Virus record (IMG/VR): IMGVR_UViG_3300030117_001894
Location: 1,915 to 65,914 of that record
Direction: 5' to 3' (one strand)
Source of the DNA: a virus
Lineage: Duplodnaviria > Caudoviricetes
Length of the DNA stretch: 64,000 nucleotides
Shown: positions 1-64,000 of the stretch, piece after piece
How the letters are laid out: each line of letters opens with the position of its first letter
How positions within the stretch are numbered: the first letter of the stretch is position 1
Made by a program: the position numbers and the translations under genes
The notes under the pieces: generated by a model
Databases searched by the model: none
Told to the model about the DNA's origin: nothing
The model's input: the letters and a program-made list of their open reading frames with translations, nothing else

Positions 1-647
1 CGTACAGGTGGTATATAAACTTCTGGTGGTATTGTTCCTGGAGGTCCTTCTCCTCCTCCTGGAATATATCCATCGGGTAAATCTCCTGTTACGGGATCGG
101 TAATTACTACAGGGGTTGTAGGATCTCCTGGAACTAAAACATAATCACCACCAGTTTCAGGATCAACAAAAGGATAGTCTGATACAGGAATATCAACATC
201 GATTACATCATCATTCACTATACCTAATTCAGGAATGTTGAAATTAAAGTCAGGAAAATCAACAACACTTAAATCTGGTTCAGGCGTAGGTGTATTAAAT
301 ACTTCTGTATACGGATTATCAACGAACGTTGGTATATCAGGAATATTTGTTAAATCTACATCTTCAAAACTAAGATCAGGTGAAGTAAAAGGTACATTAA
401 ATAACGTAGGATTAAAATTTGTATAATCGATATTTGGTGCTGTCGGTAACGAAGCTATCCCTTGTTCAGCTTCAGTTGCTTGTATATCTTTAAAATCAGC
501 AACGTCTGCTTCGTATTGATCTGTTGCGTTACCTCTAGCATTGTTCGCTTCTTTACGCATATTCATAACGTCGACAAGTTCAGGATTCATTATTCCTGTC
601 ATATCGAAATCTTCGAATTGGAACATATTGTTATTAAATCTAGCCAT
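1..647 (-). CDS. Partial Pro/Asp-rich protein (MARFNNNMFQFEDFD...), probable internal virion protein; runs off window start
   Basis: ATG at 647-645 overlaps the TAA of the upstream ORF (TAATG); frame read as open to position 1; not in the ORF track. Confidence 0.65.
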   Translation of the reverse strand, partial: MARFNNNMFQFEDFDMTGIMNPELVDVMNMRKEANNARGNATDQYEADVADFKDIQATEAEQGIASLPTAPNIDYTNFNPTLFNVPFTSPDLSFEDVDLTNIPDIPTFVDNPYTEVFNTPTPEPDLSVVDFPDFNFNIPELGIVNDDVIDVDIPVSDYPFVDPETGGDYVLVPGDPTTPVVITDPVTGDLPDGYIPGGGEGPPGTIPPEVYIPPV

Positions 648-3600
648 TAGTTAGTTGTTCCTGCTTCTTCTGTATCGATCTCCTCGTTAGTAGGAAATAA
701 CCAATTCGCTGTATCACTCGCCACACCGCTGATCGTTGCTCCTACTAAAGGAGGAGCCCATAAAGGAGCTGTACTCATACCCCCTCTAAGATTAGCGGGG
801 AGTATTCCTGACTCCGTAGGCGTTGCTGCTGTTCTTAGCCATTCGTCTATTAAATTAGAGTATTCTTGACTACGGAAAGGACTATCAGAGTCTGAAAGAA
901 AAGCAGTATCACTTTCACTTTCACCGTAAAGGGCTCTTAAATCTCTACCTATATCATAAGCATGAACACTGTCTAAAGTGTTAAGAAAACGAACAGCATC
1001 CGTTACGTTTTGTTTTCTATTAAGTTGTTTTGCTACTTTTTCTAACTTTTTTTCATCTAAAATTATTTCACCTAAAAACCTATTAACTTTATCAGCTAAA
1101 GCTCTTTCTCTCCAACCCAGTCTCCAAGTGTAAGGGTTTAAAGGACCAAATAATAACCTACCTAAAACAGGCAATTCTACACCTTTTGCTTGTTTTGCAA
1201 ATAAAGTGGCTCTTGCTCTTTCAGTTCCTATTTCTTCTGCTCTTTTCCAATATTGAACAGCCGCGTTTATTGTTCTTAAATCATCTATTGTTTGTTTTCC
1301 TAAAAACGGTTCATAAAGTTTATCAAAACTTACATTAACTACTTTATCATTTTTACCCATAAGCGGGAAATCTTTTGTTAGTAGTTCATTAAGTTTATCT
1401 GCATCGATAACTTTTCTGCCTCCTTGATACTGCACTATTTGAGCATAGATATCTTGTCTAGCGGCGTGTTGAACGGCTGCTATTAAATCTTTATCTCCAT
1501 TACGCTTTAAAATTTGCATTAATTTCTGTCTTCTACCCACTGCTCCCGAAACATTTTCTAGTCCCCTTCCTCTAATTATATCAAGGATCATTGTTTCAGG
1601 GTCTGCGTTTTTACCAAAAAGTGGAGCAAATTCATCATGTATTTTTTCTAACGTTTCTTCTCTCTTTCTAAGAGTTCTATTAACAAAATTTATAGAACTG
1701 TTCATGTCATCCCACTTAGGTCTAAGTATTTGACCTTCAAATCCTTTTTCAGGAAAAATAGATTTTATTAAACCTCCGTGTTTTTTCATCCATATATCGT
1801 GAGCTTTGGTCATTGCTGCAAAGTCTTTTTTGCCTTCAACAGACATAAAAGGCTCAATTACATCTCGTTTATAGTTCGCACCAATAGCTTTTTGTAATTG
1901 AAGTATTGTTGGTAAACCTTCTGGAACCGCCTCGTCTCTTAACATATGTATTAATGCGTCTGCTACAGGATGATAATCTGTACCTCCCGCCCTACCCGTC
2001 ATTAAAGAATTTATTAATGCTTTTGGGTCGTCTTTTCCACTTTTTATTAATTGTTGAATAAATCGATGATTAGCAACTTCGCTCCTATCTCTAAATTGAT
2101 TTAATGTGTCCCAATAATCTTTACCCCACCCCGTTCGATTCATAAAAGCGTCAACGCCTTCTCCTGCAGGTTTCTTTTGCAACGCTGCTTTTCTTAACAT
2201 AAGGTCCATTTGATTGTCAATCGCACCTATTAAATCTTTAATAGCTGCTGAAGTTGGTTCACTTATTTTACCACCTATAGAATTCTCTAATCCCCATAAC
2301 TTAGTTCTCATCTCGTGCAGTTCACGAAAAGAGACATTAGCTCCTCCAATTTTTCCCTCACCAAAGCCTCTTAACCCTCTAATATTTACTATATCCTCTA
2401 ATACTTCTGCAGTTTTAGGACCGTTAATATTTTCACTTAACCATTTTACAAGCTGTTTATCTTTCCTAAAAATCTCGCCTTTGCCTTTTTTAAACAGTGA
2501 TTGTATTTCTTTTGCGAGGGGAGAAGAAGGAGTAATTTTAACATTTAGTCCTCCGTAAAGATCTTTTAGCTGATTTAACTTCTCGTTTACGGGTTTCATA
2601 TATTGTTTTTGCATTAAAGCAAGACGAGAAATTTGAGGATTTCTCATCATCCCCACTACAGAGTCTGGGTCATCCACCATTTGAAATAAATACTTACTTA
2701 GAGCAACATCTTCGCCAATTTCTCCTGGAAGTTTATTCGAGGCAGGGAGTATTCCAAGAGCTGTAATATCATCAATACCTAATTCTAATAATTCTTTTTC
2801 TCCTTTTTGCCAATTTAACATAGCGTTTTCAAACATATCCCAAGTTCGATCAATTTCGTCTTTTAATTGTTGTTCAATAACACCGCCTCTTTTACCTAAT
2901 TGCTGACCTAAGTCTGCTGCCGCTTTATAAGCTCCTTCTTTGGTTCCCGTATTCATAAGAATATCTTGAACAAACAATAAACGTGATGCGTCATTTTGTA
3001 GAATTTGATTTTCTAACATTTCGAAGGTCATATCTCCTGTTAATCCTTCTTTTCGCATTAAATTCACCATACTTAAAGCAAAATCAGCATCAGGTCCTAG
3101 TGACCCCTCACCTAAAAACATTTTATAATTTTTACCCGTAACTTGTAGAATACGTTTTTTTATTTCAGAGGGCGTTTTTCCTATTAGATCATCTAAGAGA
3201 GCGTTAGCTTCTTTACTTCCTTCTTCTATTCCTGCTGCTTTAAGACCTGCTTGGTAATCGTTTCTTAAATCCATCATTCTTGTTGCAATATAATCAGGAA
3301 CAGGTTTGTTTGTTATAAAATTCCACGCTCCTCGCATACCCGCTAACCCAGCAGTTATTGTTGCGTTACCTGCTGTTGCAAAAGCAGCTAACATCCCTGA
3401 ATCTTTAGCGGCTTGCCAATAATACTCATCAGGGCTCATCATACCTATATCTTTTGTAAAGGCTTCGTAACCAAGGGCTAGTCTAGTAAATTCTCCAAAT
3501 CCTGCTCCACCCCCCATAGCAGCCGCATCGCGTCCCCACTCTATAAATTTTCGTGATGGAGATTTATAAAATCTTTGATAAGGTTTTCGCCATGCTCTAA

Positions 3601-4393
3601 GTATTTTTAATGCTCCCAGTTCTCCAGCAAGAGCAGGAGTTTCTCTTGTTAAAAATTCGGCAAAATCTCCGCCATCTACTCCTGGTGCATTAAAAGGAAA
3701 AGCTTCAACTAAATTACCCTCTTCGTCATATTCACGTCTAATAATAGGTCCTTGCTCTCCTATCGGTCTTCCAGGATATAAATATTCAGCTTCAGGTAAG
3801 CGATAACCAAAATCATCATACTGAACAGGACCGCTAATAATACTTTGAACATCTCTAGCTGATTTGTTCCTAGGCAAAGTAGCGGCTTTAAGTCTTTCCC
3901 ATGTGCCTGTTCCTTCTTCAAAAGTAATTCCTTGTTTAGCTAAATCATGTGCTTTTGAATAAATGTTTACATGATGCCATTCAGGATTTACATACCCTTG
4001 GGTACTAAAAAAAGCGTCCTCTGCCCCCATGATTCTTTTAATTTCATCAGGGTCAGTTGTTGGAACAAAATTTGGATTATTTATATTAGTTTGTAAATAA
4101 TTTTGCCATTCGTTAGTTTCTGTTATTCTAGGTCCAGGTTGAATGGAAATAGGTGGTCGGAGTTTTTTTCTTTCTGTATTTAATAAGTTTTCCATTTCTT
4201 CAGTAAACGTGATCCCTTCTTTTTTAAGATATATTTCATCGTATTTTGCTAAATCTTCTTCAGGCATTTGATCGTACAAAAACAAAAATTTTAATTGTTG
4301 GTCTTTGAATTTGTCTCCTACTAATACATTTGGATTAATAGCCGACGAGATAGGCGTATTTGCGTAGTCCTCTATGGTGTATTTTTCTGCCAT
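647..4393 (-). CDS. Large internal virion (ejection) protein, 1248 aa
   Basis: Long helical, Gly/Ala-patched ORF in the position of podovirus ejection proteins; no catalytic motif recognised. Confidence 0.6.
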   Translation of the reverse strand: MAEKYTIEDYANTPISSAINPNVLVGDKFKDQQLKFLFLYDQMPEEDLAKYDEIYLKKEGITFTEEMENLLNTERKKLRPPISIQPGPRITETNEWQNYLQTNINNPNFVPTTDPDEIKRIMGAEDAFFSTQGYVNPEWHHVNIYSKAHDLAKQGITFEEGTGTWERLKAATLPRNKSARDVQSIISGPVQYDDFGYRLPEAEYLYPGRPIGEQGPIIRREYDEEGNLVEAFPFNAPGVDGGDFAEFLTRETPALAGELGALKILRAWRKPYQRFYKSPSRKFIEWGRDAAAMGGGAGFGEFTRLALGYEAFTKDIGMMSPDEYYWQAAKDSGMLAAFATAGNATITAGLAGMRGAWNFITNKPVPDYIATRMMDLRNDYQAGLKAAGIEEGSKEANALLDDLIGKTPSEIKKRILQVTGKNYKMFLGEGSLGPDADFALSMVNLMRKEGLTGDMTFEMLENQILQNDASRLLFVQDILMNTGTKEGAYKAAADLGQQLGKRGGVIEQQLKDEIDRTWDMFENAMLNWQKGEKELLELGIDDITALGILPASNKLPGEIGEDVALSKYLFQMVDDPDSVVGMMRNPQISRLALMQKQYMKPVNEKLNQLKDLYGGLNVKITPSSPLAKEIQSLFKKGKGEIFRKDKQLVKWLSENINGPKTAEVLEDIVNIRGLRGFGEGKIGGANVSFRELHEMRTKLWGLENSIGGKISEPTSAAIKDLIGAIDNQMDLMLRKAALQKKPAGEGVDAFMNRTGWGKDYWDTLNQFRDRSEVANHRFIQQLIKSGKDDPKALINSLMTGRAGGTDYHPVADALIHMLRDEAVPEGLPTILQLQKAIGANYKRDVIEPFMSVEGKKDFAAMTKAHDIWMKKHGGLIKSIFPEKGFEGQILRPKWDDMNSSINFVNRTLRKREETLEKIHDEFAPLFGKNADPETMILDIIRGRGLENVSGAVGRRQKLMQILKRNGDKDLIAAVQHAARQDIYAQIVQYQGGRKVIDADKLNELLTKDFPLMGKNDKVVNVSFDKLYEPFLGKQTIDDLRTINAAVQYWKRAEEIGTERARATLFAKQAKGVELPVLGRLLFGPLNPYTWRLGWRERALADKVNRFLGEIILDEKKLEKVAKQLNRKQNVTDAVRFLNTLDSVHAYDIGRDLRALYGESESDTAFLSDSDSPFRSQEYSNLIDEWLRTAATPTESGILPANLRGGMSTAPLWAPPLVGATISGVASDTANWLFPTNEEIDTEEAGTTN

Positions 4394-4395
4394 AC

Positions 4396-6141
4396 TTAAC
4401 CTACACCTGACCTACCACGACCACGAGGTCCTGTGGGAACAGGAGGGAATTGAGTTTCTCCAGGACCTGTACTTCCACTACGTATTTGCTCTATCATTTC
4501 GAAGTATTTTTTATAGTAATCGTTTTCCCAATTTAATCCTGGAATCGGATCTCTTTTTACAGCATCTATTCCATGTTCTTTCCTAGCCGCTACTAACGTC
4601 ATTAAATATTGATGATAGGGGTTATTCTCTATTCCTTCTCTAAGCCAAGCCTGTGGAATGCTATATAATTTTTGTGCCCCCGTTTGCTGGTCTATGGTGC
4701 CTGTTAACCATCGTTCTGACCAAGGAGTTGCATCGTTATAGTCTCTTCTATAATCTGCGGCTAAACTATTTTTCTCATGTTCCGACATTTTTATAGAAAG
4801 GGTGTTTAATTGTGAATTATACCAAGTAGTTAAAGCTCGTATTGCTCCTTGGGGATTTCTTGGTCCTTTATTACCCTCTCCAAAAGAAGCTCCTAACTGT
4901 TCTAAGTGTAATGCTAAATCTTTATCTGATAATGTTCTACCTGTCTGTCCATTGGCTGCTGCGGCTAAATAAGCTAAATTAATCATAGCACTTCTAAATT
5001 CAGCATCGTTTCCTGCACTGCCAAACAGTTTTGTAAAATTAAGATCTTTCCTTATCGTTGTCATTGTTCCGTCTGCATTCATTACTTCTTCAGTGTAAGG
5101 AATTGCTTCTACGTTTAAAAAAGCATCAGACACCTTTCCTGTTTTTTGGTCAAGCCAACTTAAATTGTCTCCGTTTTCTATTTTAGGAGAAAATAACCCT
5201 ATTTCTACTCCCGCTGCTTTTAGATTATTACCTAAACGAAGAACAGGACCTAGATACGTTGTAGTTATATCAGCACTTTGCATTATATTTTCTATAAGGT
5301 CATTTATTATAGGAGTTGCCCCTTTAAGCGTTGTAGCTGCTGTTTCTAATTTATCTCTTTCTTCCGTCCAAGTTTTTTTAGAATCTGCACCACTAGCTCT
5401 ATAGCTATCTGGTCTAGGAGGCTCCCCAACAATCCAATTAGGGCTTCTATAATATTCTCCTGGTTTTACTTTTTTACGGGTTCCGTTTTCGTCTATGGTT
5501 ACATCTTCTTTTTTCCCTAAACTTTGGATGTAAAATCCTCCATTAGGTCCTTCTATCGCACTACGAGCGATAGTTGAATCCTCTATGTTGTAGGCAGGGC
5601 TAACGTTTAATGTTTTTGCTAATTGAGCTGTAGTGTAGTCTCCAATAAAATCAGTACGTGCAAGATCGCTTGCACTTCTAATTTTATTTAAAGCACTTGA
5701 AGTTGATGTAAATGCAGAAAGTTCTCTAGGGTCAGTGAAAGCTAAAGCGGGGAGGTTTTCTAATGCCATTCGTCCCCATTTTTTCCAACCTGAAAGTTCT
5801 CGGCTTGGTCCATATAATTTATCCGCTTCATATCGAGCCTCATCTCCTTTTAATATTTCACTTTGAATATCTTCTAGCGAATATGTTTTCTCTACATCAG
5901 TTGGTGTAGGAGCAGGAGCAGGTGCTGGTTCTCCTGGGAAAAAATAGTTACCTAATCCCTGTAATAAAAAAGGTGCAATAGCTGCATAAGGATTAACTTT
6001 AGCAGGAGCTTGAGGAGGAGTTTGTCTACGTGCGGTAGGAAATCTAACAGCCGCAGGAGCTAGTTTTACAGGTGTAATTCCAGGACTTTGCTGTCCACCA
6101 AACTTAGGAAAAGGATTTAAACTAGGTAATCCGTTTGCCAT
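4396..6141 (-). CDS. Internal virion/ejection protein, 581 aa
   Basis: Coupled to its neighbours; Pro-rich N-terminus; synteny. Confidence 0.55.
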   Translation of the reverse strand: MANGLPSLNPFPKFGGQQSPGITPVKLAPAAVRFPTARRQTPPQAPAKVNPYAAIAPFLLQGLGNYFFPGEPAPAPAPTPTDVEKTYSLEDIQSEILKGDEARYEADKLYGPSRELSGWKKWGRMALENLPALAFTDPRELSAFTSTSSALNKIRSASDLARTDFIGDYTTAQLAKTLNVSPAYNIEDSTIARSAIEGPNGGFYIQSLGKKEDVTIDENGTRKKVKPGEYYRSPNWIVGEPPRPDSYRASGADSKKTWTEERDKLETAATTLKGATPIINDLIENIMQSADITTTYLGPVLRLGNNLKAAGVEIGLFSPKIENGDNLSWLDQKTGKVSDAFLNVEAIPYTEEVMNADGTMTTIRKDLNFTKLFGSAGNDAEFRSAMINLAYLAAAANGQTGRTLSDKDLALHLEQLGASFGEGNKGPRNPQGAIRALTTWYNSQLNTLSIKMSEHEKNSLAADYRRDYNDATPWSERWLTGTIDQQTGAQKLYSIPQAWLREGIENNPYHQYLMTLVAARKEHGIDAVKRDPIPGLNWENDYYKKYFEMIEQIRSGSTGPGETQFPPVPTGPRGRGRSGVG

Positions 6142-7289
6142 TATGAATAGTTTCCGTACATTGGATTACCATAAAAACCACCTATACCACCAAATCTAGG
6201 ATCTCCACCGTATTGTGTTCCTGTATTTAATGAAGGAGCATACATTGCATTAGTAGTTGGAGTAGCACCTGCATAACCGTAACCACCTGCCAACGGTCCA
6301 AGAGCCGCGGTAATCGAACCAACGTTTTGTAATGTTTGCATCGGTAAGTTGTATTGACCAACAAAGTTTTGATAACCAAGATCCATTAACGATTGTTGTC
6401 TGCCTCTACCTAATCCACCTAAAGCTAATTGTTGATTAATATCGTTTTGTTGTAATGTTTGTAATGCGGGAGCCATACTACCGTATTGTTGACCTAATTG
6501 ACCAAAGCCTTGAGTAAACTGAGAACCTAACCCTGCTAATCCTTGACCACCTTGTAATCCCATACCGAACATTCCTTGACCTAATTGTCCTTGTAATCCT
6601 GCGAATTGGGCTTGTCTACCTTGTTGTGCTTCGAATGCTTGTTGTGCTCTATTTGCTGCGTCTTGAAAACCACCTGAACGTATACCTGCAATCGCTTCTG
6701 CTACTCCACGTTCTTGTTGCCTAGCTAATTCACTTTGAGCTAACCTACCACGTGACCCACCAAAAGCTCCTTGGGAAACAGCTCTATCTCTAAGAGCCAT
6801 ATCTTGTTGTGCCCCTTGTCGGTCTAAATCTGTAAGTGTTTGTTGAACAACTGCGTCTTCAAAAGGATTATAAAAACTACCTATCCCACGTGGGTCAAAA
6901 GACCTTGTAGCTCCTTGACCTGTAATATTAGCTTGAGAAGTTAAATCCCTACCGCTTCTTAAACCTTGAGATATTTCATCAGCCCCACGTACTGTTCCTG
7001 CTCTAGAAACATCTGCGGCTTCGCTTAATAAATTCGCTTGTTCGCCTAAATAAGGTCTATAACTACCAATAGCCGCGTCTTGCAGATCCATTGCATATCT
7101 TTCTCTAGGATCAAATTGAGCTACTCGTGGACCTGTATAAGTAAACGGACTACTATCAGGTCTCCCCATGTTTTCAAACTGGTCAGTTAAAAACTGTTTT
7201 GCGTAAGGAAAAATACCTGTACGTAAAAAATCGCCTATATAACCCGCGGGGGCTTGACTTGAATATTCTTGTTCTTCTCTAGTTGCCAT
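6141..7289 (-). CDS. Gln/Gly-rich DNA transfer (pilot-like) ejection protein
   Basis: Motifs FYNPFEDAVVQQ and GAFGGSRG are typical of marine podovirus DNA-transfer proteins. Confidence 0.65.
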   Translation of the reverse strand: MATREEQEYSSQAPAGYIGDFLRTGIFPYAKQFLTDQFENMGRPDSSPFTYTGPRVAQFDPRERYAMDLQDAAIGSYRPYLGEQANLLSEAADVSRAGTVRGADEISQGLRSGRDLTSQANITGQGATRSFDPRGIGSFYNPFEDAVVQQTLTDLDRQGAQQDMALRDRAVSQGAFGGSRGRLAQSELARQQERGVAEAIAGIRSGGFQDAANRAQQAFEAQQGRQAQFAGLQGQLGQGMFGMGLQGGQGLAGLGSQFTQGFGQLGQQYGSMAPALQTLQQNDINQQLALGGLGRGRQQSLMDLGYQNFVGQYNLPMQTLQNVGSITAALGPLAGGYGYAGATPTTNAMYAPSLNTGTQYGGDPRFGGIGGFYGNPMYGNYS

Positions 7290-7292
7290 AAA

Positions 7293-8237
7293 TTATCCGT
7301 ATCTTAAATTTCCCATTTTATTAAACGCTTCTAAACGAGCTAAACCTTTAGCATGACTACCATCACCCGCAGCATCAACAGCGGCTTTAGAAAGCATAAA
7401 CTCACCGTTACTTGCCATTACAGGTATAAGGTCATCTTTAGGACCTCCTGGACCTCTCATCTGTCCTCCGTGAGGCATAAACATCGGTCTTTGTAATACT
7501 TTACCTTGATTAGCAAAAGTAACTTTAGAACCACCAATCGGTTGTATATTCATTTGTGCTGATCTTCTACGTGCTGAATTTCCTGGAAGTGTTTGTGTAC
7601 TAACCATACTGCCTTTACGTTTAGGTGGATCAGTCATTAAAGTAGCAAGAACTTTAGTTAATGAACCTACTCCCGCTTCAAATAATTCAGGATCTGTTGC
7701 ATATATATTAGCAAATTTTTGTATTCCTGTTTGTTCTTGTCCTACTTCAGGTATTTGCATATCATCAATCGAAGGTTTTAATTCATTTTGATCCATACTT
7801 ATTTCTAAAGCATCAGGAGAATAAGGATCCATAGTTTCTATTTTAGTGAAATCAATCCCCTCAGGACTTTTTAAATCTTCTATAGATAGCCCTAATATAT
7901 CTAAAATACCACTACCATTAGCCTTATATTGAACAGGTCCACCGTATGCAAGACTAGCTAACCCTTCTAGGTCAACTCCTGATTGTTGTAACATCGCGAT
8001 TAGTTTTTCTTCTTCAGTTAAGTTTTCTGGCTCTGCCATATTTTCAGCTTCGAAATCACCAAAGTCTTCTACCGTAGTACCTTGAACAGGAGTAACTTGA
8101 ATATCTCCTCCAGGTTGTAACGAAGGAGCAGTTCCTCCACCGATAGCAGCTTTAGGATCGTTACGTGTATTACTAGCGTATTTAGTTGCCGCTAACGTAG
8201 TTAAAGCGGGGACAATAATACCCCAAGGTATAGCCAT
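7293..8237 (-). CDS. Virion-associated protein
   Basis: C-terminal GPGGPKDDLIPVMASNGEFMLS matches the G-x-G-x-x-D-x-I-P-A-x-L-S-x-G-E-F motif of tape-measure/internal proteins. Confidence 0.55.
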   Translation of the reverse strand: MAIPWGIIVPALTTLAATKYASNTRNDPKAAIGGGTAPSLQPGGDIQVTPVQGTTVEDFGDFEAENMAEPENLTEEEKLIAMLQQSGVDLEGLASLAYGGPVQYKANGSGILDILGLSIEDLKSPEGIDFTKIETMDPYSPDALEISMDQNELKPSIDDMQIPEVGQEQTGIQKFANIYATDPELFEAGVGSLTKVLATLMTDPPKRKGSMVSTQTLPGNSARRRSAQMNIQPIGGSKVTFANQGKVLQRPMFMPHGGQMRGPGGPKDDLIPVMASNGEFMLSKAAVDAAGDGSHAKGLARLEAFNKMGNLRYG

Positions 8238-8344
8238 TAGAATCGACTCCTAGCTTTTGTTTTCTTGCCTTTAGACGAATAAATTACGAAGTCAGAACGA
8301 CGACCTTTATTCTTTTTGTATGTCTTTTTATCAACTCCAACCAT
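8237..8344 (-). CDS. Small basic protein, 35 aa (MVGVDKKTYKKNKGRRSDFVIYSSKGKKTKARSRF)
   Basis: GAGGA SD upstream; TAATG coupling to the next gene. Confidence 0.55.
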   Translation of the reverse strand: MVGVDKKTYKKNKGRRSDFVIYSSKGKKTKARSRF

Positions 8345-8416
8345 TGTTTCCTCAGCGTTTATAAACGTTTTGCGAGTTATAGCTCACCCCGTAAACTGCA
8401 GCACATGGCTGAATCT

Positions 8417-8428
8417 TTGATTATATAT
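8417..8428 (-). promoter_or_regulatory. Putative late promoter (ATATATAATCAA)
   Basis: One-mismatch variant of the motif at 21148 and 25895; intergenic. Confidence 0.45.
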
Positions 8429-8439
8429 CAAAGAAAGGG

Positions 8440-8622
8440 TTAATGTAAAACCCTTTTATAGTCATCTTCGTTGTGATCAGTGATGATTACGTCAAGCATA
8501 CCGACGACATTTACGTTATATTGTTCCGCAGTTTTCTCTGCGGCTTCAAATGATTCTGCTACAATATTAGGACCTTCGTAAAAACGTCCGTCATGTAGAA
8601 ACTCTGTAATAAAAACTCGCAT
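8440..8622 (-). CDS. Hypothetical protein, 60 aa
   Basis: ORF coupled to upstream gene. Confidence 0.6.
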   Translation of the reverse strand: MRVFITEFLHDGRFYEGPNIVAESFEAAEKTAEQYNVNVVGMLDVIITDHNEDDYKRVLH

Positions 8623-8981
8623 TAGCCGTTTAATGGGTTATCGTCCTTTTTATCTAATTTAGTTTCTACTTTACGTACGTTATCGTCTAAACTTTCTAAA
8701 TCAGCTTTAATCGTAGCTATATCTGTTTTAATTTCAGTAACGTCTGGAACAGCTATACCGTCAATACTTTTTTCTAAAAACTGTACTGATGTTTCGATAG
8801 CCGCAAAACGTTCTTCAATAATCTTTTGAGCGTCTTCGGTATCTCCAATACCACCAATCTTAGCTTCTAAGTTTTCTATTCTGTTAACGTAAGTCGCACC
8901 TGTGTAGCCAAACCCTGCAAGAGTTGAAACAATACCCACAAGAGCTATTATTTGCGTTGTTTTATTTTGAAACCAATCCAT
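8622..8981 (-). CDS. Membrane-anchored coiled-coil protein
   Basis: N-terminal TM segment (IIALVGIVSTLAGFGY) followed by heptad repeats. Confidence 0.65.
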   Translation of the reverse strand: MDWFQNKTTQIIALVGIVSTLAGFGYTGATYVNRIENLEAKIGGIGDTEDAQKIIEERFAAIETSVQFLEKSIDGIAVPDVTEIKTDIATIKADLESLDDNVRKVETKLDKKDDNPLNG

Positions 8982-8991
8982 ATTATTTCTC

Positions 8992-11232
8992 CTATAACGG
9001 TGGTTGTAATTTTATTATATCGTTCATTTTGCTTATATTACTACCCGCAAGCCCATAAAACGCATTTATATTATCAGGCATCGTCTCAGTATAGATAGTT
9101 TTAGGCGTATACCATTGATCTTGATCAGCTAGTATAACGGTTTGATACGTATTAAATCCAGGAACAAAACCCATATAAGCAATAATTGTATCTTCTGAAC
9201 CGTATTCACCTGTTTCTTCTTGTTGGGCTTCTACTTCTTCCTGTGCGGTTTGTAAATTTTGTGCTATTAAATCTTCTACTGTAGTATCTGTATCAGACGA
9301 TGTATCCATGGAACTAATTGATGTATCTATTTGGTCTTGTACCGTATTAGTATTTACGTTAGCTACAACAACCGAAGTATTAACATCGGTTGCATTCATA
9401 GAATCACTGGTAGAAGAACCAGAAACAGACATAGAACTCATGTCTAATACTTGATTTGTTTGTACTGTAGCGGAAGCAAACTGGTCTGACATACTTGGAG
9501 AACTGGTCGTACTTATACCTGCGTTACCTGACGAAGCCCCTGTAGAACTATTACCTACAGCGTTACCAGAAGCCGCACTATTACCTGTAGCATGAATACT
9601 ATTACCAGAGTTAGTACCGCTAACACTTTGATTTGCTACTGTTATAGTAGAAGCAACAACTCGTAAAGCTATATCCCTACTAATAGAACTTTTACCTGTA
9701 GCTTCTTCTCTTTCCGCAGTTTGAAACTCTTCTTCAAAAACTTCTTCGAACTCTTCTACGATTTCTTCTCTTTCAATTCTTTCTTCTTCTATTTCTGCTT
9801 CTGCTATACGTTCTTCGATAGCTTCAAAAACTTCTTCTACTGCCTCTTCTTCGAAAATTTCTTCAATAAATTCTTCTTCTGGCTCATCAAGATCAGCAAG
9901 TTCTTCTTCAATTCGTTCTTCAATTCGTTCATTAATTTCTTCTTCGAACCACTCTTCTAATTCATCTATAGAAGTAAATTCAATAAATGTTTCAGGTTCA
10001 CTGTAATCTTCTACTAGAAATGTTTCTTGGAATATAAATTCTTCTAATAATAGTTCTTCTTGATGATGAAAAGGATCATCTGCTCTAAACATAAAATCAT
10101 CAATAAACGTTAGTGGTTCAGGTTCGTAAAAAACTATAAGTTCTTCTATAAAAGGATCTTCAAAATAATCGCTAGGGTTATCTCCAAACTCTTCAAAAGG
10201 GGGGAACATTTCTTCCTCATACATCTCTATAATTTCTATAGGATCTTCAAAACCATATTCATCGTAATCAAAATCATCTTCGAATATACCTGTGGCAAAT
10301 TGTTCTTGCTCATCAATAAAACCATAGTCAACATTAGTATCGTCAAAGAAAGCTACTGATTCTTCTTGGCTATAACCTGCACAAAAAGGTGCGTATTGTG
10401 GGTCTTCATCGCATTGTTGGTCGTCATAAGCCTCCCAATAACTAGGACAAGACAGGCTATATAATTGATCGAGATTACATTGTTGTGTTAAATAAGCTGC
10501 TGCATATCCTGCACAAGATTCGTTATTTAGTGGATTGCTACAATCTATAGCATTACCAGTACCCACACCATATAAAGAACCACCACTTTCTAATAAAGTA
10601 TTAGATGATGTGTTGTTCCAATCACTATTTACACATGAACTAGAATTAGTTGTACCTGTACTACATTCATCATGGTATAAATAAGTATAAACTTGTGAAG
10701 TACCACTTCCTATCTCACCAATTAGAACATCGTGTTTAATTATATTTAACGCACCATATCTAAATTCAAAAGTATCGTTAGTCCAAAGTATGACTTCAAA
10801 ACTGTTATCGGTGTTGCTTCTATTATATTCACGCAAGTTATACCAACCAAAAACAGTTTTATCGCTAAAACTTTTCGCTAACATCTTAGAGCCATTATCT
10901 CTAATTAAATCAGTCCAAAAAGGATATAAGGTATAAGTATGTTGTCCTGTTAATGGATCAGGCGTGTAATCATTACAGTAAGCACCTGTAGTTTTAAAAT
11001 GTAAACAACCATTGGTAGCCATTCTACCTTGTGTAAAAGATTCACCATAGAAATCAAAGGTAAACCCTAGATTAAATGCAGATGACACTTGGTCATCTGC
11101 TGAATTTAAGTTTGTAGTACCTGATTCACCTGTTAAATCAATTAAAGGCTGATTGGCTTCGTATATATATTGACTTAATACATTAAGACTGAGTAAACAG
11201 ACTACTATTGTGCATAAAATTCTTTTTTGCAT
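8992..11232 (-). CDS. Secreted protein with nidogen(NIDO)-like N-terminal domain, Cys-rich repeats, a very acidic region and a Ser/Thr-rich region
   Basis: Signal peptide; DD..S....LGFTFDFYG...ATNG and YPFWTDL motifs; Glu-rich middle. Confidence 0.65.
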   Translation of the reverse strand: MQKRILCTIVVCLLSLNVLSQYIYEANQPLIDLTGESGTTNLNSADDQVSSAFNLGFTFDFYGESFTQGRMATNGCLHFKTTGAYCNDYTPDPLTGQHTYTLYPFWTDLIRDNGSKMLAKSFSDKTVFGWYNLREYNRSNTDNSFEVILWTNDTFEFRYGALNIIKHDVLIGEIGSGTSQVYTYLYHDECSTGTTNSSSCVNSDWNNTSSNTLLESGGSLYGVGTGNAIDCSNPLNNESCAGYAAAYLTQQCNLDQLYSLSCPSYWEAYDDQQCDEDPQYAPFCAGYSQEESVAFFDDTNVDYGFIDEQEQFATGIFEDDFDYDEYGFEDPIEIIEMYEEEMFPPFEEFGDNPSDYFEDPFIEELIVFYEPEPLTFIDDFMFRADDPFHHQEELLLEEFIFQETFLVEDYSEPETFIEFTSIDELEEWFEEEINERIEERIEEELADLDEPEEEFIEEIFEEEAVEEVFEAIEERIAEAEIEEERIEREEIVEEFEEVFEEEFQTAEREEATGKSSISRDIALRVVASTITVANQSVSGTNSGNSIHATGNSAASGNAVGNSSTGASSGNAGISTTSSPSMSDQFASATVQTNQVLDMSSMSVSGSSTSDSMNATDVNTSVVVANVNTNTVQDQIDTSISSMDTSSDTDTTVEDLIAQNLQTAQEEVEAQQEETGEYGSEDTIIAYMGFVPGFNTYQTVILADQDQWYTPKTIYTETMPDNINAFYGLAGSNISKMNDIIKLQPPL

Positions 11233-12314
11233 TGTTTTTCTGTTTTAGTTTTTCTTGTATAAATTGTTTTTATGCCACCAACAACATCTTTCTTTATTTT
11301 ATCTCTGTTAGGGTTTCTCTCGTGTGTGCATTTAGCTATAAACTCTTCTAAAGCATCGTCTTTATCAGGTCTTTTGTGTGGGTTCTCTTGCCACGCTACA
11401 GTAGCTTCTTTACCTATTTTGCCCTCATACGGACAAGGCGTACCTGCCATTGACATAGCTTTAAATACTCTTTCGTCTTGGCATAACAACGCAACTGATG
11501 CTACTTTCATGCCCATATCGTACAAATACTTGGATAATTTTAACCTTTCACAGTTTTTATCTGTAACTGTTTTACCACCTGAAAAACCAAATACTTGTCC
11601 TTGAAACGCACCTGATACGCCAGTAGTACATAAATCTTGTGAATAAGACATTATAGATGGAGCAATAGCAGATGCAGGAGGAGCTTCTGATTTAATATTT
11701 TGGTTAATTGTCTGCGTGCTATTAGATTCGTTTATATTTCTGTTGGTGTTGTCTGATGTTGTATTGTTATTATTTTGATTAACATTATTAGTAGTAACGT
11801 TGGAATCTGATTCAGATTTATTAATGTTCGTATTTGTATTGTTCGATGTTGAAGTCGAATTATTTGTATTGTTTACGTTTTGATTTACTGTTGAATTAAC
11901 GGTAGATGTTGACGTAGAAGTGTTAACGTTATTGTTTGTATTAGTATTGTTCGAAGTCGAAGTCGCTGTCGATGTGTTGATATTATTATTCGTGTTGGTG
12001 TTGACATTAGTGTTCGAATTCGTATTCGTTGCTGTGGTCGTCGTCGTGTTCGTATTAACATTTGTGTTGCTGTTTGTGTTCGTGTTTGTGTTCGTGTTTG
12101 TGTTGGTGTTTGTGTTCGTGTTCGTGTTGGTAGTTGTCGTTGTATTGGTAGTATCTAAACTATTGTTTTCACAATATTGCGTTCCATTAGTACAAGCTGT
12201 TCCTGCTTGTTGATTAGATTGAGCGTTTACAGAAACAGAAAAAACCGTTACTACAGCTATCCCTAATAGAAGTGCTACCCATGAGAAAAAATGATCTAAT
12301 CTTCCTTTTTTCAA
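11205..12314 (-). CDS. Exported Asn/Thr-repeat protein with Cys-containing C-terminal domain
   Basis: Signal/TM segment; (NT)n tract; PPASAIAPS...CERLKLSK...LCQDERVF...GTPCP domain. Confidence 0.7.
   Translation of the reverse strand: MKKGRLDHFFSWVALLLGIAVVTVFSVSVNAQSNQQAGTACTNGTQYCENNSLDTTNTTTTTNTNTNTNTNTNTNTNTNTNSNTNVNTNTTTTTATNTNSNTNVNTNTNNNINTSTATSTSNNTNTNNNVNTSTSTSTVNSTVNQNVNNTNNSTSTSNNTNTNINKSESDSNVTTNNVNQNNNNTTSDNTNRNINESNSTQTINQNIKSEAPPASAIAPSIMSYSQDLCTTGVSGAFQGQVFGFSGGKTVTDKNCERLKLSKYLYDMGMKVASVALLCQDERVFKAMSMAGTPCPYEGKIGKEATVAWQENPHKRPDKDDALEEFIAKCTHERNPNRDKIKKDVVGGIKTIYTRKTKTEKQCKKEFYAQ
11700..12150 (-). repeat. Coding low-complexity Asn-Thr (AACACA/AACACG) repeat
   Basis: Degenerate 6-bp repeats encoding TNTNTN. 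Confidence 0.8.
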
Positions 12315-12697
12315 GAATCTTCACCTTTAAATTGTTTACTACTACCTGTTGTACCTGCGTATAAACCAAACCAAGCTGCACCTGCACCAACTACAATAGA
12401 AATAAGACCTGATTGTTCAAATGTAGGTTCAGGAAGCTCCATAAACCATATTGTGCATTTATACAATAAAACAATATAAACGGTTAAAAAAGCTCTAGGG
12501 AAAATACGCCATGAATCTACTGCTTTCGCTAAATGAATCCATTTTTGATGTGGGTTAACTTTATCATCAGCCTCAAGATCTCTAATTTTGTCTTTTAAAT
12601 CAGATATTTCTTGTATCATCGCCATAAATTTGTTGAGATCCATCTCAACTTCATTACGATCCATATCTCCGCCAAATCTACCTTGTCCATCGTTCAT
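12311..12697 (-). CDS. Two-TM membrane protein, holin candidate
   Basis: DSWRIFPR followed by two hydrophobic helices; near the endolysin. Confidence 0.5.
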   Translation of the reverse strand: MNDGQGRFGGDMDRNEVEMDLNKFMAMIQEISDLKDKIRDLEADDKVNPHQKWIHLAKAVDSWRIFPRAFLTVYIVLLYKCTIWFMELPEPTFEQSGLISIVVGAGAAWFGLYAGTTGSSKQFKGEDS

Positions 12698-12698
12698 A

Positions 12699-13130
12699 TT
12701 ATTTCTCCGTTTCTACTGGAACAAACTCTCCTAACTCTATTAATTTACGTCTGTTTTCCATATGCTCTGCTTCAACGTCTTCTTTACTTTGTCCATGATA
12801 CCTAACTGCAAGAAAATTTAATATCATTTTTTCGTTAATATTAATACCGTCTACGATAACAGCTCCTAGAACACGTCCATACTTACCTTTAGAATCTTTG
12901 AGTTTAGATTGTAAAACAACTGTTTTACCGTTTGTTATTGAATCTTTTAAGAACTTAGCCGCAAGTTTACCTCTGGCTTTTTCGTCTTTATTTCTGGTTC
13001 TTGATTCAGGTGTATCAATCCCATAAAGACGTACACGACACTTGTGAAGAATAGAAAACCCAAGATCAAGGATAACATCAATAGTGTCGCCATCAACCAC
13101 CCTAGTAACCGTACAGTTATATTCATACAT
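12699..13130 (-). CDS. Thermonuclease (SNase-like) family nuclease
   Basis: VVDGDT, RVRLYGIDTPES and KGKYGRVLG motifs. Confidence 0.9.
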   Translation of the reverse strand: MYEYNCTVTRVVDGDTIDVILDLGFSILHKCRVRLYGIDTPESRTRNKDEKARGKLAAKFLKDSITNGKTVVLQSKLKDSKGKYGRVLGAVIVDGININEKMILNFLAVRYHGQSKEDVEAEHMENRRKLIELGEFVPVETEK

Positions 13131-13251
13131 ATTTAATCTCCTTTCTAAGCGTCTATAGTGCGTTTTAAGAGCTTTTCTTTATTTCGGCGTGTGTTTCCTT
13201 CCTTTTCTAAAATAAAGCTCCTCAGTGAGCTTAGAAAACCGCTTTAAGCCA

Positions 13252-13365
13252 TTACTTCTTCTTCCCTTTTTTAATTTTCCTCTTTTTCATTTTCTTAGCA
13301 TAAGCTTTTGCTGCTGCTTTCCCTTTAGGTGTGTATGAAAAATGTTTATTTCCTACTCTTGGCAC
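13252..13365 (-). CDS. Small Lys-rich protein, 37 aa (MPRVGNKHFSYTPKGKAAAKAYAKK...)
   Basis: GTG start with AGGAGG SD; not in the ORF track. Confidence 0.6.
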   Translation of the reverse strand: MPRVGNKHFSYTPKGKAAAKAYAKKMKKRKIKKGKKK

Positions 13366-13811
13366 TATAATCCTCCTTTTAATACCCTATCTCTTAACCT
13401 AGTCGCACGAGGTCCTACTTGTGTAGCCCAACGACTATCCATCATCTCAACTGCAGCAGTATTCCAATCTTGTTTTTCTATTGCAGTTAAAAATTTTTGA
13501 AATTTTAATAACCTTGTAATACCTAAATTAAAACACATATTGGCTAATACACGTTTTATATCTTCAGGCTGATTAGACGCCCAAGGCATATTTCTTTCTA
13601 AATCAGTAAATACAGACTCTATATCTTTTTCAAAACATTCGATAACTCGTTCCTTTGATACTGGGGTTCCAACTGGTTCTCCGTATTCGGGATCGCTTTC
13701 AAGTACAAGGTGACCAATACCAAAAGTGGGATAACCCAAATGATCATTGTAAATTTCATAGATACAACCTTCGTCAAACTCTAATTCTTCTCTTAATTTA
13801 TTAATATTCAT
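13365..13811 (-). CDS. Endolysin, T4-type lysozyme (GH24)
   Basis: DEG...YNDHLGYPTFGIGH catalytic region, NMCFNLG and SRWATQVGPRA; likely start MNINKL at 13811. Confidence 0.9.
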   Translation of the reverse strand: MNINKLREELEFDEGCIYEIYNDHLGYPTFGIGHLVLESDPEYGEPVGTPVSKERVIECFEKDIESVFTDLERNMPWASNQPEDIKRVLANMCFNLGITRLLKFQKFLTAIEKQDWNTAAVEMMDSRWATQVGPRATRLRDRVLKGGL

Positions 13812-13813
13812 AT

Positions 13814-14146
13814 TTAATTTATCCCTATTTCTATTGAGGTAGCTCCACCAGTAGCTACAGTTATATTGCCTATTTGTGCTACCGCTTGAACACCCTTTTC
13901 GTTGCCAGAATATAAATCTACCCATTGTTCACCAGTCCATAACTGTAACTGGTTAGTAGAAAGATTCCATATAATATCCCCGCCATTAAATTTATTTATA
14001 TTTCTTTGTTCTTCGTTTACTGCTAATGTTGCATCAATGTCGACTCTGTTTAAACTAAGTTCTAAAACTCTTACTAATCTATTAAAAGTTTCAGACGAAA
14101 TCTCACCAATAGCAATAGGTAATTTAGTTTCTAATAATTTACCCAC
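13814..14146 (-). CDS. Hypothetical tail-associated protein
   Basis: Follows the nozzle gene; GDIIWN...LQLWTGEQW motif. Confidence 0.5.
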   Translation of the reverse strand: MGKLLETKLPIAIGEISSETFNRLVRVLELSLNRVDIDATLAVNEEQRNINKFNGGDIIWNLSTNQLQLWTGEQWVDLYSGNEKGVQAVAQIGNITVATGGATSIEIGIN

Positions 14147-16026
14147 TATCTTTTACCGTCTGGTCTAAAATTCAATCGCATTGCTCCTACTCTAAAACCA
14201 ACACCTTCGGTGCTTCCTGAAGCTCCATCGTCGTCTGATTCTATACGTAAAACAGCTTGTCTACCTCTAACTCTTGTATCTATTTTAGTAGTTGCTGAAT
14301 CACAAGTACTTGTTACTGCTGTTGTTAAACTTTCTCCTGGAAAATTTCTACGTTTTAAAACAACATTAACACTTTGTCCGCCGCTTCCTGTTGAACCTGT
14401 TCCTGTAAATTTAATATCAGGGATAATTCTACTAATAAATTGAAAATCTTCTCCTCCTGGATCAAGATCAAAATCACTTGATTCAATAAACACGTTAGTC
14501 ATAGCCGAACCGTCGTTATCGTTACCGATTTCGTGGTTATAAACGTACCCTACATCAGAGGAGGAAGATACTGCTTTAGGATTATCAAAAATACCTTCGT
14601 CTATCCACGCTGTTCTTGATAAAGTACCGATTGTCCAAACTTGTTCTTCATAATTAAAAACCACGTATTTATCTATAACTGTTGCGTCAGCACTACAATA
14701 AAACCACCCAACCTCGTCAAACGCTTTATTTACAAAACCAAATATTTGATAACTTTGTATTTCGTTTATATTACTAAAAACATAATCTTGTACCGTACAG
14801 GGTATTTCTTGAACAGCTCCGTTATAGACATAGAAACCTTTTTTATCCATCCAAAAAACACCTTTTGGACTATTTACCATTGCGTTAGGACTAACTAACC
14901 CTACGCCTTCGTTTACAAGATTTAAACTAAAAGTAAACGGTTGACCTACAAAAGTCATAGAGTATAAAGAAGTATCTGTCCAAACTAAAATTTCTTGTTT
15001 TGCTCTAGTTGCTCCAACTATAGAAGAACCTGCAGATAATCTAAAAGAACCTGCTGTATTTGTAGATAAAGGCTCCCAGACTGCAGCATTTTCTTGGTCA
15101 CTCCATGCAATGAACATAGGGTCAATAGAACCTGTTCTGGCTGTTCCTCCTGTATTTAAAGGATCAGCACCAAAACAAATAACGTGTCTATCTATATCAG
15201 AAACCATTACTTGTAACGCTTTAGTAGGTGTTAAGTTAGCTCCTGAAAGTTCAGAAAGAGCTACCGCTCTAGTAGAAAGACCGTTAGACTCATCCCAATA
15301 AAAAACTCCACCAAAACGCGGGTTTATGATTATATCTTCACCAAAATTATCATGTGACCATAAACGTAACTGGTTAGCAAAACTAAGAGCAGTTGTAGAA
15401 CCAAAAGTACCTTCACCCCAAGTTCCCGCTCCCCAACCAGACGAAGGGACATAAACATCTAATCCAGTATTTATTTGATAAGAAGCATCAGTAGCACTAC
15501 CACCGTTACCTGAATCACTAGAATTTGCTGTAGCAGAAGCTGTAAACGTATAAGTGTTTGCAGTAGGAATGGAAGTTATCTGATGTTCTTGATTTAGAAC
15601 AGAAGCTGTTATATTACCGCCTAAAGAAACAGCATTAGAAATAGTTACAAAATCATTAACAACAGCACCATGAGCTGTATCCGTAGCTGTTATTACAGCA
15701 CTTCCATTCGTGGCTGAAAATGTCGTAACATTTTCGTCTACTGATCGTATAGGAGTTATATCATAAAAAGACGTACCTTCTAAAATATAATATTTCCAAC
15801 TAGTTCCTAAACCTAAATATTTAGTTCCTTCTAAATCAACCCATGCGTGTAAACCTCTACCTGTGCCTTTAAATGAGTCTGAACTAGATTTAGACCATCC
15901 GCCTATTTTTTCAGGAAGACCTTTTCTAAAACGAACTAAATTAGAATCGAACCAGCCTCCTTCATTTGAATAAGCTGTCCCTTCCTTATTGATTCCAGGT
16001 TTGAAAAGGAACTTTTGTAAAGGCAT
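14146..16026 (-). CDS. Tail nozzle / tubular protein B-like (P22 gp10-like) beta-propeller
   Basis: 626 aa beta-rich; VRFRKGLPEKIGGW and IAWSDQE motifs; synteny. Confidence 0.7.
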   Translation of the reverse strand: MPLQKFLFKPGINKEGTAYSNEGGWFDSNLVRFRKGLPEKIGGWSKSSSDSFKGTGRGLHAWVDLEGTKYLGLGTSWKYYILEGTSFYDITPIRSVDENVTTFSATNGSAVITATDTAHGAVVNDFVTISNAVSLGGNITASVLNQEHQITSIPTANTYTFTASATANSSDSGNGGSATDASYQINTGLDVYVPSSGWGAGTWGEGTFGSTTALSFANQLRLWSHDNFGEDIIINPRFGGVFYWDESNGLSTRAVALSELSGANLTPTKALQVMVSDIDRHVICFGADPLNTGGTARTGSIDPMFIAWSDQENAAVWEPLSTNTAGSFRLSAGSSIVGATRAKQEILVWTDTSLYSMTFVGQPFTFSLNLVNEGVGLVSPNAMVNSPKGVFWMDKKGFYVYNGAVQEIPCTVQDYVFSNINEIQSYQIFGFVNKAFDEVGWFYCSADATVIDKYVVFNYEEQVWTIGTLSRTAWIDEGIFDNPKAVSSSSDVGYVYNHEIGNDNDGSAMTNVFIESSDFDLDPGGEDFQFISRIIPDIKFTGTGSTGSGGQSVNVVLKRRNFPGESLTTAVTSTCDSATTKIDTRVRGRQAVLRIESDDDGASGSTEGVGFRVGAMRLNFRPDGKR

Positions 16027-16035
16027 TTAACTCTC

Positions 16036-16218
16036 CTACAATAGTTTATCCACACCTAAAGAAGCAGCAATTAAACCATATAACCCCCATAAAATAAGTT
16101 CTAATCTTTTGAACTTAGCAGAACCTTCGTCAAGACGTTTTTCTATATATTCATAACGAACAGCACATTCTCTTTCATGGGCTTCTAATTTAATTAATGC
16201 TTCTTTGGAAGTTGTCAT
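16036..16218 (-). CDS. Small coiled-coil protein with C-terminal TM (holin/XhlA-like candidate)
   Basis: HERECAVRY motif plus hydrophobic C-terminus. Confidence 0.5.
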   Translation of the reverse strand: MTTSKEALIKLEAHERECAVRYEYIEKRLDEGSAKFKRLELILWGLYGLIAASLGVDKLL

Positions 16219-16221
16219 AGG

Positions 16222-16389
16222 TTATTTTTCTTTTGCTTTACCTACATTAATAGCACACCAATCTATCATTTTATAGATCTTGCTTATAAATTCATCATCT
16301 TTTGGTGTTGGTGTTAAAGCACAAATTAATGATGCTCCTGAAATAATCCAAGGTGCTAATTGGATTATTTTTAATATCGTATCTAACAT
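16222..16389 (-). CDS. Small membrane protein, holin-like, 55 aa (MLDTILKIIQLAPWIISGASLICALTPTPKDD...)
   Basis: GGGAG SD; TPTPKDD motif; not in the ORF track. Confidence 0.65.
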   Translation of the reverse strand: MLDTILKIIQLAPWIISGASLICALTPTPKDDEFISKIYKMIDWCAINVGKAKEK

Positions 16390-16401
16390 ATTTTTCTCCC
16401 T

Positions 16402-16488
16402 TTAAAGTGGATGACTATCATCCATTAATAAAACAGCCATACTTGACACCGCAAATACTGCTAAAACCATCCATAATAAATCAATCAT
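16402..16488 (-). CDS. 28-aa single-TM peptide (MIDLLWMVLAVFAVSSMAVLLMDDSHPL)
   Basis: ATGA overlap with the upstream stop; hydrophobic. Confidence 0.4.
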   Translation of the reverse strand: MIDLLWMVLAVFAVSSMAVLLMDDSHPL

Positions 16489-17054
16489 GATGAAGGTGCA
16501 TCAGGAAACTCTCCTAATGGTCTTACTGGTGGGTCAGCATCGTTATAGACATACAAAGCTGCAAGAGCATCTACATCTGAAACAGCATTTATTTTTGTTT
16601 TCATGCTTTGTGCTGCTGTTCTTACACCTGTCCTATAAGTAGTCCAATCACTCGCTACTGTTCCACTTGTTTCAGTAGCTTTAACGACCATCCAATCATT
16701 AGGCAACAATAAACTATAGGCTTGATTATCAACGATTGCACAATGCGATGTTTTTAGGTCTGATAAAGTTTTAGCTGTAGCTGTTCCATACGATGCTACA
16801 ACTACATTGGTATAATTTGTACTATTTATTGTTACGCTAGATTGAAACGCATAAGATACATTTGTGTTAGTGTAATACTCGGGGTCTTTTTTATTTGTAT
16901 TATCTTGCACAACATCATAAATCTTTATTGCATTTAATTCTGCTGTTGTCCAAAGTTCAAATATATTACTAGGATATTGGACATCTCCTAATATTAATTT
17001 TGTTGGTCGTGCAAAAACTTTACTTACACTTCCTGATTCTACTAATGCCCACAT
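16485..17054 (-). CDS. Tail fibre assembly chaperone-like protein
   Basis: LLPNDWMVVK...WTTYRTGVR motif; follows the fibre genes. Confidence 0.65.
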   Translation of the reverse strand: MWALVESGSVSKVFARPTKLILGDVQYPSNIFELWTTAELNAIKIYDVVQDNTNKKDPEYYTNTNVSYAFQSSVTINSTNYTNVVVASYGTATAKTLSDLKTSHCAIVDNQAYSLLLPNDWMVVKATETSGTVASDWTTYRTGVRTAAQSMKTKINAVSDVDALAALYVYNDADPPVRPLGEFPDAPSS

Positions 17055-17057
17055 AAT

Positions 17058-18152
17058 TTACCTCGCTGTTGTTGGAATACTATTAGTATCTGTTGATGTT
17101 ACGAATGGATGTTGAGCAAATGCTATGTATATCATTGTTTGCCCACTATGATTTATTGAACTTGTACCAAAACTACCAAGAGCTGATGGTTTTACTCTAA
17201 ATCCGTTACTTAACATATCTATTGCTTGGTCTGTAGCTTCTGCATCAGGTGTATTAGCCTCTAACATTAAACCATTTGGATTAAAAGTTCTTCTAGCATT
17301 ATCAAAAATATACCAAGGTCTAGCTGCTGTTTCAGTATTTTTAATCATTACAAAAGCAGGAGAAAATCCTAAGTAGATAAATGGTCCATTTAGGGTTTCT
17401 CCATTGCCAGTGTAACTACCAAATTTAGAAAAGCCTTGTACTTCTTTCCAAGCATAACAAACAAAAGTATCATTAGGTTGGTTTACATCTGCTTGTTCAC
17501 CTGTTTTAATTATTGAACTGGTTGGTGCTTCATTTCTCCACCAAGTAGAAGCTGATGCAACTGCGTTAGCTGAGTTTAATCTTAAATAATTGTTTTGTGG
17601 AGTAGCTGCCATATCTTTATGATAAAGACCCCAATTTCTGCTACCACCATTTCTTCTTTTTATAAAGAAAAAATCAGGAACAACTCCTAACCCATGACCT
17701 AAATCTAAGGGTTCAATAGGGTCAAGTCCTGTGTATGTAAAAATACTTATTTTAGCTGTTGAATCTACTTGTACTGTAGTTGTTAAATCGCCATCTGAAT
17801 TACTTGATGTTGTTCCTCCATTAACTTTCCATGACCAGGCAACATAAGTATCACTACTTGTATTTACTTGTGCTAAAGCACCTACAGTAAAACCATCAGA
17901 CCCTAAAGCTGTTAAACCTGTAGATTCTGTAGTTTCTGCAACAGTTGTGTTTGGTTCTAACATTTTCTGTACGCCTCTTGTAGAATCCCACAACGAATGA
18001 TCTGCTGATGCGTTTCTTTCTTTAATCCATACTAAATCAGGTTGCATAGCAGAATTACCATCAAATGTATTAGCTAATGATGATCCTGTGCCTGTATATA
18101 AATCTATTTGAAAATATGCTGAAGAATCGTCTATTGTTGTGTAATCTGCCAT
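17058..18152 (-). CDS. Tail fibre / receptor-binding protein (C-terminal-type module)
   Basis: Repeated YTG.G...PDLVWIK.R and GFSPAFVMIK motifs of marine phage fibres. Confidence 0.7.
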   Translation of the reverse strand: MADYTTIDDSSAYFQIDLYTGTGSSLANTFDGNSAMQPDLVWIKERNASADHSLWDSTRGVQKMLEPNTTVAETTESTGLTALGSDGFTVGALAQVNTSSDTYVAWSWKVNGGTTSSNSDGDLTTTVQVDSTAKISIFTYTGLDPIEPLDLGHGLGVVPDFFFIKRRNGGSRNWGLYHKDMAATPQNNYLRLNSANAVASASTWWRNEAPTSSIIKTGEQADVNQPNDTFVCYAWKEVQGFSKFGSYTGNGETLNGPFIYLGFSPAFVMIKNTETAARPWYIFDNARRTFNPNGLMLEANTPDAEATDQAIDMLSNGFRVKPSALGSFGTSSINHSGQTMIYIAFAQHPFVTSTDTNSIPTTAR

Positions 18153-19547
18153 TTATCCTCCAAACTCACTTAAATTCTTGGTGCATAAAGCATAATAACC
18201 TGTGGGTGGTGCGTATTCAAAAGTTCCGTAGTCATTAGCATCACTTGCTGCACTTGATATTGTATAAGCACAATAACCACCAAAGTTATATTGCACTTCA
18301 TCATCTATAGTTCCGTGAAATGGTGCACACATTTTATTTGCTGCATCATATAAAGAACTATCATCTACATTAGTTTGTTCTGTGCCATTAATGTATAAAG
18401 TTATTTGGTTATCATCCATATTTAAAGCTATGCCACAAATATCATTAGCACTTACATCTGTAAACTGATCTACTGAACCATAAGTTTTTGAGCCGCCATT
18501 AAAATATTCTATTCTCGCTGCACCCATTGCAAACTGAAATGTTGAATTTATATCTTGTGGGTCGCTTGCTGCGTAAAAATTATCTCCATCATCAACAGCA
18601 CTAACACCTATATAATGATTAGCAACTTCGATTAATTTACATTCCCAATACCATTTACCTGCTGTTACTGCAAAAGTACCTAATGCACCTGAAACACCTC
18701 CTGTTGAAGTGTCATAGACTGTTGCTCCTTCACTCATTTTAGAATAAGCATACTTAGGTGTTATTAATGGATTAAGCGTACAAAAATTATTAGATGGTGT
18801 GTCTGTAGCTTGATCTGCTGCTGCTATATTATTTTCTGTAAAATCTGTACCACCACTAGCATCATTACCCATATTAGAACTATCTTGAAAGTCTAAAAAG
18901 AATTTATTAGTTCCTGAAGGTTTACCTGATACATTCTTTGCTATCCAAATACCAGTATCGCTATCTGTTTCACCAAATTCTGTAGCTGCTGATGCTGTAC
19001 CATCTTGATAGCATATTTCAGCCATATAGCCACTAAAAGGTGAATCATTATCAATGCTGTTATAACCTATGGTTTGCTTTTCAAAATTTACACCTAAGTC
19101 AGCATCTTCAGCAGGATTATTGGTTGTAGCAAAAGAAGTTTCTTGTACGCCATTTATATATAGTTTTATTCTATCATTCGCTGTACTTTGACTTGTATCA
19201 AAAGCTACAACGATATGATACCAAGCAGAAACATCACGAAAAACTCTATTAGTTTCTCTCCAAACAGTAGAGCCACCTGCAATTTTTAAAGTATCAGTAT
19301 TTTCAAATTTTATATAGGTTCTACCAGTATCACTATCAGTATTGCCAAATGTAAAAAGATACATATGTGCACCAAGCTCTGTTCTTTTAACCCAACAACT
19401 TATAGTTCCTATATCTCTATTACCTTCACTTGATACTGTTCTATGTAAATATTCGGTATTATCAGCTTCAAACTTACAAGAATTATCAACAGCATAAGGT
19501 CCTGTAGATACGCTACCTCTATTCGCTGTTCTCTGTAGGGTTTCCAT
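18153..19547 (-). CDS. LamG/concanavalin A-like plus SPRY-like tail protein
   Basis: TISCWVKR, FRDVSAWYHIVVAFD, KLYINGVQ, GKWYWE and GYYALCTKNL motifs. Confidence 0.75.
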   Translation of the reverse strand: METLQRTANRGSVSTGPYAVDNSCKFEADNTEYLHRTVSSEGNRDIGTISCWVKRTELGAHMYLFTFGNTDSDTGRTYIKFENTDTLKIAGGSTVWRETNRVFRDVSAWYHIVVAFDTSQSTANDRIKLYINGVQETSFATTNNPAEDADLGVNFEKQTIGYNSIDNDSPFSGYMAEICYQDGTASAATEFGETDSDTGIWIAKNVSGKPSGTNKFFLDFQDSSNMGNDASGGTDFTENNIAAADQATDTPSNNFCTLNPLITPKYAYSKMSEGATVYDTSTGGVSGALGTFAVTAGKWYWECKLIEVANHYIGVSAVDDGDNFYAASDPQDINSTFQFAMGAARIEYFNGGSKTYGSVDQFTDVSANDICGIALNMDDNQITLYINGTEQTNVDDSSLYDAANKMCAPFHGTIDDEVQYNFGGYCAYTISSAASDANDYGTFEYAPPTGYYALCTKNLSEFGG

Positions 19548-19548
19548 A

Positions 19549-21126
19549 TTAGGTTTGAGCCATGTTTTGACTTCTGCCTATTTCTTGCCAAACTGATCCG
19601 TTGTATCTAAATGCGAATATATCTGTTTTGGAAGCTGAGGCAGTAACAGTAGGAGCAGTACTTGCTGCAAACTCGAATACAGTATTCCAAGCAACTGTTC
19701 TAGCTGTGCCACCTTGAGCAATTTCAATACTAATGATAGCCCCTTCTACTGCATTACTTGGAGCAGATATGGTTGTGTTTTCACTTGTAACATAATATGC
19801 GTTGGCTGCTGCTGCTGCATCCCAAGCTGTTGCATTAGAGCTTGATGTTATTGCTACTTGAGAAATGTTTGCTGAAGTAGAAGCAGTAACTGTTTTAGCC
19901 ATAGTTACTTTTTGATCTTCATCTATAGCAATCGCTGGTGTTGTACCAACTGTTGAACCTAAACCAATAACTAAATCGTCTGCTGAATCATCTAAACCCA
20001 CATAGTAATCTTGAGCATTGCCGTCAAACACTATTTTAGTGTCAACTGCTGCACCATCACCAATAGTTACAGAATCATCATCTATTGTAAGTATATTGTT
20101 TGTACCTACAGTAGAGCCTTCTCCAATAACTAATTTATCAGCAGAATCATCTAGTGCAACATAAAAGTCTTTGGCATTACCATCATAGACTAATGCTGTA
20201 TCTACTGCTGCTCCATCACCTAAAGTAACTGTATCATCAGTAATTGTAAGAATACTATTTGTTCCTACTGTAGAACCTTCACCGATTAATAACTTATCAG
20301 CACTATCGTCTAAACCAACATAGAAGTCTTTAGCGTTGCCATCAAATACAATCTTAGTATCTTCTGCTCCTGCATCTCCTATTGTAAGAGTAGGAGTTGT
20401 GCCTTTTAAAGCCATAGTTTGAGCAACAATATCACCTGTAGTAGATGAGGCTGCTTGTCCTACACCAATAGATTGAGCAAACTTAATATCTTGGTTTTCA
20501 TCAATTTCAATAGCAGGAGTAGTTCCTACTGTCGATCCAAGACCTATAACCAAATCATCAGCACTATCGTCTAATCCTATGTAGAAATCTTGTGCATTAC
20601 CATCAAAAACTAATTTAGTATCTTCAGCAGTAGCATCACCTATGGTTAAAGTTGTGCCTTTAACATTTAAAGTGTCTGTTATTTGTAAATCAGTTAAAGC
20701 ATCTACAACTGCTGCTCCACTGCCTGCTCCATCTAACATTACAATAGCTACTTTTCCATTAGCAACAGTTACATTAGATCCTGAGCCTTGAGAAATAATT
20801 ATATTATAAGGTCCACTACTTCCTGAATCGGTGGTAGCATTTTCAATTATTTGTACTCTTTTCATGGTATTTGGACCAATCGTTATAGTACAGTCAGAAT
20901 CTAAAGCACCTGTGTATTTAAGGTACATTGCTCTACCTGCATCAGAGCTTCCATCTGCTACAGTAGTAGTATGAGTATCAGCATTTGATGTTATAGCTTC
21001 AGTACCATAGCCTAAAGCCTCACCAATTAATTCTAAGTTAGTATTAGTTGTTGTACCCCATGTGCCACTAGCATCACCAGTGTCCATTTCATTGAGTCTT
21101 AAATTGTTTACGTATGTACTCGCCAT
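19549..21126 (-). CDS. Tail fibre protein with four ~53-aa internal repeats
   Basis: N-terminal GTWGTTTNTNLELI anchor; repeats GD..A.DT..VFDGNA.D.Y..LDDSAD.L.IG.GSTVGT. Confidence 0.75.
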   Translation of the reverse strand: MASTYVNNLRLNEMDTGDASGTWGTTTNTNLELIGEALGYGTEAITSNADTHTTTVADGSSDAGRAMYLKYTGALDSDCTITIGPNTMKRVQIIENATTDSGSSGPYNIIISQGSGSNVTVANGKVAIVMLDGAGSGAAVVDALTDLQITDTLNVKGTTLTIGDATAEDTKLVFDGNAQDFYIGLDDSADDLVIGLGSTVGTTPAIEIDENQDIKFAQSIGVGQAASSTTGDIVAQTMALKGTTPTLTIGDAGAEDTKIVFDGNAKDFYVGLDDSADKLLIGEGSTVGTNSILTITDDTVTLGDGAAVDTALVYDGNAKDFYVALDDSADKLVIGEGSTVGTNNILTIDDDSVTIGDGAAVDTKIVFDGNAQDYYVGLDDSADDLVIGLGSTVGTTPAIAIDEDQKVTMAKTVTASTSANISQVAITSSSNATAWDAAAAANAYYVTSENTTISAPSNAVEGAIISIEIAQGGTARTVAWNTVFEFAASTAPTVTASASKTDIFAFRYNGSVWQEIGRSQNMAQT

Positions 21127-21147
21127 GTTTTATATCTCCGTACTTTC

Positions 21148-21160
21148 TTGATTGTATATG
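21148..21160 (-). promoter_or_regulatory. Putative late promoter CATATACAATCAA
   Basis: Identical 13-mer at 25895-25907; intergenic, upstream of the tail fibre gene. Confidence 0.55.
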
Positions 21161-21175
21161 GTTTTTATCAAAATG

Positions 21176-21703
21176 TTAAGCAACTTCTTGCCAGTTAGGT
21201 GATTGAGAATCAGAAACAACTGACCAATCGGTAGTTACTCCTGGAACTACTTCTCCCCAAACGGTTAACCCACCTAATGCTGTTGTTGCTAAAACGTTAG
21301 TAGGATAAACCGTTGCTGTTGCTCCTACTGTTACGCTTCCAACGGATCCTGTTGCTGCTCCTAAAGTTATAGGAAGAACATTATTAGTTACTAAACCTTC
21401 CGTTCCTAAAGCTGTTGTTCCAACAACATTAGTTATAGCTACTTCAGCAGTACCTGTGGCAGTTTCAGTACCTAATGCAGAAGTACCTGCTAAACCAGTA
21501 ACTCCTGTAAGAGCAACACCTGTAGCAGTTGCTGTTCCTACTGCTCCTGTAGCATTAACTCCTGTTTCTGCTACATTTGCGTCTCCTGTTACAGTTTCGG
21601 AACCTAAAGCAGAAGTTCCTGCTAAGCCCGTTAGAGCAACAGAAACAGCTGTAGCCCCCCATGGACCTGAGCCCCAAGTACTTCGACCCCAACCAGTAGC
21701 CAC
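21176..21703 (-). CDS. Gly/Thr/Ala-rich tail protein
   Basis: GWGRSTWGSGPWG N-terminus; repeated LAGTSALG. Confidence 0.55.
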   Translation of the reverse strand: MATGWGRSTWGSGPWGATAVSVALTGLAGTSALGSETVTGDANVAETGVNATGAVGTATATGVALTGVTGLAGTSALGTETATGTAEVAITNVVGTTALGTEGLVTNNVLPITLGAATGSVGSVTVGATATVYPTNVLATTALGGLTVWGEVVPGVTTDWSVVSDSQSPNWQEVA

Positions 21704-21711
21704 TTAAATTC

Positions 21712-22143
21712 CTACGCTATTCTTATAATCGCGTTAGATGCGTCTGCTGTTGGGAAGGTTATTGTAAAACTACCTGCTGTAGATGTTTTATCTCCGCCAA
21801 AATCAAACACAGCAACTGCGGGATCACCTGATTGTGTATCATTATAGATCATACACCCTCTTGCTGTAACAGTAGCTGTACCAAAAGTTAAGTCAGCAAA
21901 GTCAGTAAACCCTGTTGTTCCTGAAGATGTTGGATTAATATTGGTTAATGCTGCACCGCCTGCAGTGTAATTTGTTCCTGATGCCTCTTGACTTGTGCTG
22001 TATGCTGTAGTAGCCGCAGTCATTGTTGCTGAACTTGTGTATAAAGCTAGTTTGAAAGAATTACCGCCAGAAGCAAGAAAATTATGTTTCCCTTCTAATA
22101 ATTCTTTTTTAAAGCTCGTACACATTGCTTGTGTTATTGCCAT
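21712..22143 (-). CDS. Virion structural protein
   Basis: MAITQAMCTSFK...FKLALYT family; synteny. Confidence 0.6.
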   Translation of the reverse strand: MAITQAMCTSFKKELLEGKHNFLASGGNSFKLALYTSSATMTAATTAYSTSQEASGTNYTAGGAALTNINPTSSGTTGFTDFADLTFGTATVTARGCMIYNDTQSGDPAVAVFDFGGDKTSTAGSFTITFPTADASNAIIRIA

Positions 22144-22433
22144 TATAGTCTCCTGATAATATTAGCTAAGTCTTTTTGACCTTGCTGTTCTAATTGATTA
22201 CCTATTGTACACATATGGTTTTTTATCGCCTCTTGCATATAATAGCTAACTATCTTTTTACACGCATCTCTAAATGCATGAGCTTGTGCCCTTATGGGTG
22301 CAGGAGCTGTATCGCTCACAGAAATTATTTTGTTAACCGCCATTTCAGAAACTTCTTCGACACTATGTCCTCTGTTGTCTGTGGTGGTTACTCCTAAACT
22401 GCCTACTTCTAAATCTGATCTTAAAGAAAACAT
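22143..22433 (-). CDS. Hypothetical protein
   Basis: Coupled ORF. Confidence 0.6.
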   Translation of the reverse strand: MFSLRSDLEVGSLGVTTTDNRGHSVEEVSEMAVNKIISVSDTAPAPIRAQAHAFRDACKKIVSYYMQEAIKNHMCTIGNQLEQQGQKDLANIIRRL

Positions 22434-22434
22434 A

Positions 22435-23163
22435 TTAATACTCTTTCGGTTCTACAGAATTCAATTCTTCTAAATCATGTCTATTAATCATTCCTACAGG
22501 TTTATTTTTTGGTTCCATCTGTACTTCAGATAATTTACAAACATTCATATCTTTACCGTCTTGATAAACAATCTTAGGATCATCAAGTCTATGATAACCG
22601 TATAGTTTCTCATGTAAAGGAATATCCATATCTAACAAGGTTGATCTAGGAGCAACTTCTATCTGCATTCCTGCATCAACACATTTAGATAACCAAAACT
22701 CAGTGCATGATCTACCTGCTTCTGCAAAATGCATATTGCTTCTATAAGTAAAATCGATCCCAAATAATGAAATTTTACCAACCTTACTCCATAAAGCAAA
22801 AGCTATAGCGTATGGAATAGTATTATTAAAATAAGAACAACCTAAATCATGTACAACAAGTTCTATGGGATATTCTATAGCCGCGGGGACTCTCTCGTCT
22901 AATTCACAAGTGTAAATAGGAAAATTACATTTAGGTAACTTCTTTCTCATCATAGAAGTCATATTTCCTGCGTCTTCCGTATCAAAAAATCTACTCATCG
23001 GGTCTAAAATAAAAGCTCTATCGATATCAGGTAAAACACCAATCATTGCATTTATAGCCCAAACCTCATCAAACTCTACACTATGTGTTTGCGAAAGATG
23101 GAAATCTAGTTGACTTTGCCCCATAGCAACTATTGCAACGTTTTTACCTTCTAGTTCTTTCAT
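22435..23163 (-). CDS. Glycosyltransferase-like protein (sialyltransferase/Maf-like Rossmann fold)
   Basis: VAIVAMGQS, EVWAIN and ISLFGIDF motifs. Confidence 0.5.
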   Translation of the reverse strand: MKELEGKNVAIVAMGQSQLDFHLSQTHSVEFDEVWAINAMIGVLPDIDRAFILDPMSRFFDTEDAGNMTSMMRKKLPKCNFPIYTCELDERVPAAIEYPIELVVHDLGCSYFNNTIPYAIAFALWSKVGKISLFGIDFTYRSNMHFAEAGRSCTEFWLSKCVDAGMQIEVAPRSTLLDMDIPLHEKLYGYHRLDDPKIVYQDGKDMNVCKLSEVQMEPKNKPVGMINRHDLEELNSVEPKEY

Positions 23164-23816
23164 GTTTGTGGCTGTATTTTAAGTTGATCGTTTCGAGCTT
23201 CGTCTCGAACGTCTTTATACTCGCCCAATACTTTCAATAAAGCTAAAGCTTCTTGAAACTTTTGTTCATATAACATAATAGTTTCAGGAGCTTCTTTCAT
23301 AAACACAGCTCCTTCTACTAAAGCTCCGTATAGCATAGCATTAGGAGCATTATCAGAAAGCCATGTTTGATTATCATTCCCAACGGTTGTAAGAGAATTA
23401 GGTCTATAATTATAATGTAGTTCAAAATCTAACGTAGCGTTAGGTGTGGGGGCTAGTAAAAAAGTATTGTCATCAAACTGAGAATAATATAAAGGTAATC
23501 CTTCTGTTGAGACTGCAGGAGTATAATCCCTAATCCAGGAAACGTGTTTTAATAATAAATAACTGTAATTACCTGAACTATCAATTAAAGCTAAACTAAA
23601 GGGCGATAAAAAATCTGAGGGGGTTGCTAAATAAGTATTACCTTGTGTAGCACTACCTGTAACGTTTTTACGAAAAACAGGAAGTTGTACTCCTTTTAAA
23701 ATTCTTTCTTCTGTTGTTTGTATAAATGTATCTAAATTATTAACAAAAGTAGTTTCTGTATTATCTAAATAATCTTGTATTGCTGTTTTTAATGTTGCGT
23801 ATGTAAATCCTGCCAT
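23160..23816 (-). CDS. Head-tail adaptor / tail tubular protein A-like
   Basis: TYATLKTAIQDY...LAPTP...YGALVE motifs. Confidence 0.65.
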   Translation of the reverse strand: MAGFTYATLKTAIQDYLDNTETTFVNNLDTFIQTTEERILKGVQLPVFRKNVTGSATQGNTYLATPSDFLSPFSLALIDSSGNYSYLLLKHVSWIRDYTPAVSTEGLPLYYSQFDDNTFLLAPTPNATLDFELHYNYRPNSLTTVGNDNQTWLSDNAPNAMLYGALVEGAVFMKEAPETIMLYEQKFQEALALLKVLGEYKDVRDEARNDQLKIQPQT

Positions 23817-24193
23817 TAGTCTCCACCTGCTTCTAAAGTACCTATTTCACCTGTTCCAAACTCTCCTTCAAACACATCACCGATAGGATCATCGGTAAAA
23901 GTCATTGTTCTAGTTCCGTTAGGACTTGTTGTACTATTGATAACTGCCGTTGAAGGATCTGTTGTAGTAACTACACCTAAACCTGCTTGTGGTAAAGGAA
24001 CATCAGGTCTAGGTCTCCATAAAAGTTCTGCATCTGCACCTATACTAGGAGGATCTAATTGCGGGTGTTTAGGTTCGTAACACTCTTGACAAACTCTATT
24101 ATTTTCCCAAGTGCCTCTAGCTTCTTTATAAGGGTATCTAAATCCGCAAGTATCGCAGATAAAGTAAGCATATTTTCCTGAAGCGTAAGCCAT
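23816..24193 (-). CDS. Zn-finger-containing hypothetical protein
   Basis: CDTCG...CQEC and EPKHPQL. Confidence 0.6.
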   Translation of the reverse strand: MAYASGKYAYFICDTCGFRYPYKEARGTWENNRVCQECYEPKHPQLDPPSIGADAELLWRPRPDVPLPQAGLGVVTTTDPSTAVINSTTSPNGTRTMTFTDDPIGDVFEGEFGTGEIGTLEAGGD

Positions 24194-24864
24194 TAGATAT
24201 ACTCTTGTTTAGGAACTAATCTTATATTAGAACGATCTTCATCATAACGTAAAGCGTTAGCTAAATCTCTTTCATATAAATCTTGTATAACAGGAAGTTT
24301 CTGAACGTTTTTCTTTATACATAAATAATAAGCTAACCCAGATACTAAGCAAGGCATAAACCTTGTAGGTATATCTACATCATTAAGAGAAGCCGCAGCA
24401 TCTTCTATCGTACGCCAAACATAGTAAATGAGTTTATCCGTTGAGTTCTCGGGCGTTGGATAAAGATGGATAGCAGGAGACTTTTTACGTTCTAACCAAA
24501 ATTCTGTAGAACGTGCTTTAGTTGCTTTATTAGGAACACCTATATATTCGTTTCGATCTATCCTATCTAATGGGTAATCTGTTACTACACCACTTACAGT
24601 TTTTTGAATATAAGCGTCTAAAATATCAATATCATACGAATTAATCGTATACTCACTAGTACCTTCTGTAAGAGTTAACTCTACTTTAGTTACTTCCCAC
24701 ATTTGAATACCTCTGTTTGACCAATCGGCAAACATTATATTCATAGAACGACGTGCTGTAACAGCATCATAAGACGTACGAGCTTCTAATCCTGCAAGTT
24801 CGTACGCCTCTTCGATTGCGGTCGCTACATCTAAACTAAATGCACGAGTTCCCGAGGTTGCCAT
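24193..24864 (-). CDS. Head-tail adaptor protein
   Basis: IEEAYE...ARRSMN...WSNRG...LYPTP...GLAYYL family motifs. Confidence 0.65.
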   Translation of the reverse strand: MATSGTRAFSLDVATAIEEAYELAGLEARTSYDAVTARRSMNIMFADWSNRGIQMWEVTKVELTLTEGTSEYTINSYDIDILDAYIQKTVSGVVTDYPLDRIDRNEYIGVPNKATKARSTEFWLERKKSPAIHLYPTPENSTDKLIYYVWRTIEDAAASLNDVDIPTRFMPCLVSGLAYYLCIKKNVQKLPVIQDLYERDLANALRYDEDRSNIRLVPKQEYI

Positions 24865-24867
24865 GGT

Positions 24868-25293
24868 TTATGAACCTGGAGTTTCGTAATACTTTAAAAA
24901 CTCGCACCAAACAGTGTATTCATTACCTGCGTCAGACGTTGAAGGAATAACTAAAAGTACATCTCCCGAATATCCTGTTGCTGCTGTATTCTTTAAACCA
25001 CCGATATCACTAAAATCAAATGAATTATCGTAACCAAGTGTTAAAAAAGTTACATCTGTATCTGCATCCCAATCAAGAGAAGCGGGAGCATCAGGAGCTC
25101 CAGTACAGGTGTACCAAATTTTATTTAAAGAAACGTGTGCACATGAATTACCGTTTAATGTTGAAGCGTTTAAAGCAGAAACGTCTACTAAGGTTGTACT
25201 ACTAGCACTTCCGTCTGATAAAACAGAACAGTAAACAATAAGTTTTTTCTCACCATCTAATTGATTAGTTGGTCCTGTGACTGTATTAGCCAT
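24868..25293 (-). CDS. Hypothetical virion protein
   Basis: ORF in head operon with SD. Confidence 0.55.
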   Translation of the reverse strand: MANTVTGPTNQLDGEKKLIVYCSVLSDGSASSTTLVDVSALNASTLNGNSCAHVSLNKIWYTCTGAPDAPASLDWDADTDVTFLTLGYDNSFDFSDIGGLKNTAATGYSGDVLLVIPSTSDAGNEYTVWCEFLKYYETPGS

Positions 25294-25305
25294 AGTTTAC
25301 CTCCC

Positions 25306-25812
25306 TTATGCGTCAGCAAACGGTGTAACTAAAGTTCCTGAGCCTAGTATTATGCCTTCTACTGCGTATTTAGCACTTGCCATAGCAGTAACTTTAACGA
25401 TACTACCTGCAAGTCCGCCTTTAGTAGAACCATTCATTGTGATAACATCGTTAGATGCACCAGAAATAAAAGTTTTACCTGTTGCGTCTGTTACACCAGT
25501 GTAAAGCCCACCTACAAACTTATCTGTACCATCTGTTAAGATGTCCATGTCCGTTGCAGCAGTCTCTACTACGAAAAAGAATGAAGCACCTAAGTTATTT
25601 GTTTGATTAGGATCATCATCTCGTCCTGGAGCAGTAGCTACAATACTAGGTAAAGTAAACTTACCGTCTGCGTCATTACAAGTTAATATTTTTCCTGCGT
25701 GGGAAGCCACTGTCAGGGATGTGTCTGCAGTTAAACTAACAATGTTAGCGTTACCTGCTGATATAAATCCTGCCAATGATTGGACAGGACCCGAAAAGGT
25801 TGATTTTGCCAT
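25306..25812 (-). CDS. Head-associated (decoration/fibre-like) protein
   Basis: MAKSTFSGPV N-terminus; directly downstream of the MCP. Confidence 0.55.
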   Translation of the reverse strand: MAKSTFSGPVQSLAGFISAGNANIVSLTADTSLTVASHAGKILTCNDADGKFTLPSIVATAPGRDDDPNQTNNLGASFFFVVETAATDMDILTDGTDKFVGGLYTGVTDATGKTFISGASNDVITMNGSTKGGLAGSIVKVTAMASAKYAVEGIILGSGTLVTPFADA

Positions 25813-25831
25813 AATTTCCTCCTGGAAATAA

Positions 25832-25873
25832 GTTCTACAGTCTCGGCTTGTCTGCTAGGTCAGTCTATAGAAC
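25832..25873 (-). ncRNA. Structured leader RNA downstream of the Mu-gpT-like capsid gene (candidate Mu-gpT-DE motif)
   Basis: 9-bp stem GUUCUAUAG/CUGUAGAAC with inner CUG/CAG hairpin; location matches that described for Mu-gpT-DE. Confidence 0.4.
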
Positions 25874-25894
25874 AGGTTAATAAATCCTAGTCTT

Positions 25895-25907
25895 TTGATT
25901 GTATATG
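25895..25907 (-). promoter_or_regulatory. Putative late promoter CATATACAATCAA
   Basis: Identical to 21148-21160; lies just after the MCP terminator. Confidence 0.55.
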
Positions 25908-25916
25908 ATTGCGAAT

Positions 25917-25947
25917 AAAAAGAAAAGGGGAACCGAAGTTCCCCTTT
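25917..25947 (-). terminator. Rho-independent terminator after the major capsid gene
   Basis: AAAGGGGAAC-UUCG-GUUCCCCUUU followed by a U tract. Confidence 0.9.
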
Positions 25948-25967
25948 AAGATATTCACGTTAATGAA

Positions 25968-26876
25968 TTAGGCTCCTGGTGAACCGAAGATACCTCTCCA
26001 GTCACTCCAACCAAAGCTGTAACGTTCTCTTGCCTTGTATCTTACGTTACCAGTTTCGAAGTCACCTTCCATACTAGTAGATACAGGAGTTCTAACGAAA
26101 TGTTTTAATCCGTTAGGAACATCAGTTTTGATGAAGAAAGCATCAGTATCTGTTAGATAATGATTTACAACGTAGCCTTCTGAGACCATTCCCATATTTC
26201 TAATTGCATTAATATCATTATCTGAAGTACCAACTCTTCCTGGAGTTTCCATTAATCTATCCGCTACGAATTGCAAAGCAGGGGGAATAATTAATTTCTT
26301 TGCTTGTGCATTCACTTTAAGGTTTCTTTCATCCTTAAACCCAGCGATATCAATCAATGATTGCTCTAAAGAAGTTTCATTAAGATCAGCAGCTGTAGAA
26401 AGCTCGTTTGCCAAATCAACATTTCCAACGGTTGGATGGTCTGTAGCACAAAGCTCTTTTCCATCACCGCCAACGTAAGATGAACTAAAAGCATTGTTTA
26501 AAACATTAGCTGCTTTAACTTGCTTAGTTTGTTGCATCGAACGTGCTAGTGCTCTTGTGTATCTTGAAGAAAGAGTGTCATAAAGGTTATCCTCTATGGC
26601 TTCTTCAGTTAACGCAAAAGCTAATGCGATTGTTTCATGTGTAAAACGCGCAGTCCAGGATTCTTGAGCTGTGTCATAAATGACTGCGGCTCCTTCTCCT
26701 TTAGTCGGTGCTTCACCAAATCCACTTAACATCACTTCTTCCTCAAAAGCCCTTTCGGAGTTCTCAGTATCGAAGATGTCTTCGTGCTCGTTATTATACC
26801 TCTCATACTCTAATCCAAAGAGAGCATGGAGTCCAGGAACTAGTTCTTTAACTAGTTGTGCTCTGTTAATTGCCAT
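25968..26876 (-). CDS. Major capsid protein (Mu gpT-like, HK97 fold)
   Basis: MAINRAQLVKELVPGL...SERAFEEE...YKARERYSFGWSDWRGIFGS; strong terminator follows. Confidence 0.9.
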   Translation of the reverse strand: MAINRAQLVKELVPGLHALFGLEYERYNNEHEDIFDTENSERAFEEEVMLSGFGEAPTKGEGAAVIYDTAQESWTARFTHETIALAFALTEEAIEDNLYDTLSSRYTRALARSMQQTKQVKAANVLNNAFSSSYVGGDGKELCATDHPTVGNVDLANELSTAADLNETSLEQSLIDIAGFKDERNLKVNAQAKKLIIPPALQFVADRLMETPGRVGTSDNDINAIRNMGMVSEGYVVNHYLTDTDAFFIKTDVPNGLKHFVRTPVSTSMEGDFETGNVRYKARERYSFGWSDWRGIFGSPGA

Positions 26877-26891
26877 TATTTATCTCCTTGG

Positions 26892-27431
26892 TTAGACAGC
26901 AAAGGTGCTAGTTGGGAATGTGAATAATCCTCTCGCATAAGCCCCTATTGAGTTGCTTGGTTGCGAAGCGAATCCCACACATAACGCCACACCACTTGAT
27001 GTTGTTGCAGTTGCCCCTTCCTTTGATCTACCAGTAGTAGAACTACCAGCAGTTGTAGAAAGAGTATATTTATTACCGATAAAGCTTACTGCTGGTGTTC
27101 CAGCTGTAAATTGAGCTTCGTAAACGATTCCAGGATCGTTATAAACGAGAGCTTCTGCATCGGCACTTCCTTGAGTTGCAGTTGACGCAGTCCAAACTTT
27201 AGAAAAAGTTGGAGTTCCGTCAGATGCGGTATAGTATACCCCGTAAAACACACCTATAGGAGTGCTAGTCGCGCCTGCTTGATTAACGTAACCGCTTGAA
27301 AGAGTAACGACATCACCGCTATAAATAGCAGTTCCGTAGCCACTAGCGATTCTCATTTTTGCAGGACGAATAACACCACCATACATATGATACGCAGGGG
27401 TAAAACCATCTGGTTTATCTGTATTAGCCAT
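26892..27431 (-). CDS. Capsid cement/decoration protein
   Basis: MANTDKPDGF...IYSGDVV...GVFYG; between scaffold and MCP. Confidence 0.6.
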   Translation of the reverse strand: MANTDKPDGFTPAYHMYGGVIRPAKMRIASGYGTAIYSGDVVTLSSGYVNQAGATSTPIGVFYGVYYTASDGTPTFSKVWTASTATQGSADAEALVYNDPGIVYEAQFTAGTPAVSFIGNKYTLSTTAGSSTTGRSKEGATATTSSGVALCVGFASQPSNSIGAYARGLFTFPTSTFAV

Positions 27432-27468
27432 TGTTTTCTCCTTTGTCTATATACATTGTTATTATTAA

Positions 27469-27966
27469 TTACTTTGCATCGGCAGGTTTGCTACCGAAGG
27501 CAACTTTAGAAGTCCTTTGGATGTCTCCATCTTTAATAGGCATTCTAGCGTCGCTTTCTCGCATATAGTTCTGATCAACACCTTGCATCGCGGAATCTGC
27601 TTGATCTTTAAAATAAGCATTACGCTCTGCTGCAGTTTCAACTGGAACTTTAGCAAGTATTAGTCCTCCGACTCCAATTACTCCAGTGTTACTACCACTA
27701 TCAATCGTAGGAGCTTCGAAATCAGGATAATCTTCTGCTCTCACAGGTTCATATCCTTCTCTAATACGTTTAGACATATTAGATTTATCATCCACTCCTC
27801 TGGTAGCTTCACGAATCCACCTGAACTGATATCCAGGAGGAGCTTCGGGTGCGTCTAACATAGACGGGGGAGACCAAGGGGTTCTGCGAGTTTGAGAGGC
27901 TCGTGTCTCGGCAGATCTAGAGTTACGATCTGATGTGACTTCTGGGGTTTTATTTTCTTCTGTCAT
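27469..27966 (-). CDS. Conserved head-module hypothetical protein
   Basis: WSPPSMLDAP...FRWIR...EGYEPV...GGLILAKVP; likely start MTEENK. Confidence 0.65.
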   Translation of the reverse strand: MTEENKTPEVTSDRNSRSAETRASQTRRTPWSPPSMLDAPEAPPGYQFRWIREATRGVDDKSNMSKRIREGYEPVRAEDYPDFEAPTIDSGSNTGVIGVGGLILAKVPVETAAERNAYFKDQADSAMQGVDQNYMRESDARMPIKDGDIQRTSKVAFGSKPADAK

Positions 27967-27967
27967 T

Positions 27968-28864
27968 TTATACTCCTTCAATATGTCTAGCATATTCTTC
28001 TAACGGCACACCTAATCTTTTAGCTATTGCTACTTGGCTAGGTGTTAGCTTAATTTTGCGTGATGATTTTTTACCACTAGCACCTCGGCTAGAGGCGGCA
28101 ACCTGTTGCACGGGGGCAGATTGCTCATTAGAAAACTTGTGTGGAAAATTTTCAGCCATACGTTTATCAACTTCAGCATAATAATCATCAGAAGTTGGAT
28201 CAACTCCTTCTTCTACTAATTCTTTATGTATTCCAAATGCTGCAAACGTCATTGCTTGGTCATCTCCAAACCATTCATTCTTTTCAGCCCATGCTTTAGC
28301 TTTAGGATCTGGTCCTGCAGCTTGTTCTGGCTGTAAAGAAGGTTGATAAGGCTCAACGGGAACTTCTTCTGGTTTTGCCTTTTCCCTAACTTGTTGTTGA
28401 GCTTGTAGTCTTCTAAGATTTTCTGCTTCAGCGGTAGCACGAGAAAGAACTGTAGTTGCTTCAACCACTGCTTCACTATCTCCTGCTTCTTGTGCATCTT
28501 TTAAAAGTCTCTTTGCTCCTTCAATTTCAGATTGTACTCTATTATCGTACTCTTTGAAAAGCGAAGTGTCAGAATTTTTTAATTTTTCTTTTAAATCAGT
28601 TGCTGTCTGATTTACGCTTTGTGCATAATTAACAGCTTCATCTCGCTGTCTTTCAGCTTCTCGCATCTTATAAGTAAGCTTATCGATACGCTTTTGAACT
28701 GAATCAGATATTTGATCTAATTCATCTTTTGTTTCAACAGGAGCTTCTTTTTCTTCTTCAATTACTTTTTCATCTTTAATTGAATCATCTACGTCTGCTT
28801 CCCGTACATCAACTTCCCCTTCAGGAAGTTCTAATTCTATTTTTTCGGCTTCGTTATTTTGCAT
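27968..28864 (-). CDS. Capsid scaffolding protein
   Basis: Acidic coiled coil; VQKRIDKLT, WAEKNEWFG and IAKRLGVPLEEYA. Confidence 0.75.
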   Translation of the reverse strand: MQNNEAEKIELELPEGEVDVREADVDDSIKDEKVIEEEKEAPVETKDELDQISDSVQKRIDKLTYKMREAERQRDEAVNYAQSVNQTATDLKEKLKNSDTSLFKEYDNRVQSEIEGAKRLLKDAQEAGDSEAVVEATTVLSRATAEAENLRRLQAQQQVREKAKPEEVPVEPYQPSLQPEQAAGPDPKAKAWAEKNEWFGDDQAMTFAAFGIHKELVEEGVDPTSDDYYAEVDKRMAENFPHKFSNEQSAPVQQVAASSRGASGKKSSRKIKLTPSQVAIAKRLGVPLEEYARHIEGV

Positions 28865-28881
28865 GAGTCCTCCTCAAGTTG

Positions 28882-29340
28882 TTATGATAAAATTGCTTCT
28901 GGGTCATCGATACAAGCTAAGATTTCGTCATCATTTAAAAGACGCATATCGCCACCTTCTATTTGAAAACGAGCCCCCGCATATCTACCGAAAATAACCC
29001 AATCACCTTCCTTACACCAAGGTCCTTCTGGAAACTTATGTAGATCACTATAAGCATCTGGTCCCATAGAAACTACGTAACCAACAACAGTTGCTAACCT
29101 TTCCTTATCAACGGTTGATTTAGCTAAATGAATTCCACCCTTTGTTACTGATGACTGGGTGAAAGGTAATATTAAAATTCGATACCCCGTTGGACGTGGT
29201 AACGAACTTGCATGAGAGTCTAAAGTTTCAGGAGTAAGTACAGGCTCAGAAGCTAATTCTGCTTTAGCCGCTCCATTACTACCAAAATTATCTACTCTAT
29301 CTGGAACAGGTGTTTTTTCGACATTATCAGTCATTTGCAT
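28882..29340 (-). CDS. groES: GroES/Cpn10-like co-chaperonin
   Basis: PTGYRILI, TKGGIHL, VVSMGPD, KEGDWVIFGRYAG and LLNDDEILA. Confidence 0.9.
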   Translation of the reverse strand: MQMTDNVEKTPVPDRVDNFGSNGAAKAELASEPVLTPETLDSHASSLPRPTGYRILILPFTQSSVTKGGIHLAKSTVDKERLATVVGYVVSMGPDAYSDLHKFPEGPWCKEGDWVIFGRYAGARFQIEGGDMRLLNDDEILACIDDPEAILS

Positions 29341-29524
29341 CCTCCATATTAGAATGTAAGGTTTGAATTTCCTGTTCAGCGAAACTCAAACCTGCTATTT
29401 CACCGACTATCCTTTGGTATTGCTCAAAATCTTCAATACTTCCAGAAGCCAACGTTTGCGTGAGAGCTTCTTTTCTCTCACGATATTTACGGAGCAAATG
29501 CTCCGTTGCTAAGATATAGTCCAT
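29327..29524 (-). CDS. Hypothetical protein
   Basis: Coupled ORF between portal and GroES. Confidence 0.6.
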   Translation of the reverse strand: MDYILATEHLLRKYRERKEALTQTLASGSIEDFEQYQRIVGEIAGLSFAEQEIQTLHSNMEDAND

Positions 29525-29527
29525 TAA

Positions 29528-29731
29528 TTACTTAATAGAACGATACCAAAGAAGTCCTTTTGTCTGTCCATAAGCCGCTTTTACTTTAGCTTCTTCAGGC
29601 TTGTCTAAGCATTCACCTGCTTGAACAGACTGTGTTTTTGTTGTATCCTCTACGCTAGGAAAACTAGGAGACGCCTTTGTTTTCTTAGGTGATGGTGAAG
29701 GATATTTATCGTTATCGTAATAATCTCGCAT
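29528..29731 (-). CDS. Hypothetical protein
   Basis: TAATG-coupled to the portal gene. Confidence 0.55.
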   Translation of the reverse strand: MRDYYDNDKYPSPSPKKTKASPSFPSVEDTTKTQSVQAGECLDKPEEAKVKAAYGQTKGLLWYRSIK

Positions 29732-32160
29732 TATTTTTCTCCGTTTTGTTTTCGAGTTTCTCGAACTGTTTTAACTAATTCCGTATAGTTCTTTTCTGCA
29801 TCAACTTTAGCTTTTTGCTCTAGTTCTTGCAACTCTATTGCGGCTTTAGTATCTTGTACGCGTAAATCAGCTTCGATCTTCTCACGTTTAACTTGTGCGT
29901 CTAATTCAGCTTTCATTGCAGCTAATTGTGCATCTCTTTGATCGTCACCTTCTTTTTGCATCAACTGTTCTCTTTCAAGTTGTAGTTGTTGTTCAAACAT
30001 TTGTCTTTGTGGATCTGGTGTTTGCATTGCTGCTGCCATCGCTTGTGCTTGACCTGTTACTTGTTGTGTTGCCGCTTGTGCCATAAGAGCTATCTCGTTC
30101 ATTAATTCAGGCGGCATTTGTCCGTCTTGTATTTCAGGTAACGGTCTACCCATCGCTTGTTCTATTTGTAACCTATATAACATTGCCTGATGTTCTTGTA
30201 TATTCGCACCGATAGCTTGTAATGCCACAGGATTTTGTTGCACCATAGGATTTTGCATAAACGCACTATGTGCTGCTATATATGCTTCATGATTTTGAAA
30301 CTCGTAAGCTTTTATCGGATTACCTGTTAATACGGCTTGTTGTTCACTAATAGGATCACGTGGTGGTATTTCTTGTTCAGGTGGAAGCAATGCGTCAATA
30401 TCTTTGATGTTTAACGCTAAATACATTTTCTTATAAGACTCACGTAAGTCATGTAATTCAGGTGCGGCTTGTGCCATTTGTAATTGTGTTTGAGCTAACG
30501 TAATTCTTTGCGTCATACTAAAAATATTAGGGTCAGAAACAGGTATAACGTCTACAGAACCATCGAAATCTTGTTTAAATACGTTTTCGGAAGCACCTTG
30601 TACTTGATATGGGTATTCAGGCGGTAAAAACTCACCAAACACTCTTTTTAGTATTTTAAACTCACATCTTTGTGCATAATGCAATCTTTTATGAATTGCG
30701 GACATAACTCGTTGCCCTTTTTCCATTAATGCTACGGTTGTGCCTACAGGAGCTTCAGAATTACCGTCGCCTGTCGGATCTTCTACGGTTGCTGCGAATC
30801 TTTTACCTGAATCAACTAAAGCACCTAGTAAGGTAGTTAATGTACCGCTTGGTTCTTTATACGGTAGTGGTAAAAACGAATCTTGTAGTCTTCCTCCAGG
30901 AGCATCAACATCACGCCACTCTCCAGGTTGTAACGGATCATCATGACGCTGAATATTTAATCCTCTTGATTTAAATCCTGCGGGTAAATTAGAAAGCGTA
31001 CCTGCATCAATCAACTGTCGTAAAATTGAAGTCACTGATTTAGTTAATCCACCCATCATATGGATTAAACCAAAACCATAAAAACCTAATCCTGGAAGAA
31101 ACTTATAATGGGTAAAATATTCAATCTTTTTACGCATCGGATCGTTTTGATCGTAATTAGGTCTAATCGCTAGTACTTTATTATTATCTTTACAAATAGT
31201 AACGATGTAAGGTAACGCTAATCCAGTTTCTTCACCGTTAGCGTCTACATCTTCGAAGCCTTCAAGGTCTAAATTGACATGCATTTCTAATAAAGTAAAT
31301 TCTTCGTCGCTTATTGTTCTTGTTAAGCCTTGAAGTTCGTCAATTTTATCATCTACTTCGGTTAAATCAGGATTACTGGTCGGAGACATCATATCGGTGT
31401 CTTTATAGAACCCAGAAAGCTGTAATTTACGTAATTCGTTCTCATTCATATGAATTACGTGGGTAATTCTTGGTGCAGTAAGTAAATCTACTGCGTAATA
31501 CGGAACAACAAGGTGTTCTGACTTAACAAAACGTGCAACTGCACGTCCTAATGCAGGATCGTAGTAAACTTTTTTGAAAGCGGAGCCAGAAAGCGGCAAA
31601 TAAAACAATAATTGATCCATTTCTGGGTCATATTCTTCCATTTTGTACGTAATTTGGTAATTCATGAAGTTTTTTACACGATTTGCCTTTTCCATCTTAG
31701 CATTATCGGTAATTCCTAAAACTTCTGTATCTACAGGTCCTCCTGCGGGTAACATTTCTTTGTATGCTTGTGCTTGGAACTGTGTTACTGCTTCAGCAAG
31801 GATCGGATGGTGTACTCCTGAAGCTCCAACGAAAGGTTGTGACCTAGAATCAGAACTAATTCCTAATAATTCTAAACCTTCGCTGTATGTTTGAAACCAA
31901 TCTTCTCTAGATTCTAAATCTTCTTCGTAAGATGAAACTAATTCTGCAGCAATAGTGTTTAATTCACGGTCGTCTAAAATTTCTGCTAAGTTTTCGCCAA
32001 ACTTAGATGGTGTTTCTTCTTCCATATCGCTGCCACGTACAATAGAACCGTCAGGCTGAACAAAAAGTTCAGTTTCTTCGTCGGGTTGCTGTACTATTTC
32101 TAGTTCGACAGGGTCTTCAGAACCAGAACGCATAGGAATTGCTTGTTTTTCAATAGCCAT
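29731..32160 (-). CDS. Portal protein
   Basis: 809 aa; HPILAEAVTQFQA, GSAFKKVYYD and GFYGFGL; directly downstream of TerL. Confidence 0.9.
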   Translation of the reverse strand: MAIEKQAIPMRSGSEDPVELEIVQQPDEETELFVQPDGSIVRGSDMEEETPSKFGENLAEILDDRELNTIAAELVSSYEEDLESREDWFQTYSEGLELLGISSDSRSQPFVGASGVHHPILAEAVTQFQAQAYKEMLPAGGPVDTEVLGITDNAKMEKANRVKNFMNYQITYKMEEYDPEMDQLLFYLPLSGSAFKKVYYDPALGRAVARFVKSEHLVVPYYAVDLLTAPRITHVIHMNENELRKLQLSGFYKDTDMMSPTSNPDLTEVDDKIDELQGLTRTISDEEFTLLEMHVNLDLEGFEDVDANGEETGLALPYIVTICKDNNKVLAIRPNYDQNDPMRKKIEYFTHYKFLPGLGFYGFGLIHMMGGLTKSVTSILRQLIDAGTLSNLPAGFKSRGLNIQRHDDPLQPGEWRDVDAPGGRLQDSFLPLPYKEPSGTLTTLLGALVDSGKRFAATVEDPTGDGNSEAPVGTTVALMEKGQRVMSAIHKRLHYAQRCEFKILKRVFGEFLPPEYPYQVQGASENVFKQDFDGSVDVIPVSDPNIFSMTQRITLAQTQLQMAQAAPELHDLRESYKKMYLALNIKDIDALLPPEQEIPPRDPISEQQAVLTGNPIKAYEFQNHEAYIAAHSAFMQNPMVQQNPVALQAIGANIQEHQAMLYRLQIEQAMGRPLPEIQDGQMPPELMNEIALMAQAATQQVTGQAQAMAAAMQTPDPQRQMFEQQLQLEREQLMQKEGDDQRDAQLAAMKAELDAQVKREKIEADLRVQDTKAAIELQELEQKAKVDAEKNYTELVKTVRETRKQNGEK

Positions 32161-32186
32161 GGTAATACATCATAGTATGATTTTCC

Positions 32187-33713
32187 TCAATAATAAACCA
32201 TTTCTCTACGAAAGGGTTCTTCTTCCTCAAAATAATCACTCGAAAGTGTTAAAAATCCACCTTCCCTGAACCTAGCTAACGCTAAAGTCGTTGCATCAAC
32301 TAAATCATCATGTTCTCCGTTAGGGAAATCAGAAACTTCATCCATAAGTTCTTCCCCCCAACGGTTATCAGGAACCCAAACCCGTCCATCTTGAAAAATA
32401 GGAGAGACAGAATTTAATCTAGCTATTTTATCTTGCCCTTTTCCAGGAGAAAAAGTGTTTACAGGTATTCCGATTCTACGTAATTCTTGTACTAAAGGTA
32501 AACCACTGGCTTTTGCTTCGATAATTACAGTCTCAGGTTGCCAATATTCGTACAAACGTAACGCTTCAGCTTTAAGTTCAGGAAAATCGTAACGTTCTTT
32601 AATACAATCGATTAAAATTAAATGAGCTTCTCCCCCTTTATATAATTCTTCACCTATTTTTCCTTCAGGATAGAAAACACCCCATGTAGTTATAGCGGTA
32701 TAGTCTGCTCTTTCTGATTTTAAAAACGCTGTATCAAAACTTTGAATTAAATAATCACATTTAGGAGGCTTTTCTTCTTCCCAAATCTTAAACCACTCTT
32801 TAGGTATAATCGAAATACCTTCACCCGTGGGTCGTTGCATGTATTGAGCCGCCCATTTTCCTGGACTAACGGAAGCTTTAATACTTTCAAGTTCTTCTAA
32901 TTTCCAAAAATTACCCCATAAAGGTTTACCGCTTGGTAATATTGCAGGAAACTCTATCACTTCCCATTGATCAGCTCCAGGATCTTGTGCCATCTTTTTA
33001 ATTAATCGACCTGTTAAATCTTTTTTATTCCAACGGGTCATTACAATAACGATTGCACCTCCAGGTTGTAGCCTTTGTCGTGGACCTGCCATAAACCATT
33101 CGTAAGCTTCTTCCATGGCTTTATCGGACATAGCGTCTTGCTCTGAATGTGGATCATCAATAATAAACAAATCCGCACCTCTACCTGCTAGTGCACCACC
33201 AATACCTGCCGCGTAATATTCACCGCCTTTATTCGTTAACCATTTACCTGCAGAACGACTATCCGCTTTTAGTTCTGTTTCAGGAAATAATGCTCCATAC
33301 TCTTCTCCGTCAATTAAATCCCTAACTTTACGTCCGAAGTTAATTGCAAGGTCAGCGGTGTGGGTTGCTTCTATTATTTTTAATTTAGGATTTTTACCTA
33401 ATAAATAAGCAGGGAATAAATGCGAGGCAAACTCAGATTTTGTATGACGAGGGGGCATATTAATAATTAAACGTTTAAGTTTACCTGTAGCAATATCATC
33501 AAAAGCTTTCGCCATTTTTACGTGATGATCACCGTTAATAAACTCAGCCCAAATAGATTTAACAAAAGCCATAAAGGTACTTGTGGATTTTTCTTGGAAT
33601 TCACGTTTTTCTAATTCTTCTAAAAGAATCGTAAATTCTTTAGCTTCTGCTTTAGATAAATGGGAAACATCTATTTCCCGTAAAGCTGCTAACTTATTTG
33701 CATTAGATGTCAT
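32187..33713 (-). CDS. terL: Terminase large subunit
   Basis: Walker A PPRHTKS, Walker B IIDDP, VMTRW and nuclease HDDLVDA. Confidence 0.95.
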   Translation of the reverse strand: MTSNANKLAALREIDVSHLSKAEAKEFTILLEELEKREFQEKSTSTFMAFVKSIWAEFINGDHHVKMAKAFDDIATGKLKRLIINMPPRHTKSEFASHLFPAYLLGKNPKLKIIEATHTADLAINFGRKVRDLIDGEEYGALFPETELKADSRSAGKWLTNKGGEYYAAGIGGALAGRGADLFIIDDPHSEQDAMSDKAMEEAYEWFMAGPRQRLQPGGAIVIVMTRWNKKDLTGRLIKKMAQDPGADQWEVIEFPAILPSGKPLWGNFWKLEELESIKASVSPGKWAAQYMQRPTGEGISIIPKEWFKIWEEEKPPKCDYLIQSFDTAFLKSERADYTAITTWGVFYPEGKIGEELYKGGEAHLILIDCIKERYDFPELKAEALRLYEYWQPETVIIEAKASGLPLVQELRRIGIPVNTFSPGKGQDKIARLNSVSPIFQDGRVWVPDNRWGEELMDEVSDFPNGEHDDLVDATTLALARFREGGFLTLSSDYFEEEEPFRREMVYY

Positions 33714-35062
33714 TTAGTAGGGTTATAGCTAGGATTTAAATAAGCTCGTATAAAATCATCAAGTTGATCAGCGGGTATTTCTTCTACAACGTTTAAAAAT
33801 TTAGGGTCTAAAGCTAAAACCGTTTCTCCTTCACCTTTAAACTTTCTAGGTGGAAACAATATCGAATCGTAATCTTTTTTCATTAGTTGATTAGCTATAT
33901 CTTCAGAAAATTGTGCGGGTGTTTTATTTACGCTTCCTGCTCCACCATGCAATATGGTGTCTAATTGATATTGCATTCGTCTAAGCGGCACATTTTCGCC
34001 CACGTCTCTACTTGGTCTAGCTATATAATTTAACATATCCTCTAATGAAACTCTAACATCTGACGGCATATTTTCTATATCTAAAGTTCTATTAAAATTA
34101 GGATTAATTCTATACGCAGAACCTTTTGCGGAAAATGATTTAAGTCTAGGATCAGCAGGATTTACAACAGAGTAAATACCACCTGTAGAAGGATAACGTT
34201 GTCCTGTTTTAAGATAGTTTAATTCTTTAGGTAATTTTAAAGTTCCAATACCTTTTTCAATACCTGTTGTAGGGCTACCGTGAAAAATATCTATTTTACT
34301 TAATTTTGCCGCTGTTTGTTCTCCTGGATCTTTCTTTGTCGTGGTAAAAAGAGTTCCTTGCTGCGGTTCTTTAGGTTTTCGTCCAGGTTTTTTAGGTCCT
34401 TTATACGTATTTATTTCATAATCCAGTTTTGAAAGGGCTTTTCTTTTTGCAGCTGCCTCTCTTTGCACTGTTGAATCAACTTTATAAGCGTCACTGTTTT
34501 CGAGAATATTAATTTCTCTTGTAAGTGTATCTCTTTTATCTAGTCTTCTTGTTAAATAAGGATCAATTTTCATTCCTTGAGAACGAGCCTCATTTAGTTG
34601 CTTAATCTTTTTTGCTGTTATAGCTTTAATAGCCGCTTTTGTAGGCTCTTTAACTGCAGGTCCTCCTGGCATAACGTCTAATATACTTAAAGCTACCCCC
34701 AAATCATCTCCACGCTCTTTTGCTAACTCATAAGAAAATCCTGGAAGAAACTCACCAATGCCTCCTTGTTGTTTTGGATCAATTACACCTAAAAGTTTTC
34801 TTGCAGTGTTGTATGCGTCTTTACGATAATTACCCGCAGCGTCCCCTTGTGCTATAGAAGGAGCTTTCCAGGAACTTCCAAAATTAAAAGGTAAGTAATC
34901 GCTCACTTCTCCTAATTTTAATAACAAACTAGCTAGTCCTTCAACTCTTTTTTCTGCAGGTGAAGGTTCGTAGGGCAATATACTTGGTCCTGTTGAGAGA
35001 TTTTGTTCCAACAATACAGGAGGATGCGTATGGGATTCAAATACCGTTGGTCCTTGTGCCAT
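33710..35062 (-). CDS. Protein with C-terminal ADP-ribosyltransferase-like domain
   Basis: IFHGS...GIYS...DYDSI...GETVLALDP pattern. Confidence 0.5.
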   Translation of the reverse strand: MAQGPTVFESHTHPPVLLEQNLSTGPSILPYEPSPAEKRVEGLASLLLKLGEVSDYLPFNFGSSWKAPSIAQGDAAGNYRKDAYNTARKLLGVIDPKQQGGIGEFLPGFSYELAKERGDDLGVALSILDVMPGGPAVKEPTKAAIKAITAKKIKQLNEARSQGMKIDPYLTRRLDKRDTLTREINILENSDAYKVDSTVQREAAAKRKALSKLDYEINTYKGPKKPGRKPKEPQQGTLFTTTKKDPGEQTAAKLSKIDIFHGSPTTGIEKGIGTLKLPKELNYLKTGQRYPSTGGIYSVVNPADPRLKSFSAKGSAYRINPNFNRTLDIENMPSDVRVSLEDMLNYIARPSRDVGENVPLRRMQYQLDTILHGGAGSVNKTPAQFSEDIANQLMKKDYDSILFPPRKFKGEGETVLALDPKFLNVVEEIPADQLDDFIRAYLNPSYNPTK

Positions 35063-35149
35063 TTTATTTACTTAATAATTTGTTAATCAAAGTATAAGCC
35101 AACTAACGACAAAATGTAAAATGTTATATTTTAGGGATAAGTAAAGTGG

Positions 35150-35467
35150 TTAGGGTGAAAGGTGGAATCCTTGGTTCGCGGCAGCTTTTTTCTTAGCCCG
35201 TCGTTCCCTAGCCCTGAAATTTAAACTATCTTTCGTACTCCGTATTTCATCTTCCATATCCGCCCAAAATGCATCCCTGAACAACTGTTCGTGGTCCGCG
35301 GATAGTTTGGTATGAATAATTAAATCTTTATCTCTAGGAATCCAATCCGACCAAAACTGTTTACGTTGATCAGCCCATTGCCATTTAATCTCGCCTAGAT
35401 CAGGTCGGCTATGTATGCGATACTCGAAGATTAGCGGTTCTTTGAATTTTGGTATTGTTTTTGGCAT
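35150..35467 (-). CDS. Hypothetical protein
   Basis: ORF. Confidence 0.55.
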   Translation of the reverse strand: MPKTIPKFKEPLIFEYRIHSRPDLGEIKWQWADQRKQFWSDWIPRDKDLIIHTKLSADHEQLFRDAFWADMEDEIRSTKDSLNFRARERRAKKKAAANQGFHLSP

Positions 35468-35546
35468 TTTTCTTCCCGAATATTTTTTCCCAGTTATCTT
35501 GGTATTGATTACCTTTTTCTGGTCTACGTTTACTCCCCTTGCTCAT
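35409..35546 (-). CDS. Small protein MSKGSKRRP...NWEKIFGKK, 45 aa
   Basis: Recurrent small marine-phage motif KGS..RP...W..IF; not in the ORF track. Confidence 0.5.
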   Translation of the reverse strand: MSKGSKRRPEKGNQYQDNWEKIFGKKNAKNNTKIQRTANLRVSHT

Positions 35547-35895
35547 CGTATTCCCTATAATACTCTACAATCGCTAAAATGTTCTTTGTGTAGCGTGTGA
35601 TCTCTGCCATATTCATCGAAAGGTTTTCGTATTGTTGTGTAGTTAACGCATAGTATGCAACCGCAGGAGCTTTACCTTCTTTAACGAGTTGTAGGTATTC
35701 TTCCATGATCTCTGGAGTTAACACTTCAAATGTTACCTCGGTTGCTTGGATTTCCATGGGTAACGGTGGGTGATACATAGGAGCGGGTAATGCGATCGTA
35801 TTAACATCTACAGGTTTAACTGTAGGTAATAACGAACAACCACTGACCGCGAACAACGCACCGAGGCTAATTATTAGTAATTTCTTCTTCTTCAT
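35530..35895 (-). CDS. Outer-membrane spanin (Rz1-like lipoprotein)
   Basis: Lipobox VSGC, Pro-rich; overlaps the 3' end of the i-spanin. Confidence 0.7.
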   Translation of the reverse strand: MKKKKLLIISLGALFAVSGCSLLPTVKPVDVNTIALPAPMYHPPLPMEIQATEVTFEVLTPEIMEEYLQLVKEGKAPAVAYYALTTQQYENLSMNMAEITRYTKNILAIVEYYREYDEQGE

Positions 35896-36259
35896 CTTTT
35901 ACTGTTGTTAAATCTACAAGGTTATCTATTACTCGTTTAGTACCACGGTTAACCATTCCTTCTACAAGTTTAGGTTTGTTTAGTGCAAGGTTATCAAGAT
36001 CGTGCTTAGCAAATGTGTTTCTTAATTTGTTTACTTCACGAAGTGCGTTTTGTTTTTCGGCTTCTAACGTACCAAGACTCGCGGTTAACTGTTCTTGTTT
36101 TGCTAGGTATTGTTTGATGGATTCGTTTTGCTCGGATATTTTTGTTTCCAGGATTATCTGATTACCTTTGAGCGTGGATATTTGGTTTAATAAGAACCAC
36201 GAACCCGCCAACGATGCCGCCAATAGACCTCCGAGAACTAAGCTAAGTTTAAAACCCAT
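35867..36259 (-). CDS. Inner-membrane spanin (Rz-like)
   Basis: N-terminal TM plus periplasmic coiled coil. Confidence 0.7.
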   Translation of the reverse strand: MGFKLSLVLGGLLAASLAGSWFLLNQISTLKGNQIILETKISEQNESIKQYLAKQEQLTASLGTLEAEKQNALREVNKLRNTFAKHDLDNLALNKPKLVEGMVNRGTKRVIDNLVDLTTVKDEEEEITNN

Positions 36260-36774
36260 TACGCATCTTTTGTTACTACGTTTTGAAACAGATCAAATAA
36301 GTCTCTAGGATATGTTCCTCTATGTTGGTTTTCATATTGTAAAATAGAAGGCATTATTTCTTGTGCAAACGGAGATAATGTTTCAGAACTAATAATATCG
36401 TTAAATTCTGGTTTTTTAACATTTTCTATAAAAAGAGAAATAAAATCTTTATATTCTTTATTAATGAGTTCTGGATTAAAATCTGTTTCTACATCAGGGT
36501 CGTAACCTTCTGAAAAGAAACTATAGGGACTTTTTTGATAATCTTTTTCAAATATATAACTCGGAGTAAATCTTTGTTTGTCTTGTTGTCTAAGTTGTTC
36601 CATAAACAAAGGTTTTTGATCATCATCTAATTCGGATAATATCTCGTTTATTCGATCAATACGAGGAGAGTTTTTTACTTCATCTTGTATTATTAAAGGA
36701 CCCGCAAATGGACCTTCAGGTTTTTGAATATTAAATTTTCTAGCATCGGTTACTATGTCAAAGATTCCTGCCAT
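36259..36774 (-). CDS. Hypothetical protein
   Basis: First ORF of the late block. Confidence 0.55.
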   Translation of the reverse strand: MAGIFDIVTDARKFNIQKPEGPFAGPLIIQDEVKNSPRIDRINEILSELDDDQKPLFMEQLRQQDKQRFTPSYIFEKDYQKSPYSFFSEGYDPDVETDFNPELINKEYKDFISLFIENVKKPEFNDIISSETLSPFAQEIMPSILQYENQHRGTYPRDLFDLFQNVVTKDA

Positions 36775-36865
36775 CCCAAAAGTATATTCGAAAAAATTTT
36801 TTTCGCAAAATTTTTTTCATAGGGACTTATTTGAAAACTACTTGCAATCGAGAGGCTGAACCTAA

Positions 36866-36880
36866 GGGCGGGCGGGTGGG
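36866..36880 (+). other. Canonical G-quadruplex motif GGGCGGGCGGGTGGG
   Basis: Four G3 tracts with 1-nt loops in AT-rich non-coding DNA. Confidence 0.75.
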
Positions 36881-37040
36881 ACCCGCGGCTAGTTTTTAAA
36901 GGGGGGTATAGGGGTTTATGTGGCGCGTTCTAAGGGCAGGTAAGATAGGTCTTATAGTTATGGGTTAGGGTTAAGACTAACCTATATGTATAGGGTATGT
37001 GTGTGCGTTGTAGGGCTATGAGTTAAGGTTAGCTGTGTAT

Positions 37041-37108
37041 TATAAGCTAGGCTTATAATGTAGGGGTAAATGGCGAGCTGTAAATATAAGCTAGGCTTAT
37101 AATGTAGG
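37041..37108. repeat. 24-bp direct repeat TATAAGCTAGGCTTATAATGTAGG x2 (37041-37064, 37085-37108), each with an internal palindrome
   Basis: Exact copies seen. Confidence 0.9.
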
Positions 37109-37111
37109 CAT

Positions 37112-37137
37112 AAAAAAGGGTTACGAATGTAACCCTT
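37112..37137 (-). terminator. Rho-independent terminator
   Basis: AAGGGTTAC/GTAACCCTT stem plus U tract on the minus strand. Confidence 0.8.
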
Positions 37138-37155
37138 AGGTAAGGTAGCTAGAGG

Positions 37156-37563
37156 TTAGCTAACTAAGGCGTTCTTGCCGTTAGATTTATTCCATGCGTC
37201 ATCACCCTTCATCTTAGAAATGTAGGTACGCATTATCTTACTAGGTGTCTGCTCATAGTGAGTACCATCAGCTCTTAACCATGCAAGCCTACCTTCAGCG
37301 GTTACGCTAAAGTCATCTATTTGTTTGACTGTAGCAGTACCACCTAGAAGATGTAGATAAGCTATGACAAGCTGTACTTGTCTAGGTGCTATACCTCTAT
37401 CACTCAAGGCGTTATCAGTTAGCGATAACACCATTGATTGAGCAATACCGCCACCACCTTTACCAATAGGCGCAATGTCAGCAATTTCAGCTTTACGCTT
37501 AGCTATGTTAGCTTTAGCGTCAGCTATTTCTTTTTGTTGTTTATTCATAATGAATATCCTCAT
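37156..37563 (-). CDS. Putative winged-helix DNA-binding protein (paralog family)
   Basis: PRQ...TVKQI...EQTPSKIMRTY; own promoter and terminator. Confidence 0.55.
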   Translation of the reverse strand: MRIFIMNKQQKEIADAKANIAKRKAEIADIAPIGKGGGGIAQSMVLSLTDNALSDRGIAPRQVQLVIAYLHLLGGTATVKQIDDFSVTAEGRLAWLRADGTHYEQTPSKIMRTYISKMKGDDAWNKSNGKNALVS

Positions 37564-37617
37564 CTCATACTAGGTTAGTTAGTTAGATAGGTTAGAGAAT
37601 TGCCTATCTATCTATTA

Positions 37618-37645
37618 ATATACGCTCATTAGGATTAATTGCAAT
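37618..37645 (-). promoter_or_regulatory. Sigma70-like promoter (TTGCAA...TATATT)
   Basis: Upstream of the 37563 ORF. Confidence 0.5.
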
Positions 37646-37673
37646 ACCTATATATAAATAAACTATATTAATT

Positions 37674-37927
37674 ACTAGCCTATTAACTAGCCTATTAACT
37701 AGCCTATTAACTAAGGAATAACCTAACTAGGACGGACGGAGGGACGGAGGGACGGAGGGACGGACGGAGGGAAAAGAAAGACGGATAGAGTAGAGTAGAG
37801 TAGAGTAGAGTAGAGTAGAGTAGAGTAGACGGGACTGGGACTGAGATTGGGATTGGGATTGGGAATAACGACGGATAGAGTGATAGAGTAGATTGAGCGA
37901 TAGAGTAGATTGAGCGATAGAGTAGAG
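37674..37927. repeat. Microsatellite cluster: (ACTAGCCTATTA)x3, GGACGGAG-type repeats, (TAGAG)x8, GGGACT/GGGATT repeats, (GATAGAGTAGATTGAGC)x2
   Basis: Directly visible. Confidence 0.95.
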
Positions 37928-37934
37928 CGGACAC

Positions 37935-37957
37935 AAAAAAGGGGACCGAAGTCCCCT
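37935..37957 (-). terminator. Rho-independent terminator
   Basis: AGGGGAC-UUCG-GUCCCCU plus U tract. Confidence 0.9.
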
Positions 37958-37973
37958 CGTTCGCTGTCCGTGG

Positions 37974-38267
37974 TTAGCTGACAGTAATCAGCTTTTCCTC
38001 GATCAAGCGTTTTCTATAATGCGCCCAAATGTCATTCGGCTCTTGGACTGTTTGCAGTCCCGCTTTAACCAATGCACTCTCGGTCGAACCGTCAGTGCCG
38101 ATCAGCTCTCCCACCGTCATGGTGTGATCTTTCGCGGCAAGTAATGCCTCGATGATCTTCCCTGCTTGAGGTGGGAACTTTCCTTTCGGTGTAGCGATCA
38201 AAGTGATCACTGCATCGTAGTTAATTGACCCTCTTTGGGCTCCAGCTTTGTAGTTTTTATCTATCAT
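37974..38267 (-). CDS. Putative winged-helix DNA-binding protein (paralog family)
   Basis: FPPQ...TVGEL...TVQEPNDIWAHYRKRL; AGAAAGGAG SD. Confidence 0.6.
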   Translation of the reverse strand: MIDKNYKAGAQRGSINYDAVITLIATPKGKFPPQAGKIIEALLAAKDHTMTVGELIGTDGSTESALVKAGLQTVQEPNDIWAHYRKRLIEEKLITVS

Positions 38268-38317
38268 ATCTTTCTCCTTTCTAATGATTGGGGTAACTAA
38301 CCCCGTTAAGTTTTATA

Positions 38318-38350
38318 AGTATAATGGTGATTGGTACCAAAGTAAAGCAC
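38318..38350 (-). promoter_or_regulatory. Early promoter copy (GTGC-TTTACT-N17-TATACT)
   Basis: Member of the ~12-copy family. Confidence 0.8.
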
Positions 38351-38396
38351 TAAAAAGAGTCTAGGATTACGCCACCAGGAGCGATTCGCACGAATC

Positions 38397-38927
38397 TTAG
38401 TCCGCGGCTATCTCTCCTTCAACAACTTTTGCATCCAAAGTTCTTTTCTTAATAAGGTTTTCGAGTCGATCGAGTATGTCGTCCTTTGACATCAGATCGA
38501 TTTTCGCGGTTAATATTTCACGTCTATCGATGTAGAGTCCACCTGCCTTCCCTCGATGGACCTCGGCTGTGATGGCAGCGGATATTTGACCTTGGTCCTT
38601 CGCCTCCTCTCTAAGGTCGTGTAGAGTAGAGAGGTGATTCTCCAAGGAAACTGCATCTCTCTCAGAGGCTGCGATTTCCAAGTCGATCAAATAATTCTTT
38701 ACAACTGGGTTATGATTGAGTAATACGCTCCCTTGTGTCTTGGCACCCTTGCGATCCTTCGTATACCCTGCTTTTATCGCGGCTTCAGTGGCTGTTTGTC
38801 CTTTGAAGTACTCTTTACAAAATTTCTTTTGTTTAGAGTTGAGTGGTTGCCAAATCTTACCCTTGTCGTCAACAAATCCTTTACCGTCTTCTGTTGGCAT
38901 TAATGACGTGTATGTCAGCTGTTTCAT
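38397..38927 (-). CDS. terS: Terminase small subunit
   Basis: LNSKQKKFCKEY...ATEAAIKAGY HTH; AAITAEVHRGKAGGLY. Confidence 0.85.
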   Translation of the reverse strand: MKQLTYTSLMPTEDGKGFVDDKGKIWQPLNSKQKKFCKEYFKGQTATEAAIKAGYTKDRKGAKTQGSVLLNHNPVVKNYLIDLEIAASERDAVSLENHLSTLHDLREEAKDQGQISAAITAEVHRGKAGGLYIDRREILTAKIDLMSKDDILDRLENLIKKRTLDAKVVEGEIAAD

Positions 38928-38952
38928 TCTACCTCCGAGCTTCGCATAAAGT

Positions 38953-39190
38953 TATTACAATCATATTAGTTTTATTAATAAATAAATAGTTTTCTCATGC
39001 CCTCTAGGTAATCTTACCATAGTTTCTAATAAACTAATAGAATTCTATTAGTTTTGTAGAATCAAAGAATAGAGTAACCAAGAGACTTACAGAACGAATC
39101 TATTAGTTTATTAGAGATATTAGTAGATTTGAAAAACTTTTTTGAAAAACTTTTTTAATTTTGAGAATAACAATACACATAGATTAATAG
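38953..39190. repeat. Left copy of a diverged inverted repeat (partner 63190-63412), AT-rich with CTAATAG/CTATTAG iterations; origin-like
   Basis: 38980-39006 is the exact reverse complement of 63358-63384; second similar block 39097-39167 vs ~63208-63278. Confidence 0.85.
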
Positions 39191-39255
39191 AACACGATAG
39201 ACATAAAAAACCCCCACACCACGGAACGCAGTACAGGGGCATTTATAAGATAGAT

Positions 39256-39606
39256 TTATTTACGATAGTCTATAGTTAGTGGTCTTCTCGTTATAGTCCA
39301 ACAGCTGAATCCGAAAGCATCGTGAATGTGCTCGTTCGATAATGTGTAAAGATAATCTTTATATACAAATATCTCTGCTTCGACATTCCATCTCGATTTT
39401 TCTTTACCAGTATCTATTATTTCAACTCGTTCAACTGTTAGCATTTCCGACTTAGCAACTTTTAAGTTATCAATCTTACACGTGCTTCCTCGTGACTCAT
39501 TATATCCATCGTCATCTTTGAATGTATATATCTCCGTATATAATGGACACATGGTCTTTTCCCAAGAGTCTTCCCGTGTGTGAATGTTTTCTAACCAGTC
39601 TTTCAT
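39256..39606 (-). CDS. Hypothetical early protein
   Basis: AGAAAGGAG SD. Confidence 0.65.
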   Translation of the reverse strand: MKDWLENIHTREDSWEKTMCPLYTEIYTFKDDDGYNESRGSTCKIDNLKVAKSEMLTVERVEIIDTGKEKSRWNVEAEIFVYKDYLYTLSNEHIHDAFGFSCWTITRRPLTIDYRK

Positions 39607-39625
39607 TTTATTTCTCCTTTCTTAG

Positions 39626-39898
39626 TTAAATTTCGTCCGTCTTATCGACGTCCATCCAGTCGAACCCATCTCTGGGTGCGAAATATCGTTTACCGTCAGT
39701 ATGGCTAACTGCAACTACCTCACCAAATCGTATTGGTAGATTAAAATCAGATAATATCTCGTTAGCTTCTTTCAAATCAATTTTCTTAGCTAATAAAATA
39801 TACTGACCGTCTTTCTCGTAAGCGTCACTCGGTTCGGGATAACCCCTTAATTCAAATAATTCTTTCATTCTATTTCTCCTTTCTTTGCCCGAGGGCAA
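39626..39898 (-). CDS. Hypothetical early protein (likely start MKELF)
   Basis: AGAAAGGAG SD before the internal ATG. Confidence 0.6.
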   Translation of the reverse strand: MPSGKERRNRMKELFELRGYPEPSDAYEKDGQYILLAKKIDLKEANEILSDFNLPIRFGEVVAVSHTDGKRYFAPRDGFDWMDVDKTDEI

Positions 39899-39905
39899 AG
39901 ATTAT

Positions 39906-40583
39906 TTAATAACAACTAAAAGGATTGACGTTAAGCCCCTCCCACAGATACTCAAAGATATCACCAACACAGATAAACTCATGGAGCTTAAACCCTAGAT
40001 TATCTCGAATCCAACGAACAGTAATATTACAATCACCATTTTGATTACCTTCATAGAGCACCACAGCGTGAGTCACTTCTGGACGCATACGATTAGATAA
40101 ACCATAAGAATCACTATAATAACCATTAGGAAAATAATCATATTGAGAACCACCGCTTTTTTCAGGCTTAGGAGTATACTTTTTAAGAGTTTCATACAAA
40201 CCAGTATTTCGACCAGTTAGACAAGTAGTAGGTATAAACAAAGCATTACGATTATCAGTTTCTTGATGAGACAAACCTAAGAACATAGGACCGTCACTGA
40301 ACTTTTCAGGGATATCAAACTTACCCGTAGACTCATAACAAGACTTAGAATCAGTATAAAAACCATTATACAATTCAGACGGACAGAAGTTTAAGGAAGC
40401 ATTATATAGATAAGGTTCGAACAAATCCAAAGCATTGAACGATTTAGCAGAGTAACAAACTAACCAATAACCTACGAATTCATTATGGTTCTTTCTGATC
40501 GTATCAACCAATGGTTTGGTGTGATCTACCTTTTCTTTTAAAGCTGCAGTCAACTTAGTGTTTACATTTATTTTATTTTTCAT
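39906..40583 (-). CDS. Hypothetical early protein, 225 aa
   Basis: Promoter plus SD. Confidence 0.65.
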   Translation of the reverse strand: MKNKINVNTKLTAALKEKVDHTKPLVDTIRKNHNEFVGYWLVCYSAKSFNALDLFEPYLYNASLNFCPSELYNGFYTDSKSCYESTGKFDIPEKFSDGPMFLGLSHQETDNRNALFIPTTCLTGRNTGLYETLKKYTPKPEKSGGSQYDYFPNGYYSDSYGLSNRMRPEVTHAVVLYEGNQNGDCNITVRWIRDNLGFKLHEFICVGDIFEYLWEGLNVNPFSCY

Positions 40584-40642
40584 TTTATTTCTCCTTTCTT
40601 TGTAGTTAAAATCGCTAAAAACCTTTTTTAGCGTATAGGTAT

Positions 40643-40677
40643 ATTATAACCGCGATTTTACACGCGATTAAAAGCAG
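40643..40677 (-). promoter_or_regulatory. Early promoter copy
   Basis: CTGCTTTTAAT...TATAAT. Confidence 0.7.
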
Positions 40678-40719
40678 TATTAGAGCCCTCGATTCGCCCG
40701 ATTGTTAACAACCGAACAT

Positions 40720-40745
40720 AAAAAACCCCCGCATAAGCGAGGGTT
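40720..40745 (-). terminator. Rho-independent terminator
   Basis: AACCCTCGC/GCGGGGGTT stem plus U tract. Confidence 0.65.
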
Positions 40746-40779
40746 AAGATTATGATTATTAAGTAGAGTAGAGTAGAGT

Positions 40780-41187
40780 TCAGGCACTCCAAGACCATTT
40801 ACCAGTCATAGGAACTTTAAAGTATTCAGTCAAAGCACTAGCACCTTGAGAGCCACCTAACGATACAGATAAATAGAAATAGTTACGATCACGGATAGAG
40901 TAAGCCACTTGAATAACACTATAAGAACCACCATCCGATACAGGGAAATAACAACTATCATAGATAGTAGACCATTTATCTGATGAATCTTTTAATAATT
41001 CTTCAAGATGATCCTCATCATGTCCATCACACTCTCCGAAGTGGTAGCCTATCTCTGTATCGTCGTCTAATTGACTCAAGATAGGGTCTATTATTGCTTT
41101 CACTCTAGTAAACTCAGGATCTGGTTCACCATCATAAACGGAATCCCTCCAGTCGGTTAACAGATCTTTCTTTAATATTGTACTCAT
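40780..41187 (-). CDS. Hypothetical acidic early protein
   Basis: Coupled ORF. Confidence 0.6.
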   Translation of the reverse strand: MSTILKKDLLTDWRDSVYDGEPDPEFTRVKAIIDPILSQLDDDTEIGYHFGECDGHDEDHLEELLKDSSDKWSTIYDSCYFPVSDGGSYSVIQVAYSIRDRNYFYLSVSLGGSQGASALTEYFKVPMTGKWSWSA

Positions 41188-41435
41188 TACGCCATCCCTT
41201 TATACTGAGTGACCATTATGTCTTGTACAAATTTAGGAATGTTCATGCTTCTAATATTTCGCTTCGTAACCTTCCTAAAACATCCCCCACGCCTAATGTA
41301 TTCCGTTCCTGCGAAATTCACTGGAGGGAATCTTTTGTACAAGTCGTTGGTTTCTGGATCCACCCACCAAGTGGTTGAGGTGCCGTTACTGATTGGAGAG
41401 AGAACTCTCTCTTTGTAATCTAATTTATATTTCAT
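41187..41435 (-). CDS. Hypothetical early protein
   Basis: AAGGAG SD. Confidence 0.6.
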   Translation of the reverse strand: MKYKLDYKERVLSPISNGTSTTWWVDPETNDLYKRFPPVNFAGTEYIRRGGCFRKVTKRNIRSMNIPKFVQDIMVTQYKGMA

Positions 41436-41471
41436 AAATTTCTCCTTTTTTAGTTATCAATGGACCGCTCA

Positions 41472-41741
41472 TTATGCCCACGCTGATTCGTAATAAGCGT
41501 CTTCTGACATCAAGCAATCACTAGGCTCTACTTCGTCTACGCTCGTATCGTAATCAGGATATTTAGTTTGTAACTTAATCGTTGACTCCGCTACTTTATA
41601 TCCCGTGTAGTAATCGTTGACATACTTTCCGAAGTAAGTCGCTGTTACTCGTGTGGTCGATGCGTCACAAGGTAGCCCTGCTTTCGCGTCTCTAATGCCT
41701 TGGTTATAAGCATTAATCTCTTCTTTAGTTAATATTCTCAT
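41472..41741 (-). CDS. Hypothetical early protein
   Basis: AGAAAGGAG SD. Confidence 0.6.
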   Translation of the reverse strand: MRILTKEEINAYNQGIRDAKAGLPCDASTTRVTATYFGKYVNDYYTGYKVAESTIKLQTKYPDYDTSVDEVEPSDCLMSEDAYYESAWA

Positions 41742-41872
41742 ATCTTTCTCCTTTCTTAATTAGCGGGAGTCTTTTTCTGTAGGTAGACTCCCTGTTGTTA
41801 AATAACCTAGCAGTTCTGGTTTGCTACTCCTTGTTAATCAATCAATGTAATTATTAATTTTTAACTATATAT

Positions 41873-41904
41873 AGTATAGCTAGGATTTAGCGGAAATAAA
41901 GCAG
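41873..41904 (-). promoter_or_regulatory. Early promoter copy
   Basis: CTGCTTTATT...TATACT. Confidence 0.75.
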
Positions 41905-41973
41905 TGTACGATACGATCACTAAAACCACTAAGGCGAACAAAAAGAATAAAAATATATTATCGTCTGGATCGT

Positions 41974-42243
41974 TCATACATACCTCGTTACTATTTCTAA
42001 ATGTTCTGGGGGGATAGAGCTAACCTTTCCGATATATGCTGTCACATCGCCAATCCAATAAGATTTGGTTTTTTGTTCGAGATCGACACAATCACTATCC
42101 TCTAACTCTGTTCCGAAGAACTCGTAGAGTAAGTCACGATCGGTTATAACATCATCGTTGTAATCTTGTATATCTGCAGTGATATAGTTCCACTCGGTAT
42201 ACTCACGCTCACCATCTTGTATTTCTATTGTATAAATAAGCAT
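41974..42243 (-). CDS. Hypothetical acidic protein
   Basis: AGGAGG SD. Confidence 0.6.
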   Translation of the reverse strand: MLIYTIEIQDGEREYTEWNYITADIQDYNDDVITDRDLLYEFFGTELEDSDCVDLEQKTKSYWIGDVTAYIGKVSSIPPEHLEIVTRYV

Positions 42244-42245
42244 AA

Positions 42246-42512
42246 CTACCTCCTAAATAGTGTGACTAAACTTTCCGTTGATATTCCCATAAAGTCGAGC
42301 TGTCTTATAATTCTTGCCTTACTTTCTTGAGATAGTTCTGCCCAACAATCTTCAGTTATCCAACTAATCACTTCTGATAGTCTATCTTCAGTGCTCATGT
42401 TTTCGAACATTTCTTTCTCTGCAATACAATCATTACAAGTTATAACTATGTGTGGGCTATCTCCATGTAGTGTGCAGCCACATGAGTCACATTCTAGTGT
42501 ATTTGTATTCAT
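42246..42512 (-). CDS. Hypothetical Zn-binding protein
   Basis: CDSC...CNDC. Confidence 0.55.
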   Translation of the reverse strand: MNTNTLECDSCGCTLHGDSPHIVITCNDCIAEKEMFENMSTEDRLSEVISWITEDCWAELSQESKARIIRQLDFMGISTESLVTLFRR

Positions 42513-42745
42513 GCTTCTTTCCTCGTAAATAATGGTTTGGCGGCAACAAACTCGGTGTTCTCAATACCGTACTTCAATACGGTGTTAACAATCAAGTTCT
42601 GCTGTAATGCACACGCCATATGCATCAGTACAGCCTCTGATGGTATATGCTTATCGATGTAAGCGTTCAATTCTTCCGAACTTTCGTAAGTATGGAATAA
42701 ATTCGACTCGTGAATCGAAAGTGGTTTCTTAGTTTGATCGGTCAT
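42509..42745 (-). CDS. Hypothetical early protein
   Basis: Promoter plus SD. Confidence 0.6.
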   Translation of the reverse strand: MTDQTKKPLSIHESNLFHTYESSEELNAYIDKHIPSEAVLMHMACALQQNLIVNTVLKYGIENTEFVAAKPLFTRKEA

Positions 42746-42777
42746 ATCTTTCTCCTATAATTTTTTAACCTATAAAT

Positions 42778-42809
42778 AGTATAAAGGGCATTTTAGCGAA
42801 TTAAAGCAG
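42778..42809 (-). promoter_or_regulatory. Early promoter copy
   Basis: CTGCTTTAAT...TATACT. Confidence 0.75.
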
Positions 42810-43034
42810 TTAAGCAGAGTTTGGAAAAGGTTTCCAATAATCCGTTAAAACTGAATCTTTTGTTACGCAATCTAATTCTAAACAAGATCCACACGGTTCA
42901 CCATTTTTTAACGGTGTAGTGTTACTCACTGTTACAACTAAACATTCTTTGCAACGCTTTTTGTATTTATACTCTTTCGTCATAATAATACTGCGTTCAC
43001 AATCAGTCGAAAGTGGTTTAGTTTTATCATTCAT
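42810..43034 (-). CDS. Hypothetical Zn-ribbon protein
   Basis: CKEC...CGSC. Confidence 0.5.
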   Translation of the reverse strand: MNDKTKPLSTDCERSIIMTKEYKYKKRCKECLVVTVSNTTPLKNGEPCGSCLELDCVTKDSVLTDYWKPFPNSA

Positions 43035-43326
43035 AGATCAAATCTCCTATTTTAGTTCTAATATCCTGTTCATATTCTTCACTATCAACAGGATGGTCAC
43101 TCTTTATAAGGTGAATATTAAAATCGATCATAGGTAGTTTTATCTCGTTAACTATTTCTTCCCACTCAGCAAACTCTTTAAATGCTTCTGCTTTAGTGTT
43201 CACGTGAGGTTCGTCTATCTTTCCATAGACTGGCTCATCGGGATAACCTCTATGCCATCTGTAGTCCTCAGCATTCGCTGATCTACCGTGTTTTCGTTTA
43301 CTCTTTATAAAATAAATCATAATCAA
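43027..43326 (-). CDS. Hypothetical early protein
   Basis: Promoter plus GGAG SD. Confidence 0.55.
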   Translation of the reverse strand: MIMIYFIKSKRKHGRSANAEDYRWHRGYPDEPVYGKIDEPHVNTKAEAFKEFAEWEEIVNEIKLPMIDFNIHLIKSDHPVDSEEYEQDIRTKIGDLIYE

Positions 43327-43352
43327 TCTCCATATAATTTTTACCTATATAT

Positions 43353-43384
43353 AGTATAAAGCCGAGTATAGCGAATAAAAGCAG
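43353..43384 (-). promoter_or_regulatory. Early promoter copy
   Basis: CTGCTTTTAT...TATACT. Confidence 0.75.
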
Positions 43385-43391
43385 CCCTGCA

Positions 43392-43829
43392 CTACCACCA
43401 GCACAACATTACCGCACCACGCTCACTCGCACAGCGTAATAATAATTCCAAGTCTTGGACTTCTTGATAACTATATTCATACGGTGAGGCATGATGTGTT
43501 TGATAAATAATCGTATCGGGTTCTAAAGTCAGTTCTTCTTCTCGAGCGTCCCATTCAATAGAGTGAAGTAGGTCAGCTAGGGCTTGAGCTTGTTCTTTTA
43601 ACTCTTGAGCTGTAATATGAGCGTTTTCGCCTTCGATATGCCAAATACAATCTTCTTGCATCAACTCATCCATTAAAGGCTCGTAGAACTTACCTCGAAA
43701 CGATCCGTCGGCACCAAAATTACTAAACATCCCACCGCATAAATTAATATCTTTTATACGTGGATCGTCTTCGTGCGTAAAATCTTTTCCACGGTCATTA
43801 CCGTGTACAACATAACAATCTAATCCCAT
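43392..43829 (-). CDS. Hypothetical protein (MGLD-type phage family)
   Basis: MGLD N-terminus, SFRGK and C-terminal WW. Confidence 0.65.
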   Translation of the reverse strand: MGLDCYVVHGNDRGKDFTHEDDPRIKDINLCGGMFSNFGADGSFRGKFYEPLMDELMQEDCIWHIEGENAHITAQELKEQAQALADLLHSIEWDAREEELTLEPDTIIYQTHHASPYEYSYQEVQDLELLLRCASERGAVMLCWW

Positions 43830-43831
43830 AA

Positions 43832-44008
43832 TTATTCCTCCGTTGGATCTTTGTATTCTAAGTTATCTATTTCATCCCAAACTTTTTGAATCAGATCATG
43901 TATTTTATTTCCATCTTCTGAATCAAAAACATCCTCTGGGATTGCATAATCAAGTTTAATCATTGCCTTTCGTAAAGGCGATACTATTTTTTCTACTCCA
44001 TCAGTCAT
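43832..44008 (-). CDS. Hypothetical protein, 58 aa (MTDGVEKIVSPLRK...)
   Basis: AAGGAG SD; fills the gap; not in the ORF track. Confidence 0.55.
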   Translation of the reverse strand: MTDGVEKIVSPLRKAMIKLDYAIPEDVFDSEDGNKIHDLIQKVWDEIDNLEYKDPTEE

Positions 44009-44400
44009 CAGTTCATCTCCTTTTTATCAGGTATTGGTATAAATTGCATAAAAGGTTCTTCGACATGATCCTCAGGCATCCACTCGATAGTTGCTATATA
44101 ACTATCCCAGAAAGCTTCCTGAAATGGAAGACTAGTAGTCGCACCATCTTCATCATAACCAACAACTATGGCTCGATTTGCTAATGGTTGATGAAACTGC
44201 GATAATTTGAAATATCGCATATCGTTTTTAAGTAATGCTTCATCGTCAACTATCACCATCGTATTATCACTTAATGTAACAATATCAATAGGTCCTTCAA
44301 GTTGCATAAATTTCTTAGCGTCGGCTAGAGTAGAGTCTTCTCGCAACTCTACTCTTGAAGTACTCAGCTCGAACGGGTCTATAAGTAGTCCGTGTATCAT
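44008..44400 (-). CDS. DUF3846-like phage protein
   Basis: LLIDP...IDIV...VDDEALL...AIVVG.D. Confidence 0.6.
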   Translation of the reverse strand: MIHGLLIDPFELSTSRVELREDSTLADAKKFMQLEGPIDIVTLSDNTMVIVDDEALLKNDMRYFKLSQFHQPLANRAIVVGYDEDGATTSLPFQEAFWDSYIATIEWMPEDHVEEPFMQFIPIPDKKEMN

Positions 44401-44729
44401 TGTGCGTACACATCCACGTCAGCTCGGAAATCTGTATTTCTAATTTCCGCTGAGACAATTTCTTCGATACCTTCTTCAGTCCACATAGCACCCTCTACTA
44501 CATCGATACGAGCAGTTAATTCGGATAATACATTAAGAACTTTTTGCTCGGCTTCTTTCGATAAGTCAGCAGGATCGATTATTCGAGGCTGTAAGCTATC
44601 TAAGACATCAGTAATCTCGTGTAATGATCTTATCAAATCTGAATTAAAGTCGTTTGCATAAGACTGTTCTAAAAGACTGACGTTAGTTTTAAGGTCAGCC
44701 ACCTGTTTTTGGATTTTTTCTATATCCAT
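44397..44729 (-). CDS. Hypothetical coiled-coil protein
   Basis: Promoter plus SD. Confidence 0.6.
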   Translation of the reverse strand: MDIEKIQKQVADLKTNVSLLEQSYANDFNSDLIRSLHEITDVLDSLQPRIIDPADLSKEAEQKVLNVLSELTARIDVVEGAMWTEEGIEEIVSAEIRNTDFRADVDVYAQ

Positions 44730-44780
44730 ATCTTTCTCCTTTCTAGTTAGTGTTATTAAACCTATTTAATAACTAATACC

Positions 44781-44812
44781 ATTATGCCTAAGAGTACCGC
44801 GAAGTAAAGCAG
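44781..44812 (-). promoter_or_regulatory. Early promoter copy
   Basis: CTGCTTTACTT...CATAAT. Confidence 0.7.
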
Positions 44813-44827
44813 TACTAGAGAACAAGA

Positions 44828-45148
44828 CTATACTTGACGATGATTTAAATCTTCGTCTTTTTTCCATAATCCATTTTCTAATTTACCTGTTCGTTTAGAT
44901 ATCTCTTTGTAAGCCGCTATCATGCACTCCTCGAGCGTTAAACCTTTTTGTTCAGCTAAAACGATCAAACAAACAACACAATCCCCTATCCCGTCTTTTA
45001 ATCCAGGTGCATCATCGTAGGCGAGGGCTCGAGCTGTCTCACCGACTTCTTCTACAAGTTTCAACATTTGTTTTTCAGGTTGTATATCGGGACCATAAAG
45101 TAGACCACGTACTTCCGCCCAATCAACGATATCATCAATTACTTTCAT
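44828..45148 (-). CDS. MazG-like nucleotide pyrophosphohydrolase
   Basis: WAEVRGL, KLVEEVGE, DGIGD and AYKEISKRTG; likely start MKVIDD. Confidence 0.8.
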   Translation of the reverse strand: MKVIDDIVDWAEVRGLLYGPDIQPEKQMLKLVEEVGETARALAYDDAPGLKDGIGDCVVCLIVLAEQKGLTLEECMIAAYKEISKRTGKLENGLWKKDEDLNHRQV

Positions 45149-45353
45149 CTCTCTCCTTTTTAGTTTCCATACACCAATGCCAAGCATCATTTTCCATATA
45201 CATAAATGCTCGACATTCTTCCAACCTTTTTTCCCATTCATTTAAGTTATCTTTCTCATTTAGATTTGTATCTGTAATTGTTGTTGAGCAACCAATCAAA
45301 CCAACTGCTACCAGAATTAACCATATAAATTTGTCCTTAAATATTTCAATCAT
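45135..45353 (-). CDS. Small lipoprotein
   Basis: Lipobox LIGC; paired Cys. Confidence 0.55.
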   Translation of the reverse strand: MIEIFKDKFIWLILVAVGLIGCSTTITDTNLNEKDNLNEWEKRLEECRAFMYMENDAWHWCMETKKERDESN

Positions 45354-45564
45354 ATTTCTCTTCGTTTTCCTCTAATTTATTTAATTCCGTCCAAGCTATA
45401 AGATTAAATTCAGTAAAAACAGGGTCTTTAAAATTAAACTTTTGTAATCTTTCTAAACAATCTTCTGCTTTATTTTTATTGTTGAATATTTTAGTTCTAG
45501 TATTTTCATGCAATTCTGGTGTGTAGTACGCTCTCGCCATACCAAATTTAACTTCATATTTCAT
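45346..45564 (-). CDS. Hypothetical protein
   Basis: Coupled ORF. Confidence 0.55.
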   Translation of the reverse strand: MKYEVKFGMARAYYTPELHENTRTKIFNNKNKAEDCLERLQKFNFKDPVFTEFNLIAWTELNKLEENEEKYD

Positions 45565-45811
45565 CTTCGTTTTCCTTAGATAAATCCCATAGTTCAGGAT
45601 GCGGTCTAGGTGGTAGAGTTAAATCAAAAGATATTTGTTTTTTGTTTATTAGCCTGCGTAGAGCCTCATGAACGTGAAACATTTCTATACGTCCGTTTTC
45701 GCCCTCTGGCATCTTAAATGCTATTTTAATGGTAGCAATCGGATAATCTTGTGATTCGTCCGTATGTGAGATTCTATAGCCTACAGCACCCATCATATTA
45801 AAATCACTCAT
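45554..45811 (-). CDS. Hypothetical protein
   Basis: Coupled ORF. Confidence 0.55.
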   Translation of the reverse strand: MSDFNMMGAVGYRISHTDESQDYPIATIKIAFKMPEGENGRIEMFHVHEALRRLINKKQISFDLTLPPRPHPELWDLSKENEDEI

Positions 45812-46008
45812 AATTCACCTCTGTTATATGATTCCTGGATAACTACATCTTTTTTGCGTTTATCCTCGTAAGTTTTAACAATCTTTCCACAGGGATAAGT
45901 TAAGAGCCAGTAGTCTTTGCTAAAATCTTTGCTCATGCTGGGGATGTTTTTCCTTTCAGTAGTTAATAAGAGTTTCGCTCTTTCTATCATTTCTTTATGT
46001 TGTGTCAT
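45808..46008 (-). CDS. Hypothetical protein
   Basis: AGGAGG SD. Confidence 0.6.
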   Translation of the reverse strand: MTQHKEMIERAKLLLTTERKNIPSMSKDFSKDYWLLTYPCGKIVKTYEDKRKKDVVIQESYNRGEL

Positions 46009-46016
46009 AAGTCCTC

Positions 46017-46211
46017 CTAAAAATAAACAATTTCTACAATATTTGTTTCAAAACAATCAGCATCTTCTTCACTACTGCCTTCTTCTACTCTAATCTCGTT
46101 ATGCCTTTTAAGCCAAGCGTCAAAGTTATTTGTTATGCCTTCAAAATACCGCTGACCCTCTTCTTGATCAACATAATGTATTACATATAATGTTTCTTTA
46201 TCTTGTGTCAT
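46017..46211 (-). CDS. Hypothetical protein
   Basis: AGGAGG SD. Confidence 0.6.
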   Translation of the reverse strand: MTQDKETLYVIHYVDQEEGQRYFEGITNNFDAWLKRHNEIRVEEGSSEEDADCFETNIVEIVYF

Positions 46212-46456
46212 AAGTCCTCCTTATAATCGAAACCTTCCAACATAGCATCCACTATTTTGTCATAATCGATAACGTCATCGGCTTCTAATGTATCAAATAA
46301 TAATCCAATAGAACGTTGTAGTCTATTACGATCCATACGTGCTAAATATTCTTCAGACGTTTGATCAGCAATATAAGGTTCTAAAGCTATGGCGATCGTC
46401 GCAACAGCTCGTTCTACAGGATTTAAATCAAACTTTCGTTTAGCTTTTCGTGGCAT
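46208..46456 (-). CDS. Hypothetical protein
   Basis: Coupled ORF. Confidence 0.55.
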   Translation of the reverse strand: MPRKAKRKFDLNPVERAVATIAIALEPYIADQTSEEYLARMDRNRLQRSIGLLFDTLEADDVIDYDKIVDAMLEGFDYKEDL

Positions 46457-46694
46457 CTTCGTTTTCTTTCTTCAAACGATTAATCATCGTATTGAAAATA
46501 TCGTTAACAACAACAGGTTCTTCTGTTTTGACCACGTTGGCTTCAACTTCTAGCTTTTTAAGGCGTTGAATTAACATTTTATTCACATCGAGTTGATTAT
46601 TCATAAACTCTTGTGTTGAGCGTTGCGTTTTTACTAATAAATCGAGACTTTGTGTAATTGTATCGATCATTTGCATCATTTCATTCTTTTCCAT
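46440..46694 (-). CDS. Hypothetical coiled-coil protein
   Basis: AGAAAGGAG SD. Confidence 0.6.
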   Translation of the reverse strand: MEKNEMMQMIDTITQSLDLLVKTQRSTQEFMNNQLDVNKMLIQRLKKLEVEANVVKTEEPVVVNDIFNTMINRLKKENEDATKS

Positions 46695-46718
46695 CTATTT
46701 CTCCTTTCTTATTAATAA

Positions 46719-47125
46719 ACTGTAAAAAGTGTGGCTTATCAGTCTCGGTATGCAAGTGTTTTAACTGACTAACTTAGCTTCTCCCTTATTCAACCCCGAA
46801 TTTAATCTAGGTATTGGCTGATCAAACCAACCTTTGAAAAGTACCACGTTGAAGGTCTAGTAGTTTTGAGTCACTTCTCGGGATAACCTTCTCGCACCCG
46901 ATGGCTGACTGTAAAAAAGTGTGGTGACGAGAGGATCTCGGTTTCCGCATATACCTCCGTTCATCCTAACCGACTCGAAAGTACAGGCTTTTACAAGGAT
47001 CGGGACATCACCACGGTTTTGTGCCAGAGAGTCAAGCGGTCTAACTAAAAAACCCCGCTTGGTATCATTATTTAATGGAGTAGTCATATGAAACTCTCTG
47101 GGCTTATCAAACTTGTTCTAATAAA
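46719..47125 (-). ncRNA. Putative structured non-coding RNA array (four folded units, two paralogous)
   Basis: Directly downstream of the promoter at 47135-47168; no SD-led ORF; multiple stems; duplicated CCACACTTTTT(T)ACAGT tails. Confidence 0.6.
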
Positions 47126-47134
47126 CATAACTAT

Positions 47135-47168
47135 ATTATAAAGTACCAAAATTAGCAAAGTAAAGCAC
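47135..47168 (-). promoter_or_regulatory. Early promoter copy
   Basis: GTGCTTTACTTT...TATAAT. Confidence 0.8.
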
Positions 47169-47333
47169 TATTTCACCTCTTTGATTCGTGCCATTGCTTT
47201 AGTTCTCCGATATATCGCACGACCACATTTTGGATCTAAAAAGATTGTAGGTGATAGAGTACCAAACCTATCTTTAGTTTGTACGTGTCGAGTTTCTCGC
47301 CAATCGACATCACCTTTTTCTAACACTTTGCGT
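47168..47333 (-). CDS. Small basic protein (likely start MNLKKAKLLRK; start coordinate approximate)
   Basis: 3' part of ORF 47168..47512; the N-terminal extension overlaps a lipoprotein gene. Confidence 0.4.
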
Positions 47334-47339
47334 AATAAC

Positions 47340-47552
47340 TTAGCTTTCTTTAAGTTCATAATCCCGCTCCATACATTTTGACCATTCGTCACGTTTAACT
47401 TCTTCAGGATAGGCTGTATACAACTTATCCCGACATTCTTCAAACTGTTTACGCCAAACCGCAGGGTCGTATTTATCGTTCCATTCTTTAGTTTCTGGAA
47501 CGTATGTTGCACATCCTGTAATTATAAACGCTGTTAATAATCGATAAATCAT
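47340..47552 (-). CDS. Small lipoprotein
   Basis: Lipobox ITGC; W...EEC...W.KCME resembles 45135..45353. Confidence 0.6.
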   Translation of the reverse strand: MIYRLLTAFIITGCATYVPETKEWNDKYDPAVWRKQFEECRDKLYTAYPEEVKRDEWSKCMERDYELKES

Positions 47553-47866
47553 AATTCGTCTGACATTATATTGTCAGGTAAATCTACATGTGGTAGCTTG
47601 TTATAATCTTCGTATTCCATATCTAAAAAGAACCTTTCATTCTGTTCTGGATTAGGTCCTGGAATTACAAACATAGCTCTAACTTCTATATCGTTATGGT
47701 CGAGCGTGTAAGTAATTGGTAATTTGACTTTTTCTAAATCGTAGCCTAAGTCTAATAAAACTTCGTTAATCATCCCCACATCAGGATATCTGTTTTTGTT
47801 GGAGTCTTCGGCTTTTTGTGTAAGATTTTCTAATATCTCAATGGTTGCATATTTAACTTGTGCCAT
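47549..47866 (-). CDS. Hypothetical protein
   Basis: GAGG SD. Confidence 0.6.
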   Translation of the reverse strand: MAQVKYATIEILENLTQKAEDSNKNRYPDVGMINEVLLDLGYDLEKVKLPITYTLDHNDIEVRAMFVIPGPNPEQNERFFLDMEYEDYNKLPHVDLPDNIMSDEL

Positions 47867-48032
47867 CTTTTTCCTCTAAACATCTTTCTTTTAATTCTTC
47901 ATAGGTATCAAAAGCATTATGATTTTCTGTAAAATCATTTACCCAATCTATCAATCCCTCCCTAGTTATTATTTGGAAACTTTCATTAGTGCTATGATTA
48001 AAGAAATGTATTGGTTTAAAATCAGCTTTCAT
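47853..48032 (-). CDS. Hypothetical protein, 59 aa (MKADFKPIHFF...)
   Basis: AAGGAG SD; not in the ORF track. Confidence 0.55.
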   Translation of the reverse strand: MKADFKPIHFFNHSTNESFQIITREGLIDWVNDFTENHNAFDTYEELKERCLEEKDGTS

Positions 48033-48043
48033 CTTCGTTCTCC

Positions 48044-48217
48044 TTAACAGTAAGTTATATTTTCAGCATCAAAATAAATTTGGTCTGCATCAATAGGAAC
48101 ATTAAAACTTTTGCAAACACTTTGCCAAGCTTCAAGGCTATCAAAATCATCTAAATACAAAGCTGTTTTATTCTTTGCATCTAATTCTGCGTTCTTGCAT
48201 TCTCTAACTTGTGCCAT
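48044..48217 (-). CDS. Hypothetical protein, 57 aa (MAQVRECKNAE...)
   Basis: GAGG SD; not in the ORF track. Confidence 0.55.
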   Translation of the reverse strand: MAQVRECKNAELDAKNKTALYLDDFDSLEAWQSVCKSFNVPIDADQIYFDAENITYC

Positions 48218-48407
48218 CTTTTTCCTCTATAAGATTATCGATCGCTTCATACATAACATTATGTACTGCTTTTTCAAAAAGCTCGTGATCTTCATTATTA
48301 ATTTGAATAAACGGATCTCTTAACATTGCGTGTATAACATGACGTGCTAAAACTGCCACGTTGGTTTTACACGTTAATCCGCTTTTCTTAGTTATTTCTA
48401 TATCCAT
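48204..48407 (-). CDS. Hypothetical protein
   Basis: ORF with SD. Confidence 0.55.
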   Translation of the reverse strand: MDIEITKKSGLTCKTNVAVLARHVIHAMLRDPFIQINNEDHELFEKAVHNVMYEAIDNLIEEKDGTS

Positions 48408-48418
48408 AATTTTCCCCT

Positions 48419-48454
48419 AAAAAATAAGTGCACAACGATCATCGCTGTGCACTT
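48419..48454 (-). terminator. Hairpin terminator
   Basis: AAGTGCACA/TGTGCACTT stem plus U tract. Confidence 0.7.
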
Positions 48455-48460
48455 AACAGA

Positions 48461-48832
48461 TTATACCTTTGCAAAGTAGTTTTCTGCAACAAGTCTTTTA
48501 GCATAAAATCTAAAAATCCTGAGTGGATCTTGACCTGTAGTCAGATTACCTTTCTTCACTGCAAGAGCTACTAGATCTTGTGCGGTAAAACTAGCAGAGT
48601 CTAATTCACTCTTTTTAGCTTCACTAGCAGTTAAAATCAAGGCTCTCATCTGCGGAGTAAAACCTTTGGCTTCAGGAACTTCACCTATGAACTTATATAA
48701 AGTTCTAGATGCTCCTTTGCCTGTTGAACTAGGCTTAGGAACTGCTGTTACTTTAGCTTTGCTCAAAGGTTTCGTTGCTGCTTTCGCAGGAACTCTCTTT
48801 GCAGAAGTGGGTGTAGATGTTGCTGTTTGCAT
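48461..48832 (-). CDS. Putative DNA-binding protein with Lys/Ala/Pro-rich tail (paralog family)
   Basis: FTPQ...TAQDL...TGQDPLRIFRFYAKRL; SD precedes MQTATS. Confidence 0.6.
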   Translation of the reverse strand: MQTATSTPTSAKRVPAKAATKPLSKAKVTAVPKPSSTGKGASRTLYKFIGEVPEAKGFTPQMRALILTASEAKKSELDSASFTAQDLVALAVKKGNLTTGQDPLRIFRFYAKRLVAENYFAKV

Positions 48833-48889
48833 ATCTTTCTCCTTTCTTATGGTTAACAAATTCTAACTTGTGTTAGAACAACTATTAAT

Positions 48890-48922
48890 AGTATGCCTAC
48901 GAAATACGTGAAAGTAAAGCAC
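48890..48922 (-). promoter_or_regulatory. Early promoter copy
   Basis: GTGCTTTACTTT...CATACT. Confidence 0.75.
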
Positions 48923-48950
48923 TATAACGAGTACCTCATAGGCAGACTGT

Positions 48951-49211
48951 TTACAAGCTACGCCAAATACGGACGCCTGAGATTTCGTTTTCTAAACGAT
49001 ATCTAATAACAAACTTCCATTCGGGTTCTTGTTTTTTGCCAAAGCCTCGACTGGCTTGGGCTAAACGGTTTTTCATTCGCTGTGCATTATCATCTGCTTT
49101 AAGTGGAAAGAAGATAGAGTCACCTACTTTCATCTTAGCAAACGGATAACTTGTTTGCGAACGTTGATCCTCAGGTAAAGGTATACCTGATTCGATTATT
49201 GGTTCTTGCAT
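48951..49211 (-). CDS. Small putative DNA-binding protein
   Basis: IESGIPLP...YPFAKMKVGDS...GVRIWR phage family. Confidence 0.65.
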   Translation of the reverse strand: MQEPIIESGIPLPEDQRSQTSYPFAKMKVGDSIFFPLKADDNAQRMKNRLAQASRGFGKKQEPEWKFVIRYRLENEISGVRIWRSL

Positions 49212-49450
49212 TAGTGCACCTCCTTAGGTGGGTCGGAAAACTCAACTAGACCTTTTTCTTCTAGGTAATTTTTCCAGAACATTAAAATTAATGATTGATC
49301 GGTAATACCGTGTAGTTCTTGACAGCCTTGAGCAATCATCGTATCGCGTATGAGAGAAGCTAACTCATCGTTAGCTCCCTCAAACAGTGCTGACCAGACC
49401 ATGGCTAAAACTTCACCATCAACTAAATATGATTTAGGGTCTTTCGGCAT
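49211..49450 (-). CDS. Hypothetical protein
   Basis: Coupled ORF. Confidence 0.55.
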   Translation of the reverse strand: MPKDPKSYLVDGEVLAMVWSALFEGANDELASLIRDTMIAQGCQELHGITDQSLILMFWKNYLEEKGLVEFSDPPKEVH

Positions 49451-50484
49451 TATGCAGCCTCCGCATACTTCACAGCTAAATCTAGAGCTTTGGCTTTACG
49501 ATTAGCCGCAGCACCAAACCACGAGCTGTGTAGAGCGTTGCCTTCGGTTACAGACTCACGTAAATGGTCTTCAACGTAGGTGATTGCGTTTAATGCACCC
49601 CACCACGTACCTTTAGCAGACTTCAGATTTGCACCTGGAGACTGTTCTAGAGCGTCAACTGCAAGAAGTGGAAACTTGTTAAATTTCTCAACAAGAGGTT
49701 CTTGCATACCTATCAACTTACCTTCAGCTTTAAGCTGTTGGTCGTGTTTATAAGCGGCAATCATATCAGGTTGATAAATTTCACCAACATACTCAAGGAA
49801 CTGAGAATGTTTAGCTTTCTTCTTAGAGAGTAAATTTGCAGCTTCTCTAAACTCTGTCATACGTTCAGCAGATAGCCCTAGAGCTTCTTCTGCGATCTGT
49901 ATAACATCGTCATCGAATGCTTTAACGTGTGGCATACGGAAAGACGCTGTGCCACCGTGTTGTAAAGCCATCGTTAAAGTGTTGTTGCAAACAACTCTAA
50001 TAGGTGTTAACTTAATGGTCATTGCTCGACCAACTATGTGAGGTTGGTTAATAAGCAAATACCCTTTAATAAGGTCGTCACCCGCTAATTCGAAGTCTTC
50101 TGAGATTTTAGCTAAACCCCAAATTTCTCCACCGTCTTTCAAACTACCTGCGGTTTCCATGGTCATATGACCAGCATCCGTAAAGCGTTTAAAGAATTTG
50201 AATACGTCTTCATTCTGTATAGGGACATAGTCTCTACCACAATGCGATAGTATTCGGTTATCGCTATCTCGAACAACGTGGAAGGTATTTTCCGCTTGGA
50301 TAAGACCTACATCGTCACTCCATTCAGGAGCGTCTATAGTATAACTAGGACGTTTGCTAACTGTCCAGTCTAACTGAGCCGCTTTCTGCATTTCAGATGG
50401 TTTAAGATTTGAATCCACCTCAACACCTAATCCGTGCCAAGGTACATCCCCCGTCCAAGCCATCGTTTCTACTTGGTGTGCCAT
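49450..50484 (-). CDS. DUF932 / TIGR03299-like phage-plasmid protein
   Basis: MAHQVETMA...PWHGLG...ETAGSL...TPIRVVCNNTL...GTWWGALNAIT. Confidence 0.85.
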   Translation of the reverse strand: MAHQVETMAWTGDVPWHGLGVEVDSNLKPSEMQKAAQLDWTVSKRPSYTIDAPEWSDDVGLIQAENTFHVVRDSDNRILSHCGRDYVPIQNEDVFKFFKRFTDAGHMTMETAGSLKDGGEIWGLAKISEDFELAGDDLIKGYLLINQPHIVGRAMTIKLTPIRVVCNNTLTMALQHGGTASFRMPHVKAFDDDVIQIAEEALGLSAERMTEFREAANLLSKKKAKHSQFLEYVGEIYQPDMIAAYKHDQQLKAEGKLIGMQEPLVEKFNKFPLLAVDALEQSPGANLKSAKGTWWGALNAITYVEDHLRESVTEGNALHSSWFGAAANRKAKALDLAVKYAEAA

Positions 50485-50550
50485 AATTTTCTCCTTTCTA
50501 ATGTGCATGGCTGCACTGGTTAATCACGTAGCCTATTAGCTACCTTTACC

Positions 50551-50583
50551 ATTATAGGTACGAAAGCTACGAAAGTAAAGCAC
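50551..50583 (-). promoter_or_regulatory. Early promoter copy
   Basis: GTGCTTTACTTT...TATAAT, 17-bp spacer. Confidence 0.75.
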
Positions 50584-50956
50584 TAACAAGAGCATCCCAG
50601 TCGTAGGGAATCGTGAGAGTTACAAGAGCTTTTGATTTATATCCAGTCTTAACGAGGTCTTGAATTCCTGTAAGGCTGTCGATATGGTAGAGCTTGATCT
50701 CATCGTTTTTACGAGCCATAACAAATACTTGACCACCAAACGATGCACGTTTCGCTAACCACGATATTTGCATAGGTCGTAGAGTAAGAGCATTACCTGA
50801 ATGTATTTCTTTGAGCTCGATCCAGAACTCTTTACCTTTGGCACAACCGTTAACGTCAGGAACACCTGCTCCTGTCATACCTGTTTCAATTCTTTGTAAA
50901 TGTATTTCAGGTAGATTTGACCTTAATAAGAGCCATAAATTTTTTTCTTTCGCCAT
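50567..50956 (-). CDS. PD-(D/E)xK nuclease, VRR-NUC/Holliday-junction resolvase-like
   Basis: E...RIE...GVPD...WIELK...Q.SW. Confidence 0.8.
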   Translation of the reverse strand: MAKEKNLWLLLRSNLPEIHLQRIETGMTGAGVPDVNGCAKGKEFWIELKEIHSGNALTLRPMQISWLAKRASFGGQVFVMARKNDEIKLYHIDSLTGIQDLVKTGYKSKALVTLTIPYDWDALVSALLS

Positions 50957-51605
50957 ATTTCATTTTACGATAACGTTTCATAATCGAGCTTTTTGTTAAA
51001 ATAGACCAACGTTCATTAAAAGAACGATTTCTTCGATGTTTAGATATATTTGGAGGTCGCCGCCAATCAATAAGTCTCAATTTCTTTAATTTAAACGATA
51101 AAGGATCAGGTCTGTATACAGTACCGTCTGAATATCTAGGTGTTGTATGTTCTTCATGTAATACACGATTGAGCCATTGCATATCTTCTTGTACATAGGG
51201 TTCATCGGTCGCTAAATATTCTATATGCTCTAAAATATCGTTATCTATAACCGCTTCGTCATAAGCACAACAAGACCAATTTTGATATTTATTTGATAAT
51301 ATCTGTTTACGTTTGCCTGATCCATAAGTCGAATATGGGTCTTTATTTTTAGAGTACTGATGTTGTTTTTGACAATGCTTAGAACAATAATTTAATAACC
51401 CTGATTCTTTCCTATCGAACTCTACGGAACAATATACACACGATCGAGGAATGTCTACAACGGGTTTTTTATTTTCATTATTATGAAACGTATTATTACA
51501 CTCTACACTACAAAACTTTCGTCTTTGTCCGTATAAAGTTTTCGAACATACCCTACACTCTCCGTTGTTCGGTATTTCTATTTGTGTATTACTTGCTAAA
51601 AACAT
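50907..51605 (-). CDS. Zn-finger protein (two CxxC...CSxxC units)
   Basis: CRVC...FCSVEC and CVYC...YCSKHC. Confidence 0.55.
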   Translation of the reverse strand: MFLASNTQIEIPNNGECRVCSKTLYGQRRKFCSVECNNTFHNNENKKPVVDIPRSCVYCSVEFDRKESGLLNYCSKHCQKQHQYSKNKDPYSTYGSGKRKQILSNKYQNWSCCAYDEAVIDNDILEHIEYLATDEPYVQEDMQWLNRVLHEEHTTPRYSDGTVYRPDPLSFKLKKLRLIDWRRPPNISKHRRNRSFNERWSILTKSSIMKRYRKMKYGERKKFMALIKVKST

Positions 51606-51613
51606 ATACCTTA

Positions 51614-51646
51614 AATATAAAAGGCAAAGTTTAGAAAGTAAAGCAC
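51614..51646 (-). promoter_or_regulatory. Early promoter copy
   Basis: GTGCTTTACTTT...TATATT, 17-bp spacer. Confidence 0.7.
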
Positions 51647-51650
51647 TGTC

Positions 51651-52019
51651 TTAGCCTGACCAATCCCACCCAGTATGAGGGGCTGTTTTTTGATTATTAG
51701 CAATAAGCTTTATATCTCGTTCTTTTAACCAGTCGTCGAAAGCACGTTTAGTCTGATCAAGGTCCTGGTACAACGTTTTAAATTCAGACCATTTGTTCCG
51801 AGCAATTTGTGTACCATAGTAATAATCACCTTCACCGAGTTTACAGCGTGTAATAATCTGCCACACACGTTGTTTGGTTAAATTATGCTCTTTACCCATT
51901 TGTTCTAGAGTAGTAGAGCTGTTAATCCATTGTTGGTACATTTGTCTGTACTTAATGGAGTATTCTTTAGCTTTTTCTTGTGAGATACCTTTCATTTTAT
52001 TTCCTTTGTTTCGCCCCAT
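51651..52019 (-). CDS. Sigma70 region-4-like HTH protein
   Basis: TLEQMGKEHNLTKQRVWQII. Confidence 0.65.
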   Translation of the reverse strand: MGRNKGNKMKGISQEKAKEYSIKYRQMYQQWINSSTTLEQMGKEHNLTKQRVWQIITRCKLGEGDYYYGTQIARNKWSEFKTLYQDLDQTKRAFDDWLKERDIKLIANNQKTAPHTGWDWSG

Positions 52020-53857
52020 GAACTTCCGAGTTCCTTATCCACTAGCAGGGGTACTGCAAGTTCTACACAAGTTTCCATTATTTCTGCAATCTTGTCAGCT
52101 TGTTCAGTGTTCTCTACCGAGATATCAACCTCATCGTGGACTTGTAGGTGAGGAACAATTCCTTCCTCCCACAGACCGAGCATTGCTAACTTCGTCATGT
52201 CAGCAGCCGATCCTTGAATCAACCGATTCAGAGCCTTGTATGTATATGATCTTTTTAAATTATCACCGTATTTTTCCTGTGCTTCTTCGTACGGTAGAGG
52301 TAGAGTGCGTTCATATCTATCTTCCCATAGATTAAACCTACAGCGTCTACCAGCAAACGTTCGTATATAGCCACGTTCCATGGCTACTCTTGCACACTGA
52401 TCTTGTAACCCTCGTATAAAGGGAACTTTATTATGATACTGCTGAAATAACCCCTCAGCTTCCGTATCGTCTATCCCTAGCTCTTTAATAAGCTTTTCTT
52501 TACCCATCCCATAGCTAAGTCCTAAGTTAATCGTCTTAGCCTGTTTACGCGGTATATTAGCCATATCTGCAACGATTTGGTGGAAGTCCGCGTTCTTTTC
52601 TGTATACTCTGTCACAGCCTCTTTAGCCCCTGCTAAGTTCATTCGATCAGCGTAATGAACGGTAAGCCTTGGCTCTTGTTGTGAGTAATCGAATATACCC
52701 CACTGACAATCTTCCTCTGGAATAAACAAAGAGCGTATTAAATTACCGATCTCTGGATCTCTTGCAGGAACTTGTTGTAGATTAGGATTACTATAACTAA
52801 ATCGACCACTAACCGTGCCTCCACGATCGTTACGCATAGCATGAGCTTCTGCGTGTATACGACCATTGAAACAGTGATCTTTAATCATCTTATCGATGAA
52901 AGTAGTTCTAGCTTTATTAAGTTTCCTTGCTCGAACAATAAGTTGTGGTAACTCGTGTTCGTGTCCTTCTAACCAGTCTTTTTGAAAACTAGCCATACCT
53001 TTTGCTGTTCTAGGAAACCATATCTTGTTCTTTTCAAAGATAGCTTCTAACGATGCATTAGCCCATAAACTAACTTCTGCACCGTATTTACGTTTAATCT
53101 CAACCTGTAACTTTTGTTCTTCGATCGATAACTTTTTACTAACGTCGTCAGCTTTTTGTTCATCGATTCTAACCCCTCTCCACCGCATTTCTAACAATAG
53201 AGGAATAAGTCGGCATTCCATGTCGAGTATCTTTTCTAACCCTTGTTCTTGAACTTCGATCTTTAATTTTTGCCAAAGTTTTAGAGTTAGTGCTGCATCT
53301 TGCTCACCGTAAGGTCCAACGAACTTAGACGGTAGTTTATACATTTCTGATTTAGGATTTACCCCAAACGATAGAGCAGCGTTTTGTAATAACGATTCAT
53401 CTTTCTTTTCGTTACAGTAAAACTCACCGAGGTTATCTAAAGAATAAGAATACCTATTCTCGTTTACTAAGGGAGCCGCTACGATCGTATCTAATATTTT
53501 ACCGCCTACGTGTACGCCTTCTCTACGGAGCCACCCTACGTCGTATAAGGCGTTATGAAATATAACGTCTCGTTTTTCCGATGCTAGAGTGTTTTTTAAC
53601 CAACGTAATACAATATCTTCGTCAAGATTACCTCCGCCAGCATGACGGATCGGGAAGTAACCCTTCCAACCCTCTGTTGCAACACCAATACCCACGATAT
53701 GCCCACGACCTGTAGCCCATCCTGGACCACAAGTCATGAGATGTGGATCGTAAGTTTCTAAATCTACTGCGATCGTTTCTGTCTCAGAAAACTGAGGAAA
53801 AACTTCTGGAATAGACCAATCACTTGTTGGAGCGAACATAGGGGCTTGTAAAGTCAC
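51992..53857 (-). CDS. polA: Family A DNA polymerase with 3'-5' exonuclease
   Basis: Exo DLET, HNALYD and YGEQDA; motif A DYSQQEPR, motif B KQAKTINLGLSYG, motif C VHDE. Confidence 0.95.
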   Translation of the reverse strand: MTLQAPMFAPTSDWSIPEVFPQFSETETIAVDLETYDPHLMTCGPGWATGRGHIVGIGVATEGWKGYFPIRHAGGGNLDEDIVLRWLKNTLASEKRDVIFHNALYDVGWLRREGVHVGGKILDTIVAAPLVNENRYSYSLDNLGEFYCNEKKDESLLQNAALSFGVNPKSEMYKLPSKFVGPYGEQDAALTLKLWQKLKIEVQEQGLEKILDMECRLIPLLLEMRWRGVRIDEQKADDVSKKLSIEEQKLQVEIKRKYGAEVSLWANASLEAIFEKNKIWFPRTAKGMASFQKDWLEGHEHELPQLIVRARKLNKARTTFIDKMIKDHCFNGRIHAEAHAMRNDRGGTVSGRFSYSNPNLQQVPARDPEIGNLIRSLFIPEEDCQWGIFDYSQQEPRLTVHYADRMNLAGAKEAVTEYTEKNADFHQIVADMANIPRKQAKTINLGLSYGMGKEKLIKELGIDDTEAEGLFQQYHNKVPFIRGLQDQCARVAMERGYIRTFAGRRCRFNLWEDRYERTLPLPYEEAQEKYGDNLKRSYTYKALNRLIQGSAADMTKLAMLGLWEEGIVPHLQVHDEVDISVENTEQADKIAEIMETCVELAVPLLVDKELGSSWGETKEIK

Positions 53858-54210
53858 TTCTTCTTTTTAATCCTCGTGACTTTAGTTTTCTTAGCTTTTG
53901 GCTTTTTTGCAGAAGCTTTTTTCTTAGGAGCTTTTCCACCCACCCAAGCTTCGTTAACATCTGGAGTAGACTTATCATCTGCCTTATATGTTCCCTTTTT
54001 CGTTCTAGCTCGTTTAGGAGCTTCTTTTACAGCTTCATAGATTTTCCCTGCTTTAATTTCGTCATCAAACTTCTTTAAAACAACTTCAGCATCTTTGATT
54101 GCTTTTTCTAGAACTTTTTCCTTTACACCTTTTTTAGGTTGTAGTTCTTCTTTTGGTAAAGGCTTGAAAAAGTTTAATACTTTTGTCAACCAACTATCTG
54201 TATTACTCAT
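53854..54210 (-). CDS. Basic protein with RARTKKG...DDKSTPDVNEAW motif
   Basis: Lys-rich; recurrent marine phage motif. Confidence 0.6.
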   Translation of the reverse strand: MSNTDSWLTKVLNFFKPLPKEELQPKKGVKEKVLEKAIKDAEVVLKKFDDEIKAGKIYEAVKEAPKRARTKKGTYKADDKSTPDVNEAWVGGKAPKKKASAKKPKAKKTKVTRIKKKK

Positions 54211-54560
54211 TAGTAATCCTCCTTGCCGTCTTCTGCGGCATAATTAACATCGTCAGCTTCAACGCTAACCTCATTAGTACTAGCTAAAATAAATTCTTCA
54301 ACTAATAATAAATATCTACGTAAGTCTCGAATATCATCGAGTAGACCTGCTTCGCCTTTGTAGACTTCACCTGCCTCGAATACATCCCACCCGTGCTTTT
54401 CAGACTGGTGTTCTATACGATCGAACTTACGTGCCAACATCATAAAAGCACCGACACCTCCACGACGTCTCCAAGAATCACCGTACGAAGTCTCTGCTCG
54501 TTTAAGAGCTTCAAGATCGTTTTGGGCAATTTCTTTCATCTTTTCCCATTTATTGCTCAT
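54210..54560 (-). CDS. Nucleotide-modification-associated (DUF1599/Nmad1-like) all-alpha pyrophosphatase
   Basis: YGDSW...RKFDRIE...DDIRDLRRYLLL; start MSNKW with AGGAG SD. Confidence 0.6.
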   Translation of the reverse strand: MSNKWEKMKEIAQNDLEALKRAETSYGDSWRRRGGVGAFMMLARKFDRIEHQSEKHGWDVFEAGEVYKGEAGLLDDIRDLRRYLLLVEEFILASTNEVSVEADDVNYAAEDGKEDY

Positions 54561-55645
54561 TTGTTTTCTCCTATATCCGCATTGTTTAAAGTATAGGCAG
54601 TGTCTCGTTTGCGGATCCATTCAAAACACGCCTCCATCCAATCGAGAGCTTTAATAGACTGTACTTCTCGATATGAATTCAAATAATCTCTTTCTTTATG
54701 ATAATAAAATGCTTTTAACATAGGGATTGCTATGTCTGGGAAAATACGATTATCCCATTCAATATCATCTGTTCTTTTTAAAATTTCTTTTGCGTCATAT
54801 CTAAAAGAATCAAAATAATCGAAAAAGAACCGTAACTCTCTATTAAAAGAATCAACCTCATTAATTAAGGGCATGGGTTCATAATCAATAAGATCATAAT
54901 GATTTTTCTGATGTCTATAAGTATAGACATCTAGTTCCATTTCTTTTACCTTCTTCCACACTGGTGTATTAGGGTAGATATGAAAACTATCACTAATTTG
55001 AGTATAGTCCCCCATAGAGAGATTTAAATGTTGAGCCATGTATTCTTGTAACATAGACATATGCACTACGTTCGCACCATAAGCCCCCCAAAGCATATCG
55101 TTAGAACGATTACAAACGGTCATACATAACTTACCATCACGTACCTTAAAATAAATATTCGTATTACAAGGTACATCCTTACGTTCTTTTTTCTTATTAC
55201 AAGCTCTCGCTAAATCTTCCTTAGGATCCCACATCTGTAAAACTGCTCGTCTTTCGTAAGGGTTTTCTTTTAACAAACGAATCAATGTAGCTAACTGATC
55301 TTTTTTCCAATAACTTCTCCATCGCCAACCATACGCCCCCCATAAAGTTTCACCGTCGTCAGAAAAATCTTCCATCGACTTAACAAAATAAGTTAGTGGT
55401 TCTAGGTCGTTATGACCATCAAGCATCCATAATCCTTCTATAAAATGAAAAAATGGATTAGCATCTCTTTGTTTTATTAAACAAACTCTTTCCCACGGTT
55501 TTTTGTATACCGTAGTTACAGGTGTATTGGCTTCATACGTTATACCATTACGACTTTCCTGTATTCTGTATTCGGTAGAATCTTGAAATAAATCGATACC
55601 TCTTTCTAACGCGTCGTTTACGTTTCTTGCATTAATTACTTTCAT
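54557..55645 (-). CDS. Thymidylate synthase family, probable dUMP hydroxymethyltransferase
   Basis: RRAV..MWDP, catalytic PC, RSNDMLWG...AN (Asn = dUMP specificity) and SFHIY; next to hmU kinase. Confidence 0.8.
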   Translation of the reverse strand: MKVINARNVNDALERGIDLFQDSTEYRIQESRNGITYEANTPVTTVYKKPWERVCLIKQRDANPFFHFIEGLWMLDGHNDLEPLTYFVKSMEDFSDDGETLWGAYGWRWRSYWKKDQLATLIRLLKENPYERRAVLQMWDPKEDLARACNKKKERKDVPCNTNIYFKVRDGKLCMTVCNRSNDMLWGAYGANVVHMSMLQEYMAQHLNLSMGDYTQISDSFHIYPNTPVWKKVKEMELDVYTYRHQKNHYDLIDYEPMPLINEVDSFNRELRFFFDYFDSFRYDAKEILKRTDDIEWDNRIFPDIAIPMLKAFYYHKERDYLNSYREVQSIKALDWMEACFEWIRKRDTAYTLNNADIGENK

Positions 55646-55863
55646 AACGTATCTTGATAAGCTCCTACGATTACACTGATGACATAACTTATATCATCCT
55701 CACTTAACACTGGAATTTTTCTTTTAATAAAAGCTATCGCAAGTCGTTCATTTGCGGGTACTTTTAGAAAGAAAGATACTTCCAAAAACTGTGTGTAATA
55801 TATATCTATTTCGTCACCATAGTCTTGCAATAAATCTATTGCGTGATCACTCATTTTACCCAT
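55642..55863 (-). CDS. Hypothetical protein
   Basis: Coupled within the modification operon. Confidence 0.55.
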   Translation of the reverse strand: MGKMSDHAIDLLQDYGDEIDIYYTQFLEVSFFLKVPANERLAIAFIKRKIPVLSEDDISYVISVIVGAYQDTL

Positions 55864-56785
55864 ATTTACTTTCTCCTATTGTATTTAGATCTTCGATAAT
55901 TGGAAGATCATTATGTTTATACACCGATCGTGTTCTCCCCTCGTTCTTATATATTCGAGAGTATTTATCGAACTCACATAAACCCCCTTCGATCTCTCGC
56001 ATTTCATAATTAGCACCGTTTCTAAAAATTATTGAAGGAGCTAATATTTTCTTTACTTGTTCAAATAGGTCTTGCATTTCCTCACACCACGGATGACTTT
56101 TACGACAATAATCTAACGGTCTTCCTGTAAGACGATTAAGTCCTCGCATAGCTCCTGGACCTGCATTAGCCCACGTCATAATATCGTTAGCGTTCTCTAA
56201 CAAATACGTATGCCTTAAATCAGTAACAACTTCGTACGCCATAAATGGACCCATGTATGGATAATCTCTAAGAATTAACCACGTTGCTTCTAAGGAAGAT
56301 TCACCTTTTGCTAACTTTTCATGCATTCTGGCTAAAATAGATTCTTTAGCTTTCCAAATATGAGATACACATTCAGCAACTCCTGTTACTTTATCCATAC
56401 CGTTTGGTGTTTTAATAATGTAAGCACCCGTGATCCATTTAGTTTGTTTAGTTATTTCATAAATAGCTTTCTTTCTATTCCATTTACGTAATAGATTATG
56501 ATCGATTAAAGTTCTCCCTGTTTCTATTAAATTAAACCAACGGAATATAATCGTAGCCATAAGAACGTCTTCTTCGTTTCGCATAGGCTCTCTTATATGT
56601 GTTCTAAACCAACGTGTTGTACGATCATCTTCTCTAAACACTTGGCAAAACTTGAACTCCTGCAGAATCGGATCGTCAGTCCAGGGAGGGGAAAGAACTG
56701 CAGATTCTTTTTTGATACGTATTGACTCACGTTCAGTTTGCCAATAGCAATAACGATCCAACTCTGCGGGAATAAACTTAGTCAT
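55856..56785 (-). CDS. 5-hmdU DNA kinase-like protein (aGPT-Pplase1 family)
   Basis: ERESIR, PWTDDPILQEFKFCQVFREDDRTT, FRWFN, GPFMAYEVVTDL, GPGAMRGL and LCEFDKY. Confidence 0.85.
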   Translation of the reverse strand: MTKFIPAELDRYCYWQTERESIRIKKESAVLSPPWTDDPILQEFKFCQVFREDDRTTRWFRTHIREPMRNEEDVLMATIIFRWFNLIETGRTLIDHNLLRKWNRKKAIYEITKQTKWITGAYIIKTPNGMDKVTGVAECVSHIWKAKESILARMHEKLAKGESSLEATWLILRDYPYMGPFMAYEVVTDLRHTYLLENANDIMTWANAGPGAMRGLNRLTGRPLDYCRKSHPWCEEMQDLFEQVKKILAPSIIFRNGANYEMREIEGGLCEFDKYSRIYKNEGRTRSVYKHNDLPIIEDLNTIGESKYG

Positions 56786-57642
56786 TATTTTTTACGTAAC
56801 ACCCATGAACAGTTATTTGCATATTCAGGATAAAACGTTGCAGCAACAACTCGTAAAAATTGTCTACCATATCTGTTTTGTAATCTATTGAATTGTTTCG
56901 GAGTCCAACCGTCCCATTCGTGTTCGCCTTCGGCGTCTTTTTTCATAGCTTTCTTTAAATTAGGTAGCTGTATAAACGTACCTGTTACGTCAACTATTTC
57001 GAAGTTCCTTTCTAATTCTTCTTTTAGTTCTTGGAAACCCCACTCGTATACGTGGTCTTCAGGAAGTTTATCATTAGAGCCGTCGTGGTTAGGCGTAGAT
57101 ACAAAAGCTAATCCATTCGGTCGCATAACCCTAGTTGCATCGTCTAACCATGCACTAATAAACTCTCTCCCCATGTGTTCAATAACTTCTGTCGTCCAGA
57201 AAAAATCTATACTTTCATCTTCTAAATCGAACACAGGGTTTACAGTTAAATCTTGTATACGTATTTCACCGTTAAAGTTCTGAAACCATGTAGAATCAGC
57301 CAACTCTCCACCCGCATTAGACCAAAAAGGATTTTCTAATTCACAAGCAGGGTCAATATCGTAGCCATAATACGATCTGATAATATCTGATTTCTTTACG
57401 ACATAAGCTTTATATAGATTTCTAAGCGTCCAACACTCACCGCAACCAACTTCAAACGTATCAAGAGGTCTTTCTAACCGTTTAGCTTCAGCGATACACA
57501 TAGAAGCAATCTTATCGAACCGACTCATATGAGCGAGTTCATCAGGTCTCCAGTTTGCTAATACACCTGCACTAGCGATATCCATTCTAGTATTTTTACT
57601 GTCGTTTTCGTTAACAGTTAATTTCTTTCTTATTGATGACAT
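56785..57642 (-). CDS. Class I SAM-dependent methyltransferase
   Basis: FEVGCG, YGYDID, EVIEH and RPNG..FVSTPN; SD precedes MSSIRKK. Confidence 0.85.
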   Translation of the reverse strand: MSSIRKKLTVNENDSKNTRMDIASAGVLANWRPDELAHMSRFDKIASMCIAEAKRLERPLDTFEVGCGECWTLRNLYKAYVVKKSDIIRSYYGYDIDPACELENPFWSNAGGELADSTWFQNFNGEIRIQDLTVNPVFDLEDESIDFFWTTEVIEHMGREFISAWLDDATRVMRPNGLAFVSTPNHDGSNDKLPEDHVYEWGFQELKEELERNFEIVDVTGTFIQLPNLKKAMKKDAEGEHEWDGWTPKQFNRLQNRYGRQFLRVVAATFYPEYANNCSWVLRKK

Positions 57643-57666
57643 ATTTTTCTCCTTATTTAATAAAAT

Positions 57667-57700
57667 ATTATCCTTTACTTTTATATACAAAGTAAAGTAC
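57667..57700 (-). promoter_or_regulatory. Promoter of the modification operon, embedded in a 9-bp inverted repeat
   Basis: GTACTTTACTTT...GATAAT; CTTTACTTT-N7-AAAGTAAAG. Confidence 0.6.
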
Positions 57701-57702
57701 TT

Positions 57703-59199
57703 TCACATTTGATAGCATTTTGTTGTTTTAGGCTCTATTAAATACAAATTTTCTTTTGTTCGTGTAATACCAACATAAAACACTCTGTTTTCTTCATCAG
57801 GGTTTTGTTGGTAATTTTTATATACCCTTGTAGTTATATCGGTAAGTAATACAACGTTAGTGGCTTCCCCACCTTTAGCTGCATGAATCGTAGACAATCG
57901 TATACGTGGTTGTTTAGTAATCTTTTCTCCTCTACGTAACATGGCTCTTATGTAACTAACCTCTTTAGGACTTAATAATGTAAAAACATCATACCAAACA
58001 CCATCAGGCAAGTCTGGTAAATGACTTTTGAAATCTTCGTACTGTAAAACTAAATCAGTATCTAATAAATCTAGTTTCTTAGGTGTTTTAACTTTGATAT
58101 ATTTTAAAATATTAGCGCATTCCGCCAAAGTTACTGTTTGACCTTTACGTAATCGTTCCCAATAAACAACCGCTCTAACTTTTGCTTCTGAAATAGACGG
58201 TCGACCTTTGACTTCGAAGAACCAACCTTCGTTTCTACAGTATTCATCAACCCCCTCTAACAAATAATTTGTTCTAGCTAAGACTAACCAATCACCTTGA
58301 TCCATATTTACCTGTTCTATCGTAGCTTCCCAACGAACTAATCCTTCGTCTGTTCTAGGTTTCCATTCTTTATAAATACGTGAACCGACTTGACCTATAC
58401 ACTGACTAGCAACTTTGTGTACAGAAGAAGGTACTCGGTACGATTGTTTTAATACCATAGCGTCTGTAGAATTTTCTATAAGATACTCTACGTCAGCTCC
58501 CGCCCATTTATAAATAGCTTGGTCATCATCTCCTGCCACATAAATCTTTTTGGCTTTTTCTGCTAGTTTACGCACCACTGACCATTGCAAAGGAGAAAGG
58601 TCTTGTGCTTCATCTACGAACATAACATCTAATGCAGGTATATCACCGTCAACTAAGAAATTTTGTAACATATCCGTATAATCAACAAGCAGCCGATCTT
58701 CTTTAAATAACTTCAATCCTCGAGCAAAACGTTCTAGCTCAAACCAACCTACCGCATCTTCAACCTCGTGCCATTGTTCTTTTAGTGGTACATCTCTCAT
58801 CCTAGCTAAGTTTTCTATAAACGCTAAACGATCATCATGCGTCATACCAAATAAATGACCATCGTCAGAAGTCGTCCTACCTGTAAGTTTTAAATTAAGT
58901 TTTTCATTTAAATCAGATATATCTGAGCCACTTACTACGCTTTCTCTAGTAAGTCCTAGTTGTCTAAAAGCTAATGAATGTAAAGTACGGAAAAATGGCA
59001 GTTGTTTATTAGTAATACTAAAGCGATTCATAGCTCTTTCTTTACCTTCGTTTACTGCTTTTTTAGTAAATGTGAAAAACCCAATACGTTCAGGTTCAGT
59101 ACCATTTTCTAGTTCGTCTTCAATTAAACCAAGCAATGTACTGGTTTTCCCTGTTCCTGGCGGTCCAAGAATAACTTGTGTGTGGCTAGGCAGGGTCAT
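57703..59199 (-). CDS. UvrD/Rep-like superfamily 1 helicase
   Basis: GPPGTGKT, DEAQD, GDDDQAIY, QSYR, TIHAAKGGE and YVGITR. Confidence 0.9.
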   Translation of the reverse strand: MTLPSHTQVILGPPGTGKTSTLLGLIEDELENGTEPERIGFFTFTKKAVNEGKERAMNRFSITNKQLPFFRTLHSLAFRQLGLTRESVVSGSDISDLNEKLNLKLTGRTTSDDGHLFGMTHDDRLAFIENLARMRDVPLKEQWHEVEDAVGWFELERFARGLKLFKEDRLLVDYTDMLQNFLVDGDIPALDVMFVDEAQDLSPLQWSVVRKLAEKAKKIYVAGDDDQAIYKWAGADVEYLIENSTDAMVLKQSYRVPSSVHKVASQCIGQVGSRIYKEWKPRTDEGLVRWEATIEQVNMDQGDWLVLARTNYLLEGVDEYCRNEGWFFEVKGRPSISEAKVRAVVYWERLRKGQTVTLAECANILKYIKVKTPKKLDLLDTDLVLQYEDFKSHLPDLPDGVWYDVFTLLSPKEVSYIRAMLRRGEKITKQPRIRLSTIHAAKGGEATNVVLLTDITTRVYKNYQQNPDEENRVFYVGITRTKENLYLIEPKTTKCYQM

Positions 59200-59338
59200 T
59201 CTCAAAACCGTGATAGACCTCAACATAAGTATTACAATTAGGACAACTAAGATTAGTTACAATATCGTACTCATCATCGTCTTCTATATCATGATCACCA
59301 CCCCAAATTAATTCTGTATTACAGTGCCAACAATTCAT
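59186..59338 (-). CDS. Small Zn-ribbon protein, 50 aa (MNCWHCNTELIWGGDHD...CPNC)
   Basis: ATGA-coupled; CxxC pairs; not in the ORF track. Confidence 0.7.
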   Translation of the reverse strand: MNCWHCNTELIWGGDHDIEDDDEYDIVTNLSCPNCNTYVEVYHGFENDPA

Positions 59339-59913
59339 AATCCGCTCCTAAAAGTTAAATTAACTCTTTCTTCCGCTCCTACTAAATCAGGAACAGCGTG
59401 AGTTGATTTCATCTGTGAGTGTCCATCGAACATAATTACATCACCGTGATCAAGAAGATATAACTTCTCATCTTTTACAAAATTTTCCTTAAAATCTACA
59501 TCACTGGTATTTGTATGTCGTTTTATATTATTTTGATAAGTTCTCCAAGCAAAAACTCTAGGTGCACCAAAACTTAAAGAAACGACTACGTCATTAAGAG
59601 TAGGCACAGTATCGCTGTGGTGTGGTATACCTTTATCATCAGGATAAAAACCACATAAACAAAAAGTAAATTTGATCTCTTTATCGAAAACTCTGGAAGC
59701 TACATCTTCTGCCGCAACCTTGATTAATTGCATTTTATGAGTCCATGGTTCAGGCTCATATAACTTACCTGCGTAATTAAAAGTTGAATCACCAAACCCA
59801 CGAGTCGGTCGACCTTTAACCATCGTACCTTCGAACATACGTTCACGAGGATCATCCCATTTATCTATCCCGTGTTCGAATTCAGAAAAGATATGTTTAA
59901 TGTGTTTAATCAT
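59335..59913 (-). CDS. AlkB-like 2OG-Fe(II) dioxygenase
   Basis: HSD...SLSFGAPR...HGD...HAVP...RVNLTFR. Confidence 0.9.
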   Translation of the reverse strand: MIKHIKHIFSEFEHGIDKWDDPRERMFEGTMVKGRPTRGFGDSTFNYAGKLYEPEPWTHKMQLIKVAAEDVASRVFDKEIKFTFCLCGFYPDDKGIPHHSDTVPTLNDVVVSLSFGAPRVFAWRTYQNNIKRHTNTSDVDFKENFVKDEKLYLLDHGDVIMFDGHSQMKSTHAVPDLVGAEERVNLTFRSGL

Positions 59914-61433
59914 AATAAGTTATCGTTAAATTCTGGTAAATCGTGTGGCTCATCTTGAGCTTTAAATTCTTCTATATACCAAACGTTTACTCCTCGTCCT
60001 TTTATGTTAAAAAAGTGTGGCTCTCCATGTAGTTGTTTTAGTTTAGATGTTAATTTATTTCTTTGATAGTCTTTAAAGTTATGTCTATGTAAATATTCCA
60101 TTAAATCACCAAGTCTAAAATAGGTTTTACCATTATCTGTCCATGGTTTATGCAATAAAAGCTCATCACGTTCTCTCGCAGGTCGTTCTGTACAAAAATT
60201 TTCTAATAACTCTAAAAAATGCCCTTCTGTGGAGCTTTCTTTAGGAACTTCGACCACGGTTAACGCATCTAGGAGCTGCTGGATGATTTGTCTCCAGACG
60301 TTTTCCTTAACTTTCTGAGGTATCTTATTTAAAGAATCCATACACTTTCTTTGAAATCTGTTTTGATTTAGTAAGTCATCTGTCTCTAATTCTAGTCTGC
60401 CACCTTCCACATCTAAGAACCAAATCGGTGGATCACTATCTTGTTTAGTTAAATTACTAAATAAAGGTGTGCCACCATTAGCACCAATTCCATATTTACG
60501 TGTTCGGCATAGCGGACTATTACAATGACTAGCTATCGGCTGATCATTACATTTATAAAAGTAATCTTTTCGTTGTACTTGCTTACCCACGGTCAAAACT
60601 TCTTGTGCTCCTAACGGTGGTTGCATATATTTTATATTTACATCTTCTAACCTTTTTTCCCAATCATCTGGATATTTCTTTCTAAGGAACACTCCTACAT
60701 TAAACAATCCTGAATTACGTGTACCTTTAGGAAACCCCTGTACAATTAAATGCTGTATACACGGAGGTGACTGATCTAGCCAATCAATAGCTTCGTTTAA
60801 TGGACTAGCTTCCAATTTTTCTAACTCATCTGGAGTTAAAGCTAATTCAGATGCGAAATTAAGGAATTCTTCTGGACTTAATGCTCCACCATCTCTACCG
60901 TAGGCATAACGTGTTGAGTTCTCTCCTCCGAAGTAGGGCATATTTAAAGTACTACCTCTATCACCGCGTTCTAATAATAGTTGTGTTTGTTTAGGAAATA
61001 TTTCTGCTTGACCGTAGCCGATTGCCGCGGCTAGTTGTCTAAGCTTTCGTTGTAGCATCGAAGCCGCAACAGGTTCTTGTAGGAAGATATAGATATGTGC
61101 TCCTCCGCTTTTACTTCGACAAAGTATTAGAGGTAATTCTTGTTTAGCTAGTTTCTTAGCGAGATCTTTTAAATCAAGTTGATACTCATCAACATCGATC
61201 GCTCCCCAGACACAGCTGTTGTTTTCATCTATCGCTACAATACCTACGCTTTGATGACCTGACAAGTGGTCATCCCACAGCTTCAGAAGATCTTTATCAG
61301 ATAACTCCTTAGATATGGTGATGTTTTTACCACTTGCCTTGCCATCCTCTCGAGTTTCATCACTTGCGGTAAATGTACCGTAAGCTTTCCGCAATCCAGC
61401 ATAGCGTGTAGCAAATTTCTCTGCCAACGACAT
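59910..61433 (-). CDS. Archaeo-eukaryotic primase-like protein
   Basis: GAIDVD, RSKSGGAH, EIFPKQ and PPC...GTRN (PriCT-like). Confidence 0.8.
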   Translation of the reverse strand: MSLAEKFATRYAGLRKAYGTFTASDETREDGKASGKNITISKELSDKDLLKLWDDHLSGHQSVGIVAIDENNSCVWGAIDVDEYQLDLKDLAKKLAKQELPLILCRSKSGGAHIYIFLQEPVAASMLQRKLRQLAAAIGYGQAEIFPKQTQLLLERGDRGSTLNMPYFGGENSTRYAYGRDGGALSPEEFLNFASELALTPDELEKLEASPLNEAIDWLDQSPPCIQHLIVQGFPKGTRNSGLFNVGVFLRKKYPDDWEKRLEDVNIKYMQPPLGAQEVLTVGKQVQRKDYFYKCNDQPIASHCNSPLCRTRKYGIGANGGTPLFSNLTKQDSDPPIWFLDVEGGRLELETDDLLNQNRFQRKCMDSLNKIPQKVKENVWRQIIQQLLDALTVVEVPKESSTEGHFLELLENFCTERPARERDELLLHKPWTDNGKTYFRLGDLMEYLHRHNFKDYQRNKLTSKLKQLHGEPHFFNIKGRGVNVWYIEEFKAQDEPHDLPEFNDNLL

Positions 61434-61447
61434 AAACCCCCTCCTTG

Positions 61448-62233
61448 TTAGATTGCGTCGTCAAACGTAGTGTCTTTTACGTCATCTCTTTGATGTTCCT
61501 CTTTTACTTGAACGTCTCCTGATCTAGCCGCAGACATAAAGTCTTTAGCCATCATCGCAACAGGTATCTCGGTAGCACCTTCTTGATTTACAGAATATCC
61601 GTTCCAACTACCTTTATCGTTAGATTGTGTAGTTGTAGTAAGTCTATAAGTATAAGCAAACATAGGAGCTTCTACAGACTCACCCTTGCTGTTTTCTACT
61701 CTAGCCATTCTTAACATCGTTAACCATTTTCTAGCAACACCTAATTGTGTTGAAGTAAACGTTACTACTGCTTGTTGAGGAGCATCCCCGTGTAGAACTA
61801 ATACAAAAAACTGTGCAGTTTCTACTATCTCGTTACCTTCTGGTGTATAAGACCGTCTAGTTTCAGGATCTTTAGTACATTTAGATAAGATTGAAATGTC
61901 ATGGTTAGCGTTTACTAGACCACCACCTTTTTCTCTAGGAATCCATTCGATGTACTTTTTATTATAAGCACAAGGAACGATAACTATTCCTTCTTCTCCG
62001 TCATACGCTTCACCTGTAACAGTGTTGTACAGATCCCCTGCACTCGCACCTTGTACATAACTACCGTGTTGTTTTTGTAGTTGTGGTGACATGGGTTGAA
62101 GAACTCTTATAAAGGGGATAGCAAAATCCTCAGTTGTAGTATCTTCTAGTCCTGTACCGCCTGACAATAAAGTATCGTCAAAAGTGCTGATAGCGGTGTT
62201 TTTTGTTTCAGCTATATCTTTTTTATCTGTCAT
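61448..62233 (-). CDS. Putative single-stranded DNA-binding protein
   Basis: IPFIRVLQPMSPQ...YIEW...NDKGSW; acidic tail; replication synteny. Confidence 0.6.
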   Translation of the reverse strand: MTDKKDIAETKNTAISTFDDTLLSGGTGLEDTTTEDFAIPFIRVLQPMSPQLQKQHGSYVQGASAGDLYNTVTGEAYDGEEGIVIVPCAYNKKYIEWIPREKGGGLVNANHDISILSKCTKDPETRRSYTPEGNEIVETAQFFVLVLHGDAPQQAVVTFTSTQLGVARKWLTMLRMARVENSKGESVEAPMFAYTYRLTTTTQSNDKGSWNGYSVNQEGATEIPVAMMAKDFMSAARSGDVQVKEEHQRDDVKDTTFDDAI

Positions 62234-62235
62234 AA

Positions 62236-62808
62236 TTAATCCTTTTTAATGGTTGCTTTAGTACCTATATAGATACCAAAAGGTTCGGTTGGTATATCGT
62301 TACCCGAAGTAAACTGCTCTTTTACAAAAGCTTTTAATGTACTCGGATGAACACTTTGTCGCACTTCTGGTGATAGACCTCTAGATTGCAGAGCCGAAAC
62401 AGTTTCGTCTACGACTGTGCTTTCCTCACGTCCGAACTTTAAAAGAACTTCGTTCTTTATAAGTCCTTCGTGACCGTTTTCTACTAACCACTGATATGCT
62501 ACTTCTTGGTTTGCCTTCGATATATGAGCGTTATAGAACTCACTAATAGAGATTTTTTCTCCAGTATTAAGTACTATTTGATTAAGACCTGCTGCTTGCA
62601 TCGCGTCAGGTAGTTCTTGCTCCGAAGTTAAACGAAGTTCTTCTTTCTTAGCTTTGAGATCTTCTTCTAACGAAGCTACTTGCCTAGCTAGTTGAAGTTG
62701 TTTCTTGGCTAAGTCAGAAACTAAATTAAGTTCTCCATCAGATACTTCATTCGTCCATTCTTCAACGGATTCCGTACCGACTAAGTCCTCAAAAGTTGGT
62801 TTATTCAT
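62236..62808 (-). CDS. Conserved replication-module protein
   Basis: Coiled coil; WL..NGH..LIK and VHPSTLKAFVKE. Confidence 0.6.
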   Translation of the reverse strand: MNKPTFEDLVGTESVEEWTNEVSDGELNLVSDLAKKQLQLARQVASLEEDLKAKKEELRLTSEQELPDAMQAAGLNQIVLNTGEKISISEFYNAHISKANQEVAYQWLVENGHEGLIKNEVLLKFGREESTVVDETVSALQSRGLSPEVRQSVHPSTLKAFVKEQFTSGNDIPTEPFGIYIGTKATIKKD

Positions 62809-63127
62809 CTATTTCTCCTTTCTGGTGTAGATCGATATCAACAGGATAATATAAACTCTCCTGTCGATCCCACTTTAATATACTATATCTACCTCGGTTA
62901 TAAAATGCAGCGATAGAACACGCTACGCCAATGGCGGCAGGATCGCCTATTAATAGTAAGTAATCTCCTTCTTTGAAGTCCTGTAAGAGTTTTTTCATCC
63001 TACGAACTGAAGGAGCAGCACTTAACATAATTTGTGTATTAGAAGGTAACAGAACTTGAAAATCACCGTAGCTTCTAGCCGAGGCAATGTTTCGTCCTGG
63101 AATCTCCTGTACGACATATACTGTCAC
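62801..63127 (-). CDS. Hypothetical alpha/beta protein (possible CARF/Csx20-like fold)
   Basis: GTG start with AGAAAGGAG SD; GDYLLLIGDP. Confidence 0.6.
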   Translation of the reverse strand: MTVYVVQEIPGRNIASARSYGDFQVLLPSNTQIMLSAAPSVRRMKKLLQDFKEGDYLLLIGDPAAIGVACSIAAFYNRGRYSILKWDRQESLYYPVDIDLHQKGEIDE

Positions 63128-63161
63128 TTTTTTTCTCCTTTCTTATTTCTAGAACTTAAAT

Positions 63162-63192
63162 AATATCTAGCAATTACGACAAAGTAAAGCTA
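63162..63192 (-). promoter_or_regulatory. Early promoter copy driving the replication operon
   Basis: AGCTTTACTTT upstream element. Confidence 0.6.
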
Positions 63193-63412
63193 TTAGTTAT
63201 ATAGTAGTTTTAAGAATAAAAAAGTTTATAGGAAAAATTTTTCAAAAACTACTAATATCGGTAATAATCTAATAGATTTTTAAGCAAAGCCAGTGTTTAA
63301 GAGCATCACAGTCTATTAGATTGTACGATTCAATCTATTAGAAACTACTAATTCTATTAGAGGGCATGAGAAAACTATTTATTTTGGGGCTTTTTATAAG
63401 TAAATTGTAATA
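63190..63412. repeat. Right copy of the inverted repeat; origin-like AT-rich region at the strand switch
   Basis: Reverse complement of 38953-39190; multiple CTATTAG/CTAATAG. Confidence 0.85.
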
Positions 63413-63441
63413 TATAATGGGACCTAGAAATTAGAAAGAGT

Positions 63442-64000
63442 ATGCAATACAAGTTTAAAACCAAGCCTTATGAGCATCAGCTTGAGGCGTTAAAAAGATC
63501 ATGGAATAAGAGAGAATACGCTTATTTTATGGAAATGGGTACAGGTAAATCTAAAGTACTTATAGATAATATCGCACTTCTATATGATAAAGGTGGGATA
63601 AACGCGGCTATCATCGTAGCACCCAAAGGGGTCTATCGGAACTGGTCTGAAAAAGAAATACCTGCTCATATGCCTGACCACGTAGAACGAGACGTAGCAG
63701 TATGGAACCCTGCACCTACGGTAAAACAAAAAACAGAACTAATGAAGTTGTTCGAAGTGTCGCCTGAACTTAAAATATTGGTTGTTAATGTAGAAGCTTT
63801 TAGTACGAAGAAAGGTGTAGCTTTTGTTGAAAGGTTTATATTAGCTCACAACACACTGATCGCGGTCGATGAATCTACGACTATTAAGAATCCTAAAGCA
63901 CAAAGAACTAAGAACTTATTAAAGTTAGCTCTTAATACAAAGTATCGTAGAATCCTTACAGGTTTTCCCGTAACGCAATCACCGTTAGATTTATATAGTC
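63442..64000 (+). CDS. SNF2-family helicase (partial, runs off window end)
   Basis: MQYKFKTKPYEHQ...FMEMGTGKS...VDEST...LTGFP. Confidence 0.9.
   Translation, partial: MQYKFKTKPYEHQLEALKRSWNKREYAYFMEMGTGKSKVLIDNIALLYDKGGINAAIIVAPKGVYRNWSEKEIPAHMPDHVERDVAVWNPAPTVKQKTELMKLFEVSPELKILVVNVEAFSTKKGVAFVERFILAHNTLIAVDESTTIKNPKAQRTKNLLKLALNTKYRRILTGFPVTQSPLDLYS

What the first reader, a model, noticed from the sequence alone, without database searches (positions are those of the whole stretch)
46719..47125. Promoter-driven array of structured non-coding RNAs containing two paralogous units
Seen (minus strand): ~430 nt with no SD-led ORF directly after a consensus early promoter. Unit A (47023-47102) is closed by CCAGAGAGU/ACUCUCUGG with an inner CAAGCGG/CCGCUUG. 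Unit B (46921-47014) and unit D (46731-46847) both start CGUGGU, both contain UGC..ACCGAGA in a 3' hairpin loop, and both end CCACACUUUUU(U)ACAGU, with multibranched stems between. Inference: a polycistronic precursor processed into discrete small RNAs (decoys, anti-defence RNAs or host-targeting sRNAs). I do not recognise it as a known family.
Basis: partly seen in the sequence, partly recalled or inferred. Interest (0 to 1): 0.8.

Follow-up and report, generated by a model that had tools for sequence, protein, structure and literature searches.

The report
Shuffled structured-RNA cassettes in phage leader
A marine phage carries, between a promoter and the next gene, a non-coding string of separately folding RNA modules that related ocean phages mix and match like cassettes, and none of the modules belongs to a catalogued RNA family.

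Summary
Window 46695-47167 (minus strand) is a 473-nt non-coding gap behind a sigma70-type promoter, one of seven of a single family in this 65.9-kb HTVC023P-like marine phage. It contains four modules:
- A: hairpin with a conserved 15-nt loop.
- B: 94-nt three-way junction.
- D: shares B's ends, one hairpin and a loop motif.

Among 35 complete homologous arrays from viromes and metagenomes there are 23 architectures, built from A plus at least 13 cassette types. More distant relatives have the same promoter directly followed by the ribosome-binding site, so the array is an insertion into a 5' UTR.

Compensatory base changes support A, B, C and a further cassette, E. The 76-aa ORF's ATG survives in only 13 of 35 arrays. 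C, E and B-like units also occur in T7-like and other marine phages. Rfam 15, ARAGORN and GenBank phages give nothing. Metatranscriptome contigs cover the array.

Function was not shown. My leading reading is a co-transcribed set of autonomous RNA domains released as stable accessory RNAs. The main rival is cis protection or processing of the mRNA. B/D paralogy is only partial: the covariance model for B does not detect D.

The parts
47135..47169 (-). Sigma70-type promoter: conserved AGTGC, then -35 TTTACT (47164-47159), an 18-nt spacer and -10 TATAAT (47140-47135).
   Evidence: 10 of 12 positions matched. Member of a 7-copy promoter family. Conserved in all related arrays.
47103..47119 (-). 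Invariant 17-nt leader AGAACAAGUUUGAUAAG. The transcription start is inferred a few bases upstream, near 47128.
   Evidence: Invariant in 26 of 26 distinct unit-A alignment rows. The start position is an inference from the -10 element, not measured.
47024..47102 (-). Unit A, the constant first module. Outer stem CCAGAGAG/CUCUCUGG, a variable insert hairpin, and an inner hairpin with the conserved 15-nt loop GGUUUUUUAGUUAGA.
   Evidence: 14 consensus pairs, 3 with compensatory changes. L125 has the same loop on a different stem.
47015..47023 (-). Single-stranded linker CACAAAACC between unit A and the first cassette.
   Evidence: CACAAAA is conserved in 26 of 26 rows, with one variable position.
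46921..47014 (-). Unit B, a 94-nt three-way junction: P1 of 9 bp, a P2-P3 arm with a U(G/A)U(A/G)AA bulge, and a P4 hairpin with a 19-nt loop.
   Evidence: 98.4% of cells paired, 5 pairs with compensatory changes. Model R1 gives 115.5 bits. In the wider set 14 of 26 pairs show compensatory changes. GC is 0.51 against about 0.36 locally.
46908..46920 (-). Junction ACUUUUUUACAGU. Its last two bases are already the first bases of unit C.
46850..46909 (-). Unit C, a 60-nt hairpin-type pseudoknot: P1 GUCA/UGAC, P2 UCGGG/CCCGA, and loop GAAGGU pairing with downstream ACCUUC.
   Evidence: 8 variants, 100% of cells paired, 2 compensatory pairs, pseudoknot helix invariant. Found in 21 further viral contigs. 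Occurs once in the window.
46731..46847 (-). Unit D, 117 nt, closed by GUGGU/GCCAC. It holds a hairpin also found in B variants and a 3' hairpin whose loop carries UGC..ACCGAGA.
   Evidence: Found in 4 of 35 arrays. The fold is not better than shuffles (z -0.43). The three D sequence variants seen by eye in the arrays show no informative variation.
46719..46730 (-). Junction ACUUUUUACAGU, the second copy of the shared tail.
46695..46718 (-). Constant 3' part UUAUUAAUAAGAAAGGAGAAAUAG, containing the ribosome-binding site of the 84-aa ORF.
46440..46694 (-). First gene downstream (84 aa, no family). It heads a run of six small unassigned ORFs followed by MazG (44828-45241).
47168..47359 (-). Upstream 63-aa gene, used as the flank anchor for finding relatives.

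Best explanation
Descriptive part (about 0.9 likely). The gap is a transcribed, non-coding mosaic array of independently folding RNA modules. It was inserted between a host-type promoter and the ribosome-binding site of a small-gene operon in a subclade of HTVC023P-like marine podophages. Unit A is constant. The cassettes behind it (B, C and D here) are drawn from a pool of at least 13 types. Recombination at the short conserved single-stranded junctions (CACAAAAC / CCACAC-Un-ACAGU) exchanges them between phages, including unrelated lineages.

Mechanistic part (inferred; the confidence value of 0.42 refers to this part). The promoter transcribes the array together with the operon. The modules closed by their own P1 helix (A, B, D; E and F in relatives) behave as autonomous domains. 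I propose they are cut out at the A/U-rich linkers by a host endonuclease of the RNase E type. They would then persist as stable RNAs that bind a host or phage partner, that is, dispensable and strain-variable accessory RNAs such as decoys or sponges. The open pseudoknot C may additionally shield the downstream message.

Shown here: non-coding status, promoter, module boundaries, conserved folds, shuffling, and presence in RNA libraries. Inferred only: cleavage, stability, action in trans, and any partner.
For: Modularity.
- 80 loci gave 38 unique arrays, 35 of them complete, with 23 architectures.
- Array-less relatives L034, L035, L037 and L040 have the promoter directly followed by the ribosome-binding site.
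- D is 99.4% identical to L025/L009 over 156 nt. The promoter plus A segment of the same contig is 90.5% identical, and the neighbouring protein is 83% identical.

Structure.
- Compensatory pairs: B has 5 of 26, and 14 of 26 in the wider set. A has 3 of 14. C has 2 of 15. E has 4 of 14.
- Slid-partner controls pair in only 28-61% of cells, against 92-100% for the real structures.
- G-U pairs fit the gene strand only.

Not coding. The ATG is kept in 13 of 35 arrays.

Autonomy.
- C occurs in 21 further viral contigs and E in 14, in other gene contexts: upstream of a T7-like primase, at the 3' end of a unit before a promoter, and upstream of MazG.
- Loops are nearly invariant while stems covary.
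- Every one of the 35 arrays keeps at least one P1-closed unit among B, D, E or F.

RNA evidence. Contigs from 4 metatranscriptome runs (3 studies) cover 46842-47113 but not 47182-47400, and they show the same mosaic junctions.

Against pure cis shielding. PMC9943677 (abstract, introduction and the pseudoknot section read) reports that RNase E readily bypasses stem-loops orthogonal to its path. It is hindered by coaxial H-type pseudoknots. This argues that P1-closed A, B and D are not there merely as scanning obstacles.
Against: - No RNA ends, no cleavage and no partner were observed. The RNA runs are assembled contigs, may contain DNA, and were found with this very stretch.
- Flanking genes may be missing from those contigs simply because they are more divergent than the cassettes at the 88% likeness cut-off.
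- No cassette has its own promoter or terminator. All copies lie on the sense strand inside operons, mostly a few to 30 nt upstream of a ribosome-binding site, which fits a cis role equally well.
- D has no energetic or covariation support (D variants compared by eye).
- Covariation rests on few independent lineages: 14, 11, 8, 13 and 26 rows. Alignment A5 was fitted to the model.
- No complementarity target or host is known.
Confidence: 0.42

Rival explanations
1. Cis-acting mRNA armour or processing modules. The cassettes stay in the 5' UTR (or in intercistronic or 3' positions in other phages). There they protect neighbouring coding RNA from 5'-end-dependent RNase E scanning or from exonucleases, or they mark processing sites. 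This would be analogous to T7 RNase III sites or bacterial REP/BIME elements. Number and identity vary because the modules are redundant.
For: - The cassettes are always on the sense strand, between a 5' end or upstream cistron and a ribosome-binding site.
- The other six promoters of this phage also have short 5' UTRs. I judged by eye that four of the sequences printed could form a small hairpin; none was folded.
- Unit C and several cassettes in relatives (h, I, J) look like open H-type or loop-tail pseudoknots, read by eye from the sequences. This is the topology shown to hinder RNase E scanning in PMC9943677.
- The array is dispensable in relatives.
- Array fragments are seen in RNA libraries.
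Against: - A, B, D, E and F are closed by a P1 helix, so their ends are adjacent. By the same paper such orthogonal structures are readily bypassed.
- A generic obstacle would not need at least 13 elaborate folds with nearly invariant loops.
- About 25 nt of unpaired leader precede the first stem, which is poor for a 5'-terminal stabiliser.
Confidence: 0.25
2. Regulatory aptamers or operators. One or more modules bind a small molecule or a phage or host protein and so tune transcription or translation of the downstream operon.
For: - The architectures are aptamer-like: three-way junction B, and the P1-enclosed H-type pseudoknot E with invariant loop nucleotides.
- They lie directly upstream of ribosome-binding sites.
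- A glutamine riboswitch in a related virome contig (L094:7538-7592) shows that marine phages do carry riboswitches.
Against: - The downstream genes are not coherent: unassigned small ORFs, MazG, primase/helicase.
- Nearly identical phages carry different cassette sets, or a single cassette, in front of the same gene.
- No expression platform or alternative pairing was seen.
- E also sits at the 3' end of a unit, before a promoter.
Confidence: 0.1
3. Attenuator or terminator modules. Each P1 helix followed by a U run ends a fraction of transcripts. This would give a nested set of short RNAs and dose the operon, perhaps with unit A acting as a put-like antiterminator.
For: - P1 is followed by AC plus U5-6 in B, D and many E copies.
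- Unit A is constant and promoter-proximal.
- E lies at the end of a unit before a promoter in L100 and L102.
Against: - The terminator scan finds none in 46300-47600, while the phage's own terminators are plain GC-rich hairpins with U runs, for example at 48455-48425.
- The terminal junction has a run of 4 or more U in only 11 of 35 arrays.
- In T7-like phages E sits about 8 nt before the primase ribosome-binding site with no promoter between them.
Confidence: 0.07
4. Selfish or neutral recombination modules. The cassettes spread among co-infecting phages through microhomology at their junctions and have no function for the phage. Alternatively, they act as DNA.
For: - Turnover is rapid, with conserved junctions of 10-17 nt.
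- The cassettes are more conserved than their flanks.
Against: - Compensatory changes and strand-specific G-U pairs indicate selection on an RNA fold.
- Loops are invariant across phage lineages.
- No mobility gene was seen among the 10 flanking ORFs scanned, 8 downstream and 2 upstream.
- Cumulative GC skew shows no turn at the site.
Confidence: 0.08
5. New self-cleaving ribozyme classes that cut the polycistronic RNA at the unit borders.
For: - The modules are compact pseudoknotted folds with invariant nucleotides, arrayed in phage intergenic regions with conserved borders.
- From memory, not from any call: known small ribozymes cluster in phage intergenic regions.
Against: - No hit to any Rfam ribozyme model, even at E up to 5-10.
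- By my own reading, the pairing order of E and B does not fit the HDV-like, twister, pistol or hammerhead topologies.
- No cleavage data exist.
Confidence: 0.05

Closest known systems
Modular structured-RNA arrays in flavivirus 3' UTRs (xrRNA, dumbbell and stem-loop elements). Recalled from general knowledge, apart from one search listing.
   Same: Both are strings of separately folding junction or pseudoknot modules in an untranslated region, duplicated and rearranged between related viruses.
   Different: Here the virus is a DNA phage, the array lies in a 5' UTR behind a bacterial promoter, the modules are unrelated in sequence, and exonuclease resistance was not tested.
T7 and SP82 intercistronic RNase III processing sites (recalled).
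   Same: Both are structured elements in phage intergenic regions on the sense strand. In T7-like marine phages C, B-like and E units sit just upstream of the primase/helicase gene.
   Different: RNase III sites are long irregular duplex hairpins. These modules are three-way junctions and pseudoknots with P1 helices of 4-10 bp and conserved loops.
Bacterial interspersed mosaic elements (BIME/REP) and BOX elements (recalled).
   Same: Both are mosaic combinations of short structured motifs in transcribed intergenic DNA, with variable number and order.
   Different: Those elements are dispersed in many copies per genome and are simple palindromes. Here there is one locus per phage genome and the folds are complex and covarying.
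Phage tRNA gene clusters with co-transcribed small stable RNAs (T4 species 1 and 2; recalled).
   Same: Both are promoter-driven strings of structured RNAs with P1-like closing stems, variable between related phages.
   Different: ARAGORN finds no tRNA and there is no cloverleaf or T-loop.
Type III antitoxin (ToxI-like) arrays and their phage mimics (recalled).
   Same: Both are arrays of small pseudoknotted RNAs cut from one transcript, with a counter-defence role known in phages.
   Different: Those are tandem near-identical repeats of 34-45 nt next to a toxin gene. Here the units are unlike each other, no tandem repeat is found, and none of the 10 flanking ORFs scanned matched a toxin family.
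Candidate structured RNAs catalogued from IMG/VR (PMC10690425).
   Same: That catalogue draws on the same data source and lists thousands of unnamed phage RNA motifs, some upstream of genes (passages read).
   Different: I could not check whether these cassettes are among them, because the supplementary tables are closed. The passages I read contain no occurrence of 'tandem' and describe no cassette arrays.

Membership tests
Any Rfam 15 family (4227 models) | The covariance-model score reaches the family's gathering threshold. | tested here: not met
   No hit in the window. The best weak hits are noise: preQ1-II at 18.6 bits against a threshold of 47. Of 21 related loci, only a glutamine riboswitch elsewhere in L094 reached threshold. 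E-value scans of two full arrays gave only noise.
tRNA / tmRNA | Cloverleaf recognised by ARAGORN. | tested here: not met
   0 genes in the 64 kb.
Intrinsic terminator | GC-rich hairpin with a short loop, directly followed by a U tract. | tested here: not met
   No terminator-like site in 46300-47600. A run of 4 or more U at the terminal junction occurs in 11 of 35 arrays.
Protein-coding gene (76-aa ORF 46857-47087) | Start codon and reading frame conserved in homologues. | tested here: not met
   The ATG is kept in 13 of 35 arrays. The longest ATG ORF anywhere in an array ranges from 2 to 106 aa, depending on cassette content. Indels occur in the corresponding part of unit A.
Type III antitoxin (ToxI-like) array | Tandem near-identical repeats of about 34-45 nt. 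| tested here: not met
   Tandem Repeats Finder finds only a weak 18-nt, 2.1-copy repeat at 46670-46707, outside the units. The repeats found are the two tails only.
Type III antitoxin (ToxI-like) array | Adjacent endoribonuclease toxin gene. | tested here: not met
   10 flanking ORFs were scanned. The only named match is MazG, plus one weak PHROG match of unknown function.
CRISPR array / solitary-repeat RNA anti-CRISPR | 28-37-nt repeats matching a host CRISPR repeat. | not testable with these tools
   No repeat-spacer pattern was found. The host and its repeats are unknown.
Riboswitch | Conserved aptamer tied to functionally coherent downstream genes, with an expression platform. | tested here: inconclusive
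   Aptamer-like conservation is present. Gene association is not coherent and cassette content varies in front of the same gene. No ligand test is possible with these tools.
RNase III processing site (T7 type) | Roughly two turns of irregular duplex in a single hairpin. | tested here: not met
   The consensus folds are a three-way junction and pseudoknots, with a P1 of 9 bp or less.
REP/BIME-type mosaic repeats | Many dispersed copies per genome. | tested here: not met
   B and C each occur once in the window. The tail motif is confined to this gap, apart from one 11-mer at 60010.
Obstacle to RNase E scanning (5' UTR pseudoknot) | Base pairing coaxial with the 5'-to-3' path (H-type topology). 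| tested here: inconclusive
   C has this topology, though its pseudoknot helix is invariant and so has no covariation. A, B and D are P1-closed, that is orthogonal to the path. Definition taken from PMC9943677. Function is not testable here.
Known self-cleaving ribozymes (hammerhead, twister, pistol, hatchet, HDV-like) | Match to the class model or conserved core. | tested here: not met
   No Rfam hit at permissive E-values.

The most novel reading that the evidence does not exclude
Marine phages maintain an exchangeable repertoire of non-coding RNA cassettes. On this reading it is an RNA counterpart of protein anti-defence or accessory gene islands. The cassettes are expressed from one promoter as an array. 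Each encodes a distinct compact fold (three-way junction, H-type pseudoknot and others) that neutralises or hijacks a different host factor. Cassettes move between unrelated phage lineages that share hosts. Units B, C and E would then be the founding members of several new functional RNA classes.
Probability: 0.3. Interest if true: 0.9.

Novelty: new variant of a known kind. Interest (0 to 1): 0.72.

Why it matters
Phage accessory functions are almost always sought among proteins. Here a promoter-driven, rapidly reshuffled locus is made entirely of structured RNA. At least three of its modules (B, C, E) are conserved with covariation across different marine phage lineages, yet they are absent from Rfam 15, from deposited phage genomes and, for the E core, from representative bacterial genomes.

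If the modules act in trans, this opens a class of RNA-based host manipulation in some of the most abundant ocean viruses. If they act in cis, it is a natural test bed for how pseudoknots and junctions control mRNA life in bacteria. Either way the work yields several new RNA families, each with defined borders and all but D with a consensus fold, ready for probing.

Tried and rejected
- Coding gene. Rejected; the start codon is not conserved.
- Known RNA families, tRNA, tandem repeats, terminators. Searched and not found.
- Similar DNA in GenBank phages. No match for the window gap or for two relatives' arrays.
- Bacterial genomes. The E-core pattern gave one hit in a Desulfobacula MAG. It lacks the flanking consensus, so I treated it as chance. 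B, C and D were not scanned there because the cap is one scan.
- B-core pattern in viral contigs. It found only the same clade because the pattern was too strict. Divergent B-like units surfaced later through the C scan and the covariance model.
- 3' junction pattern. One new hit (L106) lay inside a polymerase-like ORF and was a chance match. L060, from the leader pattern, was also a chance match.
- D as a member of the B family by covariance model. Not detected.
- Pairing between the unit-A loop and the leader, unit C or the ribosome-binding region. Inspection by eye found only about 5 bp, so I dropped it.
- Resemblance of an E segment to a recalled CsrA-binding consensus. Not conserved in the T7-like copies; dropped.
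- HDV-like, twister and pistol topologies for E and B. The helix order does not fit (my reading only).
- Literature. Four full-text searches found no description of such arrays. PMC10690425 (passages) and bioRxiv 10.64898/2026.10.21.760802 (passages; 'phage' occurs 0 times) do not describe them. Supplementary tables could not be opened.
- RNA runs. Parts of the stretch without contig cover carry no weight, and the habitats of small-share runs are not interpreted.

Full report
**Setting**

The window is bases 1915-65914 of a 65,914-base virus record rated 100% complete. Nearly all large ORFs lie on the minus strand and GC is 0.34-0.41. PHROG matches identify terminase, portal, DNA polymerase, helicase and primase. 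The portal is 51-54% identical to Pelagibacter phages HTVC027P and HTVC023P and to other marine podophages. The host is not established.

**The observation**

The minus strand between 47167 and 46695 is a 473-nt gap. It lies between a 63-aa ORF and an 84-aa ORF that has a strong AAAGGAG ribosome-binding site.

The promoter.
- Directly after the upstream stop codon lies TTTACT-18-TATAAT, matching 10 of 12 positions.
- Its extended -35 region, AGTGCTTTACTTTG, recurs on the minus strand at 63190, 51644, 50581, 48920, 44810 and 38348, each followed by a -10 element.
- The 11-mer gives 10 matches at up to 1 mismatch against 2.16 expected, and 0 of 100 shuffles reach 10.
- The other six promoters have 5' UTRs of a few tens of nt, several with what look by eye like small hairpins. 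Only this one is followed by about 430 nt of non-coding RNA.

- Unit A's nested stems fold as described, with z -3.73.
- B and D both start CGUGGU, both carry UGC..ACCGAGA, and both end CCACAC-U6 or U5-ACAGU.
- CCACACTTTTT occurs 3 times against 0.11 expected.
- B folds better than its shuffles (z -2.90). D does not (z -0.43), nor does the whole region clearly (z -1.39).

**Relatives and modularity**

Sources of homologous loci:
- the two flanking proteins (17 and 24 viral loci);
- the invariant leader in viral contigs (18 stretches);
- the leader in metagenome contigs (30 stretches).

Together these gave 80 loci, 38 unique arrays and 35 complete ones, measuring 195-737 nt from leader to ATG.

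All arrays share the promoter, a 17-nt invariant leader, unit A, the linker CACAAAA(C) and the 3' end (A)CAGUUUAUUAAUAAGAAAGGAG. Between these lie cassettes in 23 different architectures. Examples are A-E, A-B, A-D, A-F, A-C-B, A-B-I, A-B-J, A-B-H, A-G-C-B-H and A-C-B-J-D-I-K. The window's A-B-C-D is unique in the set.

Cassette frequency among the 35 arrays:

| Cassette | Arrays |
|---|---|
| B | 22 |
| C | 11 |
| E | 11 |
| I | 8 |
| J | 5 |
| D, F, H, K, h | 4 each |
| G, M | 2 each |
| N | 1 |

Every array keeps at least one of the units closed by GUGGUG...CCAC (B, D, E or F).

More distant relatives (upstream protein 63-67% identical: L034, L035, L037, L040) have the same promoter followed directly by the ribosome-binding site and a homologue of the 84-aa gene. 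The array is therefore an insertion into a 5' UTR in one subclade.

Cassettes can be far better conserved than their surroundings. D is 99.4% identical over 156 nt to L025/L009. The promoter plus A segment of that contig is 90.5% identical, and the neighbouring protein is 83% identical.

**Not coding**

The ATG of the 76-aa ORF is retained in only 13 of 35 arrays. Elsewhere it reads CATAAG, CATAAT or CATATA, or is deleted in the 75-nt form of unit A. The longest ATG ORF anywhere in an array ranges from 2 to 106 aa according to which cassettes are present. The unit-A segment that the ORF would cross has indels.

**Folds**

Unit B (14 distinct sequences):
- It is a three-way junction with a P1 of 9 bp, a P2-P3 arm carrying a conserved 6-nt bulge, and a P4 hairpin with a conserved loop.
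- 98.4% of cells pair and 5 of 26 pairs show compensatory changes. Slid controls pair in 31-56% of cells.
- The P3 hairpin is replaced wholesale between variants.
- Several pairs are G-U on this strand and would be C-A on the other, so the folded strand is the gene strand.

A covariance model of B (R1):
- It finds B at this locus in all B-bearing contigs (32 hits).
- It gives weaker matches in other phages: L115 (E 0.0004), L117, L122, L118 and L036 (E 0.08-0.23).
- On that wider set of 11 rows, 14 of 26 pairs show compensatory changes and 91.6% of cells pair. That alignment was fitted to the model, which favours the structure.
- It does not find D.

D shares with B its ends, the loop motif and a 20-nt hairpin segment that also occurs in the B variants of L050 and L087. 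This is sub-module sharing rather than overall homology.

Unit A (26 distinct sequences) has an outer stem and an inner hairpin with a conserved 15-nt loop. Three of 14 pairs are compensatory. L125, a more distant relative, has a similar loop on a completely different stem.

Unit C (46909-46850) is a hairpin whose loop (GAAGGU) can pair with ACCUUC downstream. Eight variants pair in 100% of cells, with two compensatory pairs in P1 and P2. The pseudoknot helix never varies, so it is neither supported nor contradicted.

Cassette E is absent from the window. It is a P1 helix enclosing an H-type pseudoknot. Four of 14 pairs are compensatory and 98.9% of cells pair.

**Spread beyond this locus**

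- The C core occurs in 26 viral stretches, 21 of them contigs not found with the leader, in 20 distinct contexts.
- The E core occurs in 18 stretches, 14 of them new contigs.

The contexts include:
- the gap just upstream of a T7-type primase/helicase, whose nearest cultured relatives are Pelagibacter phages HTVC103P, 104P and 115P at 48% identity;
- arrays behind another sigma70-like promoter in a third phage group (L093, L119, L124);
- the gap upstream of a MazG-like gene (L095; the same array precedes a different gene in L096);
- the 3' end of a unit just before a promoter (L100, L102).

In all of them the elements lie on the sense strand. None is in Rfam 15 or in 50,697 deposited phage records. 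The E core gave only one chance hit in the representative bacterial genomes.

**Expression**

Six RNA runs hold small parts of the 1-kb stretch. I laid four of them, from three studies. Their contigs (62-270 nt) cover 46842-47113, that is units A, B and C. They also cover short stretches on the downstream side (around 46400-46460 and 46600-46740), but nothing between 47182 and 47400. They reproduce mosaic junctions known from relatives: C followed by B, A followed by C, B followed by J or H.

This is weak evidence. Contigs show presence only, DNA carry-over is possible, and the cassettes are more conserved than their flanks.

**Mechanism**

The data establish a transcribed, non-coding, recombining array of structured RNA modules. 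How it works is inference.

The terminator reading is weak:
- no terminator-like site in the gap;
- plain hairpin terminators elsewhere in the phage;
- a run of 4 or more U at the last junction in only 11 of 35 arrays;
- E about 8 nt upstream of an essential gene's ribosome-binding site.

A cis-protective role has a published rationale. RNase E scans from the 5' end and is hindered by H-type pseudoknots coaxial with its path, but it readily bypasses orthogonal stem-loops (PMC9943677: abstract, introduction and pseudoknot section read). This fits C. It does not fit A, B and D, whose P1 helices bring their ends together.

Four features are what one expects of autonomous functional RNAs:
- P1-closed design;
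- invariant loops on covarying stems;
- occurrence in unrelated gene contexts;
- strain-level turnover.

I therefore rank them as accessory RNAs released from the precursor (0.42) ahead of cis armour or processing (0.25). Regulatory aptamers, selfish modules, attenuators and new ribozymes follow.

**Limits**

- Covariation rests on few independent lineages.
- D has no structural support beyond its closing stem.
- Collections were scanned by exact patterns, not by models, so the counts of other contexts are lower bounds.
- Supplementary tables of the IMG/VR structured-RNA catalogue (PMC10690425), which might already list some of these units, could not be opened.

Noticed in passing
window 38318-63190, minus strand (sites at 63190, 51644, 50581, 48920, 47166, 44810, 38348): Seven promoters of one family, (A/T)AGTGCTTTACTTT(G/C) plus a -10 element. 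All lie upstream of the replication and small-gene modules, and none of this type was seen in the structural-gene half.
   Followed up: partly
window 63250-63370, minus strand: Four copies of a TCTAATAGA-type 9-mer, one of them inverted. They lie in the gap between the divergent plus-strand ORF (63442-63999) and the first promoter at 63190. This looks like an operator cluster.
   Followed up: no
window 48455-48425, 40745-40724, 39240-39210, 37958-37939, 37137-37116 (minus strand): Canonical GC-rich hairpin plus U-run terminators of the phage. The first lies one transcription unit upstream of the array.
   Followed up: no
window 44828-45241, minus strand: A MazG-like pyrophosphatase is the seventh gene downstream of the array. 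In L095 an E-containing array sits directly upstream of a MazG-like gene.
   Followed up: partly
L094:7538-7592 (+): A glutamine riboswitch (RF01739, 52.3 bits) in a virome contig that also carries an E/F-like unit.
   Followed up: no
L092, L097, L098, L110, L111, L117, L118, L122, L127: In T7-like marine phage contigs, the gap between an acidic-tailed protein gene and the primase/helicase gene holds E alone, or C plus a B-like or G unit, ending a few nt before the ribosome-binding site.
   Followed up: partly
L093, L108, L109, L116, L119, L121, L124, L126: A third phage group has long arrays of five or more different small pseudoknot or junction units, including C, E and B-like ones. In L093 a sigma70-like promoter stands at the head of the array. 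The arrays lie upstream of a conserved gene of unknown function.
   Followed up: no
L095 and L096, about 230 nt upstream of the E unit: A long conserved non-coding unit that begins GCGAGGUAAUC and precedes E, H and I cassettes. It is not behind a promoter but follows a gene. The same unit also occurs in L120.
   Followed up: no
L036:3577-3662: A divergent B-like three-way junction in the 3' untranslated gap of an array-less relative, just upstream of a promoter of the same family.
   Followed up: partly
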